The position numbers and the translations under genes are program-made. 64,000 nt of DNA, taken from NCBI GenBank assembly GCA_038065495.1, contig JBBTQW010000002.1:1537-65536 (forward strand), given 5' to 3'. Source of the stretch: Patescibacteria group bacterium. GTDB lineage: Bacteria; Patescibacteriota; Minisyncoccia; Phycocordibacterales; JACOZG01. Below are positions 1-64,000 of the stretch, in pieces. The notes below the pieces were generated by a model. It searched no databases. It had not been told where the DNA came from and was given only the letters and a program-made list of their open reading frames with translations. Positions within the stretch are counted from its first letter, which is position 1; every line of letters begins with the position of its first letter.

Positions 1-127
1 CGCTTCTTCGGCGCTGGTGTCAATTTTGAATTGCATAAAATAAGTTATCTAAATCTAGCATATTTCTAGAATAAAAAAAGCCGCGCAACTGATGAGTCGC
101 GCGGCTTGGGTCCAGCTTGTCGGGAAC

Positions 128-565
128 TTAAGCTGTTGCCACAACACCGGGAGAGTCGTGAGAAACCTGGATCATGTGCTCAATCCCAAGACTGTGGGTC
201 TTGAGGAGCCAGTCCGCACACCGCAGCCACTCTGCCTCCTCGCTGTGAGCGGTGGGGTCGTAGATGATGTCTTTGGGGTTAACGCCGTTGTGGAGCAAGA
301 AACCTCGCATCTCGTCGGCCAGGAGACAATCAGCGCTCTTAGCGCCGGTGGCAATGTAAATGGCCACTACCTCGTTGTTGGAATACTTGTCCATCGCGAT
401 CTCACAGGCTCGTTCTGTTTCTTTGGTCATCGAGCCATCTGGATTCTGCCCCGCACTGCGGATTAGCGCGCAATTCGTGATCATCACACATCCTCCGTGT
501 TTGTGGCCTATAGAATGTACTGGCAAACGCCATATCAAGTATAGCAAGCTATCTGGTTTTGTCAA
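128..565 (-). CDS. DUF218 (YdcF/ElyC-like) domain protein
   Basis: By-eye similarity to the DUF218 pattern (..GAKSAD..GVNPKDII.D..). Paralogous to ORF 35308..35808. A minus-strand intrinsic terminator (hairpin gccgcgc..gcgcggc then T-run) lies at ~78..115 just past the stop. Confidence 0.4.
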   Translation of the reverse strand: MTKPDSLLYLIWRLPVHSIGHKHGGCVMITNCALIRSAGQNPDGSMTKETERACEIAMDKYSNNEVVAIYIATGAKSADCLLADEMRGFLLHNGVNPKDIIYDPTAHSEEAEWLRCADWLLKTHSLGIEHMIQVSHDSPGVVATA

Positions 566-640
566 GTTTTATCGGTAGTGAAAAGGGTCAAAAATAGCGT
601 GTTTTTTATTTAAAAATATGCTAAAATAAAGGGATAAAAC

Positions 641-2680
<2,040 letters not shown>

Positions 2681-2794
2681 GTTTCAGCTCCACACCATGG
2701 ACAGAACCATCCGCCAGCTGGCGGATTTCTTGGTGCATCAGAAATAGACCACCATTTATCGCACTTGGCACAACGGAAGTGCGTGAGGATTTCT

Positions 2795-4036
2795 CTAGAC
2801 CGGGTATGAGTTTTTGATTTTTTCGGCAAGGTCTTGAACAGAAATATTTTCTAATTTTGTCTGACCGTTTTCAGCGTCGCGTAGTTCAACTGTCAGTTTA
2901 TTATTCTGCATTTCTTGATCCCCAATCACGACGAGATAAGGCACTTTCTGGCCTTTGTGATTTCTAATCTTCTTACCCAAACTGTCGTTATTTAAATCAA
3001 GTTCAACTCTCACTTTATTATTTTTCAGTTCGTCAGCTACTTTCTTGGCAAAGTCGTGATGATTCTCTGAAATTGGCAAGATCGCCACTTGCACGGGCGC
3101 GAGCCAAGTGGGGAAAGCCCCGGCATAATGCTCGATGAGGAAGGCCATGGTGCGTTCGAAAGTGCCGATAGAGGAACGATGGATGACGAAAGCGCGATGC
3201 GGTTTGCCGTCTTCGCCAATATAATTTAAGTCAAAACGTTCTGGCATGCAGAAGTCGTATTGGACGGTAAAGGCCGTGTCCTCTTTGCCGTTCACATTCT
3301 TCATCTGCACATCAATTTTTGGGCCGTAAAACGAAGCTTCACCTTTCGTTTCCTCAAATTCTTTGCCTCGATTCTGCATCAACCGACGCAATAGATCCTC
3401 CGCTTTTTCCCAGGCAGCTTCGTTACCCGGGTATTTTTCTTTATCATTTCGATCGCCTTGAGATAATCTGTAGCGATAATGCTCGCCTAATTTGAGACCA
3501 AAAACGCTTGCAAAATATTCGATTAAGTCCAGAGCGCGTCCAGCTTCTTCCACTGCTTGCTCTTCGCTAGCGCAGATAATGTGCGCATCGGATAAACACA
3601 TGGCGCGGACGCGCTGTAGGCCCATCAGTTCGCCGCTCTGTTCGTAACGATAGAGCTTAGAGAATTCCGCAATCCGCATTGGCAATTCGCGATAGCTGTG
3701 CGGCTCGCGCAAGTAGAGCTGGAAGTGATGCGGGCAAGTCATTGGCCGGAGCATGAACTCGTCCTCGTCAATCTTGATTGGCGCGTACATCGAGTCTTGA
3801 TAATGCGGATAATGCCCGGACTTTTTGTAGAGTTCTAGTCGTGCCAAGTCCGGCGTTTGTACATGTTGGTAACCGCGCTTGATTTCTTCGTCCACGATAA
3901 ACTTTTCTAAAATTCGTTTGACTGTCGCGCCCTTCGGCAAGAACATCGGGAGGCCTTTGCCTACGACTGGGTCAATATAAAATAAGCCCAATTGTGGTCC
4001 CAGTTTCTTGTGATCTCGTTCGTCCATTTCACTCAT
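2795..4036 (-). CDS. thrS: threonyl-tRNA synthetase, compact form without the N-terminal TGS/editing domains
   Basis: 413 aa with class II core motifs (DHKKLGPQLGLF, RPMTCPHHFQLY, RVRAMCLSDAHIIC) and a C-terminal anticodon-binding region. Confidence 0.85.
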   Translation of the reverse strand: MSEMDERDHKKLGPQLGLFYIDPVVGKGLPMFLPKGATVKRILEKFIVDEEIKRGYQHVQTPDLARLELYKKSGHYPHYQDSMYAPIKIDEDEFMLRPMTCPHHFQLYLREPHSYRELPMRIAEFSKLYRYEQSGELMGLQRVRAMCLSDAHIICASEEQAVEEAGRALDLIEYFASVFGLKLGEHYRYRLSQGDRNDKEKYPGNEAAWEKAEDLLRRLMQNRGKEFEETKGEASFYGPKIDVQMKNVNGKEDTAFTVQYDFCMPERFDLNYIGEDGKPHRAFVIHRSSIGTFERTMAFLIEHYAGAFPTWLAPVQVAILPISENHHDFAKKVADELKNNKVRVELDLNNDSLGKKIRNHKGQKVPYLVVIGDQEMQNNKLTVELRDAENGQTKLENISVQDLAEKIKNSYPV

Positions 4037-4065
4037 AATTTCCTCTATCTTAACATAAAATTTCC

Positions 4066-7000
4066 CTAACTCAACTCTTTTAAACTTTCAACCACAATGC
4101 TCGGCTCGCCGTTGCGGAGAGATAATCTACCTTTCACGGCCACGCACTTCTCGGGTTGTAATAATTCTCTCGCTTCCGCATAGACGCGAGAGAAGATGAC
4201 ACACTCAATTGTACCAGTGAAGTCAGTCAGTTTCGCGAAGGCCATTTGATCACCCTTCTTCGTATTAATCGCGCGGATTTCTTCCAAGATTCCGCCAGCG
4301 ACCACATTCTGACCTTCAAGCGCTTCGCGGACGCGGTTGATTGTGTTCTCATTCTCCTTGAACTTGTGAGCGAAGGCGTCGAGCGGATGGCCAGAGACAT
4401 ACAAGCCAAGCAGTTCCTTCTCCCAGGTCAGCTTCTCGCGGGCGCTCGCTGGCTCGGCTTCGTGGAGCTTGAGCTGTGGCACGCTGGACTGGTCAGCCAG
4501 GAGACCGAAGAGAGAATCTTGATTGTCTCCAGACTTGAGCGTGCTCTGATGATAAGCGATTAGTTGCTCTAGATTGGCGAGCAGTTTTCCTCGTTCTTCG
4601 CCGAGACTGTCTAGCGCGCCGGATTTAATCAATGCTTCTAAAGACTTTTTATTTAAATTCTTGTGCTGCACGCGCTCTAAGAAGTTCACGATAGTCTTAA
4701 ACGGTCCAGCATTCTTGCGCTCGGCCACAATTGCCTTGGCAATTTCTGTTCCCAGATTTTTAATAGTAACGAGACCAAATCTGATCTTATCTGTCTCGCC
4801 AGTTTTTTTCACCACCGTGAAGTCTTCGAAGCTTTCATTCACGTCCGGCGGGAGCACAGGCAGGTTCATCCGTTCGCATTCTTTGATCGCTTCAGACACT
4901 GTGTCCATATTGCCTGATTCGGCAGTTAGAACAGCCGTCATGTACTCAGCGGGGAAGTTAGCCTTCATATAAGCCGTCTGATAGGCCACATGGCCGTAAG
5001 AAACCGAATGCGCTTTGTTGAAGCCGTAAGCCGCAAATGGTTCCAGCCAAGTCCAAATTTCCGTCGCTTTCTTCTCCGTCCAGCCACTGTGCTCGATACA
5101 ACCCTTAATGAAGTGTTCGCGTTCGGCAGCCATCAGTTCTGGGATTTTCTTACCCACGGCTTTTCGGAATTTATCAACTTCGCCCCAGCTGTAGCCAGCG
5201 AGGTCATGCGCCATGATCAGCAAGTCGTCCTGATAAACCAGCACGCCGTAAGTCGCCTTCAAGATTTTCTCAATGGCTGGATCAGAATATTTGATTAATT
5301 TGGGATTATGTTTGCGAGAAATATAATCTGGAATAAACTGCATCGGTCCGGGCCGGTACAGCGCGACCATCGCATTGATATCGTCTACGCGCGTGGGTTT
5401 GAGCTCTTTCAGCCATTTCGTCATGCCAGAACCGTTTAGTTGAAACAAGCCAATCGTCTCACCGCGCGAGAGCATGGCGAAAGTTTTCTGATCATCGAGT
5501 GGAATCTGCTCTATGTTGATATCTTGTTCATGCAGAATTTTTACTAATTTAACAGCACTGGCCAGAATTGCTAAGTTTCTAATGCCCAGAAAATCAAACT
5601 TGGTTAAGCCTACGCCATCTTCACCCACCGCGTACATGTCATATTGCGTGATAATTGTTTCGCCCTTCGGATCATATTGTAAGGGCGTGTAATTATCCAG
5701 CGGTTCGGGCGCAATGACCACGCCGGCAGCATGGACGGAGATGTGTCGCGCACCGCCCTCCATTTTTTTTGCTAGATCTATAATTTTCTTAGTATCAGCT
5801 TCTTTCTCATATTTTTCTTTCAGTTCTGGCGTCGTCTTCAGCGCGCGTTCGATAGTCATGGGGAAGCCTTGTGAGCCCATTGGAATCAATTTAGAAATCT
5901 GATCGCCGACGCCGTAGGGATAGCCGAGCGCCCGCGCCACATCGCGCACAGCGCCCCGAGCGAGCATCGAGCCGAATGTGCCGACTTGCGCCACCTTGTC
6001 TTGACCATATTTCTGGCGCACATAGTCAATCACTTCATCCCGTCGATTATCGGCGAAGTCCATATCAATATCCGGCGCGGAGGGGCGTTCTGGGTTCAGG
6101 AAGCGCTCGAAGGGAATCTGATAGTAGAGTGGATCTACGCGTGTAATATCGAGCAGATAAGTGGTGATAGAACCAGCCACCGAACCACGAATGTTGTAAT
6201 AAATATCATGTTCGCGTGCATATCTAATTAAATCTTCCACCACCAAGAAATAAGAAGCGTAGCCTTTCAGTTTGATAATTCCCAATTCGTAATCTAATCT
6301 CTCTATTGCTTCTTTACTTTTTCCAAAACCTTTTTGTTCCAGACCGATTTCGGCCAATTCACGCAAGACTTCATCAGCAGTTTTACCGGCCGGTAGCGGA
6401 AATCTCGGGAACACAAATTTACCAAGCTCTAGATAATTTTCTTCACATTTCTCAGCAATTTTCAAACTATTCTCCACCGCTTCTGGCGCATCAGCAAAGT
6501 ATTCTCTGGCTTGCGCTGGCGAGATGAGCGAGAAATCTTCGTCTTTATTCGTAAAGCGCTTACTCTCGTCATTAAATGCGCCGGTCTGGATGGCCACTAG
6601 CGTGTCTTGCGCTTCTGCATCTTCTGGCTCGAGATAATGCGAATCTTGCGTGCCGACGAGCGGGATTTTTAATTCCCGTGCGAGTTTTATCAATTCACTT
6701 TTCAGCTCACCCTGCCGTTCAATCTTGGGATGATGCATTATTTCTATAAAATAGTTTTCCTGACCGAAAATTTCCTGATATTCCCGCGCCACTTTTTTAG
6801 CTTGTTCGAGATCTCTGTTATAAACTGCGCGCGATAATTCGCCAGCCATGCAACCGGATAAACAGATCAAACCTTCATGATGTTGCTTGAGCAAATCTTT
6901 ATCCATTCTCGGTTTGTAATAAAAACCCTCGAGATAAGATTTAGAAACTAGCTTGATTAAATTTTTATAGCCAGTCAGATTTTTCGCTAAGAGCGTGAGA

Positions 7001-7281
7001 TGATAGCGCTTGTTATCTAAGTTCGGCTCTTTGTCTAATCTCGTCCGATTTGCGACATAAGCTTCCACGCCCAAGATTGGCTTAATTCCGGCCTTCTGAC
7101 ATTCGGTATAGAAGTCGATGGCGCCGTACATCGAGCCGTGGTCGGTCAGCGCCAGTGCTGGCATGCCGAGCTTCTTCGCTTTTTTCACCAGTTCTGGAAT
7201 TTTCGACAAGCCGTCTAAGAGCGAATAGTGCGAGTGCACATGCAGGTGAACGAAAGAAGTTTTTTCAGAAGAAGCGGACAT
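4066..7281 (-). CDS. dnaE: DNA polymerase III alpha subunit
   Basis: 1071 aa. N-terminal PHP motif HLHVHSHYSLLDG, followed by polymerase core and OB-fold regions. Confidence 0.95.
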   Translation of the reverse strand: MSASSEKTSFVHLHVHSHYSLLDGLSKIPELVKKAKKLGMPALALTDHGSMYGAIDFYTECQKAGIKPILGVEAYVANRTRLDKEPNLDNKRYHLTLLAKNLTGYKNLIKLVSKSYLEGFYYKPRMDKDLLKQHHEGLICLSGCMAGELSRAVYNRDLEQAKKVAREYQEIFGQENYFIEIMHHPKIERQGELKSELIKLARELKIPLVGTQDSHYLEPEDAEAQDTLVAIQTGAFNDESKRFTNKDEDFSLISPAQAREYFADAPEAVENSLKIAEKCEENYLELGKFVFPRFPLPAGKTADEVLRELAEIGLEQKGFGKSKEAIERLDYELGIIKLKGYASYFLVVEDLIRYAREHDIYYNIRGSVAGSITTYLLDITRVDPLYYQIPFERFLNPERPSAPDIDMDFADNRRDEVIDYVRQKYGQDKVAQVGTFGSMLARGAVRDVARALGYPYGVGDQISKLIPMGSQGFPMTIERALKTTPELKEKYEKEADTKKIIDLAKKMEGGARHISVHAAGVVIAPEPLDNYTPLQYDPKGETIITQYDMYAVGEDGVGLTKFDFLGIRNLAILASAVKLVKILHEQDINIEQIPLDDQKTFAMLSRGETIGLFQLNGSGMTKWLKELKPTRVDDINAMVALYRPGPMQFIPDYISRKHNPKLIKYSDPAIEKILKATYGVLVYQDDLLIMAHDLAGYSWGEVDKFRKAVGKKIPELMAAEREHFIKGCIEHSGWTEKKATEIWTWLEPFAAYGFNKAHSVSYGHVAYQTAYMKANFPAEYMTAVLTAESGNMDTVSEAIKECERMNLPVLPPDVNESFEDFTVVKKTGETDKIRFGLVTIKNLGTEIAKAIVAERKNAGPFKTIVNFLERVQHKNLNKKSLEALIKSGALDSLGEERGKLLANLEQLIAYHQSTLKSGDNQDSLFGLLADQSSVPQLKLHEAEPASAREKLTWEKELLGLYVSGHPLDAFAHKFKENENTINRVREALEGQNVVAGGILEEIRAINTKKGDQMAFAKLTDFTGTIECVIFSRVYAEARELLQPEKCVAVKGRLSLRNGEPSIVVESLKELS

Positions 7282-7425
7282 GATTTTATTGAGAGCAGTA
7301 TAGCAAAATTTTGCTGGCCTTAAATCGCTTGACTTTTAGACTAGAGTGTGATAGGGTGGAGTTTGGAGTGCTAAATGTGGCACTTTGACAACAGAATAAA
7401 CCATTTTTCTGAAGGGAGACAAGGT

Positions 7426-7809
7426 ATGTGTTCGATAAGTATTACATCTGTAATTCCAGATCAGGAGTCATCATTTTGGCAGAAGCGCTTCGACAAAGCT
7501 GATCCTCAAACTGGACGAAAGTTAGAGTCCAGGAGACTCAAAGAAGAAATGACATTTGCCATGATGCAAAGAAAATTCAAGCCAGCGATCGTGACAGAGG
7601 CTGATGTGGTGGGTCTCATTCGCGGTGGTTCTTTGCCCAGAGGTAAGCGGATAGACTTTTTCTTTTTGGATGGTGGTGTGGTGGCAAATGTGTTTCCCGA
7701 CGATGAAAACGATGAGGACTGGTCAGTTGTCATGGATTCAGTTGACCGACCGGATATCTGGGTAGAGGATCACCATGTATTCTCGACCGCATTCGGAAAA
7801 GAGAACTGA
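7426..7809 (+). CDS. hypothetical protein
   Basis: ORF 7375..7809. An internal ATG at 7426 is preceded by a GGGAGA RBS. A strong intrinsic terminator follows the stop. Confidence 0.35.
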   Translation: MCSISITSVIPDQESSFWQKRFDKADPQTGRKLESRRLKEEMTFAMMQRKFKPAIVTEADVVGLIRGGSLPRGKRIDFFFLDGGVVANVFPDDENDEDWSVVMDSVDRPDIWVEDHHVFSTAFGKEN

Positions 7810-7832
7810 CGCAGGAGATTCTGTATCTAACC

Positions 7833-7866
7833 AAGGCCCCAGGTGAATCCTGGGGCCTTTTTTTTA
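7833..7866 (+). terminator. rho-independent terminator
   Basis: Hairpin aaggccccagg-tgaat-cctggggcctt followed by a T-run of 8. Confidence 0.7.
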
Positions 7867-7884
7867 TGCTAAAATCAGTTCAAA

Positions 7885-8568
7885 ATGCCTGAAAATTTGC
7901 AATATCTTGTTGGCGTAGACGAGGCTGGGCGCGGGCCGCTGGCTGGGCCGGTGGCGGTGGGGATAGTGTGCCTGCCCGCCATAGCCTTGGCGGAGGCGGG
8001 GTTGGGAGCCGGTGAGGAAATTTTGGCGATTTTTGGGGAGAAGGGGGTGAGGGATTCTAAAAAATTGAGTGAGAAGAAGCGCGAAGAGATTTTTGACAGA
8101 ATTCAGGAATTGAAGAAAGAAGAGAAATTAGATTTTGTGGTGACGCTAGTTAGTAATAAAGTGATAGACGAAAAGGGGATTAGCGTGGCGATAAAATCGG
8201 GAATTAGCGAATGTTTGAAAAAGTTAAATTTAAAACCAGAAAGTTGTTTAATAAAGCTTGATGGTGGCCTGAAAGCGTCAGGAAATTATCTAAATCAAGA
8301 AACTATTATCAGAGGCGATGAACAAGAACCGGTGATTGCGCTAGCGTCTATTTGCGCGAAAGTGGTGAGAGATAAATGGATGGGGGAATTAGCCAGAAAG
8401 TATCCAAATTATGCGCTAGAGAAGCACAAAGGTTATGGTACTAAATCTCACTATGAAGCGCTAAAAAAGTCTGGCATTTCGCCAATTCATCGGAAGTCTT
8501 TTCTCAAGAACTTCATAACTCACCCAACCCTCTCTTACCTTAAGAGAGGGCGAAATACAAAAAAGTAA
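7885..8568 (+). CDS. rnhB: ribonuclease HII
   Basis: VGVDEAGRGPLAGPV motif. The C-terminal tail overlaps tandem hairpins, so the true stop may be earlier. Confidence 0.9.
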   Translation: MPENLQYLVGVDEAGRGPLAGPVAVGIVCLPAIALAEAGLGAGEEILAIFGEKGVRDSKKLSEKKREEIFDRIQELKKEEKLDFVVTLVSNKVIDEKGISVAIKSGISECLKKLNLKPESCLIKLDGGLKASGNYLNQETIIRGDEQEPVIALASICAKVVRDKWMGELARKYPNYALEKHKGYGTKSHYEALKKSGISPIHRKSFLKNFITHPTLSYLKRGRNTKK

Positions 8569-8627
8569 AGTCAGCAGAACCCCCTCTTAGGGTAAGAGGG
8601 GGCAGGGGGAGTTAGAGAGAATTCGTC

Positions 8628-8656
8628 TTGCCTTTTTTGCTAGCTTGGTTTATACT
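8628..8656 (+). promoter_or_regulatory. sigma70-like promoter TTGCCT-N17-TATACT upstream of rpmF
   Basis: Hexamers read directly from the sequence. The -10 ends 8 nt before the annotated ATG, so the transcript may be leaderless or use the downstream ATG. Confidence 0.45.
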
Positions 8657-8664
8657 GGCGCCAT

Positions 8665-8886
8665 ATGGTAGTACGAATGCGACATACCCACGGGCATACC
8701 CGCAACCGGCGCTCACATCACGCGCTGGAGGCTTTGCCGCTCGTCAAGTGCGATAAATGTAGCGCGATGAAGCTTAATCACCACCTATGCGAGGCTTGCG
8801 GCACTTACAATGGGCGAGTTTTGATCGACGTGGTGGCTAAGCTCGCTAAGAAAGAGCAAAAGCGCAAACAGGCTAGCGCGAAATAG
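8665..8886 (+). CDS. rpmF: 50S ribosomal protein L32
   Basis: N-terminus rich in R/H (RNRRSHHALE) and a C-x2-C..C-x2-C zinc ribbon. Confidence 0.8.
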   Translation: MVVRMRHTHGHTRNRRSHHALEALPLVKCDKCSAMKLNHHLCEACGTYNGRVLIDVVAKLAKKEQKRKQASAK

Positions 8887-8965
8887 CGAGAAGTGCGATA
8901 ATGGGGTGATGGGAGAAGAGGAAGGAGATTATGACGGGTTCTTTTTTTTGAAAATAAAATTCTAA

Positions 8966-9877
8966 ATGGCCAATCGGCATTTATCGAGAAGTATCGCGTT
9001 GCAGTCACTCTTTGAGTGGGATTTCTGTGGCTATACTTATGATCCAGAGAAAATGCGGGCCGTGGTGGCGCGCAATGTGGCGGAGTTTGGGCCAGGGCTG
9101 GACGATGATTTATTTATTTATAAATTAGTTGAGGAAGTAATAAAGCGTCAGGACAAAATAGACTTGATTATTGGCAAAGCGGCCCCAGATTGGCCGATCG
9201 AGCAGATTGCCTTAGTTGATCGGAATGTTTTACGCGTTGGTTTGTGTGAGCTCTTATTTGCGGATCGGAGCGAGGTGCCAGCCAGGGTTGCAATAAACGA
9301 GGCAATAGAACTGGCAAAAACGTTTGGCGGCGAGAATAGTGGTAAGTTTGTGAACGGTGTGCTGGGCGCGGTATATAAAGAAATGGGCGAGCCAGGCAAA
9401 GATGATATCCCGGCCAAGAAGAGATTACCGAAAGATGTGCCGTATGAGCAAATGCCGATTGAGAAGCTCGGTGGCGCGGTGGTCTATGCGCGAGAAAATG
9501 GTCAGGTTTACTTGGCGCTCGTGCATGACATGTTTGGCTATTGGACGCTCTCGAAAGGGCATATTAAGCCGGATGAAGAGCTGAAGGCTGGCGTGGCACG
9601 AGAGATTGGTGAAGAAATGTCGCTGAGTGTAGCTGTATTAGAAAATTTGGGCGAGAACGAGTATATTTCGTCTGATCCAGAAAAGGGTAAATTGCGCAAA
9701 CAAGTGAGCTATTTTCTCGCCGAAGCGAAGAACAAAACTGATCTGGAATTAACGAAAAGTGGCGGCCTAGACGAAGCACGCTGGTTTGCGCTAAATGAGG
9801 TGGCTGACTTAAAAATGTATGATGATGTGGTGCCGTTTGTGACCAAAGCTTTAAAAATTTTAGCTAAACATGACTGA
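8966..9877 (+). CDS. nusB: NusB antitermination factor fused to a C-terminal NUDIX hydrolase domain
   Basis: N-terminal ~150 aa is NusB-like (ALQSLFEWDF.., ..INEAIELAKTFGGENSGKFVNGVLGAV). The C-terminal part carries a NUDIX box, GHIKPDEELKAGVAREIGEEMSL (G-x5-E-x7-REUxEE). Confidence 0.75.
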   Translation: MANRHLSRSIALQSLFEWDFCGYTYDPEKMRAVVARNVAEFGPGLDDDLFIYKLVEEVIKRQDKIDLIIGKAAPDWPIEQIALVDRNVLRVGLCELLFADRSEVPARVAINEAIELAKTFGGENSGKFVNGVLGAVYKEMGEPGKDDIPAKKRLPKDVPYEQMPIEKLGGAVVYARENGQVYLALVHDMFGYWTLSKGHIKPDEELKAGVAREIGEEMSLSVAVLENLGENEYISSDPEKGKLRKQVSYFLAEAKNKTDLELTKSGGLDEARWFALNEVADLKMYDDVVPFVTKALKILAKHD

Positions 9878-10574
9878 AACAACTGATTTCGCGAGATTAG
9901 AACAAAAGTGGCAGATTAAGTTTAAGAATCTGGATTTGTTGCGCCAAGCTTTTATTCACCGGTCTTATCTCAACGAACATCCGGAGAATAATCTGGGTCA
10001 CAACGAAAGATTAGAATTTCTCGGTGATGCGGTGCTGGAATTAGTGGTAACCGATTATTTGTTTAAAAAATATCAGACCGAGAACGAGGGCGAGCTCACG
10101 GCTTATCGTGCGGCTCTGGTTAATTCGGAATCATTATCAGCCGTAGCGGCCGAGGCTGGCTTGAACGATTATTTATTACTTTCTCGTGGCGAGCAGAAGG
10201 ATACGGGCCGAGCCAGGCAAGCAATTCTCGCTAATACTTTTGAGTCTGTTGTGGCCGCGATTTTTCTCGATCAAGGCTATGATACGGCGCGCGACTTTAT
10301 TGCGAAATATTTATTTTCTAAGACAGAAGAGATGGTGGATAAAGAGCTCTGGCGTGATGCCAAAAGTTTGTTTCAGGAGCGTGCGCAGGCTGGTTTAAAT
10401 ATCACGCCAAATTATCAAGTAATCTCAGAAACTGGCCCGGATCACGATAAAATTTTTACGGTTGGTTTGTACTTAAACGATGAACTAATTGCCGAGGGCG
10501 TGGGGCCGAGCAAACAACGAGCTGAACAGGAGGCGGCCCGGATTGGCTTGCTGGTCAAAGATTGGCAGAAATAA
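9870..10574 (+). CDS. rnc: ribonuclease III
   Basis: RNase III signature ERLEFLGDAVLELVVTDYLF and a C-terminal dsRBD. Confidence 0.9.
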   Translation: MTETTDFARLEQKWQIKFKNLDLLRQAFIHRSYLNEHPENNLGHNERLEFLGDAVLELVVTDYLFKKYQTENEGELTAYRAALVNSESLSAVAAEAGLNDYLLLSRGEQKDTGRARQAILANTFESVVAAIFLDQGYDTARDFIAKYLFSKTEEMVDKELWRDAKSLFQERAQAGLNITPNYQVISETGPDHDKIFTVGLYLNDELIAEGVGPSKQRAEQEAARIGLLVKDWQK

Positions 10575-10597
10575 AATAAAAACAAGAAAAAAATAAG

Positions 10598-12850
10598 ATG
10601 CGACTGAAGCGTTTAGAATTATCTGGGTTTAAGTCTTTTGCGAAAAAGACGGAATTCTTGTTTGAATCTCCGGTGACGGCGATTGTTGGTCCCAATGGCT
10701 CGGGCAAATCTAATGCGACAGAGGCATTTCGTTGGGTACTCGGCGAGCGCTCGCTTAAGAGCTTGAGAGGCGCGAAAGGTGAAGATTTGATCTTCAACGG
10801 TGGTCATGCTGGCGCACGGGCAGCTCGCGCGGCTGTTACTCTGGTTTTCGATAATTCTGGCAAAGAATTTGATGTAGATTACACGGAAGTCTCAATTACT
10901 CGCGAAGTTTACCGGGATGGGCAAAATGTTTATTCGCTAAATGGTACGGCGGTTAAATTTCGCGATTTGTTGGAGCTTCTATCTCGCGCTTCGCTCGGCA
11001 CATCAGAGCACTTTATTATCAATCAAGGCGAGGCGGATCGCGTGTTGGCAGCTAATCCACGTGAGCGGCGGAGTTTGGTGGAAGATGCGCTGGGGCTGAG
11101 ATTGTATCAGTGGAAGATTAGCGAGAGCGAGAAAAAGTTACTGCAGACTAAAGCTAATCTCGAACAAGTGGCGAGCTTGCGCCGAGAAATTGCGCCGCAT
11201 CTAAGATTTTTAAAAAAGCAGATGGAGCGCGTTGAGCAGGCGGATTTATTGCGTCGGGAATTAAAAACTTTATATTTAGAATACTTAAAGCGCGAAGAAG
11301 TTTATCTGGAACAGGCAGAGAAAGATTTAGCACAAGAAAGTTCTGGGCCAAAAACGGAATTAGCCAAACTAGAACGAGAATTTGCGAAACAAGATGAGCA
11401 TAAAAATAAAACAGAGCAAGATGAGAATAAATTAGAGCAAAAGTTGCGGAACACTCTGGCCGAACTGGCGGAAACCGAAAGAAATCTGGCGAGCCAGCAA
11501 GAAGAGTTGATGCGAAAATTGGGTCGGTTAGAGGGTGTGATTGAGATCAAAACTCTGGCGGTGACGGAAAAGAGTGACGAAACCGAGCGCGACTTTGCTT
11601 ATCGCGAAGTGGCGGATTTTGCTGACAAGTTTAATCAAGAAATAGTTAGCTTAGAAAAATTGACTGATATATTCTCGGTTAAGAGCGCGCTGGCGAGATT
11701 AAAGAAAATGCTCACTGATTTTCTGACATTGGGACGGAAAAATAATCAAGAAGCAGAAAGTAAGCAGAGCGAGCTTAAGCAGTTTGCGCAAGAGCGGGCG
11801 AGTGTCTTGGCTAGTTTAGAAAAATTAAAAACTGAAGCTAGCGAATTAAAAACAGAAAAAGCAAAACTAGAGAGGGAACTGACGCAAGAGCTGGAAGCCT
11901 CGCGCGAGGCCTTGCAAGAAGTCTTTGTGCAGAAGACGCGCCGGCATGAACTGACAATAATTTTGAATTCTCTAACTGCGCGCGAAGATAAACTAAAGCT
12001 CGAACGCGCTAACTTTCTGGCTGAACTCGCAGAAGCTAAAGTGCTAGTTGATCAGGAAATTAGTTTATACCGGAATTTTGTGATTGCTGAACTAGAACAA
12101 GATAGAAGCAAACAAGAAGAACGCCGGAAGAAGCTCGAGCGTTTTAAAATTAAGCTGGAAGACTTGGGCGTGGAAACTGGCGACACAATGAAGGAGTATC
12201 AAGAAGTCACGGAGCGCGATGCATTCTTGACCAAAGAAATTAGTGATTTAGAACAAGCGGCGCTGGCGCTTAATCAAGTGATCGCCGATTTGCGGGAGAA
12301 GATTGATCAAGACTTCCACGAAGGTTTATTAAAAATTAATAAATATTTTCAAGAATTTTTCACGCTCATGTTTGGTGGTGGCACGGCGCACTTGGCGGTG
12401 ACGAAAATTAAGCAAGCTAGCGCGAGTGACGAACTAGAAATGGGAAATGAACTAGAAACAGAGAGAAGTAGCGAGGCTGATAAAATAGACAAACTGCCGG
12501 GTTTGGAAATCAGCGTCAACCTGCCGCGCAAGAAGATCAAAAATCTGGAGATGCTCTCGGGCGGCGAGCGCGCGCTCGTCTCTATCGCCCTACTCTTTGC
12601 ACTCTCTCAAGTTAATCCACCGCCGTTTCTTGTTCTTGACGAAACCGATGCCGCGCTGGACGAGGCTAACTCGCGCAAGTATGGCGAGATGATTGCTAAC
12701 TTGGCCAAACGCTCGCAACTGATTCTCGTTACCCACAATCGTGAGACCATGAGCCGCGCTGGCGTGATCTACGGTGTGACGATGAGCAGTGATGGCATCT
12801 CTAAACTGCTGTCCATCAAATTTGACGAAGCTGCGGCTTTTGCGAAATAA
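10598..12850 (+). CDS. smc: SMC-family chromosome segregation ATPase, short form
   Basis: N-terminal Walker A (VGPNGSGKSN), a long coiled-coil, and C-terminal LSGGERALVSIALLFAL...VLDETDAALD signature plus Walker B. At 750 aa it is shorter than canonical SMC. Confidence 0.75.
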   Translation: MRLKRLELSGFKSFAKKTEFLFESPVTAIVGPNGSGKSNATEAFRWVLGERSLKSLRGAKGEDLIFNGGHAGARAARAAVTLVFDNSGKEFDVDYTEVSITREVYRDGQNVYSLNGTAVKFRDLLELLSRASLGTSEHFIINQGEADRVLAANPRERRSLVEDALGLRLYQWKISESEKKLLQTKANLEQVASLRREIAPHLRFLKKQMERVEQADLLRRELKTLYLEYLKREEVYLEQAEKDLAQESSGPKTELAKLEREFAKQDEHKNKTEQDENKLEQKLRNTLAELAETERNLASQQEELMRKLGRLEGVIEIKTLAVTEKSDETERDFAYREVADFADKFNQEIVSLEKLTDIFSVKSALARLKKMLTDFLTLGRKNNQEAESKQSELKQFAQERASVLASLEKLKTEASELKTEKAKLERELTQELEASREALQEVFVQKTRRHELTIILNSLTAREDKLKLERANFLAELAEAKVLVDQEISLYRNFVIAELEQDRSKQEERRKKLERFKIKLEDLGVETGDTMKEYQEVTERDAFLTKEISDLEQAALALNQVIADLREKIDQDFHEGLLKINKYFQEFFTLMFGGGTAHLAVTKIKQASASDELEMGNELETERSSEADKIDKLPGLEISVNLPRKKIKNLEMLSGGERALVSIALLFALSQVNPPPFLVLDETDAALDEANSRKYGEMIANLAKRSQLILVTHNRETMSRAGVIYGVTMSSDGISKLLSIKFDEAAAFAK

Positions 12851-12861
12851 ATTTTTAGACA

Positions 12862-12900
12862 AAAAAATCCTCGCTAGCGTTGGGCATGCTAGCGAGGTGT
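12862..12900 (-). terminator. intrinsic terminator, possibly bidirectional
   Basis: Hairpin cctcgctagc..gctagcgagg flanked by an A-run on the plus strand, which is a T-run on the minus strand. It lies just downstream of minus-strand ORF 12927..13220 and of smc. Confidence 0.5.
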
Positions 12901-12926
12901 GACGCGGGGAGCGTCACATGGGGGGC

Positions 12927-13220
12927 TTAGTTGGAGCGAGAAGGGGAATGGGCGATAACTTGGAGTCCTGTGCTGGTGAGAAACTGGAGAAACGCTTGAT
13001 AGTCGCATTGTGGACAGCGTGGCACCAAACACTTCTTGCCGCCGGAGCAGATTGGCTCACAGAAACCAATCAGTCCTGGAATATCTTTTTCAGTTACCAA
13101 GAAGAATGTTCGTGTTTGTGCTTCCTGACCAGCACACCACAGCGCGTGACCCGTGATTTCTTGCCCGTCTCTCGACTTCAACTGAACCCGCGAATCAAAG
13201 ATCTGTTGCCGAGCGGCCAT
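12927..13220 (-). CDS. hypothetical small Cys-containing protein, GC-rich
   Basis: 97-aa ORF with CxxC-like cysteines (CPQC). Its own terminator lies downstream on the minus strand, and its composition is richer in GC than the flanking sequence. Confidence 0.3.
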   Translation of the reverse strand: MAARQQIFDSRVQLKSRDGQEITGHALWCAGQEAQTRTFFLVTEKDIPGLIGFCEPICSGGKKCLVPRCPQCDYQAFLQFLTSTGLQVIAHSPSRSN

Positions 13221-13402
13221 GACGCACTCCTTTGTCTAAATATGGCCTACCAACCCAGATAACCAAACGCCAAACAAATTATAACACACGCTGTGTTGTA
13301 ATTTTGACTCTAGTTATCCACTGGCTATAAGTATAGCAGGTTGCACTTTATTTGTCAAGTGGTGGGGAAGTGGCGTTTTGAGTTATAATTTCTAACAAAA
13401 TT

Positions 13403-13660
13403 ATGCGACCGAGAATTTCCAAACTAGAATTTAAGAAAGAAGTGAGACCCGCGCTGGCTAGCCACGGCTTTACGCCCATCCAGCGAGACAAGGTGGAAGT
13501 GGCCTTTAGTGGCAGCCTGGATGAATCTGGCGAATTTGCTGGGATTGATGCCAAAGAATTGGAGAATGGCCTGGAGCAACTAGCGAAACTTAATTTTTCT
13601 GCCAGGCAAATTGAGATAGTTAGAGAAGAGCTGGAGCAGAGATTGGGGAAGTCAGACTAG
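13403..13660 (+). CDS. hypothetical protein
   Basis: 85-aa ORF with no recognisable motif. Confidence 0.25.
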   Translation: MRPRISKLEFKKEVRPALASHGFTPIQRDKVEVAFSGSLDESGEFAGIDAKELENGLEQLAKLNFSARQIEIVREELEQRLGKSD

Positions 13661-13801
13661 CTTTTCTAAACAAAGCCAAAGTCTAGCGGCTTTTCTGATG
13701 AGCAGATTGAGCTGATTGAAGCGGAGATGAAGAAGTATTTGTAGAGTCAGTGGGTAGACGACCTAGAGTGTTTTGGTTATTTCTATGTAGTTGCTATAAT
13801 T

Positions 13802-14548
13802 ATGTTTATGAAGATTCTTGAATCAGTAAAAATCAAAAAAAGTCAGGGAACTCTAGACTGGAATAATTGGAGAAATACTATTCAGCAAATGGATTGTCTA
13901 ACTGGTTTGCAGTATATACCTGATGGTTCTGTAGATTTAGTCCTTACGGACCCCCCCTATGGCATAAGTAAAGAATTGAATTGCAAGGGACAAAGACTTG
14001 GTTCAACAGCAAAGTTAGATTTCAATTTTGGTGAGTGGGATACTTTTGGCAAAGAGTGGTTTCATATTGCAATAAAAAAGACTAGAGGATGGATGATGAC
14101 GTTTTGTGCAAAGAAAGACGTTGGATTTTTTATTGATACGTTGGAGGAAGACGGTTTTGTTGCAGTGGATGTTCTTGTTTGGCAAAAACCAGACCCAGTC
14201 CCGCTTAATGCTAAATCTCGTTTTCTTAATGCATGGGAAGCCGTTGTCATTGGTAAGCGTCCTGGATCAACATGGAATAGCAACTATGAACACAACATAA
14301 TTAAATGCCAAGCACCCAAAGGAAAAAATCGTTTTCACCCAACACAAAAACCAGTAGAATTGATTAAAAAGCTAGTATCATTGTCGACAAAAGAAGGTGG
14401 CCTAGTCCTAGATCCTTTTATGGGTAGTGGAACTACTGCGGTTGCATGTATAGAATCAAAAAGAAATTTTATTGGCTTCGAATTATCCAAGACTTATCAC
14501 AAAATGGCAGTTAACAGGATCAAAGAATTACCTACACCGCTATTTTAA
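13802..14548 (+). CDS. DNA methyltransferase, beta-class N6-adenine/N4-cytosine type
   Basis: Motif IV DLVLTDPPYGIS precedes motif I (VLDPFMGSGTTAVAC), and there is a HPTQKPVEL motif. The gene is AT-rich and a TATAAT sits immediately upstream. Confidence 0.85.
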   Translation: MFMKILESVKIKKSQGTLDWNNWRNTIQQMDCLTGLQYIPDGSVDLVLTDPPYGISKELNCKGQRLGSTAKLDFNFGEWDTFGKEWFHIAIKKTRGWMMTFCAKKDVGFFIDTLEEDGFVAVDVLVWQKPDPVPLNAKSRFLNAWEAVVIGKRPGSTWNSNYEHNIIKCQAPKGKNRFHPTQKPVELIKKLVSLSTKEGGLVLDPFMGSGTTAVACIESKRNFIGFELSKTYHKMAVNRIKELPTPLF

Positions 14549-15520
14549 TGGATAGATTAATTTGGCCCCAATTCTTTTTGCATCCTTGGCTGTAAGTGAG
14601 GCTTGTTTTCTTCTTACCTCCTTGTCTTGCTCAGCATATCTTTTTTGTTTAGCTTTTAATTTTTGTTTAAGTAATCGGACAACCTTTTTTGAGTCTGCTT
14701 CGTAAATTCTCTTGACGGCAAAATCATTTTTATCGACAGTGGCCAGTATTATACTTTTGTCATTAAGGTATTTTTTCAGAACGTCTTTTGAGATGTCTTG
14801 GAAGCTCCAACTTGAACTTTTTGATACCTTATATTCATACGTGTTACCAAAAAAATCAATAGCATCATGTTTGGCTTGCTCAGATTCAACTTTATGCCCC
14901 AGTTTTAAGGCGACTAATACCTCCCAGAACTTGTTGCTAGTCAGAATGTTTTTGGTTCCTACTAGTTTTTCGATTTTTAATACAGTGTCTACGATTTTCT
15001 TTATCCACTCAGAATATATACCCGAACATAGGCCCGCCGTCTCGTGTTTTGTGAGAGCCAAATTTGTTTCAATTTGCTTGGAACCCACGTTGATCATTTT
15101 CCTGTTGTTTTTTATTTTTTGTGTGGCTTCTGCAAGATACTTAGACATAATCATGCCCGCAACTTCGTAATACCAATCGAAGACGGGAAACGGTACATTC
15201 TTGTCTTGAATATGAGCAAAAATAACACTTTTAACCTTGGTTAACTTTTCAATGGTCGTTTTTGAGAAATCGTTAAAAGTCCAAGTGTGATTAGAGCTAC
15301 TTTCTTTATAGTGTTTATATTCATATTCGTTACCAGCCTTATCCTTAGCATCTCGTGACCCAGAGTGACCCGGAATAAGCTTATGATTAAGGGTGTCTGC
15401 AATAAGAACCTCAAATACCTTACTATTTGTTATAATGTCTGTAACACCGAAGGTGGCGAAGAAATCGGCCTGGATTTGCCTAAGTTCCTCTACAAGACTT
15501 TCTGTGGTGTCGGTATTCAT
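14540..15520 (-). CDS. putative restriction endonuclease with tandem-duplicated domains
   Basis: Located between two MTase genes. The two halves are clearly homologous (..GHSGSRDAKDKAGNEYEYK.. versus ..ESEQAKHDAIDFFGNTYEYK..), each carrying a D-x9-E-x-K-like motif. There is no secure family assignment. Confidence 0.4.
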   Translation of the reverse strand: MNTDTTESLVEELRQIQADFFATFGVTDIITNSKVFEVLIADTLNHKLIPGHSGSRDAKDKAGNEYEYKHYKESSSNHTWTFNDFSKTTIEKLTKVKSVIFAHIQDKNVPFPVFDWYYEVAGMIMSKYLAEATQKIKNNRKMINVGSKQIETNLALTKHETAGLCSGIYSEWIKKIVDTVLKIEKLVGTKNILTSNKFWEVLVALKLGHKVESEQAKHDAIDFFGNTYEYKVSKSSSWSFQDISKDVLKKYLNDKSIILATVDKNDFAVKRIYEADSKKVVRLLKQKLKAKQKRYAEQDKEVRRKQASLTAKDAKRIGAKLIYPLK

Positions 15521-15522
15521 CG

Positions 15523-16347
15523 ATGAAGACTATATCAATAAAAACCAAAATAAGCACTACTAGCGAGAATGCGCTGGTCTTTGGCGATGCCCTATTAACC
15601 CTAAAATCTTTACCAGACAATTCGGTCAATCACTGTTTTACCGACCCACCATATAACATATCTGGTTATGATAACAAGAAAAAAATTGGCTGGCTTCAGT
15701 CAAACCAAACATGGGTTAAGAAAAAGAAATTCACAAAAATAGACGCAGCTTGGGATAAATTTTCTGATGATGACTACGACACATTTAGTAGGGCGTGGAT
15801 ATCAGAGGTCATAAGAGTTTTAAAACCCAATGGCAACATCATTATTTTTGGTTCCTATCATAATATATATAAAATAGGTTCAATTCTCCAACAGCTTGAT
15901 CGTAAGCTGATAAATTCTATTGTTTGGTACAAAAGAAACGCATTTCCAAATGTAACACAAAGAATGTTTTGTGAAAGCACAGAACACATTATTTGGGCCG
16001 CGAATGAAACGCAAAAAAAAGCAAAAAATTGGACATTCAATTATAAGGACGTGAAAGCCTTAAACGGTGGTGTTCAGATGAGAAACATGTGGGACATCAC
16101 TACAACCCCTGCTTCGGAAAGGGTGCATGGAAAACATCCGTCCCAGAAGCCAATTGAGGTTCTTAATCGGCTTGTCCTTGGTTGTAGCAATAAAGACGAC
16201 ATCATAATCGACCCCTTTATGGGCAGTGGAACGTTACCAGTCGTGGCCCAGATTAATGGTCGAAGGTATATTGGTATCGATAGTGAAAAAGATTTTTGTG
16301 ATCTGGCCCTAAAGAGAGTTAAAGCTGAGTACAGTCGTTTATTTTAA
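15523..16347 (+). CDS. DNA methyltransferase, beta-class N6-adenine/N4-cytosine type
   Basis: CFTDPPYNIS (motif IV) followed by HPSQKPIEVL and IIDPFMGSGT (motif I). Confidence 0.85.
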   Translation: MKTISIKTKISTTSENALVFGDALLTLKSLPDNSVNHCFTDPPYNISGYDNKKKIGWLQSNQTWVKKKKFTKIDAAWDKFSDDDYDTFSRAWISEVIRVLKPNGNIIIFGSYHNIYKIGSILQQLDRKLINSIVWYKRNAFPNVTQRMFCESTEHIIWAANETQKKAKNWTFNYKDVKALNGGVQMRNMWDITTTPASERVHGKHPSQKPIEVLNRLVLGCSNKDDIIIDPFMGSGTLPVVAQINGRRYIGIDSEKDFCDLALKRVKAEYSRLF

Positions 16348-16402
16348 GCTACGAAAGATTTTACTTCTATTATGTAAAGGTTTGTACATTTGTACAGTTA
16401 AG

Positions 16403-16624
16403 TTATTCAAGCACACTCAACAATTTACTCGGCGAATGATGGCCGTTGATGACGTGGATTTTCTGGCGGGGGATTTTGAGATAATCAGCCAGTAATTCGA
16501 GAACGCGGTTATTGGCGCGATTACGCTCGGCTGGCTCACGGACAGAAATCTGGAAATAATTCTCGCGAGTTTTCTCTAGTTTCTCAACCTTCGCTTCAGC
16601 CGTAACGCTCACGTGCAGGTACAT
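16403..16624 (-). CDS. DUF167 (YggU-like) family protein
   Basis: 73 aa with a by-eye match to the UPF0235 pattern. Low certainty. Confidence 0.45.
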   Translation of the reverse strand: MYLHVSVTAEAKVEKLEKTRENYFQISVREPAERNRANNRVLELLADYLKIPRQKIHVINGHHSPSKLLSVLE

Positions 16625-16627
16625 TTT

Positions 16628-18547
16628 CTAGACAAACCCGAAATCTAACATTTTCTCTTTTAGTTCTGCTCGCAGAAGCTTGATGCGCACGCGGTCGCCG
16701 AGACGGAAGCGTTTGCCGGAGTTCCGGCCAATCATCGAGTATTGCTTCTCGTCAAAAATATAATAATCGTCACTCAAGTCGAGCAGGCGCACTAGGCCCT
16801 CGGCCAAAGTATTATTCTCTTGCACAAAGATACCCCACTTGGCGAGGCCGGAGATCACGCCATCAAAGACTTCGCCCACATGATCGGCTAAGTACTCCAC
16901 TTGTTTGTACTTCACCGAGTCGCGCTCGGCCTCCGAGGCTTGCACTTCCATTTGCGAAGAGTGGAGCGCCAGTCTGTCGTAATTTTTTAGCAAATCCGGG
17001 CTCGGCTTCTCATGTCGCAAATATAAATCTAATAATCTGTGCACCATCACATCCGGATAACGCCGAATGGGCGAGGTAAAGTGGGTGTAATAAGCAAAAG
17101 CTAAGCCGTAGTGGCCGATATTTTTCATCGCGTAAATAGCCTTGCTCATGCTTCTCATTGTGGCGGTTTGGATCATCACTTCTTCCGGTGTGCCGCGTGA
17201 CTGTTTCAACAAATCATTTAAGCTTCTCTGATCAATTTTCTCGCTGTCGAGCTTGATCTTGTAACCAAATGGGCCAATAAAATTCGCGAGCTGTTTGAGC
17301 TTTTCGCGATCTGGCAAATCGTGAATCCGGTAAATAAACTTTTTGTCGGCATTCTGAACAATTTTTGAGACAAATTCCGCCACGCGACGATTGGCGAGCA
17401 ACATAAAGTCTTCCACCAGCAAGTGAGAATCTGTGCGATGCTTCTTAATCACTTCCACCGGATGACCAGTTTCGTCTAGTTTAAATTTGATTTCGTCACG
17501 ATCAAAAGTGATGGCGCCGTTTTGCATCTTTTCGGCGCGTAACTTGTACGCAATTTTGTTGACCTGATTTAGTTCTTCATAAAACTGACCAGACTTCGCA
17601 TCCAATATTTCTTGCACTTGCTCATAACTAAAGCGTTTATCAGAATGGATCACCGTTCGTCCGAACCATTCTGATTCTAGTTTGAGTTCTGTTGTGAAAG
17701 TGAAGATAGCCGAAAAAGTGAGTTTATCTTCTTTCTCGTTTAAGCTACACAAATCATCACTCAAAACTTCCGGTAACATCGGAATCGTTCTATCTACTAA
17801 ATAAATCGACGTCGCGCGCTTCTGCGCTTCTTGATCCAGTTTACTGCCCGGGCGCAGGTAATGTGCTACGTCAGCAATGTGCACGCCGATCTCAATTTTG
17901 CCATCTGGTAAAACTTGATAAGACAGCGCATCGTCAAAGTCTTTCGCGTCTATTGGGTCAATTGTAAACGTGAGAATCTCACGACAGTCACGCCTGTTCT
18001 TGATCTCTGCTTCTAAATCAGTTTTTGCCTGTTGCTTAATTTGCTCTGCTTCTTGTTCCACTTCGGGTGGGAAGCTGGGTTCGAAGCCTTTCTCATACAC
18101 AATCGCGCGCATTTCCGTCTCGTGCAGGCCAGGCTGGCCGATGACCGTCAACACTTCGCCGATAGGATCTTTCTTGGCATCGCTCCATTCGATAATCTTG
18201 CCTAGCACTTTGTCGCCAGTTTTCGCGCCGTTTAGTCGCTCATTAGTAATTAGAATATCTTTGTACACGCGCTTATCGTCCGGCACGAGATAGTGGAAGC
18301 CGTTCTCTGGCTCCAGCACGCCCACAAATTGCAACTTTTTGCGTTCCAGAATCTCCAACACTTCGCCGGTTTGGAACTCGCCTTCGATCTTTGGCTGGAG
18401 CAAAAGCTTAACGCGATCGCCGTGTAGCGCCGTGTTGAGAAAATTCGCGCCCACTTCTACCGCTTCGCCGTTCTTGACTGTTTCGTCCAGGCTCACATAA
18501 CCCACGCCTTTGGCCGAGATTCTAATTATTCCTTCGAGATATTTCAT
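16628..18547 (-). CDS. rnr: ribonuclease R (RNB family 3'-5' exoribonuclease)
   Basis: RNB signature HYGLAFAYYTHFTSPIRRYPDVMVHRLL and a C-terminal S1 domain. The likely start is MKYLEG at 18547 rather than the upstream TTG/ATG at 18628. Confidence 0.9.
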   Translation of the reverse strand: MKYLEGIIRISAKGVGYVSLDETVKNGEAVEVGANFLNTALHGDRVKLLLQPKIEGEFQTGEVLEILERKKLQFVGVLEPENGFHYLVPDDKRVYKDILITNERLNGAKTGDKVLGKIIEWSDAKKDPIGEVLTVIGQPGLHETEMRAIVYEKGFEPSFPPEVEQEAEQIKQQAKTDLEAEIKNRRDCREILTFTIDPIDAKDFDDALSYQVLPDGKIEIGVHIADVAHYLRPGSKLDQEAQKRATSIYLVDRTIPMLPEVLSDDLCSLNEKEDKLTFSAIFTFTTELKLESEWFGRTVIHSDKRFSYEQVQEILDAKSGQFYEELNQVNKIAYKLRAEKMQNGAITFDRDEIKFKLDETGHPVEVIKKHRTDSHLLVEDFMLLANRRVAEFVSKIVQNADKKFIYRIHDLPDREKLKQLANFIGPFGYKIKLDSEKIDQRSLNDLLKQSRGTPEEVMIQTATMRSMSKAIYAMKNIGHYGLAFAYYTHFTSPIRRYPDVMVHRLLDLYLRHEKPSPDLLKNYDRLALHSSQMEVQASEAERDSVKYKQVEYLADHVGEVFDGVISGLAKWGIFVQENNTLAEGLVRLLDLSDDYYIFDEKQYSMIGRNSGKRFRLGDRVRIKLLRAELKEKMLDFGFV

Positions 18548-18675
18548 GTTTCTGCAGTCTATAATAAAAAAGAGAGCCCGACAACCAGCGACGGTTATCG
18601 GGCCCTCGGCACTCGCGTGAGTCGCCATCTTGAGTGTTCGGGACTAGACGTGAAATGGCGACTCACGTTTTGGTC

Positions 18676-19062
18676 TCAGTTGGGTTGGGGTGACGGAGTG
18701 AGACCAGCAACGATATTGCCAGTAGCATCCGCCAGGCCTAAGGCAAAACCAGAGACGAAGACTTCGCGCAGGTCGCCTTCTGGAGTGTGGTAAACATAAA
18801 GAAATTCTGGACCCTCGTGTTCGATGTTTACTGTCTCAGCAGGTTCTGCCATAATTCCTGGTCTGGCCGCCAGCCAATCTTTGGCACTCTGGACCAACAA
18901 CATACTCCGTTGTGGCAGTTCCGATGCTGGGATTGGCCACCGGATTTCTTTTTTCAGCGCCGGCTTCTCACTGGTTTCGTCTTCCCGTGAGCCACCAGCT
19001 CCCGACATGATACCTGTAGGCTTGAACAACCCACCTCCTGTGGGCTGTCTCTCTGTTTGCAT
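18676..19062 (-). CDS. hypothetical protein, GC-rich
   Basis: 128-aa ORF. A minus-strand terminator hairpin (cccgataac..gttgtcggg plus T-run) lies at ~18575..18610. Confidence 0.3.
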   Translation of the reverse strand: MQTERQPTGGGLFKPTGIMSGAGGSREDETSEKPALKKEIRWPIPASELPQRSMLLVQSAKDWLAARPGIMAEPAETVNIEHEGPEFLYVYHTPEGDLREVFVSGFALGLADATGNIVAGLTPSPQPN

Positions 19063-19143
19063 AAATCACCGTCACTTTCTGTCCCAACTGGGACTGTAAA
19101 GAGCTAAATTCCGAGCAACACAACAAGCCCTAGTCTAGCAGGT

Positions 19144-19172
19144 TTGACTGTTTAATACAAGTTTGCTAAGGT
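19144..19172 (+). promoter_or_regulatory. sigma70-like promoter TTGACT-N17-TAAGGT upstream of rpsP
   Basis: Hexamers read directly from the sequence; ends ~12 nt before the rpsP ATG. Confidence 0.4.
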
Positions 19173-19184
19173 GTATAACTAAAC

Positions 19185-19622
19185 ATGTTAAAAATCAGAT
19201 TACAACGCGTGGGCCGCAAGAATGATCCGAGCTTCCGGATCGTGGTGATGCCGCATCAAAAAGATTCCCAGAGTGGCAAAGTCACAGAAATTCTTGGCTC
19301 TTACAATGCTCGCCACGGCAAGCCACAAGTTAATGCTGAACGGGTGAAGCACTGGCTCGCGCAGGGTGCGCTCGCTTCTGGCACTGTCCACAATATTTTG
19401 GTCAAACAAAAAGTGATTACCGGCAAAACGGTAAATGTGTTACCAAAGCGCAAGGCTGTGGAAAAGAAACCAGAAGAGGCGAGTGCCGAAGCGCCAAAAG
19501 CTGAAATTGCTCCAGAAAAGATTGAAGAAAAGGCAGAAGAGAAACCAGAAGAAAAAGCCGAAGTAGAAGTAGTAGAGGTTAAAGCTGAGGAAACTAAACC
19601 CGAAGAAACGGTTACGGCTTAG
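19185..19622 (+). CDS. rpsP: 30S ribosomal protein S16 with a Lys/Glu-rich C-terminal extension
   Basis: MLKIRLQRVGRKNDPSFRIVV.. N-terminus. The C-terminal ~60 aa is a low-complexity K/E/A repeat. Confidence 0.9.
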   Translation: MLKIRLQRVGRKNDPSFRIVVMPHQKDSQSGKVTEILGSYNARHGKPQVNAERVKHWLAQGALASGTVHNILVKQKVITGKTVNVLPKRKAVEKKPEEASAEAPKAEIAPEKIEEKAEEKPEEKAEVEVVEVKAEETKPEETVTA

Positions 19623-19685
19623 TGGGGTTTGACTAGCCGAGCGGCTTTGTTAAAATAAAGTAATTAGCAGTAATGTTGTAAAATC

Positions 19686-20039
19686 ATGTCTGAAAAATAT
19701 CAAGATCAGGAGTTTCTCGAAAATTTAATCAAGTCTCTAGTGGATAATCCAAATGATGTGAAGCTGGTGCGGACGGTGGACGAAATGGGCGTGCTAATGA
19801 CGCTAGACGTGAACCCGGCGGATATGGGGAAAATAATCGGCCGGATGGGTAATACAGCAAAAGCAATCAGAACTCTACTCCGCGTGGTGGGGATGAAGCA
19901 CAATGCCAGAGTCAATCTCAAAATCAACGAACCAGCCGGCTCACCACGGATGACTTCTTCTGCCGCTCCCGCCTCTAATCCTATGGCCCGCAGTACTTCG
20001 CAGTCTGTTGATGACGCGATGAACGATATTAAGAGCTAG
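19686..20039 (+). CDS. KH-domain RNA-binding protein (YlqC/UPF0109-like)
   Basis: The GKIIGRMGNTAKAIRTLL motif matches KH GxxG. Its position after rpsP is the canonical one. Confidence 0.8.
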   Translation: MSEKYQDQEFLENLIKSLVDNPNDVKLVRTVDEMGVLMTLDVNPADMGKIIGRMGNTAKAIRTLLRVVGMKHNARVNLKINEPAGSPRMTSSAAPASNPMARSTSQSVDDAMNDIKS

Positions 20040-20061
20040 TTTTTCACAACTCATTCGCAAC

Positions 20062-20089
20062 TTGACAAAATCTACCGGCCCGCTATACT
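20062..20089 (+). promoter_or_regulatory. near-consensus sigma70 promoter TTGACA-N16-TATACT
   Basis: The hexamers are identical to those of the rpoB promoter at 25284..25311. Drives the small ORF at 20133. Confidence 0.55.
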
Positions 20090-20132
20090 AGAGCTGGCTG
20101 GGGGTTTGTACATTTTTTTGAAGGAGCTACGG

Positions 20133-20360
20133 ATGGCTCGGAACGTTCATGTGGATCCAACTGTGTTGTGTGATCTTGGAGACGCCGCGGAAGGCCGCGA
20201 ACCTTTCCGAGGTTTCGGCCTTGGTTGGAGAGAGTCAGAAAGCTTGGCGATCTCCCCGGATGTCGAGGAAGGCTTTGATTATGCCATGGCCCTAAAGCGG
20301 GCCAGGGCCAGAGGCCGCAAGCGCCTTGCTCAGGCGGCTGAGCGAACGGGCAATGCCTAA
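20133..20360 (+). CDS. small basic protein (75 aa, Arg/Ala-rich C-terminus), unknown function
   Basis: Strong RBS AAGGAG 6 nt upstream of the ATG. The ORF is GC-rich relative to its neighbours, has a consensus promoter upstream and an intrinsic terminator immediately downstream. The C-terminus KRARARGRKRLAQAAERTG suggests nucleic-acid binding. Confidence 0.4.
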   Translation: MARNVHVDPTVLCDLGDAAEGREPFRGFGLGWRESESLAISPDVEEGFDYAMALKRARARGRKRLAQAAERTGNA

Positions 20361-20389
20361 TCAGCACGGTGGATTATCCACACAGAACC

Positions 20390-28400: not shown

Positions 28401-28579
28401 CTTATACGTTGCAAGAAATGTTGACGATTAAGTCGGATGATATCGTTGGCCGTTCGCAAGCATTTGACTCGATTGTGAAAGGTCGGGAGATCGGCGCGCC
28501 AAATTTGCCAGCCTCGTTTAATGTTATGTTAAATGAGTTACGTGGCTTGGCGCTAGATGTGGAATTACGAAAGTCTTAA
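25415..28579 (+). CDS. rpoB: DNA-directed RNA polymerase subunit beta
   Basis: 1054 aa with conserved beta-subunit blocks throughout (e.g. RLCPIHTPEGPNIGLI, NMQKQAIP, GRHGNKGVISRV). Confidence 0.95.
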   Translation: MRKKKYFARYLEPLAEMPDLVGLQRASYDTLLTDGLRDLFKEFSPINDYSGKKFELHFTNFQIEPPKFDEHYAKANQLSYEAALKVTVKLKNKIINEEKEQEIFLADFPLMTPHGTFVVNATERVVVTQLARSFGVFFTENELRGRKYFGAKVIPGIGAWIELDTEADDTIYVRIDRKRKFPVISLLRVLADLEGKQITDQEILALFADVKSDTDYLTTSLAKDHAKSADESYVEVYKRLRDSDLATVQNAREFVTGLFSKERYDISEVGRLRFNQRFGKPAPADQKAERNLSFDDLVKIITHIIKLNNDPAATPDDIDHLGLRRVRSVGEMLLQKLRVGMIQMRRNIQDRMSTVESTTTLPIQFINPRPLQAKIKEFFTTNQLSQFMNQKNILSEVEHLRTLSALGPGGLTRKRSGLEVRDVHTSHYGRLCPIHTPEGPNIGLILHLANYARVNRFGVIETPYRKVKDGKVTSEVVYLNALEEEKLVIAHGATKLDDNHKIVESVVDVRVEGHPTTAKSNKVDLMEVSPYQAFSVGTSIIPFLEHDDANRALMGSNMQKQAIPCLLPQAPLVATGIEAQVAADSGRLVLAAHAGVVKSIDGREIVIDEEENKKSIYTLANFIRTNDNTVFHHRPIVAVGDKVKKGQVLADASSSVNGQLALGQNVLVAFMSLDGANYEDAIIISERLVRDAVFTSIHIEEFTVSVRDTKLGPEITTHDIPNVGETKLRNLDEEGIIREGAEVGPGDILVGKITPKGETELTPEERLLRSIFGEKSRDVKDTSLRLPNGKKGKAISVKIFSREKGDKLESGIIKRIHIQVAELRNISVGDKMAGRHGNKGVISRVLPMEDMPYMADGTPVDIILTPLGVPSRMNLGQIFEMHLGLAAHTLNYQAITPPFTGATEQEIKEELKAAGFSETGKVKLINGKTGNAFQQDIAIGYMYILKLDHMVEDKVHMRSIGPYSLITQQPLGGKAQRGGQRFGEMEVWALEGYGAAYTLQEMLTIKSDDIVGRSQAFDSIVKGREIGAPNLPASFNVMLNELRGLALDVELRKS

Positions 28580-28591
28580 TTTAATAACAAC

Positions 28592-31500
28592 ATGATTATC
28601 CCTAAAAATAGTGAGCAGAAAAACGACTTCAATTCCATCAGTTTGCGGCTAGCGAGCCCGGAGCGGATCCGGGAGTGGAGCCATGGCGAAGTGACTAAAC
28701 CTGAAACGATCAACTACCGCACGGGGCGGAGTGAGCGCGGTGGTTTGTTTGATGAACGGATCTTCGGTCCAGAACGTGATTACGAATGTTACTGCGGCAA
28801 ATATCGTCGGATTCGTTACAAAGATATTATCTGTGAACGTTGTGGCGTGGAGGTTACTAATTCGATTGTTCGGCGTGAGCGGATGGGTCACATTGAGCTG
28901 GCTAGCCCGGTGGCGCATGTCTGGTTTGTGCGCGCGATTCCGTCTAGGATTGCACTGTTTCTTGGCTTATCGATGGCGGACGTGGAGAAAGTTATTTACT
29001 TTGCCGGTTATATCGTCACCAGCGTAAATGCTGACGAAAAAGCGAAACTTTTGAAAGAAATTGAACATGAGTACAAGCAGAAGTTGAAAACTCTGCAAGA
29101 CGACCGGAGTAAAGAAGCGCTGAAAGAGCAAATGCAAAACGCTAAGACGAGCTTGGAGAGTTTGGTGGCGGGCAAGGTGCTGGACGAAGTCTCTTATCAT
29201 CGCTTGTCGCTCAAGTATGGTTCGGTTTTTGAGGCCGAGATTGGTGCAGAGGCTTTGCATAAAATCGCGAAAAAAGCGGATCTGGATAAACTCTTGACCG
29301 AAGTGGAGACCAAGCTTGAGAGCGCCAGCTCGCTGGAGAAAGCGCGCGTGCAGAAGCGTTACAACTTGCTCAAGTCGCTCAAGCGGGCTGGCTTGCGCCC
29401 CGAGTGGATGTTTTTGACGGCCATCCCCGTGATCCCACCCGATCTGCGGCCGATGGTAGCGCTCGATGGCGGCCGGCACGCGACTTCTGACGTTAACGAC
29501 CTGTATCGTCGCGTGATCAACCGCAACAACAGATTAAAAAAACTGATAGAACTGAATGCGCCGGAGGTAATCTTGCGTAACGAAAAGCGTATTTTGCAAG
29601 AAGCCGTTGACGCGTTGATTGATAATTCGATTAGACGTGGGGCGAATGCGGGCGCGATTAATCCGGCCCAGCGTCGGCCACTTAAATCTTTATCAGACGG
29701 CTTGCGCGGCAAACAAGGCCGGTTCCGCCAGAACTTGCTCGGTAAGCGCGTGGACTATTCTGGTCGGTCGGTGATTGTGGTCGGGCCAAGTCTTAAACTA
29801 TCAGAATGTGGTTTACCCAAGCACATCGCTCTGGAGCTATTTAGACCGTTTGTAATTGCCAAAATTCTCGAACGCGAACTAGCTTACAATATCCGTGGTG
29901 CGGGTAGATTAATCAACGATCAAGAGCCGGAAGTTTGGGCGATTTTGGAAGAAGTAATCAAAGATAAATATGTCTTGCTCAACCGTGCGCCAACCTTGCA
30001 CCGCTTGGGTATCCAAGCCTTCCAGCCAATCTTGATCGAAGGCAATGCGATTCAGGTTCACCCTCTCGTGTGTAGTGCCTTCAATGCCGACTTCGATGGT
30101 GATCAAATGGCGATCCACGTGCCGCTTTCGAGTCCAGCCCAAAAAGAAGCGAGAGAATTAATGGCCGCGAACCATAATTTACTCAAGCCGGGCAATGGTA
30201 CGCCGGTCTTCAACTTACGCTTGGATATTGCGCTTGGTTGTTACTGGGTTACCAAGTTCTTGGATGGTGCAACTGGCGAGGGCGAAGTTTTCGGCAGTGT
30301 GAACGAAGCAATTACGGCCAATAACTTTGAGGCAATTAATATTCGCGCAAAGATCAAAATCTTAGCTGATGATAGTGCTAAATATAGTCAACACACCGGC
30401 ACGCTATTAGAGACTTCGGTGGGTAGAATTTTATTCAATAAAACTCTACCAGCTGATTTTCCGTTTATTAATAAAGAAATTAGCGGTAAAGAGATTAGCT
30501 TAATCGTCGATCAGTTGATCAATCGTTATGGTACAGATGCCGTGGGACCAATCTTGGACGAGATCAAAGCGTTTGGCTTTCACTACGCCACGCTTTCTGG
30601 CACCACTTGGGGCATTGACGAAGTCCGCGTGCCGGTAGAGAAAGAAAAAATTGTGACCGAAGCGCGCGAACAGGCTAAAAAATTAGAAGAAAATTACGAA
30701 GACGGCTTGCTCTCGGATGACGAGCGTCACATGTTATTTACCAAAATCTGGAATGCAACGAAAGGCAAGATTGAGAAAGTCTTGATGTCTGGCTTGGAGA
30801 GCGAAGGCTCGGTTTCTTACATGTTAGCCTCTGGCGCGCGTGGCTCGACTAGTCAGGTCACGCAAATGTCGGGCATGAAAGGTTTGATCTTGAGTCCATC
30901 TGGCAGAATTATCGATTTTCCCGTCGTGTCTTCTTACAAAGAAGGCTTAACGCCACTGGAATATTTCATTACCACGCACGGCTCACGCAAAACACTCACG
31001 GATACGGCGCTAAACACTGCTAAAGCCGGTTACCTCACCAGACGCTTAGTTTATGTGGCGGAGGATGTGCGGGTGATGGAAGAAGATTGTGGTGACACCG
31101 AAGGTAAATTAATTTCTACAGCTAATATTTCTAGTTTCGATCGGGGCATTGCGCACTTGATCTGGGGTCGGGCGCTCTCGCATGAGCTCAAGAATGCAGC
31201 GGGGAAAGTCTTGTTTAAGAAAGGTCACTTGGTGACGCACGAGGATGCGCAATTGGTGGAGAAAGAGGGGATTACGGAAGCTTCTGTGCGGACTTTGCTC
31301 ACTTGCAAGTCGAGTTATGGTGTTTGTCAGCAATGTTACGGTATTGATCTCGGGCGTGGTCACTTGGTGGCGATGGGTGAGCCGGTGGGTATTGTGGCCG
31401 CGCAGGCGATCGGCGAGCCTGGTACTCAGCTGACAATGAGAACCAAGCACTCTGGCGGTATCGATGTTGGTGGCGACATCGTTGGCGGCTTGCCACGGGT

Positions 31501-32281
31501 GGAAGAAATCTTTGAACGTCGCAACCCTAAGAATCCGGCGATTGTCTCGCAGGTCAATGGCTTTGTGAGCGAGATTAAACGTGATAATAAGCAAAGCGTG
31601 ATTGTGATTACGGCGGTAGCCGGTAGTAAAATTGCTAAGAAAAAAGGTAAAGCCAAAAAAGTTGGTGCCGAAGACGAATTAGCTGATAAAAATAAGTTAG
31701 AAACAGTGGAGTACGAAGTGCCATTGATGCGCGATATCTTGGTGAAGAAAGGTGATGAAGTGGCGATTGGGCAACTGCTCACCAACGGCCCGGCGGATCT
31801 GCAAGAATTATTCAAATACAGTGGTAAAGATGTGGCGGAAGAATATGTGATCAATGAAATCAGCAAGATTTACGAACTGCAAGGCGCCTCGATCTCGCGC
31901 AAGCACATTGAGCTGATTATTCGCCAGATGTTCTCGCGACGCAAGGTCAAGACAGCCGGTAGCACGGCCTTCGACGTCGGTGATATTCTCGAGTCGCATC
32001 AGCTTACAGAAGCCAATGCGGACTTGAAGAAAAGCGGCGAGCCAGCTACGGCCGAGATGGTCTTGCTCGGAATCTCCGAAGTCTCGCTCAATACCAGCAG
32101 CTTTATCTCGGCCGTCTCGTTTAGTCAGACCACCAAAGTACTGATCCGCACGGCGATCAAGGGCGGCTTGGATCGCTTGCGTGGGCTCAAAGAGAATGTA
32201 ATTATCGGTCGCTTGATCCCGGCTGGTACCGGCTTGCGGCCCAACTTCTGGACCCGGCCCAAGGACGACCTGACAGGCTAG
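28592..32281 (+). CDS. rpoC: DNA-directed RNA polymerase subunit beta'
   Basis: 1229 aa with the [16 protein letters not shown] catalytic motif and a zinc-binding CxxC N-terminus. Confidence 0.95.
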
Positions 32282-32293
32282 AGCCAGTCAACA

Positions 32294-33991
32294 ATGTCGT
32301 CAACTGTTGAACAAGTTAAGAGTAAGCTGGACATCGTGGAGGTGGTGAGTGGTTATCTCAAACTGGAAAAAGCGGGGCAGAACTGGAAGGCGCGTTGCCC
32401 ATTCCACAATGAGAAAACAGCCTCGTTCTTTGTTTCGCCAGCGCGGCAGAGTTACCACTGCTTCGGTTGCAATCGCGGTGGTGACTTGATCAGCTTTGTG
32501 GAAGAAATCGAAGGTTTAGATTTTATTAGTTCTTTGAAAATGTTGGCTGAACGTGCCGGTGTGCAGTTTGAGTCTCTGCACACTCAAACGCAAAATAAAT
32601 CAGAAAGTACGGAAAAAGAATTACTGACGCGAGTGTTAGAAAGTGCTCGGGATTATTACAGTTCGGAACTAAAAGCTAATCACGCGGTGCAAGATTATCT
32701 ACGCTTGCGCGGGCTGACTCCCGAAACAATCACGAGTTTCCAGCTCGGCTTTGCTCCGGATGGTTGGCAGAATCTGTGCCAGTTTCTGCAAAATAAGCGC
32801 TTTAGTGAGGGCGTGCTGATCAAGACTGGTCTGGTTTTACGTTCGGAGAAGAATAACAGCGTTTATGATCGCTTTCGCTCTCGGATTATGTTCCCAATTT
32901 GCGACGCAAATGGCAAAGTAGCGGGATTCTCGGGCCGGATCTTTGGTGAAGAAACAGAAAAAACTGGCGGCAAATATGTGAACAGTCCCGAGACGCCACT
33001 CTACAGCAAGTCGCGAATCTTGTACGGCTATGACAAGGCCAAAGTGGCGATTAGACGCGAGAATCAGTGTATTGTAGTGGAGGGTCAAATGGATCTCTTG
33101 CTCTCGCATCAAGCCGGTTTTGCTAATACGGTGGCTGTCTCGGGCACAGCGCTGACTATTGAACAGCTTAGCTTGATTAAGAGACTGACTGACAACCTAG
33201 TCATGGCCTTCGACGGCGACGAAGCGGGCGTGAGCGCGGCTAGCCGGTCTATAAATCTCGCATTATCAGCCGGCTTTAACGTGAGATTAGTCGCGATTTT
33301 GGACGGCAAAGACCCAGCCGAGCTGATTCTCGAGAGTAAAGCAAACTGGTCAGAAGCAGTGAAAAATGCAAAGTTGGTTATTGATTTTTTGTTAGACAAC
33401 TTAACTAGAAAAAAGTTAGAAAAACTGGCGCTGATACACGAAATTGAGAAAACCGTTTATCCGTATCTCGCGGTGTTAAAAAATACTCACGACACTGATC
33501 ATTATGTTGGCAAGGTGGCGCTGCTCACGCAATTGCCGGAGAATAGTATTAGAGAAAAATTACGTCAGATTCAGATTATTACTGAAGTTGTAGAAAACAA
33601 AATAATTCAGCCAGAAAAGTTGTCGCGGAGAGAGAAAATATTAGCAAGTTTGTTTGGTTTATATTGGTTGGGGAAAGAAGATAAAAAGATAGAGCTAGAA
33701 GAGAGATTAAAGTTGGTGTTGGGGGAGAAGTTTGTAGAAACCGAAGAGAAATTACTCGCGCGGAAAGGGGAATTGACTCTGACGGCGGAGTTGAGTTACG
33801 AGAACATGAGCGTAGAGAAACTAGCGCAAGAAGTGGAAGAATTATTTACTAATCTTAATTTGGAGGTTTATCAGGCAGAAGTTGAGGCTCTGAGATTTCG
33901 CTTAAGTCGCGAGGCGGAAAATGAGCAAAATATTTTAGAAAATTTGCAGAGTGTTTATAAAAAGATTAGTGATTTAAAAAATAAAAAATAA
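32294..33991 (+). CDS. dnaG: DNA primase
   Basis: Zinc-finger CPFHNEKTASFFV, followed by RNA polymerase and TOPRIM domains. Confidence 0.9.
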   Translation: MSSTVEQVKSKLDIVEVVSGYLKLEKAGQNWKARCPFHNEKTASFFVSPARQSYHCFGCNRGGDLISFVEEIEGLDFISSLKMLAERAGVQFESLHTQTQNKSESTEKELLTRVLESARDYYSSELKANHAVQDYLRLRGLTPETITSFQLGFAPDGWQNLCQFLQNKRFSEGVLIKTGLVLRSEKNNSVYDRFRSRIMFPICDANGKVAGFSGRIFGEETEKTGGKYVNSPETPLYSKSRILYGYDKAKVAIRRENQCIVVEGQMDLLLSHQAGFANTVAVSGTALTIEQLSLIKRLTDNLVMAFDGDEAGVSAASRSINLALSAGFNVRLVAILDGKDPAELILESKANWSEAVKNAKLVIDFLLDNLTRKKLEKLALIHEIEKTVYPYLAVLKNTHDTDHYVGKVALLTQLPENSIREKLRQIQIITEVVENKIIQPEKLSRREKILASLFGLYWLGKEDKKIELEERLKLVLGEKFVETEEKLLARKGELTLTAELSYENMSVEKLAQEVEELFTNLNLEVYQAEVEALRFRLSREAENEQNILENLQSVYKKISDLKNKK

Positions 33992-33994
33992 TTT

Positions 33995-35245
33995 ATGGCG
34001 AAAAAATCTAAAACTAATAAAACTAAAACTAAGATTAAAATTAAAGCGAAAAAGCCGGTGCTAAAACGCGCGGCAAAAAAAGCCAGTCCAAAGCCAAAAT
34101 TAAAATCTAAAGCCAAAGCCAAAATCCTGAAAGTTAAGAAAGTGCTTAAACTAGCCAAGAAAAAGACAGTTAAATCCCCAGCCGAACGCGAACATGAACA
34201 GAACGAGCAACGGATTGGCCGACTCTTGCAGAAAGGCCGTGGGCGGGGATTTATTACTTATGCCGAACTTCTCCGCGAGTTCCCAACTATCGAAGTCAAT
34301 CTTACTTTACTAGATGAGATTTATGAGAAATTTGAACTGGCTGGTGTGGACGTGCTGGAAGAAGGTGGCCTACTGGACGAGGTGGATGAGCAAAAGTTGC
34401 TAGAGCGCACGAGCAGTTCGCTGGACTCTGTGCAGATGTATCTCAAAGAAATTGGTAAATACAAACTAATTGTCGCCGCGGATGAACGTGACTTGGCGCG
34501 GAGAATCTTGCAAGGCGATGAAGAAGCGAAAAAAGCGCTGGCGCATGCTAATCTTCGCCTTGTGGTCTCGATTGCTAAAAGATACATTGGCCGCAGTGCG
34601 GATCTCACACTTCTCGATTTGATTCAAGAAGGCAATTTGGGTTTGTTCAAGGCGGTAGAAAAGTTCGACTGGACGCGCGGGTATAAGTTCTCCACTTATG
34701 CCACGTGGTGGATCCGCCAAGCGGTGACCCGAGCATTGGCCGATCAGTCTAGAACGATCAGAATTCCCGTCCACATGGTGGAAACAATTGCGAAATATAA
34801 ACAAGTGGTGCGGCGACTAACGCAAGATCTTGGCCGCGATCCCTTGCCTGCTGAGATTGCCACCGAGATGGGTGTGGAAATTGAGAAGGTTTACACGATT
34901 GAGCAAATAGATCAAGCCACAACTTCTCTAGACAAGCCAACAAATAGCGACGAAGAGCGCTCCACGCTCGGCGAGTTTATCCCGGATCACAAAATTGCCT
35001 CGCCCGACAAAGATGCCTCACAACGCATCCTCCGCGATCAGATCAAAGAAATCTTGGCTGACCTATCAGATAAAGAACGGGAAATTCTGGAGATGCGGCA
35101 CGGTCTCACCGACGGCGTGATGCGCACGCTAGAAGAAGTGGGCCAGCGCTTTGGCGTCACTCGCGAGAGAATTAGACAGATTGAGGCCAAGGCTCACGAA
35201 AAGATTCGCCAGCACGAGAAAGCTAAGAAGTTGATGGGGTATTAA
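33995..35245 (+). CDS. rpoD: RNA polymerase sigma-70 factor with a Lys-rich N-terminal extension
   Basis: Regions 2-4 are present ([31 protein letters not shown], region 4 HTH). The N-terminal ~60 aa is a poly-K/A/T repeat. Confidence 0.9.
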
Positions 35246-35307
35246 AAAAGAAAAAAAATGCCGCTCCCGAATGGGAACGGCACACGTTGAGATTCTTTTT
35301 GATCCAA

Positions 35308-35808
35308 TCATACCGGAGCAGAGGGCAAGACTTTTGCCGAACTCCTTGGACGCAAAATTGCATTGGCGAGCTTTAGGAATTCTTTCAGGACATCGGCTTT
35401 CCAGTGAGCATGTTTCCATGCAATTGCGAGGGAAAAACGACAGTCGTGAACACGCCACCAGGCGAGCCACATAATCCTTGGTATGTGGTACCAGGTGGAG
35501 ATAAAAATTAATGTGTCGGACATCTTAACGCCACCCACGGCTCGAATGAAGACATCCATCTCGCCCGCAGTGTTGCCACCTCGTCGGTCGTAAGTGATGA
35601 TTGATTCAGGCACACCTCGCAAAATCAAATATTGACCCATCATGTGTGCCATCGCTTTTTGGCTTTTTTCTGCAGACACGGTGAGATAAATTATATCTAT
35701 CTGACCACTGCGATACAGACAAACTGCTTTGTTGCAACGATCGGTGGTTTGTTCATCAATCGAGCCATCTGCTTTTTGCCCATAACCAAACACCAAGGCA
35801 ATATTCAC
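35308..35808 (-). CDS. DUF218 (YdcF/ElyC-like) domain protein
   Basis: ..SAEKSQKAMAHMMGQYLILRGVPESIITYDRRGGNTAGE..ISTWYHIPRIMWLAW matches the DUF218 pattern (SEAEAM..GVP...NTxEN..VTSxYHMxRA). Confidence 0.55.
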   Translation of the reverse strand: MNIALVFGYGQKADGSIDEQTTDRCNKAVCLYRSGQIDIIYLTVSAEKSQKAMAHMMGQYLILRGVPESIITYDRRGGNTAGEMDVFIRAVGGVKMSDTLIFISTWYHIPRIMWLAWWRVHDCRFSLAIAWKHAHWKADVLKEFLKLANAILRPRSSAKVLPSAPV

Positions 35809-35943
35809 TTGTCACCTTCTTCCTAGTTCTTGTCAAAGAGCCAAAGACTGGCTCAAAACGTTGTTATTTCAGGCCACGATAGCCAAACTATACCGAGTAT
35901 AGCATATTGGGGTTTAGAAGTCAAGTAGACGAACAGAAATGTT

Positions 35944-36627
35944 TTAGAGATTTTTATCTAGAATCTTTTTGAGTTCAGACAGAGGTAAAGCGCCGGGGAT
36001 CATCGCTTTCTTGCCGTTCTTAAATATCACAACGCTAAACGGTGTGCCTTGCGCGCCAATCTCTAGCGCATTATCAATATCTGCTCTGATTCTAGCAGTC
36101 TGTTTGCCACTGTCTAAGCATTCAGTAAATCTCGCTTCATCAATACCAAGCTCACTTGCCATCTTTGGTAACAAGCTCATGTCTAGGCCATTATTAGACG
36201 GCGTGACTTCGAAGATTTTATCCACATATTGCCAATATTTTTCTGTCCCACCCAGCTGGGCCACGCATTCTGTGGCCTCGGCCTGTTTGTAAGCTAGCGG
36301 ATGGCGATCAATTGGGAAGTGGCGATAAACCCAAGCAATTTTGCCGCTATATTCGGCCAGTGCGGTGTGCATAGTCTCGTGGAAAACTTTGCAGAACGGA
36401 CACTCTAGATCAGAATATTCTACTACCGTGATTTCCGGATTAGCTGCGCCGCGGAGATGGTCGGTGTTGTCAACCGCTCGGACTTTATCTAGCGCATAGC
36501 TTGGCTCTGGTGGCGGATTATTGCCGGCTTGATTGTTATTTTTTCCGCTGTAGAGCACGGCGCCAGCGATCAAGATTCCGGCGATAATGATTGCTACTGG
36601 TGCGTTTAATTTATTTTGCGTGTCCAT
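35944..36627 (-). CDS. DsbA-like thiol:disulfide oxidoreductase, membrane-anchored
   Basis: N-terminal TM helix, thioredoxin-fold CPFC active site (DLECPFCKVFHE), and a DsbA-like C-terminus. Confidence 0.75.
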   Translation of the reverse strand: MDTQNKLNAPVAIIIAGILIAGAVLYSGKNNNQAGNNPPPEPSYALDKVRAVDNTDHLRGAANPEITVVEYSDLECPFCKVFHETMHTALAEYSGKIAWVYRHFPIDRHPLAYKQAEATECVAQLGGTEKYWQYVDKIFEVTPSNNGLDMSLLPKMASELGIDEARFTECLDSGKQTARIRADIDNALEIGAQGTPFSVVIFKNGKKAMIPGALPLSELKKILDKNL

Positions 36628-36790
36628 GTTATTTTATTCTTAATTTTCTCTAAATTTTAAAAAATTATCTTGAGTAATCTGCCAGTATAACATTTTTTTC
36701 TAATTTCAAAAAAAGCGAACCCTATCCCGATAAATCGAGACAGGGTTCGGGGTTAGGTTAAAGTGAGAGAGATGATTATGTCCTAGTGAT

Positions 36791-37306
36791 TCAGCGCCTG
36801 AAGGGAGACTGGCTCCGCGGTCGTGACCGGTGTGGTCCAGGTCGAACCATTCCGGGAATGTGATTGCTCACGGGGACAGTCGGTGGGGGAGTTTTCGCTG
36901 TTCTGGGATAACCCGGGAACGTTGCCCACTTGAGCACCAAGCTGGGATTCGTGATCGGGTCGATCTCTAGGGCAACATCGTCTTTTTCTTCTGGGAGCAC
37001 TGTAGTTGACTCTTCACCAAAGATACCAACTGCTGCCGATCCGTTTCCGTAGTGGCAAGTAAAAGTTTTCTTGCCAGTGTAACGAAAGATCACCACGGTT
37101 CTGAAAGATCCGCCCTCACTCGGGATTCTTACCCAAGCGAGGCTTCCATCTTTCGAAAGCTCGTGCACTTTCCCAATTCGGACTTGAGTCATTTGCGACT
37201 CTGCTAGCGTCGTTGCTTCTGCCATACTGCAAAATCCCTTTCTATTCTTCTCTGAATTTTCCAAATTCAACTTACTTCCACTCAACTTAACACTTGATTC
37301 TCTCAT
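36791..37306 (-). CDS. hypothetical protein, GC-rich, Pro/Arg-rich C-terminus
   Basis: ORF with a minus-strand intrinsic terminator (cgaaccct..agggttcg plus T7) at ~36715..36760. Confidence 0.3.
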   Translation of the reverse strand: MRESSVKLSGSKLNLENSEKNRKGFCSMAEATTLAESQMTQVRIGKVHELSKDGSLAWVRIPSEGGSFRTVVIFRYTGKKTFTCHYGNGSAAVGIFGEESTTVLPEEKDDVALEIDPITNPSLVLKWATFPGYPRTAKTPPPTVPVSNHIPGMVRPGPHRSRPRSQSPFRR

Positions 37307-37404
37307 TAACCTGTAAGGTACAGCCGGGAGATATGCTATACTGACTTTCTAATTTTGTCAATTTCTGCTAGAGTTTTAGTTAAATAAACAAAATACGCAA
37401 AACT

Positions 37405-39165
37405 ATGCAATCAGGCGAAATTAGACAAAAGTTTCTTGCTTTTTTTGAGAAAAGGGGACATGTGATTATTCCCAGTTCTTCACTCGTGCCAGAGAATGAC
37501 GCTTCGGTGCTCTTCAATACGGCTGGCATGCAACCACTCGTGCCTTATCTGCTTGGCGCGCCGCATCCGGCGGGCAAGCGTCTGGTGGATGTGCAGAAGT
37601 GCGTGCGCACGGCCGACCTGGAAGATATTGGCGACAATCGGCATTTGTCTTTCTTCGAGATGCTCGGCAACTGGTCGCTCGGTGATTATTTCAAACAAGA
37701 AGCGATTGCTTGGAGCTATGAATTCCTGACTAGTAAAACTGAAGGTTTAGGTTTAGATCAGAATAGATTGTACGTGACTTGTTTTGCCGGTGATGAAAAT
37801 GCGCCACGAGATTTAGAGTCTTCTGAAATTTGGAAAAGTTTAGGCGTGAGTGAAAACAGAATTTATTTTTTAGGCAAAGAAGATAACTGGTGGACTCCGG
37901 GCGCGAACGGTCCGTGCGGGCCAGACACTGAGATGTTTTATGATTTAACAGAAAGTGGTTTGGGCGAACTGAATCAAGAACAGTTTCTGCAAGCTGTAAA
38001 AGAAGAAAGTGTAGTCGAAATCTGGAATGACGTCTTCATGGAATATGAGCAGAAAGATGGCAAAGTAATTGGCAAGCTGAAGCAGAAAAACGTCGACACT
38101 GGCGCTGGTCTTGAGCGCATTACGGCCGTGATGCAAGGCCAGAAAACGGCTTATGACACGGATTTATTTGCGCCGATCATGGGCAAGATTGACGAGTTTG
38201 CCAGTCCAGCGAAATTAGAAAATGTAAAAGCGAAAAGGATTGTGGCGGATCACATTCGGACGGCTGTTTTTATGATCGCGGATGGCGTTCTGCCAAGCAA
38301 TACAGACCGAGGTTATGTTTTGCGGAGATTGATTAGACGTGCGGTGCGCTATGCGGATATTCTGGAAATCAAATCAGGTTCGCTATTCTGGCTAGCGCAG
38401 AGTGTGATTGAGAAATACGGCGAGGTTTATGAAAATCTGAAAACAAATCAAGAAAGTATCAAAAAAGAAATTGAACAAGAAGAAAGTAAATTTAGAGAAA
38501 CTTTGCAGAAGGGGTTACGAGAATTTGAGAAAGGTGTTGAGCCTTTTGTTTTATTTACTAGTTACGGCTTTCCAGTTGAGTTGATTAGAGAACTGGCAGA
38601 AGAAAAAGGGCAGAAAATTGATGAAGAAAAATTTGCTGAGGCCATGAAAGCTCACCAAGAACTCTCTCGCGCTGGGGCGGAGAAAAAGTTTAAGGGCGGT
38701 CTTGCAGATCATAGTGAGAAAGTCTTGCAATATCACACGGCGACACATCTCTTGCATCAGGCGCTACACGATGTGCTGGGCGAAAAAGTGATGCAGAAAG
38801 GCAGTAATATCACGGGCGAGCGTTTGCGCTTTGACTTTGCTCACGCGCAGAAAATGACAGACGAAGAAAAAAAGAAAGTAGAAGAAATTGTGAATCAGAA
38901 AATTGGTGAGAGCTTGCCAGTGCAGAATATTGTCTTGCCGAAAAGTGAAGCGGAGAAAATCGGCGCGCGGATGTTCTTTGGCGATAAATATGGCGAGCAG
39001 GTGAGTGTTTATTTTATCGGCGAAAGTCTAGAAAACGCTTACTCAAAAGAATTTTGCGGCGGACCACATGTTTCTAACACTTCTGATTTGAAAGGTGTTT
39101 TCAAGATCACGAAAGAAGAAGCCATTTCGGCCGGTGTGAGGCGGATTAAGGCGGTTCTAGAATAA
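37405..39165 (+). CDS. alaS: alanyl-tRNA synthetase, compact form without the C-Ala domain
   Basis: Catalytic motifs (FFEMLGNWSLGDYFK, DTGAGLERI) and the editing-domain HxxxH motif (HTATHLLHQALHDVLG), with CGGPHV near the C-terminus. Only 586 aa. Confidence 0.9.
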   Translation: MQSGEIRQKFLAFFEKRGHVIIPSSSLVPENDASVLFNTAGMQPLVPYLLGAPHPAGKRLVDVQKCVRTADLEDIGDNRHLSFFEMLGNWSLGDYFKQEAIAWSYEFLTSKTEGLGLDQNRLYVTCFAGDENAPRDLESSEIWKSLGVSENRIYFLGKEDNWWTPGANGPCGPDTEMFYDLTESGLGELNQEQFLQAVKEESVVEIWNDVFMEYEQKDGKVIGKLKQKNVDTGAGLERITAVMQGQKTAYDTDLFAPIMGKIDEFASPAKLENVKAKRIVADHIRTAVFMIADGVLPSNTDRGYVLRRLIRRAVRYADILEIKSGSLFWLAQSVIEKYGEVYENLKTNQESIKKEIEQEESKFRETLQKGLREFEKGVEPFVLFTSYGFPVELIRELAEEKGQKIDEEKFAEAMKAHQELSRAGAEKKFKGGLADHSEKVLQYHTATHLLHQALHDVLGEKVMQKGSNITGERLRFDFAHAQKMTDEEKKKVEEIVNQKIGESLPVQNIVLPKSEAEKIGARMFFGDKYGEQVSVYFIGESLENAYSKEFCGGPHVSNTSDLKGVFKITKEEAISAGVRRIKAVLE

Positions 39166-39171
39166 AAAATT

Positions 39172-39663
39172 ATGACTCTAATTATTATTGTTGCTTTTGT
39201 TCTGTTTGCCTTACTGTTTTTCTTCAAAATTTATGAAGAAAGATTGGGAGAAAGTCTGACTTCTCGTTACAAATATAAACGCAAAGATTTTTTCTTGTCC
39301 CGCGCTGAGCATCACTTTTACGACGCCTTGGTTTCGGCTGTTGGCAATCAATATTATATTTTCGCGCAAGTTCATCTTCCGACGATTTTAGAACACAAAT
39401 TGAAAGGCCAAAATTGGCAGGGAGCGCTTGCTCATGTTAACCGCAAATCGGTGGATTTTGTGCTTTGCGACAAAGCCTATATTTCGCCCAAGCTGGCGAT
39501 CGAGCTTGATGATAGAAGTCATGAGCGGCTAGACAGACAAGAGCGCGACAATCGCGTCGAGCAAATTTTACGCGAAGCTGGTTTACCTCTTTTGCGTGTA
39601 GAAAATCGTGGCGATTTTAATTCTCAAACTCTGGCAGAAAGAATCAAGCAAGTCATTGGCTAG
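39172..39663 (+). CDS. DUF2726-like (PD-(D/E)xK-fold) protein with N-terminal TM helix
   Basis: SVDFVLCDKAYISPKLAIELDDRSHE...REAGLPLLRV resembles the DUF2726 core. Confidence 0.5.
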   Translation: MTLIIIVAFVLFALLFFFKIYEERLGESLTSRYKYKRKDFFLSRAEHHFYDALVSAVGNQYYIFAQVHLPTILEHKLKGQNWQGALAHVNRKSVDFVLCDKAYISPKLAIELDDRSHERLDRQERDNRVEQILREAGLPLLRVENRGDFNSQTLAERIKQVIG

Positions 39664-39666
39664 TGC

Positions 39667-39695
39667 TTGACTTATAACTCCGCCTGTGCTAGACT
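39667..39695 (+). promoter_or_regulatory. candidate promoter TTGACT-N17-TAGACT
   Basis: Read directly from the sequence, upstream of the small membrane-protein genes. Confidence 0.35.
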
Positions 39696-39781
39696 TAGAT
39701 CAGTCAGGCTGTGAGCCTGGGGATAAACAAGGTTTAGAGCCGCTTGGCTCTTTGAAATGAAAAAAGAAAAGGAGAATTGGA

Positions 39782-40108
39782 ATGGCTCAGAGAAAACTGG
39801 CGTGGAGAATCCACCGTTTGCCGAATGAAGATGAGTTGGAGAAGAATCAGCAACGGGCTCACGCTGGCGCAGTGCTTGCGATCATCTCTCTGGTGCTCAC
39901 GGGGGCGCCGCTGTGCTGGCTTATCCCTCAAGCGCGGCTAGCCTGGCTCTTGTGGGGTATCACGCGAGAGGCGAATCAGCGCGAGTTGTTTTTCTTCTGT
40001 CTCTGGATGATCTTCAGTGTCGGCGCTCTTCTTGTGGCGGCCATCTGGTCGTTTTTCAAGAACTGGCTTCTGTCGATCAGGGTCGATAACGAACTCTTCC
40101 ATCAGTAA
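39782..40108 (+). CDS. small membrane protein
   Basis: RBS AAAGGAGA. Two or three predicted TM helices. Confidence 0.4.
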   Translation: MAQRKLAWRIHRLPNEDELEKNQQRAHAGAVLAIISLVLTGAPLCWLIPQARLAWLLWGITREANQRELFFFCLWMIFSVGALLVAAIWSFFKNWLLSIRVDNELFHQ

Positions 40109-40125
40109 CCACTAAGGAGGAACTT

Positions 40126-40443
40126 ATGTTTCGCAAAATTCTGATGTTCGTGTACTTGTGGCTCAAGTTCAGCACGGGCTTGATCCCAATCACGCTCTTC
40201 ATTGTCTCGTTTCCCACGCTCAAGTTTGGGAACAGTCAGTGGTTGGGCATGACCATTGCGATCCAAGCTCTGCTGATGTTCGTTGTTCTAACCATCGCTG
40301 GTGTACAAGTTTGGGATGACAAGACGCTAAACAAACTGCGCGGCCAAGCGAAGTCTTTTAATCTCTTCGCTATCTTCGCCAATCTCCCACGTTGGACATT
40401 CTTGCTCTGGCGAGAGGTTCGCCCGTCGCGGCAGAGAGAGTAA
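40126..40443 (+). CDS. small membrane protein
   Basis: RBS AAGGAGG. Predicted TM helices. Confidence 0.4.
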   Translation: MFRKILMFVYLWLKFSTGLIPITLFIVSFPTLKFGNSQWLGMTIAIQALLMFVVLTIAGVQVWDDKTLNKLRGQAKSFNLFAIFANLPRWTFLLWREVRPSRQRE

Positions 40444-40522
40444 GAGATTTTCCCGGTTCTTGTTTCCATTCAAGCTCGGGCACTTAACTGTGCTCGGGCT
40501 TTTTTCTTTGTTTTAAAATAAA

Positions 40523-41626
40523 GTGAGTGGTATAATTTTCCACATGTCTGTAATTGCTCTGGTCCATATTGGTAGCGCTAGCGTGAGTGGCGGTTTATTG
40601 AGCGATAAAAAATTAATTTTTGCCACAGAACATGAGTGCCGCTTTACGGAGAAGTTAGATTCTAAAATGTTTCTTGGTGATGTGGCGGATGCTCTAAAAT
40701 TGGTGATGCAAGATTTGCTGAATGCTAAGTTTGGCTCGCCGAGCAAGGTGATCGTTTTCTTATCCGCGCCGTTTGTGGCCGGGCAATTGCAAACACTCAA
40801 GCAAGAGAATCAGAATAAGTTTAAAGTGACAGAAAGCTTGATCTGGGATTTGGTCTCGCGCGAAACTAATAAATACAAAACTGATAAACAGCACACAGTG
40901 ATAGACAGCAAAATCATGCGGTTTTATCTCAACGGTTACGAGATCGCCGAACCGCACGGTCAGCAAGCGCAGAGTTTGGAAGTGGCACATTACTTGAGCA
41001 TCAGCGCCAGTGAGGTAATTGCGAAGTTTAAAAATGTGATTAAATCCGCTTGTCATCATGAGCAGATTGAGTGGCACTCGGCCAGCTTTGCTAATTATCT
41101 GCTGGTGCGAGACTGGCGGCCAAAGGACGAAGGTTTCTTGCTCTTAGATATTGGCGGCGAACTGACAGAATTATCACTCGTTTGGCAGGGGATAATTCGC
41201 GAATCGTTCTCGTTCCCACTTGGTGGCCACGCGGCGCTGCGGCAAGCCGTGGCTAGTGGCGAATCACGTTCTTCCGGGCGGTCAGCGCTAGAACTTAAAC
41301 ACGAGAAAAGCACTAAAATTTTAGAGAAAAAAGTAGATAAAACAGAACAAGAATGGGTAAATAATTTTAAGACTGGTTTAGAGCAAGTTTTACACAACAA
41401 GTTTTGGTCGGGCGAGATTATTTTGCTGACGGAGGATCCAGCTTGGCAGAATTTGTTTGGCACTTGGCTGGAGCATGCCGAACTGGGCAAAATTATTTTC
41501 AACACTGGCAAAATCTCAGTTATTCCGTTAACTTCTGACTTGTTAAATAAATTGGTGAAAGTAGAATCTGGTGTCAAAGCGTCAGTAAATTTGCTCGTGA
41601 GTAGTCTGTTTGTGTTAAAAATTTAG
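40523..41626 (+). CDS. actin-like ATPase family protein (PilM/FtsA-like)
   Basis: N-terminal VIALVHIGSASVSGGL and a second phosphate motif LLLDIGGELTELSL...PLGGHAAL, both typical of the actin/Hsp70 fold. The true start is probably the internal Met at 40544. Confidence 0.45.
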   Translation: MSGIIFHMSVIALVHIGSASVSGGLLSDKKLIFATEHECRFTEKLDSKMFLGDVADALKLVMQDLLNAKFGSPSKVIVFLSAPFVAGQLQTLKQENQNKFKVTESLIWDLVSRETNKYKTDKQHTVIDSKIMRFYLNGYEIAEPHGQQAQSLEVAHYLSISASEVIAKFKNVIKSACHHEQIEWHSASFANYLLVRDWRPKDEGFLLLDIGGELTELSLVWQGIIRESFSFPLGGHAALRQAVASGESRSSGRSALELKHEKSTKILEKKVDKTEQEWVNNFKTGLEQVLHNKFWSGEIILLTEDPAWQNLFGTWLEHAELGKIIFNTGKISVIPLTSDLLNKLVKVESGVKASVNLLVSSLFVLKI

Positions 41627-41654
41627 AAACTGTGTTAAAATAAAGTAAATCAAA

Positions 41655-42992
41655 ATGTCTGCTGTATCAATGCAAGAAATCAAAACTAAGAAACGCAGTT
41701 TGCGGGAAGTTCTGCCGCCGAAAAATATTTCTAGCCGGCCAGCTATTTCTGAAAGTGTGAACGATTTGCCAGCAGATGACGATTTACCGCCAATCAAGAT
41801 CAAGCATTACAATTCCGGTTCTGGCCGTTCTGGCGGAGGGAAAAAGCGCTGGCTGTGGTTTGGCGGTTTGATTATTGTGATTTTAGTGATTGGCTTTTTC
41901 ATCTCGCAAGCTTGGGCGCGCGTGACGGTGGAAGTTGTACCGTTTAGCATTGATTTAACTCTTGATGAAACCGTTGAGGCTTCGCGAGCTGGCGGCGAAC
42001 TGACTTTTAGCACCATCACTCTGCCGGCGAAAACTGGCGGTAAACTGGTGAAGGCGACCGGGACCGAAAAAGTCTCGCGTCAGGCGAGTGGTCAGATCGT
42101 GATCTACAATAATTACGACAAAAATGTCCAGAAACTAGTGGCTAATACTAGATTTGAAACTAAAGAGGGTAAGATTTACAAGATCCACGAGCCGGTGAGC
42201 GTGCCGGGGATGAAGACGGTGAGCGGTAAGGCCGTGCCGGGGACGGTGGAAGTGACGGTTTATGCCGATAAACCCGGCCCGGCTGGCAATGGTCCAGCCA
42301 CGGACTTTACCATTCCTGGCTTCAAAGGCGATCCAAGATTCACCAAGTTCTTTGCTAGGTCGAAAACACCACTAGCCGGTGGTGTGGTGGGGGAAGTACC
42401 AAAGCTCTCGGCCGAAGAAGAAACTCGGGCGCGCGTGGCTCTGCGGGCGGATTTGACTAAGGAATTATTAAAAGAAGCACGGTTTAAAATTCCAGAAACT
42501 CAAGTCTTGTTTGACGGTACCACTTTGGTCGACTTCCAAGACGCCACGGACTGGCAAGCGGCCACGGCTGAGAGTGTGTTGATTAAAGAAAGCGCGATAC
42601 TGAACGGCATAATGCTACCAAGACAAGCGTTCTCGAATAAATTAATTGATACGAAAGTTTCTAACTTTTCGCCAGCCGAATTGCAGATTGCGGATCTGGA
42701 AAGCTTGCCGGTGTCACTAGATTTGCTGAAATTAGGCAACTTGAGTGAGGCAAAAGAAATTACGTTAAGCGTGAAGGGTTCAGCTAGATTAATTGCGGTG
42801 ATTAACAACACTGATATTGCGGCGAAACTGGCCGGTGCCAAGCAAGATGAGATCGACGGCGTGTTAGCGCAGATCAAGAGCATCGCCAAGGCCAAAGTGA
42901 GCTTCCGGCCGCCGTGGGTAGGCCAGGTCCCGGCCGATCCGGAGGCGATTACTATTAAGCTTGACGAGAATAATGATAGTCTGCTACACTAG
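41655..42992 (+). CDS. single-pass membrane protein, unknown function
   Basis: Cytoplasmic N-terminus, TM helix WLWFGGLIIVILVIGFFI, and a large extracytoplasmic domain. May partner with the upstream PilM-like protein. Confidence 0.35.
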   Translation: MSAVSMQEIKTKKRSLREVLPPKNISSRPAISESVNDLPADDDLPPIKIKHYNSGSGRSGGGKKRWLWFGGLIIVILVIGFFISQAWARVTVEVVPFSIDLTLDETVEASRAGGELTFSTITLPAKTGGKLVKATGTEKVSRQASGQIVIYNNYDKNVQKLVANTRFETKEGKIYKIHEPVSVPGMKTVSGKAVPGTVEVTVYADKPGPAGNGPATDFTIPGFKGDPRFTKFFARSKTPLAGGVVGEVPKLSAEEETRARVALRADLTKELLKEARFKIPETQVLFDGTTLVDFQDATDWQAATAESVLIKESAILNGIMLPRQAFSNKLIDTKVSNFSPAELQIADLESLPVSLDLLKLGNLSEAKEITLSVKGSARLIAVINNTDIAAKLAGAKQDEIDGVLAQIKSIAKAKVSFRPPWVGQVPADPEAITIKLDENNDSLLH

Positions 42993-43009
42993 TTCCGCTC
43001 TCCCAAAAA

Positions 43010-43216
43010 ATGGAAAATAAAGAAGTTGTCCCCGGCTTGGTGGTTAAGGCCCTACCCAATGCTCTCTTTGAGCTTGAGTTGGCTCCAGATAAGCATATCT
43101 TGGCTTATCTGGCCGGTAAGATGAGGATCAACCGAATTAGAGTCTTGGTGGGCGACCGGGTAGAAGTGTTATTAGATAGTTATGGCGGCAAAGGCCGGAT
43201 CGTCCGGCGGTTATAG
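43010..43216 (+). CDS. infA: translation initiation factor IF-1
   Basis: S1-like domain: GLVVKALPNALFELELAPDKHILAYLAGKMRINRIRVLVGDRVEV. Confidence 0.9.
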   Translation: MENKEVVPGLVVKALPNALFELELAPDKHILAYLAGKMRINRIRVLVGDRVEVLLDSYGGKGRIVRRL

Positions 43217-43250
43217 TAATTTAGTCAAATAAGTTTATTTATAAAAATTA

Positions 43251-43364
43251 ATGAAAGTTAGAGCCTCAATCAGAAAGCGTTGTGCTGATTGCAAAATGGT
43301 CCGACGTCGTGGCCATCTTTTCATTATCTGCAACACTAAGCCGAGTCACAAGCAGAAGCAATAA
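43251..43364 (+). CDS. rpmJ: 50S ribosomal protein L36
   Basis: Translated by hand: [37 protein letters not shown]. It is below the 60-aa ORF-track cutoff. Confidence 0.85.
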
Positions 43365-43386
43365 AATTTAAATTTTTAATAAAAAC

Positions 43387-43767
43387 ATGCGTATTGCTGG
43401 TATTACTATTCCTGACGAAAAGCGAATCGAAGTGGCGCTGACCACGGTCTATGGCGTGGGTGTGAGTCGCTCGCGCGCTATCTTAGACGAAGCCAAAATT
43501 AGTTACGACGAACGGGCGAAAAATCTCACTGCGGAACAGGAGAACACAATCAGACGTTTAATAGAAAGTTACAAGACAGAGGGTGCGCTTAAACGCGAGA
43601 CGGCTGGAAATATCAAGCGCTTAATTGATATTAAGAGTTATCGCGGCATGAGACATGCTAAGAAACTGCCAAGTCGCGGGCAGAGAACCAAGACTAACTC
43701 GCGTACGCGCCGCGGCAACGTGCGCAAGACTATGGGTTCTGGTCGCAAGAAGGTCGAGAAGAAATAA
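43387..43767 (+). CDS. rpsM: 30S ribosomal protein S13
   Basis: MRIAGITIPDEKRIEVALTTVYGVG. Confidence 0.95.
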   Translation: MRIAGITIPDEKRIEVALTTVYGVGVSRSRAILDEAKISYDERAKNLTAEQENTIRRLIESYKTEGALKRETAGNIKRLIDIKSYRGMRHAKKLPSRGQRTKTNSRTRRGNVRKTMGSGRKKVEKK

Positions 43768-43773
43768 AATAAT

Positions 43774-44205
43774 ATGGGAAAAAAGCGCATTATTACAGAA
43801 TCCGGTCAAGATAACGCCACCAGCACGGCGGCTAAGTCGGCCACTTCTAGCAAGAAGAAGCTGGTCAATGGCGTGGTACACATTGAGGCCACTTACAATA
43901 ATACTAAATTATTGCTGACCGATCCGGCTGGCAATGCCATGCTCTGGAGCTCCAGCGGTTCGCTCGGCTTTAAGGGCGCCAAGAAAGGCACACCGTTTGC
44001 GGCGGGGAAAGTAGCCGAACTCTTGGCTGATAAGGCGCAACCCTTGGGATTAAAAGAGATTGACGTGGTGCTAAGAGGCGTGGGCGCTGGCCGTGAGGCC
44101 GCCGTCCGAGCGCTCTCTGGCAAGGGTTTGGTTATTAACAAGCTTACAGATCGCACACCAGTGCCGTTTAATGGCCCCAAAGCGCGCAAGCCAAGACGAG
44201 TATAA
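43774..44205 (+). CDS. rpsK: 30S ribosomal protein S11
   Basis: GVVHIEATYNNTKLLLTDPAGNA. Confidence 0.95.
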   Translation: MGKKRIITESGQDNATSTAAKSATSSKKKLVNGVVHIEATYNNTKLLLTDPAGNAMLWSSSGSLGFKGAKKGTPFAAGKVAELLADKAQPLGLKEIDVVLRGVGAGREAAVRALSGKGLVINKLTDRTPVPFNGPKARKPRRV

Positions 44206-44222
44206 TTTTTTAAATAATTATT

Positions 44223-44876
44223 ATGATTATTGGACCAAAATATAAAATTTGCCGGCGACTCGGGAGTCGCGTCTTTGGCAAATGCGAAACAACTAAATTT
44301 AGCATCTCCGGCTCGGGCCAGATGCAAAAGAAACCGGGTGGTCGTCGGCCCAAGCAGTTATCAGAATACGGCCAGCAATTATTGGAGAAACAAAAAGCAC
44401 GCTATACTTATCTCTTGAAGGAGCGACAATTTGCGACTTATGTTAAACGTGTCCGCGATCATCGCTTGGACGCTAGCGCGGGCGAGACGCCAAATGCTGT
44501 TCTCTATAAAGCGCTGGAGAGCAGACTAGATAACGTGGTGTTCCGTCTCGGCTTGGCGCCCAGCCGCGCCGCCGCTCGGCAGATGGTGACTCACGGCCAC
44601 ATTGTCGTTAACGGTCGGCGCTTGAATGTGCCGTCGCATCAGCTCAAGACCAGCGACGTGGTGGCGATCCGGCCACAGAGTTTGCGCTTAGGCATTGCCA
44701 AACTGACGGAAAATAATGCCGCCACAGAGAATGCGCAGAAGGGTCGCAGTGTGCCAGCGTGGTTGAGCTATAACGAGGAGAAGCGCGAGGGCAAGCTGGT
44801 GGCCGCTCCACTGTATGGCGAGATGGCCAGCGACTTGAACTTTGGTGCCATTTTGGAGTTCTACAGTCGAGTGTAA
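44223..44876 (+). CDS. rpsD: 30S ribosomal protein S4
   Basis: S4 domain RLDNVVFRLGLAPSRAAARQMVTHGHIVVNGRR. Confidence 0.9.
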   Translation: MIIGPKYKICRRLGSRVFGKCETTKFSISGSGQMQKKPGGRRPKQLSEYGQQLLEKQKARYTYLLKERQFATYVKRVRDHRLDASAGETPNAVLYKALESRLDNVVFRLGLAPSRAAARQMVTHGHIVVNGRRLNVPSHQLKTSDVVAIRPQSLRLGIAKLTENNAATENAQKGRSVPAWLSYNEEKREGKLVAAPLYGEMASDLNFGAILEFYSRV

Positions 44877-44926
44877 ATTTGCAAAAAGTTTAGAAATTTT
44901 ATTTTTAATTATTTAATTTAAAAAAC

Positions 44927-45895
44927 ATGATCGACACAAACATTATCTTGCCTTCCAAGCCAAAAGTTATTAGCGAAGATTCTCTCAAGGGCACATATGA
45001 GATTGAGGGTTTGTATCCGGGCTATGGCCACACACTCGGCAATTCGCTCCGACGGATTATTTTGTCGTCACTCGCTGGCACGGCCATCACGGCGGTCAAG
45101 ATTACTGGCGCGGATCACGAATTTTCCACCATTTCGGGCATCAAAGAAGATGCGATTATGATTATTTTGGCGCTCAAGAAGATCAGATTTAATCTCTCTG
45201 GTGATGAACCGGTGAAAGTGCAGCTAAGCGCGAAGGGTGTGGGCGAAGTGAAGGCGGGTGATATCAAGGGCGGCAGTCAGATTGAGATTTTGAACAAAGA
45301 CCTAGTGATTGCTAATCTCACAGACAAGAAAGCGAATCTAGAAATTGAGATGACGGTGGAGAAAGGCTTGGGTTATGTAACAAAAGATCTAATCAGAAGT
45401 GATCGGAATGAAATTGGCACGATCTTCTTAGACGCGGCCTTCACGCCCATCAGACAGGCTAGTTATGAGGTAGAAAACATGCGTGTGGGTGACAAAACTA
45501 ACTACAATCGCTTGAGATTAAATATTGAAACTGATGGTACGCTCACGCCGCACGAGGCTCTGGAGCGCGCTATCTATATTATGATTATGCAGCTCAAGGC
45601 GGTGGTGGGCTTCCAGGAAGCTGAAATGTCTAACGAGAGCGTGTCTGGCGGGTCAGAGTCTGGTAGTACAAATAAGAAAAGCAAAAAAGCTACTGACCCA
45701 GCTAAATTAAAAATCGAGGATCTGGAACTGCCAGCCAGGACGATTAAATTGCTAACAGAAGAAGGGATCAAAACGCTCGGTGGCTTGGCACGCAAGAGTG
45801 AGGAAGATTTGCTGGCGATCGATGGCATGGGCGAGAAGAGCGTGGCCGAAGTTAAAGAAATGCTAGAGGCTAATGATTTAAGTCTCAAAGCTTAA
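44927..45895 (+). CDS. rpoA: DNA-directed RNA polymerase subunit alpha
   Basis: N-terminal dimerisation domain and a C-terminal CTD (HhH), in the standard operon position. Confidence 0.95.
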   Translation: MIDTNIILPSKPKVISEDSLKGTYEIEGLYPGYGHTLGNSLRRIILSSLAGTAITAVKITGADHEFSTISGIKEDAIMIILALKKIRFNLSGDEPVKVQLSAKGVGEVKAGDIKGGSQIEILNKDLVIANLTDKKANLEIEMTVEKGLGYVTKDLIRSDRNEIGTIFLDAAFTPIRQASYEVENMRVGDKTNYNRLRLNIETDGTLTPHEALERAIYIMIMQLKAVVGFQEAEMSNESVSGGSESGSTNKKSKKATDPAKLKIEDLELPARTIKLLTEEGIKTLGGLARKSEEDLLAIDGMGEKSVAEVKEMLEANDLSLKA

Positions 45896-45915
45896 TTTTT
45901 ATTTATTAAACTGAC

Positions 45916-46266
45916 ATGAGGCACCACAATACAAACAGAAAGTTCGGTCGAGAGAAAAATCAACGCTTAGCGCTCTTACGCTCGCTGGCTGAGGGCTTGC
46001 TGGAGAAAGGTCGGATCAGAACGACAGCCGCTAAGGCCAAAGAGTTGCGGCCGTTTGTGGAGAAGCTGATTACCCGCGCGCGAGTAGATAATCTCGCTAA
46101 CCGGCGTTTGCTGATTAAAAAGCTGGGCACGGCTGGCCGGGTCAAGAAGCTGATGGCGAGCGTGGCGCCGAAATATATTGACAGAGCTGGTGGTTATACT
46201 AGGATAGTCAAACTACCGCCACGCAAGAGCGATAGCGCCAAGCAGGCGATGATCGAGCTGGTGTAA
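45916..46266 (+). CDS. rplQ: 50S ribosomal protein L17
   Basis: MRHHNTNRKFGREKNQRLALLRSLA. Confidence 0.9.
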   Translation: MRHHNTNRKFGREKNQRLALLRSLAEGLLEKGRIRTTAAKAKELRPFVEKLITRARVDNLANRRLLIKKLGTAGRVKKLMASVAPKYIDRAGGYTRIVKLPPRKSDSAKQAMIELV

Positions 46267-46276
46267 AATAAATATC

Positions 46277-46648
46277 ATGACTGAAACTGCTAACAATAAC
46301 AACAAAATTTACAAGATAGACGCCACGGGCCGAGTGCTAGGTCGCGTGGCGAGCGAGGTGGCCATGATCTTACGGGGCAAGACTGATCCTAACTTTCTGC
46401 GTCACGTGGCCCCTAATACCCGGGTGGAGATCAGTAATGCCAGCAAGATGAAATTGGCAACACCTAAGCTGAAAGCCAAGACTTATGCGCGTTATACTGG
46501 CTATCCAGGTGGTCTTAAATTGCCAAGCCTGGAGCAAGTTATTGCCAAAAAAGGTTACAGCGAACCGCTAAGATTGGCGATTAAGGGCATGTTGCCACGC
46601 AATAAACTGCGCGCCAAGTTTATGACTAAGCTGACTATCTCTGAATAA
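46277..46648 (+). CDS. rplM: 50S ribosomal protein L13
   Basis: KIYKIDATGRVLGRVASEVAMILRGK. Confidence 0.9.
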   Translation: MTETANNNNKIYKIDATGRVLGRVASEVAMILRGKTDPNFLRHVAPNTRVEISNASKMKLATPKLKAKTYARYTGYPGGLKLPSLEQVIAKKGYSEPLRLAIKGMLPRNKLRAKFMTKLTISE

Positions 46649-46662
46649 ATTATAATTATATT

Positions 46663-47067
46663 ATGACTGTTAAACTAGCAAAATATTATGAGGGTGTGGG
46701 CAAGCGCAAAGAGGCCATTGCGCGGGTGCGTTTGATCGAAGATGGCAAGAGCCACTTTACAGTTAACGATGTGCCGCTCGAGAAAGCTTTCCCTACAGAA
46801 ATTATGCGGCGTTATGCCCAGGTGGTGCTGGAGAAGAACACGAGTGCTGGCAAATTGTCTGTAAGCGCGCGCGTCGCCGGTGGCGGGCGTAACGCCCAAG
46901 CCGAGGCGGTAGCGCTCGGCTTGGCGCGCGCTCTGGTGGTGATGACGCCAGAGCTCCGGACCACGATGCGCCAGGGCAAGCACTTGACGCGAGATGCTAG
47001 AATCAAGGAACGGCGCAAGTTCGGCCTTAAGAAGGCGCGCAAAGCGCCACAGTGGAGCAAGCGCTAG
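46663..47067 (+). CDS. rpsI: 30S ribosomal protein S9
   Basis: GKRKEAIARVRL... with C-terminus KKARKAPQWSKR. Confidence 0.9.
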   Translation: MTVKLAKYYEGVGKRKEAIARVRLIEDGKSHFTVNDVPLEKAFPTEIMRRYAQVVLEKNTSAGKLSVSARVAGGGRNAQAEAVALGLARALVVMTPELRTTMRQGKHLTRDARIKERRKFGLKKARKAPQWSKR

Positions 47068-47108
47068 TTATTTTATAAAATTTATTAAGCTAATTAAACA
47101 TAAAAATT

Positions 47109-47285
47109 ATGGCTCATTTTATTTGCACGGAGTGTCGGGGTCTTGCGGAAGCACCGGGTGTTTGCCAGACACCAGATTGTACCCAGAATGGCGATATGCT
47201 CGAAGAATGTAACTGCGAAGATGGTGAACACACGGATCTTGACCTGAAGAAAAAGGCTGGTGCTGATGACGAAGATCTTGGTTAG
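47109..47285 (+). CDS. small Cys-rich protein (58 aa), putative metal-binding
   Basis: Hand-translated: MAHFICTECRGLAEAPGVCQTPDCTQNGDMLEECNCEDGEHTDLDLKKKAGADDEDLG. It has a C-x2-C-x9-C-x4-C pattern and an acidic tail, and sits between rpsI and grpE. Confidence 0.3.
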   Translation: MAHFICTECRGLAEAPGVCQTPDCTQNGDMLEECNCEDGEHTDLDLKKKAGADDEDLG

Positions 47286-47313
47286 GCTAGATTAAGTTAT
47301 TTTTAGTCAAATA

Positions 47314-47868
47314 ATGGCAGAAGAAAAAGACTTAGAATTTGTGGAAGAAACAGAAGATGGCAGTGAGCTAACTGGCGAGCAGGCGGTCAAGAAATTGCGG
47401 GAAAAGTTGGAGTTATCTCAGTCTGAGAGACAAGAATTTCTCGAAACTAGTCAGAGATTAAGGGCGGATTATGTGAACTTGAAGAGAGAAACTGAAAGCA
47501 GTCAGATTGAGTTAATAAAATTTGCTAATCAGAAATTGTTGTTGGACTTGCTTGGTTTGGCTGATAACTTTGAGCTCGCTTTTGCTAACAAAAACGCTTG
47601 GGAACAAGCACCGCCAGAGTGGCGCCAGGGTGTGGAGCAGATTTATCAGAAACTCAGAGAATTATTTAAGCAGTATCAGCTAGAAGAAATTGCGGCGCTA
47701 AACCAGCCTTTTGATCCCGAGCAACATCAAGCGCTAGCGACACTTGACACAGATAATCCAGAACAAGATAATACCGTCGCGGAGGTGATCCAGAAAGGTT
47801 ATAAACTACACAGTAAGATTATCCGGCCAGCTGGCGTCAAAATTTATCAAGTAAAATTAGCAAAATAA
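47314..47868 (+). CDS. grpE: nucleotide exchange factor GrpE
   Basis: Coiled-coil followed by the GrpE C-terminal domain, upstream of dnaK. Confidence 0.85.
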   Translation: MAEEKDLEFVEETEDGSELTGEQAVKKLREKLELSQSERQEFLETSQRLRADYVNLKRETESSQIELIKFANQKLLLDLLGLADNFELAFANKNAWEQAPPEWRQGVEQIYQKLRELFKQYQLEEIAALNQPFDPEQHQALATLDTDNPEQDNTVAEVIQKGYKLHSKIIRPAGVKIYQVKLAK

Positions 47869-47892
47869 TTTAATAAAAATAACTATAAAATT

Positions 47893-49794
47893 ATGGCTAA
47901 AATTTTAGGCATTGATTTGGGAACGACTTACTCGGCGATGGCTTATATCGAGGGTGGGCAGCCCAAGATTATTGAGAATGCGGAAGGCGTGCGCACCACG
48001 CCCTCGATTGTCGCATTGGCGAAATCTGGGGAGAGGCTAGTTGGTCTGCTGGCCAAGCGCCAGGCTGTGACTAATCCCAAGAATACGGTGTATGGGGTGA
48101 AGCGCATGATGGGTCACAAGTTCTCGGATCCAAATGTGGAAAAAGATAAAAAGCTTGTGCCTTACGAGATTGCGGAAGCGGATGGTGGCGGCGTAAAAAT
48201 TAAATTAGGTGACAAGTTTTCCAGACCAGAAGAAATTTCGGCCATGATTTTGCAAAAGTTGAAGAAAGATGCGGAAGCTAAGTTGGGTGAGAAGATCGAA
48301 GAAGCGGTGATCACTGTGCCGGCTTACTTTGACGATTCGCAACGCAAGGCCACGCGTGATGCGGGCGAGATCGCGGGCTTTAAAGTCCGGAGGATCATTA
48401 ACGAACCAACAGCCGCGGCGCTGGCTTACGGCTTTAACAAGCGCAAAGATGAGAAAATCGCCGTGTATGACTACGGCGGCGGCACATTTGATATTTCTAT
48501 CTTAGACATCACCGGATCAGAGGGCGACCAGAGCATTATGGTTAAGTCGACTGATGGCGACTCGCACTTGGGTGGCGAAGATATTGACCAGAAAATTATC
48601 CGGTGGATTGCGGATGAATATAAAAAAGAAAGCGGCATAGATGTGACAAAAGATGAACTCGCTTTGCAACGCTTGAAAGAAGCGGCAGAGAAAGCGAAAC
48701 ACGAACTCTCTACAACTTTAGAATCAGAAATCAACATTCCGTTTATTACTTCTGATGCGTCCGGGCCAAAGCACTTGTTATTGAAACTATCGCGCGCGAA
48801 ATTGGAAGATCTTGCACGGGAATTTATCGACCGATCTATTAGTATTACAAAAAGGGCAGTGGAAGCATCTGGTTACAGTCTGTCAGAGATTAATGAAGTG
48901 ATTCTCGTTGGCGGGCAAACCAGAATGCCGGCAATTATTGAGGCGGTGAAGCAATACTTTGGCAAAGAGCCGAATCGCTCGATTAATCCAGATGAGGTTG
49001 TAGCGGCCGGCGCGGCGATCCAGGCCGGAATCTTCCAGGGTGATGTGAAAGATGTTTTGCTACTAGATGTAATTCCACTTTCGCTTGGCATCGAGACATT
49101 TGGTGGCGTGAGCACTAAGCTAATCGAGCGCAATACAACTATTCCGAGTTCAAAAGCGCAGATTTTCTCTACGGCGGCGGATAATCAAACATCAGTTGAG
49201 ATCCACATCACGCAAGGCGAGCGTCAGATGGCGGCAGATAATAAGTCGTTGGGGAGATTTATTTTAGACGGCATTCCACCATCACCGCGCGGCTTGCCGC
49301 AGGTGGAAGTAACTTTTGACGTTGACGCTAACGGCATCTTGAACGTCAAAGCCAAAGACAAAGCTACGAATCGTGAACAGTCTATCCGGATCGAAGCCAG
49401 GTCTGGCTTATCAGATGCGGATATTGAGAAAATGAAGAAAGATGCAGAATTGCATGCCGAAGAAGATAAACAGAAAAAGGAAACAGCTGAATCTAAAAAT
49501 CTCGCCGAGCAACTAATCTACACTGCCGAAAAAGCGCTAAAAGACGCCGGTGATAAAATCTCGAGTGAAATTAAGACGGATGTTGAGGCAAAAATTGCTG
49601 ATTTGCGAAAAGTAAAAGACGGCGCTGATTTAACTGCAATCAAGCAAGCCACGGGAGCACTCTCGACTTCGATGCAGAAAATTGGTGAAGCGATGGCGAA
49701 AAACGCGCAAGCAAATCCAGAACAAGCAAATACTGAACCGAAACCTGACGAAAATGGTGGAGCAGAGAATGTTCGTGACGCGGAAACTAAATAA
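47893..49794 (+). CDS. dnaK: chaperone DnaK (Hsp70)
   Basis: [28 protein letters not shown]. Confidence 0.95.
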
Positions 49795-49816
49795 AAAGTT
49801 CACAGATAAATAATTA

Positions 49817-50887
49817 ATGAAAGATTATTACGCTGTTTTGGGAATAGAGCGAACTGCGACAAAAGACGAGATTCGCAAAGCTTTTACGCGCCTGGCGCAC
49901 AAACATCATCCCGATAAAAAAGGCGGCAATGAGAGCAAGTTCAAAGAAGTGAACGAAGCTTATCAGGTCCTCTCTGATGATGCTAAGCGACAGCAATACG
50001 ATCATGTTGGCACGACCGGTGGCGCTGGTATGGGCGGCAATGGCGGCTGGGACTTTAGCAACTTTAGCGGCGCCGATGGTGCGGGCATGAACTTCGACTT
50101 TGGCGAGATTTTCAGTGATTTCTTCAACAACGCTGGTGGTAGAGCCGGGCAGAGAATCCGCCGGGGACGAGATATTTCGGTTGATATCCAGATTCCGTTT
50201 ACTGAAGCAATTTTTGGCACCGAACGGAATGTGTTGATCACGAAAGTTGGCACTTGCGATACATGCCAAGGCTCTGGCGCGAGCGAAAACTCTACCCGCA
50301 AGACTTGCGCTACCTGTAATGGCAAAGGGCAAATTCAAGAAACTCGGCGCTCGTTCTTGGGTAACTTTACTACTGCGCGTGAGTGTGAGACTTGCAATGG
50401 CAGCGGCAAAGTGCCAGAGAAGCCGTGCGCCACTTGCCACGGACGCGGCGTCTTGCGCAAAACGGAAGAGGTCAAGATTACCATCCCGGCCGGTACAGAT
50501 AATGGTGAGATGATCAGATTGTCTCAGCGGGGTGAGGCTATCCCGAGTGGCGTGGCTGGTGACTTGTACGTGCGCGTGCATGTGGAACCGCATCAGACCT
50601 TTAAGCGCGACGGTCACAACTTGACGATGAATTTGGAAATTAAGCTTAGCGATGCTTTGCTCGGCGCGGAATATGCGATCAAAACGCTGGACGGCCAGAT
50701 TACACTAAAAATTCCGGAGGGAATAAATTATGGCGAAATTCTGCGCGTTAAGCAGCAGGGTGTGCCGCAAGGCCACGCTACCAGCAAGCGCGGCGATCTC
50801 TTGATCCGGATTATTACCAAAACACCAACCAAGCTTTCCAAAAAAGCGAGAATTTTAGTAGAGGAGTTGAAGGGGGAGGGGGTTTAG
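49817..50887 (+). CDS. dnaJ: chaperone DnaJ
   Basis: J-domain with HPD, Gly-rich linker, and four CxxCxGxG zinc-finger repeats. Confidence 0.9.
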   Translation: MKDYYAVLGIERTATKDEIRKAFTRLAHKHHPDKKGGNESKFKEVNEAYQVLSDDAKRQQYDHVGTTGGAGMGGNGGWDFSNFSGADGAGMNFDFGEIFSDFFNNAGGRAGQRIRRGRDISVDIQIPFTEAIFGTERNVLITKVGTCDTCQGSGASENSTRKTCATCNGKGQIQETRRSFLGNFTTARECETCNGSGKVPEKPCATCHGRGVLRKTEEVKITIPAGTDNGEMIRLSQRGEAIPSGVAGDLYVRVHVEPHQTFKRDGHNLTMNLEIKLSDALLGAEYAIKTLDGQITLKIPEGINYGEILRVKQQGVPQGHATSKRGDLLIRIITKTPTKLSKKARILVEELKGEGV

Positions 50888-50953
50888 CTAATTGAGTTTG
50901 AGATTCTGTGGCTTTTGTGATACGATTTGGGTACAAAAAAATACTGATATCTT

Positions 50954-52504
50954 ATGGTGAAAAGAACCTTCGTTTTAACGGGGAAAGACCTAAAAATAGC
51001 TGAGATTTACAGCTTAGTTAACGACCCAAGTATTAACGTAGAAGTCTCTCCAGAAGCTCTGGAAAACATCAAGAAGTCTAATCTATTTATTGAAAAAAGA
51101 AAGAAGGATGGTGTTGTGTATGGCCTGAACACTGGCTTTGGTCCAATGGCTTCTTATTTGGTCAGTGATACCGAGATAATTAATCTTCAGTATAACTTAG
51201 TAAGAAGCCACGCGGTTGGGATGGGCGAACCAATAAGTGAAACCTACTCTCTTGCCGCAATGCTTGTACGTCTGAATACTTTGATCAAAGGTTATTCTGG
51301 TGTGTCGATTGATTTGATTAATAAATTGTTGTGTTTTATCAACAAACGTATCGTCCCCGTTATTTATGAACATGGTGCGGTGGGCACTAGTGGCGACTTG
51401 GTACAGTTGGCTCATATTGCCCTTGCTCTAATTGGTGAAGGTGAGGTTTTTTATGAAGGTGTCAGGCAATCAACATCGGTTGTTATTAGCAAACTCGGAA
51501 TCGAGCCTCATCAGTTGAGGATCAAAGAGGGTTTAGCATTGATTAACGGCACTTCGGTAATGAGCGCAATCGCAGCCATTTTGTGTGTTAATGCTACAAG
51601 CGTTTTAAACACTGAAACAAAATTGGGAGCATTGTCGTTGGAGCTGGTCCGCGCCTTCAAAGATAGTCTTGATGAGAAATTGCATCAACTGCGACCGCAC
51701 CCGGGTCAGGTGTATGTCGCTGAGCGGTTAAGAACCATTCTCGATTCTTCAAAACTAATGCGGGATCGAGAAATGTTTACTCCGGAACGAGATCAGACTA
51801 ATTCGGTCAACAAAATCTCTGAGATGGTTCAGGAGGTTTACTCTATCCGTTGTTTGGCCCAGATACTCGGACCAGTTTACGAGTCAATTGAGAAAGCCAG
51901 AGAAATTATTGAAGTAGAAATAAACTCGGCTACCGATAACCCAATCGTTGATTGGGAACAAGAGCGGTTTCTCCATGGCGGCAACTTCCATGGCGATTAC
52001 GTGGCTTATGCTGTTGATCAACTCAAGATGACCATGGTTAAACTAAGTATCCTTTCCGAAAGACGGATTAATTTTTTCTTGAACACTAACGTGAATAAGT
52101 CTTTCCCGCCATTTTTGAACCTCAAACAACCAGGGTTAACTTTGGCATTACAGGGTTTACAATTTGTGGCCACTTCAACCACAGCCCAGAACCAAACTCT
52201 GGCTTTCCCGCAATATGTTCACTCTATTTCAACTAATGGTGACAATCAAGATGTGGTAAGCATGGGTACTGATGCGGCACTATTGTGCGCAAAAGTAATT
52301 GAAAATAATTACATTGTCCAAGCAATCGAACTAGTCACTTTATCTCAATGCGTAGATTTCCTAAGATGCTCGGACCAGCTCTCAAATTCGACTAAAGAAA
52401 TGTTTGCTGGGATTAGAAAGATTTTTCCCGAAGTAATGGACGATCGAGTGATTATAGATGATCTGAAAAACGCTGTCGGGTTTCTGAAATCAAAGTCTCA
52501 TTAG
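50954..52504 (+). CDS. MIO-dependent aromatic amino acid ammonia-lyase/aminomutase family protein (HAL/PAL/TAL-like)
   Basis: 516 aa with the family architecture. GAVGTSGDLVQLAH corresponds to the MIO-forming tripeptide region but reads Thr-Ser-Gly rather than the usual Ala-Ser-Gly. GLALINGTS is also present. Confidence 0.8.
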   Translation: MVKRTFVLTGKDLKIAEIYSLVNDPSINVEVSPEALENIKKSNLFIEKRKKDGVVYGLNTGFGPMASYLVSDTEIINLQYNLVRSHAVGMGEPISETYSLAAMLVRLNTLIKGYSGVSIDLINKLLCFINKRIVPVIYEHGAVGTSGDLVQLAHIALALIGEGEVFYEGVRQSTSVVISKLGIEPHQLRIKEGLALINGTSVMSAIAAILCVNATSVLNTETKLGALSLELVRAFKDSLDEKLHQLRPHPGQVYVAERLRTILDSSKLMRDREMFTPERDQTNSVNKISEMVQEVYSIRCLAQILGPVYESIEKAREIIEVEINSATDNPIVDWEQERFLHGGNFHGDYVAYAVDQLKMTMVKLSILSERRINFFLNTNVNKSFPPFLNLKQPGLTLALQGLQFVATSTTAQNQTLAFPQYVHSISTNGDNQDVVSMGTDAALLCAKVIENNYIVQAIELVTLSQCVDFLRCSDQLSNSTKEMFAGIRKIFPEVMDDRVIIDDLKNAVGFLKSKSH

Positions 52505-52513
52505 TTTGCCAAG

Positions 52514-53620
52514 ATGCAACAGCCAATATTTTTTAAGAATCGTTCGGAAATACCAGCTGGTGCTGAAATAATTGACTCTGTTGAAGGCAGCCTTCGCGAG
52601 CTTTTCTTTATCCAGAATCCTCAGTTCAAAAAAGAAATGCCAACGGCGGTTGGGCCACTGAAAGAATTCCTGTCCACACAAAAAACCGAGGGGATTTGGA
52701 TCTATTTGCCTTGGAGTAAAAAGATCATTCACTCTCTACCAGAGGAGTTATACTACAAATTGAGGACCACTCGTAACAGAAATATTATTAACGATGCCGA
52801 ACAAACTAATTACCGGAGCATCTCTGTGGGCATTGCTGGTTTATCTGTTGGTTCGGCTATTCTCTCGGCGCTGGTAACAAGTGGCGGTCCCAAAAAATTG
52901 AAAATTGCCGACTTTGATACTATTGAGGTTTCTAATCTTAACAGAATCCACGCAAAAATTACTGATCTCGGTAGTAACAAGGCCGAAGTAGCAGCAAGAA
53001 ATGTTTGGGAATTAGATCCCTTTGCTGAGTTATCAGTTTGGAGTTCTGGTGTTACTAAAGACAATATCGAAGATTTTGTGGCTGGGGCGCCAAAGCTGGA
53101 TGTATTTATTGATGAAATGGACAGCATTGATCTAAAGATTATTTCTCGCCTAGTGTGTAAAAAACTTAAGATTCCAGTCTTGATGGCGACAGACAATGGT
53201 GACGGAATAATACTAGATGTAGAGAGATTTGACCTTGAGCCGGATAGAAAGATTTTCCATGGTTTAGTTCAGAATGAGATTGATGAGAATTCTCCATCTG
53301 ACTTTGCTAATTTGGACTTTAAGAAGTGGTTGAGGCTAGCTACTATGATTGTCCACCCAGACTTTCTAACAGAAAGAATGATTGATTCTATACCGCAAAT
53401 TGGTAAGACTATTTCAGCTATTCCTCAATTGGGTACAAGTGCTTCGGTTGCCGGTACGGCTACTTCGTTTGTGGTAAGAAGAATTGCTAATAAAGAAGCC
53501 ATGCCATCTGGCAGGTATACTCTTAATTTTGAAGAGGTCTTTATTCCCGGGTATAAAGATCCTGTTTCAGTGGAACAGAGAGATAACAAGAAGAAAAAGT
53601 TTTTGGCAGCTTTTAAATAA
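52514..53620 (+). CDS. ThiF/MoeB/E1-like adenylyltransferase with ~100-aa N-terminal extension
   Basis: Rossmann motif ISVGIAGLSVGSAILSAL, then DFDTIEVSNLNRI and DEMDSIDLK.. typical of E1-like enzymes. The N-terminal extension could be a peptide/substrate clamp (inference). Confidence 0.7.
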   Translation: MQQPIFFKNRSEIPAGAEIIDSVEGSLRELFFIQNPQFKKEMPTAVGPLKEFLSTQKTEGIWIYLPWSKKIIHSLPEELYYKLRTTRNRNIINDAEQTNYRSISVGIAGLSVGSAILSALVTSGGPKKLKIADFDTIEVSNLNRIHAKITDLGSNKAEVAARNVWELDPFAELSVWSSGVTKDNIEDFVAGAPKLDVFIDEMDSIDLKIISRLVCKKLKIPVLMATDNGDGIILDVERFDLEPDRKIFHGLVQNEIDENSPSDFANLDFKKWLRLATMIVHPDFLTERMIDSIPQIGKTISAIPQLGTSASVAGTATSFVVRRIANKEAMPSGRYTLNFEEVFIPGYKDPVSVEQRDNKKKKFLAAFK

Positions 53621-53626
53621 GTTATC

Positions 53627-55075
53627 ATGAATCTAAAATCGAACAAGTTTTCTGTTGACTTCAAAAGGATCAGAAGCATAAAGGCTTATAGAAGTTTTTT
53701 ATTGAGACACAAAATAAAACTGAGCTCGCTCAAAACATCTAAAGACCTTCTTAAATTGCCGGTGACTGATAAGGCCAGTTATATTAACAAGTTTAGACCA
53801 GAGAGTTTGTTATTTAAGGGCAAAGTCCCACCGATGATTTCTGCTAGTTCCGGATCGTCGGGACAGCCTAATTTCTGGTTTCGCGACGATAAACAAGAAG
53901 AAGTTGGCGGCGAAATACATCGGATTATTCTAGATAAGATCTTTGATATTAATAAAAAAGACAGCACCTTGGTGGTAATTTGCTTCTCCATGGGCGTTTG
54001 GATTGCGGGCAGCTATACGCTTAGTAGTTTCCGTTATACAGCCAGGAAAGGTTACAGCCTGAGTGTCATTTCACCTGGTATTGATAAAGAAGACACCTTA
54101 AATATTCTGAAAAATTTGGCCCCAAGATTCAAGAACTTGATTTTGGCGGGTTACCCACCGTTTATTATGGATGTTATTAACGATGCCGCTAAAGAGGGGA
54201 TTGAATTAAAAAACAGGAAGATAAAAATAATCACCTCTGGTGACAAGTTCTCCGAGAAATGGCGCTCGGATCTACTGGCGATGCTTAACGAGAAAGACAT
54301 GAACGCGTCTCTCATTGGTATTTATGGTTCGGCAGACGCTGGAATATTGGGTCACGAAACACCCCTATCGATTTTCTTGAGAAGAGAGACCCTGGCAAAC
54401 AAAGCACTAGGTCAGGAACTTTTTGGTGACCGAGTTGGACCAATTCCAGCCCTAGTACAGTATTACCCCTCAGAGGTCAATTTTGAAACTGTTTCAAACG
54501 AGCTAGTTCTAACCACCAAGACGGCCATGCCACTTATGCGATACAACATTCACGATACCGGAAGAACCTTAAATTATGCGGAAATAAAAAACATTTTAGA
54601 TAAGCATAATTTAACAAAAAAGGCGGTCAAATTTGGTTTGAATTACTGGAAACTGCCACTCTTGATCTTAAGTGGTAGAACAGATGTTGCTGTTACTTTT
54701 TATGCATTAAACATCTACCCAGAAAATATCAAATCTTCGATTGAAGACCCAAGAATAACCAAATTTCTCACCGGAAACTATAGTGCTTTCAGTAAAACGT
54801 CAGAGAAAAGTAAGACGGAGAGACTCTATATAAAACTAGAATTAGCCAACCCGAAGATAAATGGCAAGAAGATTCACCGATTGGTAACGAATGTTTTGGT
54901 CGAAAAGCTAAGTGAGCTTAACATCGAATACAGAAAGTTGCGCTCAGCCATAGGCAAAAAAGCTCTGCCAGTGGTTATTTTCACAAACCCCAACGACAAT
55001 GGCCTAAACAACATCAATGAAAGAAGGCTCTTGTCTTTGAACGGAAAAAAACCGAAAGTTATTTTAATGAAATAA
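53627..55075 (+). CDS. PaaK/coenzyme-F390-synthetase-like adenylate-forming enzyme
   Basis: ANL-type phosphate-binding motif ISASSGSSGQPNFW (compare SSGTTGKP in PaaK). Size and layout are consistent with the PaaK/CapK family. Confidence 0.55.
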   Translation: MNLKSNKFSVDFKRIRSIKAYRSFLLRHKIKLSSLKTSKDLLKLPVTDKASYINKFRPESLLFKGKVPPMISASSGSSGQPNFWFRDDKQEEVGGEIHRIILDKIFDINKKDSTLVVICFSMGVWIAGSYTLSSFRYTARKGYSLSVISPGIDKEDTLNILKNLAPRFKNLILAGYPPFIMDVINDAAKEGIELKNRKIKIITSGDKFSEKWRSDLLAMLNEKDMNASLIGIYGSADAGILGHETPLSIFLRRETLANKALGQELFGDRVGPIPALVQYYPSEVNFETVSNELVLTTKTAMPLMRYNIHDTGRTLNYAEIKNILDKHNLTKKAVKFGLNYWKLPLLILSGRTDVAVTFYALNIYPENIKSSIEDPRITKFLTGNYSAFSKTSEKSKTERLYIKLELANPKINGKKIHRLVTNVLVEKLSELNIEYRKLRSAIGKKALPVVIFTNPNDNGLNNINERRLLSLNGKKPKVILMK

Positions 55076-56133
55076 TGTCAAACGACGATATCCAGGAGAT
55101 TATTGACTTAGCCATCTGGGCCCCATCGGGAGACAACTCTCAACCATGGAGGTTCCAGATTATCGAAAACAAGTTACGAATCTTTAATATACCGAACCGC
55201 GATAATCCTATATTAAACTTTCAACAAAGTGGGTCGTATCTTGCTCATGGCGCTTTAATCGAAAACCTCAATCTTTTAGCAAAAGTCCGTGGTTACGATT
55301 CAACGATAATTCTTTTTCCAGATAAAACAAACTCAGATTTTGTAGCAGAGATCACTCTAGTGAGAAATGCGTTGGGTCAGGTATCTGATAATCTCGAACA
55401 ATACGTGAGCAAGAGACACACCAATCGCAAACCTTATCAAACTGAACCACTTGATGAGCCTACGGCTGAAGCATTGAAAGGAGCCGTGAGTCAAGAATAT
55501 GGTCAAGTCGTTTTAGTTACTGATAGAAAAAAGATAGACCAAGTGGCGCCACTTCTCAGTAATATGGAGAGAATCGCTCTCGAGAACAAGGATCTCCACC
55601 ATTCTTTTTTTAGAAGTATCTTTTGGAACAAAGTTAGAAATCAAAAGGGAAAACCAGGATTGTTTATAGAAACTCTAGAGTTGCCACCACCCGCTAGGCC
55701 ACTTTTTAAGTTATTAAAATTTTGGCCGGTGACCTGTTTTGCTAATTTTTTTGGCTTCTCACGTTTGGCAAGCAAGGGTAACGCTAAACTTTATGCCCAA
55801 TCTGGTGCCTATATTGCAATTATGAGTAAGCAAGACGATCCAGTGGGTTTTGTAAATGCCGGACGCTTGATGCAGAGAGCCTGGCTGACTGCAACTTCCC
55901 TCAGTCTTAGCGTCCAACCAGTCACCGGGGTTTTATTTATGGGTCGACGCTTTCTCTCTGGTGACACGGGCGATTTTACTCAAGAACATGTTGATTTGGC
56001 CGTTTCTTCTTATCAAAAACTGCGGTCGATAGTTGGTCTTTCGGATCAAGATACTATCGCAATACTACTTCGTGTTGGATATGGAAAAACAGCAACGGCG
56101 AGATCGGGAAGGATGGATCCGGTCTACGCCTAG
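55075..56133 (+). CDS. nitroreductase-family flavoprotein (SagB/McbC-like or tandem nitroreductase)
   Basis: AIWAPSGDNSQPWRF motif near the N-terminus; the C-terminal half is again nitroreductase-like. Confidence 0.65.
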   Translation: MSNDDIQEIIDLAIWAPSGDNSQPWRFQIIENKLRIFNIPNRDNPILNFQQSGSYLAHGALIENLNLLAKVRGYDSTIILFPDKTNSDFVAEITLVRNALGQVSDNLEQYVSKRHTNRKPYQTEPLDEPTAEALKGAVSQEYGQVVLVTDRKKIDQVAPLLSNMERIALENKDLHHSFFRSIFWNKVRNQKGKPGLFIETLELPPPARPLFKLLKFWPVTCFANFFGFSRLASKGNAKLYAQSGAYIAIMSKQDDPVGFVNAGRLMQRAWLTATSLSLSVQPVTGVLFMGRRFLSGDTGDFTQEHVDLAVSSYQKLRSIVGLSDQDTIAILLRVGYGKTATARSGRMDPVYA

Positions 56134-56194
56134 AACAAGAAGTGAGTCCTTTAAACTAAGTGTTATTTAATTTATACTTAAGACACCAAACTAT

Positions 56195-57139
56195 ATGGGA
56201 ATGGGAAAAAGGTTAATAGAAGTCAACGGTATTGTGCAAGACCTAAGGTCGCTTAAAAGTATGGGCGACGGTCAGCACGATTACGCGATTGAGCAGAATA
56301 TTATTTTTTTTGAAGCAATTAAAAATCCGATAAGCTATTTAAAATGGTTATTTTGGCAGGCCCCCAAAATTAATGGTCACGAATTACAGGAAATAAATGA
56401 TCTTTTGCCCAAATATGATTTATTTATGCATACCAAACTTATTGAGATGGAGAAGAAAAGATTTCCTGGTTTAGTCGAACCAATAGTTGATCGTCTAACA
56501 AATTTAATTAACCAAGAACTACGAACGGTGACCCTGATTAATCTTGGTAGTGGTGGAATGGAAGTCGAGAGACAGGTGATAAATAGGCTCATAAAAATGG
56601 GCCATGACTATCCTGTTGTTTTTGTTGGCGTTGACCAATCTAGCGAGACTCGTCTGTTAGCAAGGAATAATCTTGCTTCCTTTGAAAGAAAGATCTTGAT
56701 CACCGAAAAGGATGATCTTTCTCAAATTGATCTAGATAAAATAAAAAGCAAAGATCAAAATAATCAGTATAAAGTTGTTCTTTGCGGAAATGATATTTTT
56801 AGACTGCCCGATAATTTTAAGAAAAAATACTTTGATTTTGGGTTACACTCACTTTTCAGACATCATCTTAATGAAAAACAAAAAAATAGATTAGATGAGG
56901 TTTTGCAATCAATTGCGGATACCACGCTGGAATATGACGGCTTTAAAGATTGGTTTGGGATCTTGCCCCAAACCATAATCGGTTGGAAACACCCTGTTTT
57001 TTTGAACGCAGAAATTTTTTCAAATTTACGTTTTTCTACAAAGTTTAAAATAAAACAGGAAGTTGAAAAAAGGGGCTGGAGGAGTGTTAAATTGAATTTT
57101 TCAAAAATAGGATACTACTTGCTACAATGTTATCACTAA
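56195..57139 (+). CDS. hypothetical protein, possible Rossmann/methyltransferase-like
   Basis: TLINLGSGGMEVER...VVFVGVDQS weakly resembles SAM-MTase motif I. Low certainty. Last gene of the low-GC operon. Confidence 0.3.
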   Translation: MGMGKRLIEVNGIVQDLRSLKSMGDGQHDYAIEQNIIFFEAIKNPISYLKWLFWQAPKINGHELQEINDLLPKYDLFMHTKLIEMEKKRFPGLVEPIVDRLTNLINQELRTVTLINLGSGGMEVERQVINRLIKMGHDYPVVFVGVDQSSETRLLARNNLASFERKILITEKDDLSQIDLDKIKSKDQNNQYKVVLCGNDIFRLPDNFKKKYFDFGLHSLFRHHLNEKQKNRLDEVLQSIADTTLEYDGFKDWFGILPQTIIGWKHPVFLNAEIFSNLRFSTKFKIKQEVEKRGWRSVKLNFSKIGYYLLQCYH

Positions 57140-58758
57140 ACTTTTCACTCCTAAATAATCTCGGTCTCTTATCTGTAGCCGTAACCATAGCTGGTATGCT
57201 AATTTTGGGATTTACCATTTTTTTTAATGGCCGAAAGAGTATTACCAATCGGGCGTTTTTAATATTATCGTGGTCCGCGGCATTTTGGAGTCTTGTTAAT
57301 TATATAAGTTATCAGATAAAAGCTAATTCGGGAGCAATCTTTTTTTGGAGATTAGAATTATTTTTTGCTGTTTGGTTTGCCTTTTCTCTATTTTATTTTT
57401 TGATAGTATTTCCTCAACAAAAAGGCGTTTCCCAAAAAAAAGGTATTTTAATGGTTTTTAGCGCCTCTGTATTCGTTTCTATTTTAACGTTAACACCTCT
57501 CGTTTTTCGTGAAGTTACCGCCGTAAATGAAAACGGTTACGTATCAAAAATAAAAAATGGCTGGGGGATGGCTTTATTTGGTGGCCTAGTCGCAGTTTTG
57601 TTACTTTCTGGTTTGTATGTTTTCATTAAAAAAACATTAAAGGTAGCGCGGCCTAACAAAAAACCCTTTTCCCTTATTTTAATCGGAATGATCACAAGCT
57701 GGTCATTAATTATAGTATTTAATTTCTTACTCCCCGCCTTTTTTGATAATCCAAGATTTATTCCGCTCGGTGCTTTATTCATCTTTCCTCTAATTGCTTT
57801 CACCTCCTATGCCATCATTAAACACGGCTTATTGAATATCAAAGTGGTCACGACCGAAATCCTAACCTTTATCCTTGCCGTTGTCACTTTCTCGGAAATT
57901 ATTTTTGCGACGGAGTTGTCGCAGATTATTTTCCGGAGTAGCGTGTTTTTGCTCGTGCTAGTCTTTGGGATCTTGCTCATCAAGGGCGTGCGTAAAGAAG
58001 TCGAACAGCGGGAAAAAATCGAAATTTTGGCGACCGAGTTGACCCTGGCAAACGATAAACTGCGCGAACTGGATAAGCAGAAAACGGAATTCCTCTCCAT
58101 CGCCTCGCATCAGTTGCGGGCGCCACTGACGGCAATTAAAGGCTACTCGTCGCTCTTACTCGAGAAATCTTTCGGCGAGATTAGTGAGAAAGTAAGGGGC
58201 GCGGTAGATGTGATCTTCCAATCCAGTCAGAAGCTAGTGACGGTAATTGAAGATTTTCTTAACATCACGCGCATTGAGCTGGGTAAAATGAAGTACGAAA
58301 TGGCCCAAGTGGATCTGAAGCAATTGGTTGAGACGGCCGTTAAAGAGTTGCATAATCAAATCGCGGCGAAAGGTTTGGAGTTGAGGGTGAATATTCCGAC
58401 CGGTTTGGACTTCAAAGTCAACGCTGATGCCGGCAAGATCGCGCAGGTCATTGGTAACTTGATTGATAATGCGACTAAGTACACTAAACAGGGTAGTATC
58501 ACGATTTCTCTTAGCAAGCCGCTGGGCACAAGCAAAGTGCGATTGGAAATTACCGACACGGGCATTGGTATGACGCCCGGTGCTCACGCCCAACTCTTCC
58601 AGAAGTTTACCCGTGCCACCGATGCCGGCAAGGTCAATATTATCGGCACTGGCTTGGGCCTGTATGTGGCCAAGCAGATCGTGGAGGCGCATCATGGCCA
58701 GATCTGGGCCGAGTCGCCCGGGCCGGGCAAGGGAAGTGTGTTTTATGTTGAGATTTAA
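57127..58758 (+). CDS. sensor histidine kinase with multi-TM N-terminal sensor
   Basis: About six TM helices, HisKA H-box FLSIASHQLRAPLTAIKGY, and HATPase_c G-boxes (GTGLGLYVAKQIV). No response regulator is seen nearby. Confidence 0.85.
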   Translation: MLSLNFSLLNNLGLLSVAVTIAGMLILGFTIFFNGRKSITNRAFLILSWSAAFWSLVNYISYQIKANSGAIFFWRLELFFAVWFAFSLFYFLIVFPQQKGVSQKKGILMVFSASVFVSILTLTPLVFREVTAVNENGYVSKIKNGWGMALFGGLVAVLLLSGLYVFIKKTLKVARPNKKPFSLILIGMITSWSLIIVFNFLLPAFFDNPRFIPLGALFIFPLIAFTSYAIIKHGLLNIKVVTTEILTFILAVVTFSEIIFATELSQIIFRSSVFLLVLVFGILLIKGVRKEVEQREKIEILATELTLANDKLRELDKQKTEFLSIASHQLRAPLTAIKGYSSLLLEKSFGEISEKVRGAVDVIFQSSQKLVTVIEDFLNITRIELGKMKYEMAQVDLKQLVETAVKELHNQIAAKGLELRVNIPTGLDFKVNADAGKIAQVIGNLIDNATKYTKQGSITISLSKPLGTSKVRLEITDTGIGMTPGAHAQLFQKFTRATDAGKVNIIGTGLGLYVAKQIVEAHHGQIWAESPGPGKGSVFYVEI

Positions 58759-58770
58759 AATAAAATAACA

Positions 58771-59529
58771 GTGAACAATTCAGAAACTATGCGTAGAGAT
58801 TTTATTATAATTGGGGTAGTGATTCTCTTTTTCTTGCTTGGGTTTTTCTGGTGGAGTGGCGTCAACGTAGACGAACAAACACCAGTAGGTATGGACAATA
58901 AAAGCGTTATAACTGAGAAATTTACAATTTCCGCTACCAAAGTGGGTACGCATTCTACGGTTTTTAAAAAGTACGCTTCGGGTAAGGTCGAGGCAGTATT
59001 AGAATTTGAAGAAGCGATTGCCGCTGATGATTCTGGAAATTATTGGGCCAGTTTACCAGCAAATGTCGCATCCACACCTGATTCCAGCAAATTGGCTTAT
59101 ATTGATACACAAGGATTAAAGATCCGAAGTCTAGATGATGCTCAAGATGTTATTCTGGTTGAAAAACTAGGAGAATCTAGGGATACGATAAAGGGGTATC
59201 ATAATTGGAACCCGTCTATGGGGAATGCTAGTTCGATCCATAAACCACGCTGGTCATCAAACGGTAAATATATCTCTTTCTTGATTGCTCAGTATGAGGG
59301 ATCTAGACTAGGGGTGATCGATATTGCTGAGCGTAAACTCACATTTGGTCCCAGGAGCGGGCGACAGACTTGGTCTAGGGTTGGTAACAGTTTACTGTTG
59401 ATCTCTAGTTCTAATGACTGTGACGGATGTGAAAATAAAGTTTTAGTTTTAGATGCAGAAACTGGGAAAATGCGAGAGATGGCTAAGGAAGTACTTAGAC
59501 TGGTAGAAAAAGACTATTTACCAGAATAA
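58771..59529 (+). CDS. membrane-anchored extracytoplasmic protein, possible beta-propeller (TolB/PD40-like)
   Basis: N-terminal TM helix and repetitive beta-rich segments. Weak by-eye call. Confidence 0.3.
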   Translation: MNNSETMRRDFIIIGVVILFFLLGFFWWSGVNVDEQTPVGMDNKSVITEKFTISATKVGTHSTVFKKYASGKVEAVLEFEEAIAADDSGNYWASLPANVASTPDSSKLAYIDTQGLKIRSLDDAQDVILVEKLGESRDTIKGYHNWNPSMGNASSIHKPRWSSNGKYISFLIAQYEGSRLGVIDIAERKLTFGPRSGRQTWSRVGNSLLLISSSNDCDGCENKVLVLDAETGKMREMAKEVLRLVEKDYLPE

Positions 59530-59592
59530 AAAAACGGACAAGCATTTGTGGTGCCTGTCCGTTGTTATTGTCTAAAACTTTCTTACACCAGA

Positions 59593-60489
59593 TCAAGGTT
59601 TGTTTGTGGAAGGATAGTAAGCATAGCGCAATCCGTCAGAACATTGCGTCTTGAAGTAGGAAAACGGGTGTCCTTCAAGCGTCACGAGTTCCATGCCCGG
59701 AGTATCCTGGGCGCCGCTCTCATTCTTTCGTACCGCAAAATGCATATGAGTTCCCTTGGATTCGCCGGTATTTCCAACAACGCCGATTTGAGTACCCGTG
59801 GTCACGTATTGCCCAGGAGTTACCGTCAAGCTGCCATCTTTAAGATGTAGGTACCTCGTAGTGTAGCCGTCCCCATGGTCAATGACGATATAATTACCGT
59901 TACCAACCACTGGGGGCACGGCAAGGACCATTCCATCAGCAGCAGCGCCGACCGGGACATCAAAACCTTGTTCAACCACTCCTGCGACATAGTAGGAGTC
60001 ATCAAAATCTAAAGAATAATAGTTTATTCCGGCATGGTATGGGTCAGGGACGCTTGAAGCGCAGTCGGTGCCTCCAGCTTCCGTAGTTAGTAGCCAGCTC
60101 TTGCCGCCAGGTAGTGGCATTTTGAGAGCCAGCCCACCGGGCGGAAGCACGCCTTGCCCACCTCCTTCGGGATAGTAAACCGCATAAGCCATCGGCCCAA
60201 GACAAAGTGACTTTTGATCACGACAACGTTCATCGCCCGCACAAACCTGCTCCACTATCTGAATGAGAGCATTCATGACTTCTGCGTAGCTAACACCCGC
60301 TGTCTTTATCTCCGAGATTATTTGCCACAAATCGTCAGTGCCAGCCTTGGTAAAGCCAGCGTTGCTACAAGTGGCATAGGCCAGATCCTTTTTGGAATAC
60401 AGTTCATCGAGCTTAGTGCCACAACCGGAGAAGCTGATCGTGATAAAGGGCAAGATCAACAAACTTTTCCTCCACATTTTCCTCATCAT
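59593..60489 (-). CDS. M23 family metallopeptidase (LytM-like), lipoprotein
   Basis: Signal/lipobox ..ITISFSGC, M23 motifs HGDGYTTRYLHL and GNTGESKGTHMHFAV. Confidence 0.8.
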   Translation of the reverse strand: MMRKMWRKSLLILPFITISFSGCGTKLDELYSKKDLAYATCSNAGFTKAGTDDLWQIISEIKTAGVSYAEVMNALIQIVEQVCAGDERCRDQKSLCLGPMAYAVYYPEGGGQGVLPPGGLALKMPLPGGKSWLLTTEAGGTDCASSVPDPYHAGINYYSLDFDDSYYVAGVVEQGFDVPVGAAADGMVLAVPPVVGNGNYIVIDHGDGYTTRYLHLKDGSLTVTPGQYVTTGTQIGVVGNTGESKGTHMHFAVRKNESGAQDTPGMELVTLEGHPFSYFKTQCSDGLRYAYYPSTNKP

Positions 60490-60617
60490 TTCGTCACACA
60501 GACCTTTCTAGAACGCTTTTGGGCGTTCGTTTGTAAGAGTGTTTTTAGTTTATTAAATTGACAAGCAACGAGGGAGACTATTTTAAGTATAAATTAAATC
60601 TGTTATGATGTAGACAA

Positions 60618-61595
60618 ATGTCTGTGGATAAAAAGATTTTATTGTCGGGTGTCAAGCCAACAGGGCAAGTGCATATTGGTAATTATTTCGGCGCCATGCG
60701 GCAGTTTGTGGATTTGCAAGATAATTATCAGGCTTTTGTGATGCTGGCCGACTACCACGCGCTCACGACCAATCAAGATCCAGCTCAACTGCGCACGGAT
60801 ATTATGCACTTGGTAGCGAGTTATCTCGCGATTGGTCTGGATCCAGAAAAAGTCGTGCTTTTTAAGCAATCAGATGTGCCAGCCCACACCGAGCTAGCTT
60901 GGATCTTCAACTGTCTCACCACGATGCCATATCTCATGCGCGCGCATGCTTATAAAGACGCTGAAGCGAAGAATAAAGAGGTGAGTGTCGGCCTTTTTGA
61001 TTATCCACTTCTCATGTCAGCCGATATTCTGCTTTATTCGCCAGACGTCGTCCCAGTTGGTCTTGATCAGAAACAGCACTTAGAAATAGCGCGCGACACA
61101 GCTGAGAAATTCAACAGAGTTTATGGCGAGACTTTTAATTTACCTGAGCCAGTTATCTTAGAAAATGTAAAAACCGTGATTGGCTTGGACGGTCAGAAAA
61201 TGAGCAAGAGTTATCGCAATACGATTCCACTTTTTGCCAGCGAGAAAGAGCTGAGACAACTCGTGATGAGTATCAAAACTGACTCTAAAACAGAATCCGA
61301 GCCGAAGAATCCGGAAGAATGTAATGTTTTTGCGCTACATAAATTATTTAGTGAAAAAGATTTAGCTGATCTGAAAAAACGTTATGTGGAAGGTCAGATT
61401 GGTTATAAAGAAAGCAAAGAAATCTTAGCAACGAATATGAATAGCTATCTTGCGCCAATGCGCGAGAAGTATGAAAATTTAATTCAAGATTCTGGTAAAC
61501 TCGTGCAGATTCTGGAAGATGGCGCCAAGAAAGCACGCGAGATTGCTGACAAGAAGATGCAAGGAGTGAAGAGAAAAGTTGGCGTGAGTTTTTAA
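60618..61595 (+). CDS. trpS: tryptophanyl-tRNA synthetase
   Basis: Class I motifs: HIGN-like (TGQVHIGNYFGA) and KMSKS (GQKMSKS). Confidence 0.9.
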   Translation: MSVDKKILLSGVKPTGQVHIGNYFGAMRQFVDLQDNYQAFVMLADYHALTTNQDPAQLRTDIMHLVASYLAIGLDPEKVVLFKQSDVPAHTELAWIFNCLTTMPYLMRAHAYKDAEAKNKEVSVGLFDYPLLMSADILLYSPDVVPVGLDQKQHLEIARDTAEKFNRVYGETFNLPEPVILENVKTVIGLDGQKMSKSYRNTIPLFASEKELRQLVMSIKTDSKTESEPKNPEECNVFALHKLFSEKDLADLKKRYVEGQIGYKESKEILATNMNSYLAPMREKYENLIQDSGKLVQILEDGAKKAREIADKKMQGVKRKVGVSF

Positions 61596-61608
61596 AATTA
61601 AATAAACA

Positions 61609-63366
61609 ATGGCAAAAGCGTTAGGCAAAAAAGACTATATCAATGGTCTTAAGACCATTTTTTCTTATCTTGGCCATCATCGGCAGAAGATTATCCAGCT
61701 ATCGGTGCTGGCGGTTTTATTGTCTTTGGCAAATGGTTTTGCACCACTTGTCACGGGTAAATTATTCGACAGCGTTGTCCAGCAAGATAATAAAGTTTGG
61801 TTCTTTTTGATTGGCTGGTTTGCTTTATTGCTGGTATCAAATGTTGCGGATCAGATCAGAGCTTTTCGCAGCGACACTCTAGGACGAAGATTGTACACGG
61901 ATTACATTCTTAAAGCTTATAATTATCTTTTAGACTTACCATTATCGTTTCATAAAAAAAGAAAAATTGGCGCAATAATTAATACCACCCAAACTAGCGC
62001 GGCGGCACTGGAAGATATCTCTAGCAACACTATTTCCAACCTAATACCGCAGTTCTTGAGCATTCTCGTCGCGACAATTGTTACTTTCTTCATTAATTAT
62101 TGGCTTGGGTTAGTGATGTTTGCTGGTGTGGCGGCTTATTGTGTTGTCTTGATTCGAACTCTCGGACCAAGTGCAATGCTCCAACGAAAAAGTCGCAAGG
62201 CTTGGCAAGGAGCTTGGCGCACTGCTCACGATAGTATTGATAATGTGTACTCGGTTAAACAAATGGCGGCAGAAAATTATGAGCAACAGAAAAATAAAAA
62301 GAATTTAGTAGACCGAGCCCTCGGTAGTCAGTTGAAAATTTATCAACTGATGAATGGTTTGAGACTCAAGCAAAAAGTAATTATTATCTCCACCCAGGCA
62401 GTTGTTTTCTTTCTTGCTATTATTTTTATCCAGCATGGCGGGATGACGATCGGCGAATTGATCACGCTTAATGCTTATAGTGGCATGTTGTTTGGACCGT
62501 TTATTATTCTCGGTAATCACTGGCGCAGTATTGAGAATGGCATGATCGCTTTAGAAGAATCAGAAAAAGTTTTGCAATTGCCAACAGAGAAATATATTCC
62601 AGAAAACTTAGTTAAGCTAGATAAATTTGCGGGCCAGATTGAGTTTAAGAATGTCAGTTTTTATTACGAGAAGCAAAAGTCAGTCTTGAAGAATATAAAT
62701 TTTCAGGTTAAACCGGGCGAAGTGGTGGCGCTGGTTGGAGAATCTGGCGTAGGCAAGAGTACGCTGATAGATTTGCTCTCTGGCTATAACTTCGCGAGAA
62801 CCGGGCAAGTGCTGATTGACGGCGTGAATATCAAGCGTTTAGATCTCAAAAAACTGCGCAGTCAGATTGCTGTAGTGCCGCAAGAAGTTGTTTTATTTTC
62901 TGACACAATTGAGACTAATATTAAATATGGCAATTTCGACGCGAGTAGAAAAGAAGTCGAAGAAGCAGCTAAGCTGGCTCACGCTTTAGATTTTATAAAC
63001 CGAATGCCGAAAAAGTGGAAGCAGATTGTGGGAGAGCGTGGTTATAAGTTATCTGTTGGGGAAAAGCAACGCGTGGCGATTGCCAGAGCGATCTTGCGCG
63101 ATCCAAAAATTTTGATTCTTGATGAGCCGACTAGTGCATTGGATGCTAAATCAGAAAAGATTATTCAGGAGTCGCTGGAGGAACTGATGAAGAATCGCAC
63201 GACTTTCATCATCGCGCACAGATTAAGTACAGTTAGAAGAGCCGATAAGATTCTCGTCTTTAAAGACGGCGAAATTGTGGAAACTGGTAAACATGATGAG
63301 TTGCTAAAAATCGAGAACGGCGTCTATCGGCACTTGTACGAACTCCAGATTGGCCTGCATCAGTAA
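61609..63366 (+). CDS. ABC transporter, fused permease/ATPase exporter (MsbA-like)
   Basis: Six-TM N-terminal domain, Walker A GESGVGKST, signature LSVGEKQRVAIARAIL, Walker B ILILDEPTSALD. Confidence 0.9.
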   Translation: MAKALGKKDYINGLKTIFSYLGHHRQKIIQLSVLAVLLSLANGFAPLVTGKLFDSVVQQDNKVWFFLIGWFALLLVSNVADQIRAFRSDTLGRRLYTDYILKAYNYLLDLPLSFHKKRKIGAIINTTQTSAAALEDISSNTISNLIPQFLSILVATIVTFFINYWLGLVMFAGVAAYCVVLIRTLGPSAMLQRKSRKAWQGAWRTAHDSIDNVYSVKQMAAENYEQQKNKKNLVDRALGSQLKIYQLMNGLRLKQKVIIISTQAVVFFLAIIFIQHGGMTIGELITLNAYSGMLFGPFIILGNHWRSIENGMIALEESEKVLQLPTEKYIPENLVKLDKFAGQIEFKNVSFYYEKQKSVLKNINFQVKPGEVVALVGESGVGKSTLIDLLSGYNFARTGQVLIDGVNIKRLDLKKLRSQIAVVPQEVVLFSDTIETNIKYGNFDASRKEVEEAAKLAHALDFINRMPKKWKQIVGERGYKLSVGEKQRVAIARAILRDPKILILDEPTSALDAKSEKIIQESLEELMKNRTTFIIAHRLSTVRRADKILVFKDGEIVETGKHDELLKIENGVYRHLYELQIGLHQ

Positions 63367-63389
63367 AAATGTTATAAATTAGCTTACTT

Positions 63390-64000
63390 ATGATAAACAG
63401 AACGCTAATTAGTGATTTGACGGAAAAAGTTGGGCAAGAGGTGACTCTGGCTGGGTGGGTGGATGTGCGCCGCGACCATGGCAAGTTGATCTTTATTGAC
63501 TTGCGGGACAGCACGGGCAAAGTGCAAATGGTCGTAATTCCTGCCCGGGCTAGCCAAGACGGGCCTGCTAAATCTAGCCCAGATGAGCCTAAAAATGGCC
63601 CTGGTGAGGCCTACGAGGCCGCTACGCGCCTGCGCCCGGAGTGGGTGGTAAAAGTGACTGGTTTGGTGCAAAAACGGCCAGAAAAGCTAATAAACGCCAA
63701 CGAGGCTAATGGCACAATTGAGCTGCAAGTGAGCGAAATTGAGGTCTTAAACCAGGCCGAGACTCTACCTTTCCCAATCGACAGTGACACACGCGAAGTA
63801 AGCGAAAATTCGCGACTAAAATATCGTTATCTCGATCTGCGCAGTGCGCGCTTGCAGAAGAATATCCGAATGCGCGACAAGATTATTTCTTTCTTTCGGG
63901 ATTACTTACACCAGAATGACTTCGTCGAAATTGAGACGCCAATATTGATGAAAGGCACGCCCGAAGGTTCGCGGGAATATGTAGTGCCGTCCCGCCTCTG
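63390..64000 (+). CDS. aspS: aspartyl-tRNA synthetase (5' partial, runs off the window)
   Basis: Hand translation: MINRTLISDLTEKVGQEVTLAGWVDVRRDHGKLIFIDLRDSTGKVQMVV.. (OB-fold anticodon-binding) and later FVEIETPILMKGTPEGSREYVVPSR (class II motif 1 region). Confidence 0.85.
   Translation, partial: MINRTLISDLTEKVGQEVTLAGWVDVRRDHGKLIFIDLRDSTGKVQMVVIPARASQDGPAKSSPDEPKNGPGEAYEAATRLRPEWVVKVTGLVQKRPEKLINANEANGTIELQVSEIEVLNQAETLPFPIDSDTREVSENSRLKYRYLDLRSARLQKNIRMRDKIISFFRDYLHQNDFVEIETPILMKGTPEGSREYVVPSRL

What the first reader, a model, noticed from the sequence alone, without database searches (positions are those of the whole stretch)
50954..57139. Low-GC five-gene operon combining a MIO ammonia-lyase/aminomutase homolog, E1-like enzyme, PaaK-like adenylase and nitroreductase-like flavoprotein
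Directly after dnaK-dnaJ lies a tightly packed operon that is visibly AT-richer than its surroundings. It encodes (1) a HAL/PAL/TAL-family enzyme whose MIO-forming triplet reads TSG instead of the canonical ASG; (2) a ThiF/MoeB-like adenylyltransferase with an extra N-terminal domain; (3) a PaaK/F390-synthetase-like adenylate-forming enzyme; (4) a nitroreductase-fold protein of the SagB/McbC type; and (5) an unknown protein. Aromatic amino-acid deamination or aminomutation followed by adenylation/CoA activation is natural-product chemistry, giving cinnamate or coumarate-type acids or beta-amino acids. That is unexpected in a reduced-genome organism. No YcaO or obvious precursor peptide is present, so this is not a classical TOMM cluster. 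An orphan histidine kinase follows.
Basis: partly seen in the sequence, partly recalled or inferred. Interest (0 to 1): 0.6.

Follow-up and report, generated by a model that had tools for sequence, protein, structure and literature searches.

The report
Oxazolone-type signal operon with sensor kinase
A tiny-genome (Patescibacteria) bacterium carries a conserved six-gene cassette that most likely turns an aromatic amino acid into an oxazolone-type small molecule, and the cassette is hard-wired to its own membrane sensor kinase, which gives a first candidate receptor for a compound class whose role is unknown.

Summary
The five-gene operon is real, intact and moderately AT-rich.

- **Genes 2 and 4** are the two halves of a split Rv1355c/TrzS-type enzyme: a ThiF-like ATP-dependent cyclase and a flavin-dependent oxidase of the nitroreductase superfamily. 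In Mycobacterium, Pseudoalteromonas and Planctomycetes this pair converts N-acyl aromatic amino acids into oxazolones or N-acyl-dehydroamino acids.
- **The usual acyl-CoA N-acyltransferase is missing.** A PaaK-fold adenylating ligase (gene 3) stands in its place. Elsewhere this ligase is fused to the ThiF cyclase and to an amino-acid dehydrogenase.
- **Gene 1** is a tyrosine-type MIO lyase, not HutH. It is an exchangeable accessory.
- **Gene 5** has a SAM-methyltransferase fold.
- **The "orphan" histidine kinase** is the most constant partner: 34 of 44 ligase-seeded loci hold ligase, ThiF, oxidase and 7TM kinase together.

Best reading: a ligase-dependent variant of oxazolone biosynthesis coupled to a dedicated sensor kinase. 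This is a new variant of a known kind. The chemistry and the ligand–receptor link are inferred, not shown.

The parts
50898..50926 (+). Promoter-like site (TTGAGA-17-TACGAT, with TG) in the 66-nt dnaJ-lyase gap. A candidate only.
   Evidence: Consensus scan. The number of such sites in the region does not exceed the shuffled expectation, so this is weak evidence.
50954..52504 (+). Gene 1: MIO-dependent aromatic amino-acid ammonia-lyase, tyrosine type (FlxA/TAL-like), with a T-S-G MIO triplet. Proposed supplier of the acyl-donor acid (p-coumarate).
   Evidence: PF00221, E 1e-156. Best NCBIfam match is FlxA TAL at 618 bits (cut-off 700), against hutH at 449. Y56; H86 corresponds to SgTAM His93; NGDNQDVVSMG is identical to SgTAM; GFGPMAS stands where the aminomutase has GYGE71MIY. 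The TSG aligns with the MIO 'X' of solved structures. The clade is conserved in 14 loci.
52514..53620 (+). Gene 2: ThiF-like ATP-dependent cyclase, homologous to the N-terminal half of Rv1355c/TrzS, including its N-terminal extension.
   Evidence: NF005901 'Rv1355c family' at 298 bits, E 1e-88, model positions 36-351; the next-best ThiF model scores 68 bits. Invariant in 37 homologs: G109, G113, D133, N141-L-N-R144, K156, D203, R212, D235, E237, R238. TrzS function from PMC12856293.
53627..55075 (+). Gene 3: PaaK-fold adenylate-forming ligase of a distinct family. Proposed ATP-dependent N-acylating enzyme that replaces the acyl-CoA N-acyltransferase.
   Evidence: Weak PaaK, F390 and FlxY hits. 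AF2 model with pLDDT 76.7; Foldseek best hits are PaaK1/2, BT_0428, ClxA, 6siw and AjiA1, E 1e-16 to 1e-10. Invariant SSGSSG.P, YGSADAG, RYNIHD and GR.D motifs. The family has 767 representatives at E<=1e-30. Natural fusions: ThiF-LIG, LIG-ThiF and aaDH-LIG-ThiF.
55075..56133 (+). Gene 4: flavin-dependent oxidase (FDO subgroup of the nitroreductase superfamily), homologous to the C-terminal half of Rv1355c/TrzS. Proposed C-alpha/C-beta desaturase.
   Evidence: PRK14851 at 185 bits; NF005901 at 169 bits over model positions 374-712; Acg family at 153 bits; no SagB hit. Best PDB match is M. smegmatis Acg, 2ymv. Invariant S18, N21, Q23, P24, W25, R114, R118.
56195..57139 (+). Gene 5: protein with a class I SAM-methyltransferase fold, from a family found only in Patescibacteria. 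Proposed tailoring methyltransferase.
   Evidence: No Pfam family. 62 homologs, all annotated hypothetical. AF2 model with pLDDT 94.9. All top Foldseek hits are SAM methyltransferases: CmoA/YecO, CurJ C-MT, Coq5, SgvM. In every locus examined that holds it, it lies immediately upstream of the kinase (window, L029, L032, L049, L050). A canonical SAM-MTase occupies the same slot in 4 other loci.
57127..58758 (+). Sensor histidine kinase with an N-terminal polytopic (HisKA_7TM) domain, translationally coupled to gene 5. Proposed receptor for the cassette's product.
   Evidence: PF16927 + PF00512 + PF02518. H328, N444, D477/G479/G481 and G507-G511 are invariant in 37 orthologs. Adjacent to the enzymes in 37 of 44 loci. 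Divergence of the sensor domain tracks that of the enzymes (r 0.67-0.70), whereas the kinase domain does not (r 0.25-0.35).

Best explanation
The locus is a Patescibacteria-wide cassette for an oxazolone-type (azlactone or N-acyl-2,3-dehydroamino-acid) small molecule, co-transcribed with a dedicated 7TM sensor histidine kinase.

Proposed route:
1. The tyrosine-type MIO lyase deaminates tyrosine to p-coumarate.
2. The PaaK-fold ligase adenylates that acid and joins it to the amino group of an amino acid, giving an N-acyl amino acid. This step replaces the acyl-CoA-dependent N-acyltransferase (OxzA/TyzA/TrzA/NasY) of the known pathways.
3. The ThiF-like enzyme adenylates the carboxylate of the N-acyl amino acid and cyclises it to an oxazolone.
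4. The flavin-dependent oxidase desaturates C-alpha/C-beta.
5. The methyltransferase-fold protein tailors the product.
6. The product, or its ring-opened form, is the ligand of the co-encoded kinase, which signals through stand-alone receiver proteins encoded elsewhere in this genome.

Shown here: homology, motif conservation, synteny and gene fusions. Taken from the literature: the chemistry of the ThiF/FDO pair. Inferred: the substrate of the lyase, the amide-forming role of the ligase, the methylation, and the kinase-ligand relation.
For: (a) Genes 2 and 4 match the two halves of the Rv1355c/TrzS model: 298 bits over positions 36-351 and 169 bits over positions 374-712. That is far above any other ThiF model (68 bits). 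TrzS, OxzB and TyzB/C are experimentally shown oxazolone synthases.

(b) Of 44 distinct loci seeded on the ligase, 34 hold ligase, ThiF, FDO and 7TM kinase together. They occur in at least five gene orders, with gaps mostly of -4 to +10 nt. Most exceptions are cut by contig ends.

(c) Rosetta-stone fusions exist: ThiF-ligase (880 aa), ligase-ThiF (863 aa), and ScyB-like amino-acid dehydrogenase-ligase-ThiF (1242 aa). The last is found in two assemblies, flanked by FDO and the 7TM kinase.

(d) The variable slot always holds an enzyme that deaminates an amino acid to a carboxylic acid. It is a His-type MIO lyase of clade 1 or clade 2, a PAL-type lyase in Streptomyces, or a Leu/Phe/Trp-dehydrogenase-family enzyme.

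(e) The ligase has a PaaK fold. Its structural neighbours include ClxA, solved with an aryl acid and its adenylate, and AjiA1 and 6siw/6siy. From my own knowledge, not tested here, these are CoA-independent benzoxazole ligases. No acyltransferase gene is in the cassette.

(f) A methyltransferase next to ThiF and nitroreductase genes has a precedent in the stieleriacine clusters.

(g) There is no room for a precursor-peptide gene, there is no YcaO, and anti-phage models give only weak generic E1 hits.

(h) Sensor-domain distances of the kinase correlate with enzyme distances, r 0.67-0.70.
Against: - No product has been seen, and nothing here tests enzyme activity.
- The defining N-acyltransferase of the known pathways is absent, so the substrate of the ThiF/FDO pair is a guess.
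- The ligase could simply make a CoA thioester or act on something else.
- The characterised FDOs need O2, whereas many Patescibacteria come from anoxic groundwater.
- The kinase family is broader than the cassette. A syntenic relative (L051) has three paralogous 7TM kinases and no biosynthetic genes. The Streptomyces versions lack the kinase.
- No response regulator lies within the 64-kb window.
- The distance correlation is confounded by shared phylogeny and by the smaller dynamic range of the kinase domain.
Confidence: 0.5

Rival explanations
1. The enzymes make a bioactive or membrane-active N-acyl-dehydroamino acid or oxazolone, for example an antimicrobial or host-directed compound. The kinase is only a co-regulated or unrelated neighbour. 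It senses something else, such as host contact or amino-acid supply, and not the product.
For: Known N-acyl-dehydrotyrosines have antimicrobial activity, and no receptor is known for any oxazolone. 7TM kinase paralogs exist without the cassette. The Streptomyces ligase-ThiF-FDO clusters lack a kinase and sit next to an ABC transporter.
Against: The kinase adjacency, with translational coupling, survives at least five rearrangements of gene order and spans several Patescibacteria lineages. The adjacent regulators are bare receiver domains, so the kinase is not an obvious transcriptional regulator of the operon. Sensor-domain divergence tracks enzyme divergence.
Confidence: 0.25
2. The cassette makes a chromophore or cofactor that is loaded onto the kinase, by analogy with heme oxygenase-bacteriophytochrome operons or with TAL plus p-coumarate ligase for photoactive yellow protein. 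That would make the kinase a light or redox sensor.
For: Arylidene-oxazolones absorb at 330-360 nm and show E/Z isomerism. A coumaroyl substituent would extend the conjugation. The combination of TAL, ligase and kinase, and the stand-alone receiver partners, recall photoreceptor operons (own knowledge). Azlactones are electrophiles that can acylate Lys or Cys (own knowledge).
Against: There is no conserved Cys in the sensor domain, and the only conserved Lys (K239) lies outside the predicted membrane core. Half of the cassettes lack the lyase. Many source samples are dark habitats such as groundwater and deep Lake Baikal.
Confidence: 0.08
3. It is a RiPP or TOMM-like peptide-modification system, in which an E1-like docking or adenylating protein and an FMN dehydrogenase act on a ribosomal peptide or on a protein C-terminus.
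For: E1-like proteins and nitroreductase-fold dehydrogenases do occur together in TOMM clusters. ThiF-like enzymes usually act on peptide or protein carboxylates.
Against: There is no YcaO. No conserved small ORF is present, and the intergenic gaps are too short to hold one. No SagB model was hit. The ThiF protein scores 298 bits to the small-molecule-acting TrzS family against at most 68 bits to other ThiF models. The kinase C-terminus is not Gly-Gly.
Confidence: 0.04
4. It is catabolic or housekeeping metabolism: histidine or aromatic-acid degradation (HutH plus PaaK CoA ligase), or a molybdopterin/thiamin sulfur-carrier E1.
For: Generic annotations read 'histidine ammonia-lyase', 'phenylacetate-CoA ligase' and 'ThiF/MoeB'. 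Clade-2 lyases score best against HAL models, at 372 bits, below the cut-off.
Against: - The lyase has Gln, not the HAL Glu414 equivalent, in the NQD motif, and it scores 618 bits to FlxA-type TAL against 449 to hutH.
- No hutU, hutI or paa genes were seen in the loci whose called genes carry Pfam annotation.
- The PaaK equivalog score is 37 against a cut-off of 646.
- ThiF/MoeB equivalog scores lie far below their cut-offs.
Confidence: 0.03

Closest known systems
TrzAS (Rv1356c-Rv1355c) N-acyl tryptazolone pathway of Mycobacterium (Kleetz et al., J Biol Chem 2025, PMC12856293)
   Same: A ThiF-like ATP-dependent cyclase plus an FDO desaturase. Genes 2 and 4 are the best NCBIfam matches to the two halves of Rv1355c, including its N-terminal extension.
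   Different: In TrzS the two activities are fused in one protein; here they are two genes separated by the ligase gene. TrzA, an acyl-CoA N-acyltransferase, has no counterpart here. A PaaK-fold ligase, a lyase, a methyltransferase-fold protein and a 7TM kinase are added.
OxzAB (Pseudoalteromonas rubra) and TyzACB (M. tuberculosis) tyrazolone pathways (de Rond et al., bioRxiv 10.1101/2020.06.11.147165; Grigg et al. 2023, PMC10404671)
   Same: Oxazolone formation from an N-acyl aromatic amino acid by ThiF plus FDO. TyzB and TyzC are separate genes, as here. The biological role is unknown, and signalling has been suggested.
   Different: In those pathways the acyl donor is a fatty acyl-CoA, delivered by a GNAT/AHL-synthase-like enzyme. 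Here an amino-acid-derived acid is presumably activated by a ligase. No sensor kinase is linked to those clusters.
[quoted passage not shown]
   Same: ThiF, nitroreductase and methyltransferase genes lie together. The end products are N-acyl-2,3-dehydrotyrosines, which shows that the ring-opened form can be the final product.
   Different: [quoted passage not shown] The ligase, the lyase and the kinase are absent there.
FlxA/FlxY (tyrosine ammonia-lyase + acyl-CoA ligase that start flexirubin biosynthesis)
   Same: Gene 1 scores best against the FlxA model (618 bits), and gene 3 weakly hits FlxY. The logic is the same: a lyase followed by an adenylating enzyme.
   Different: Both scores are below the equivalog cut-offs. 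No polyketide or flexirubin genes are present. The MIO triplet is TSG.
PaaK-family CoA-independent ligases of benzoxazole pathways (NatL2-type 6siw/6siy, AjiA1 6wuq, ClxA 9s45)
   Same: Same fold (Foldseek E 1e-13 to 1e-10). They are a precedent for a PaaK-like enzyme that couples an aryl-adenylate directly to a nucleophile (own knowledge).
   Different: Only 12-17% identity. The partner enzymes and the products are different.

Membership tests
Oxazolone synthase pair (TrzS / OxzB / TyzB+TyzC) | ThiF-like domain of the Rv1355c/TrzS subfamily | tested here: met
   NF005901 at 298 bits, E 1e-88, over model positions 36-351; the next ThiF model scores 68 bits. Homologs in other loci score 316 bits.
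Oxazolone synthase pair (TrzS / OxzB / TyzB+TyzC) | FDO-subgroup nitroreductase-fold protein fused to, or adjacent to, the ThiF gene | tested here: met
   Gene 4 scores 169 bits to NF005901 positions 374-712, 185 bits to PRK14851 and 153 bits to the Acg family. FDO is present in 39 of 44 loci and ThiF in 38 of 44.
Oxazolone synthase pair (TrzS / OxzB / TyzB+TyzC) | Adenylation and FMN-site residues shown by mutagenesis (TrzS D217, R540, Q651) | tested here: inconclusive
   ThiF nucleotide motifs (G109..G113, D133, NLNR144, D203) and FDO residues R114/R118 are invariant.
Oxazolone synthase pair (TrzS / OxzB / TyzB+TyzC) | Adjacent acyl-CoA-dependent N-acyltransferase (OxzA/TyzA/TrzA/NasY) | tested here: not met
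   No acyltransferase domain in any cassette gene. A PaaK-fold ligase stands in its place in all 44 loci.
Oxazolone synthase pair (TrzS / OxzB / TyzB+TyzC) | Product is an N-acyl oxazolone | not testable with these tools
   Needs expression and LC-MS.
MIO-dependent tyrosine ammonia-lyase (FlxA-type) | Full-length aromatic-lyase domain, catalytic Tyr, and an X-Ser-Gly triplet at the MIO position | tested here: met
   PF00221 over residues 13-489. Y56 and T145-S146-G147 align to the catalytic Tyr63 and the MIO 'X' of SgTAM. TSG instead of ASG is the rule in this clade: 12 of 14 members.
MIO-dependent tyrosine ammonia-lyase (FlxA-type) | Selectivity His (RsTAL His89 / SgTAM His93) and no aminomutase Glu71 | tested here: met
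   H86 aligns with SgTAM His93, and P64 stands at the Glu71 position. The role of this His is taken from Watts et al. 2006 as cited in PMC9002059.
MIO-dependent tyrosine ammonia-lyase (FlxA-type) | Score above the NCBIfam FlxA equivalog cut-off | tested here: not met
   618 bits against a cut-off of 700. It is related to the curated family but lies outside it.
Histidine ammonia-lyase HutH | hutH equivalog score, the HAL Glu414 equivalent, and hutU/hutI neighbours | tested here: not met
   449 bits against a cut-off of 539. NQDVVSM, with Gln where HAL has Glu (the HAL motif is from my own knowledge). No hut genes in the Pfam-annotated loci.
Phenylacetate-CoA ligase PaaK | PaaK fold and adenylation motifs | tested here: met
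   Foldseek best hits are PaaK1/2, E 3e-16. SSGSSG.P, YGSADAG, RYNIHD and GR.D are invariant.
Phenylacetate-CoA ligase PaaK | Equivalog-level sequence similarity and a paa catabolic context | tested here: not met
   37.5 bits against a cut-off of 646. No Pfam AMP-binding hit. No paa genes nearby.
TOMM / RiPP cyclodehydratase-dehydrogenase system | YcaO, SagB-type dehydrogenase, precursor peptide | tested here: not met
   No YcaO or SagB hit. Intergenic gaps of 9, 6, -1, 61 and -13 nt leave no room for a precursor gene.
Two-component sensor histidine kinase | H-box His, and N, G1 and G2 boxes | tested here: met
   H328, N444, D477/G479/G481 and G507/G509/G511 are invariant in 37 orthologs. HisKA and HATPase_c domains found.
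Two-component sensor histidine kinase | Cognate response regulator encoded next to it | tested here: not met
   No receiver-domain match in the 64-kb window. A stand-alone receiver is adjacent in 13 of 44 related loci.
Class I SAM-dependent methyltransferase (gene 5) | Rossmann-like methyltransferase fold with a glycine-rich motif I | tested here: met
   AF2 model with pLDDT 94.9. The Foldseek hits listed are almost all SAM methyltransferases, best E 4e-9. In the L-G-S-G-G-M-E motif, G120 and E123 are invariant and G118 is at least 90% conserved. Sequence models do not detect the family, and SAM binding is untested.

The most novel reading that the evidence does not exclude
Patescibacteria synthesise an amino-acid-derived arylidene-oxazolone (or its ring-opened dehydroamino-acid form) as a self-made signal. 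It is read by a dedicated 7TM histidine kinase which, through bare receiver proteins and in some genomes a receiver-PilB ATPase, controls type IV pili or host attachment. That would be the first small-molecule autoinducer-receptor circuit in the Candidate Phyla Radiation and the first receptor for any natural oxazolone.
Probability: 0.22. Interest if true: 0.85.

Novelty: new variant of a known kind. Interest (0 to 1): 0.62.

Why it matters
**Open question about oxazolones.** The papers that defined bacterial oxazolone biosynthesis state that the physiological role of these compounds is unresolved, and they suggest signalling. A cassette in which the oxazolone-type enzymes are translationally coupled to a sensor kinase, across many Patescibacteria lineages, gives a concrete receptor candidate. 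That makes the question testable.

**Biosynthetic logic.** The cassette shows a second route to the ThiF/FDO pair. An adenylating ligase is fed by an amino-acid-deaminating enzyme, in place of an acyl-CoA N-acyltransferase. I did not check whether these organisms have fatty-acid or CoA metabolism. If they lack it, as is often said of this group (own knowledge), the ligase route would make sense.

**What these organisms can do.** Patescibacteria are usually regarded as metabolically minimal. A conserved specialised-metabolite-plus-sensor module in them is unexpected, and it may bear on how these episymbionts sense partners or each other.

Tried and rejected
- **Sequence search of the ligase against PDB chains** found nothing meaningful. 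Structure prediction and Foldseek were needed.
- **tRNA and Rfam scans of the window** were empty.
- **Response regulator, receiver-PilB or PilC in the window:** none found, even at E=5.
- **Conserved Cys or membrane-embedded Lys in the kinase sensor domain** (covalent-chromophore idea): no conserved Cys, and only K239, outside the predicted membrane core.
- **Anti-phage reading:** PADLOC gives only generic E1 hits of 17-31 bits.
- **Mobile or phage origin:** no relative of the ligase in viral contigs.
- **RiPP reading:** there is no room for small ORFs.
- **TSG triplet of AdmH (PaPAM):** I tried to verify from PDB sequences that it also has TSG, but PDB sequences show the MIO as 'X'. That precedent rests on my memory only.
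- **Word-indexed search with the kinase sensor domain** returned mostly fragments and says little about family size.
- **Literature searches** for the combinations ThiF/nitroreductase/lyase/kinase and Patescibacteria/ammonia-lyase found no prior description of this cassette.
- **Mapping TrzS D217, R540 and Q651** failed for lack of the TrzS sequence.

Full report
**What is there.** On the + strand, directly after grpE-dnaK-dnaJ, lie six tightly packed ORFs:

| Gene | Coordinates | Length |
|---|---|---|
| Gene 1 | 50954-52504 | 516 aa |
| Gene 2 | 52514-53620 | 368 aa |
| Gene 3 | 53627-55075 | 482 aa |
| Gene 4 | 55075-56133 | 352 aa |
| Gene 5 | 56195-57139 | 314 aa |
| Histidine kinase | 57127-58758 | 543 aa |

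The gaps are 9, 6, -1, 61 and -13 nt. All six are intact and have the lengths of their homologs. The contig is from a Patescibacteria MAG, GCA_964356885.1. The operon genes have GC 0.35-0.43 and GC3 0.33-0.44. The other 47 genes of the window have GC 0.475 +/- 0.047 and GC3 0.505 +/- 0.082. The AT-richness is therefore real but moderate, and a restriction-modification locus at 13802-16347 shares it. A moderately distant relative with the same flanking synteny (rpoA ... dnaK-dnaJ ... trpS; RpoA 56%, TrpS 63% identity) has 7TM kinases at this place but none of the five enzyme genes. The enzymes are thus a presence/absence cassette.

**The key identification.** Gene 2 is not a generic ThiF/MoeB protein. 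It matches the NCBIfam model of the Rv1355c family over model positions 36-351 with 298 bits (E 1e-88). Every other ThiF-type model scores 68 bits or less. Gene 4 matches positions 374-712 of the same model (169 bits), the related PRK14851 (185 bits) and the Acg family of FMN oxidoreductases (153 bits). No SagB-type model is hit.

[quoted passage not shown] It converts N-acyl-tryptophan into an N-acyl oxazolone (PMC12856293). The same chemistry is performed by OxzB of Pseudoalteromonas and by the separate proteins TyzB and TyzC of M. tuberculosis (PMC10404671; bioRxiv 10.1101/2020.06.11.147165; review PMC12596934).

Genes 2 and 4 are therefore a split TrzS. Nucleotide-binding motifs of the ThiF protein are invariant in 37 and 36 homologs respectively: G109..G113, D133, N141-L-N-R144, D203. 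So is the FMN-type motif of the FDO: S18, N21, Q23-P-W25, R114, R118. I could not map the mutagenised TrzS residues (D217, R540, Q651) because I had no TrzS sequence.

**The cassette is conserved, and its core is not the lyase.** I seeded on gene 3 and fetched 43 loci from one genome per species, plus several metagenomic contigs. All-against-all clustering of their ORFs gives 44 distinct loci:

| Component | Loci (of 44) |
|---|---|
| Ligase | 44 |
| FDO | 39 |
| ThiF | 38 |
| 7TM kinase | 37 |
| All four together | 34 |
| MIO lyase | 21 |
| Stand-alone receiver | 13 |
| Canonical SAM methyltransferase | 4 |
| Gene 5 | 3 |
| Amino-acid dehydrogenase | 3 |

Most loci that lack a core gene are cut by a contig end. 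The gene order varies:
- lyase-ThiF-ligase-FDO-[MT]-kinase, as in the window;
- ThiF-ligase-lyase-FDO-kinase;
- FDO-ThiF-[dehydrogenase]-ligase-[gene 5]-kinase;
- ThiF-ligase-FDO-kinase;
- ligase-ThiF-FDO(opposite strand)-kinase in Saccharimonadales.

In 30 of these 34 complete loci the kinase is the last gene of the block on the same strand as the ligase; in the other four (L006, L040, L043, L045) an intervening gene lies on the opposite strand. Across all 34, the kinase is usually within -4 to +10 nt of the preceding gene. Two Streptomyces loci carry ligase-ThiF-FDO without a kinase. One of them has a lyase with the Phe-Leu (PAL-type) selectivity pair.

**The ligase belongs to the same pathway.** Gene 3 has no Pfam family and only weak PaaK, F390 and FlxY matches. 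Its AlphaFold model (pLDDT 76.7) finds PaaK1/PaaK2, BT_0428, ClxA, a 'PaaK family AMP-ligase' (6siw/6siy) and AjiA1 as best structures, with E 3e-16 to 2e-10. The adenylation motifs SSGSSG.P, YGSADAG, RYNIHD and GR.D are invariant. A profile search of 1.84 billion representatives finds 767 family members at E<=1e-30.

Among these are natural fusions:
- TrzS-type ThiF + ligase (880 aa);
- ligase + ThiF (863 aa);
- ScyB-like amino-acid dehydrogenase + ligase + ThiF (1242 aa).

The triple fusion occurs in two independent assemblies, flanked by FDO upstream and by an alpha/beta-hydrolase and the 7TM kinase downstream. TrzS and OxzB are themselves ThiF-FDO fusions. The fusions therefore tie dehydrogenase, ligase, ThiF and FDO into one pathway.

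No acyltransferase of the OxzA/TyzA/TrzA/NasY kind is present in the cassette. The simplest inference is that the ligase supplies the N-acyl amino acid by ATP-dependent amide formation. From my own knowledge, the PaaK-fold benzoxazole ligases couple aryl-adenylates directly to a nucleophile, which is a precedent. This step is inferred, not shown.

**The lyase.** Gene 1 is a full-length aromatic-lyase-family protein (E 1e-156). Its best curated match is the flexirubin tyrosine ammonia-lyase FlxA, at 618 bits (cut-off 700), well above hutH at 449. Alignment with the tyrosine aminomutase SgTAM gives these correspondences:

| Gene 1 | SgTAM | Meaning |
|---|---|---|
| Y56 | Tyr63 | catalytic base |
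| H86 | His93 | phenol-binding selectivity residue |
| NGDNQDVVSMG | identical | HAL has Glu in this motif (own knowledge) |
| Pro in GFGPMAS | Glu71 in GYGE71MIY | Glu71 is linked to aminomutase activity (own knowledge) |

The TSG triplet aligns with the MIO residue of solved structures. TSG is the rule in this lyase clade, in 12 of 14 members. It is therefore a lineage trait and not a lesion. I recall that AdmH/PaPAM also uses TSG but could not verify it.

A second lyase clade, about 30% identical and with ASG, also has the His residue. It occupies a different slot, between ligase and FDO. In lyase-less cassettes the extra gene, where there is one, belongs to the Leu/Phe/Trp-dehydrogenase family, with ScyB as best match at 265 bits. 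What these alternatives have in common is that each deaminates an amino acid to a carboxylic acid. That fits a role as supplier of the acyl donor. In the window the donor is most likely p-coumarate.

**Gene 5.** The family has 62 members, all annotated as hypothetical proteins and with no Pfam domain; every organism name shown is a Patescibacteria lineage. The AlphaFold model is confident (pLDDT 94.9). Nearly all its Foldseek neighbours are class I SAM methyltransferases: CmoA/YecO, CurJ and DszA C-methyltransferases, Coq5 and SgvM. In every locus examined that holds it, it sits immediately upstream of the kinase. A canonical methyltransferase occupies that slot in four other loci. A methyltransferase next to ThiF and nitroreductase genes is also found in the stieleriacine clusters, whose products are methylated N-acyl-2,3-dehydrotyrosines (PMC12479983).

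**The kinase.** It has an N-terminal HisKA_7TM domain and intact H, N, G1 and G2 boxes, all invariant in 37 orthologs. The window holds no response regulator. In 13 related loci a bare receiver protein is adjacent. In three of them a receiver-PilB ATPase and PilC follow. The partners are receiver-only proteins, so the kinase does not look like a transcriptional regulator of the operon. Co-transcription with the enzymes suggests instead a ligand-receptor or cofactor-receptor relation.

Over 30 loci, pairwise distances of the sensor domain correlate with those of ligase, ThiF and FDO (r 0.67-0.70). Those of the kinase domain correlate much less (r 0.25-0.35). This fits co-adaptation of sensor and product, but shared ancestry and different dynamic ranges confound it.

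Evidence against an exclusive link:
- paralogous 7TM kinases exist without the enzymes;
- the Streptomyces versions lack a kinase.

**Rejected readings.**
- RiPP/TOMM: no YcaO, no SagB hit, no space for a precursor gene.
- Histidine or phenylacetate catabolism: scores far below the cut-offs, wrong active-site residues, no hut or paa neighbours.
- Anti-phage E1 systems: only weak generic hits.
- Phage origin: no viral relatives.
- Chromophore-loading model, by analogy with heme oxygenase-phytochrome or TAL-ligase-PYP operons. It is not excluded, because tyrazolones absorb near 360 nm and isomerise. It lacks a conserved Cys or membrane Lys, and many source habitats are dark.

**Verdict.** The papers I could search contain no description of this cassette.

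My confidence, by claim:

| Claim | Confidence |
|---|---|
| ThiF and FDO perform TrzS-like chemistry on a small N-acyl amino acid | about 0.65 |
| The ligase makes that amide | about 0.45 |
| The kinase senses the product | about 0.35 |

Noticed in passing
window 13802-16347: A low-GC (0.37-0.38) restriction-modification locus. Two N6/N4 DNA methylases flank a PvuII-like endonuclease on the opposite strand.
   Followed up: partly
window 21316-22788 (and flanks 20040-21315, 22789-23832): A 490-aa ORF with a weak IS110-family transposase match and the highest GC among the longer genes of the window (0.567). On both sides are about 1-kb stretches without ORFs of 100 aa or more. No Rfam or tRNA hit anywhere in the window.
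   Followed up: no
window 58771-59529: A 252-aa ORF 12 nt after the kinase. It has an N-terminal hydrophobic segment, no Pfam, NCBIfam or PADLOC hit, low GC (0.406), and no homolog in any related locus. It may be co-transcribed. A terminator-like hairpin follows at 59533-59563 on the opposite strand.
   Followed up: partly
L008 14128-19148; L009 and L014 likewise: In three related loci the cassette kinase is followed by a stand-alone receiver, a receiver-fused T2SSE (PilB-like) ATPase and a T2SSF (PilC-like) protein. This hints that the output could be type IV pilus control.
   Followed up: partly
L049 2607-9573: A variant with FDO-gene 5-kinase but no ThiF or ligase. It is preceded by a phosphoribosyltransferase-like protein, a GNAT acetyltransferase, an AstE/AspA-family (N-acyl amino acid deacylase-type) protein and a LOG-like protein.
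   Followed up: partly
L021 11481-12422; L053 9732-10607: Hydrolases sit in the slot just before the kinase: an M19 (dehydropeptidase-family) dipeptidase in L021 and an alpha/beta-hydrolase in L053/L054. They may open or cleave the oxazolone or dehydroamino-acid product.
   Followed up: no
L051 8001-14895: A syntenic relative has three paralogous 7TM histidine kinases, a PlsC-type acyltransferase and a shikimate-dehydrogenase-like gene between dnaJ and trpS, and no biosynthetic cassette.
   Followed up: partly
L041 454-4117; L048 8336-12979: Streptomyces loci with ligase-ThiF-FDO. L048 also has a lyase with the PAL-type Phe-Leu selectivity pair. L041 sits next to an ABC transporter. The L048 reading frames look frameshifted. 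No known product was identified.
   Followed up: partly
window 52514-53620 (gene 2): The best solved-structure match by sequence is 9egb/9egc, an unnamed 'THIF-type NAD/FAD binding fold domain-containing protein' (E 4e-12), ahead of tRNA ct6A dehydratase TcdA. I did not find out what 9egb is.
   Followed up: no
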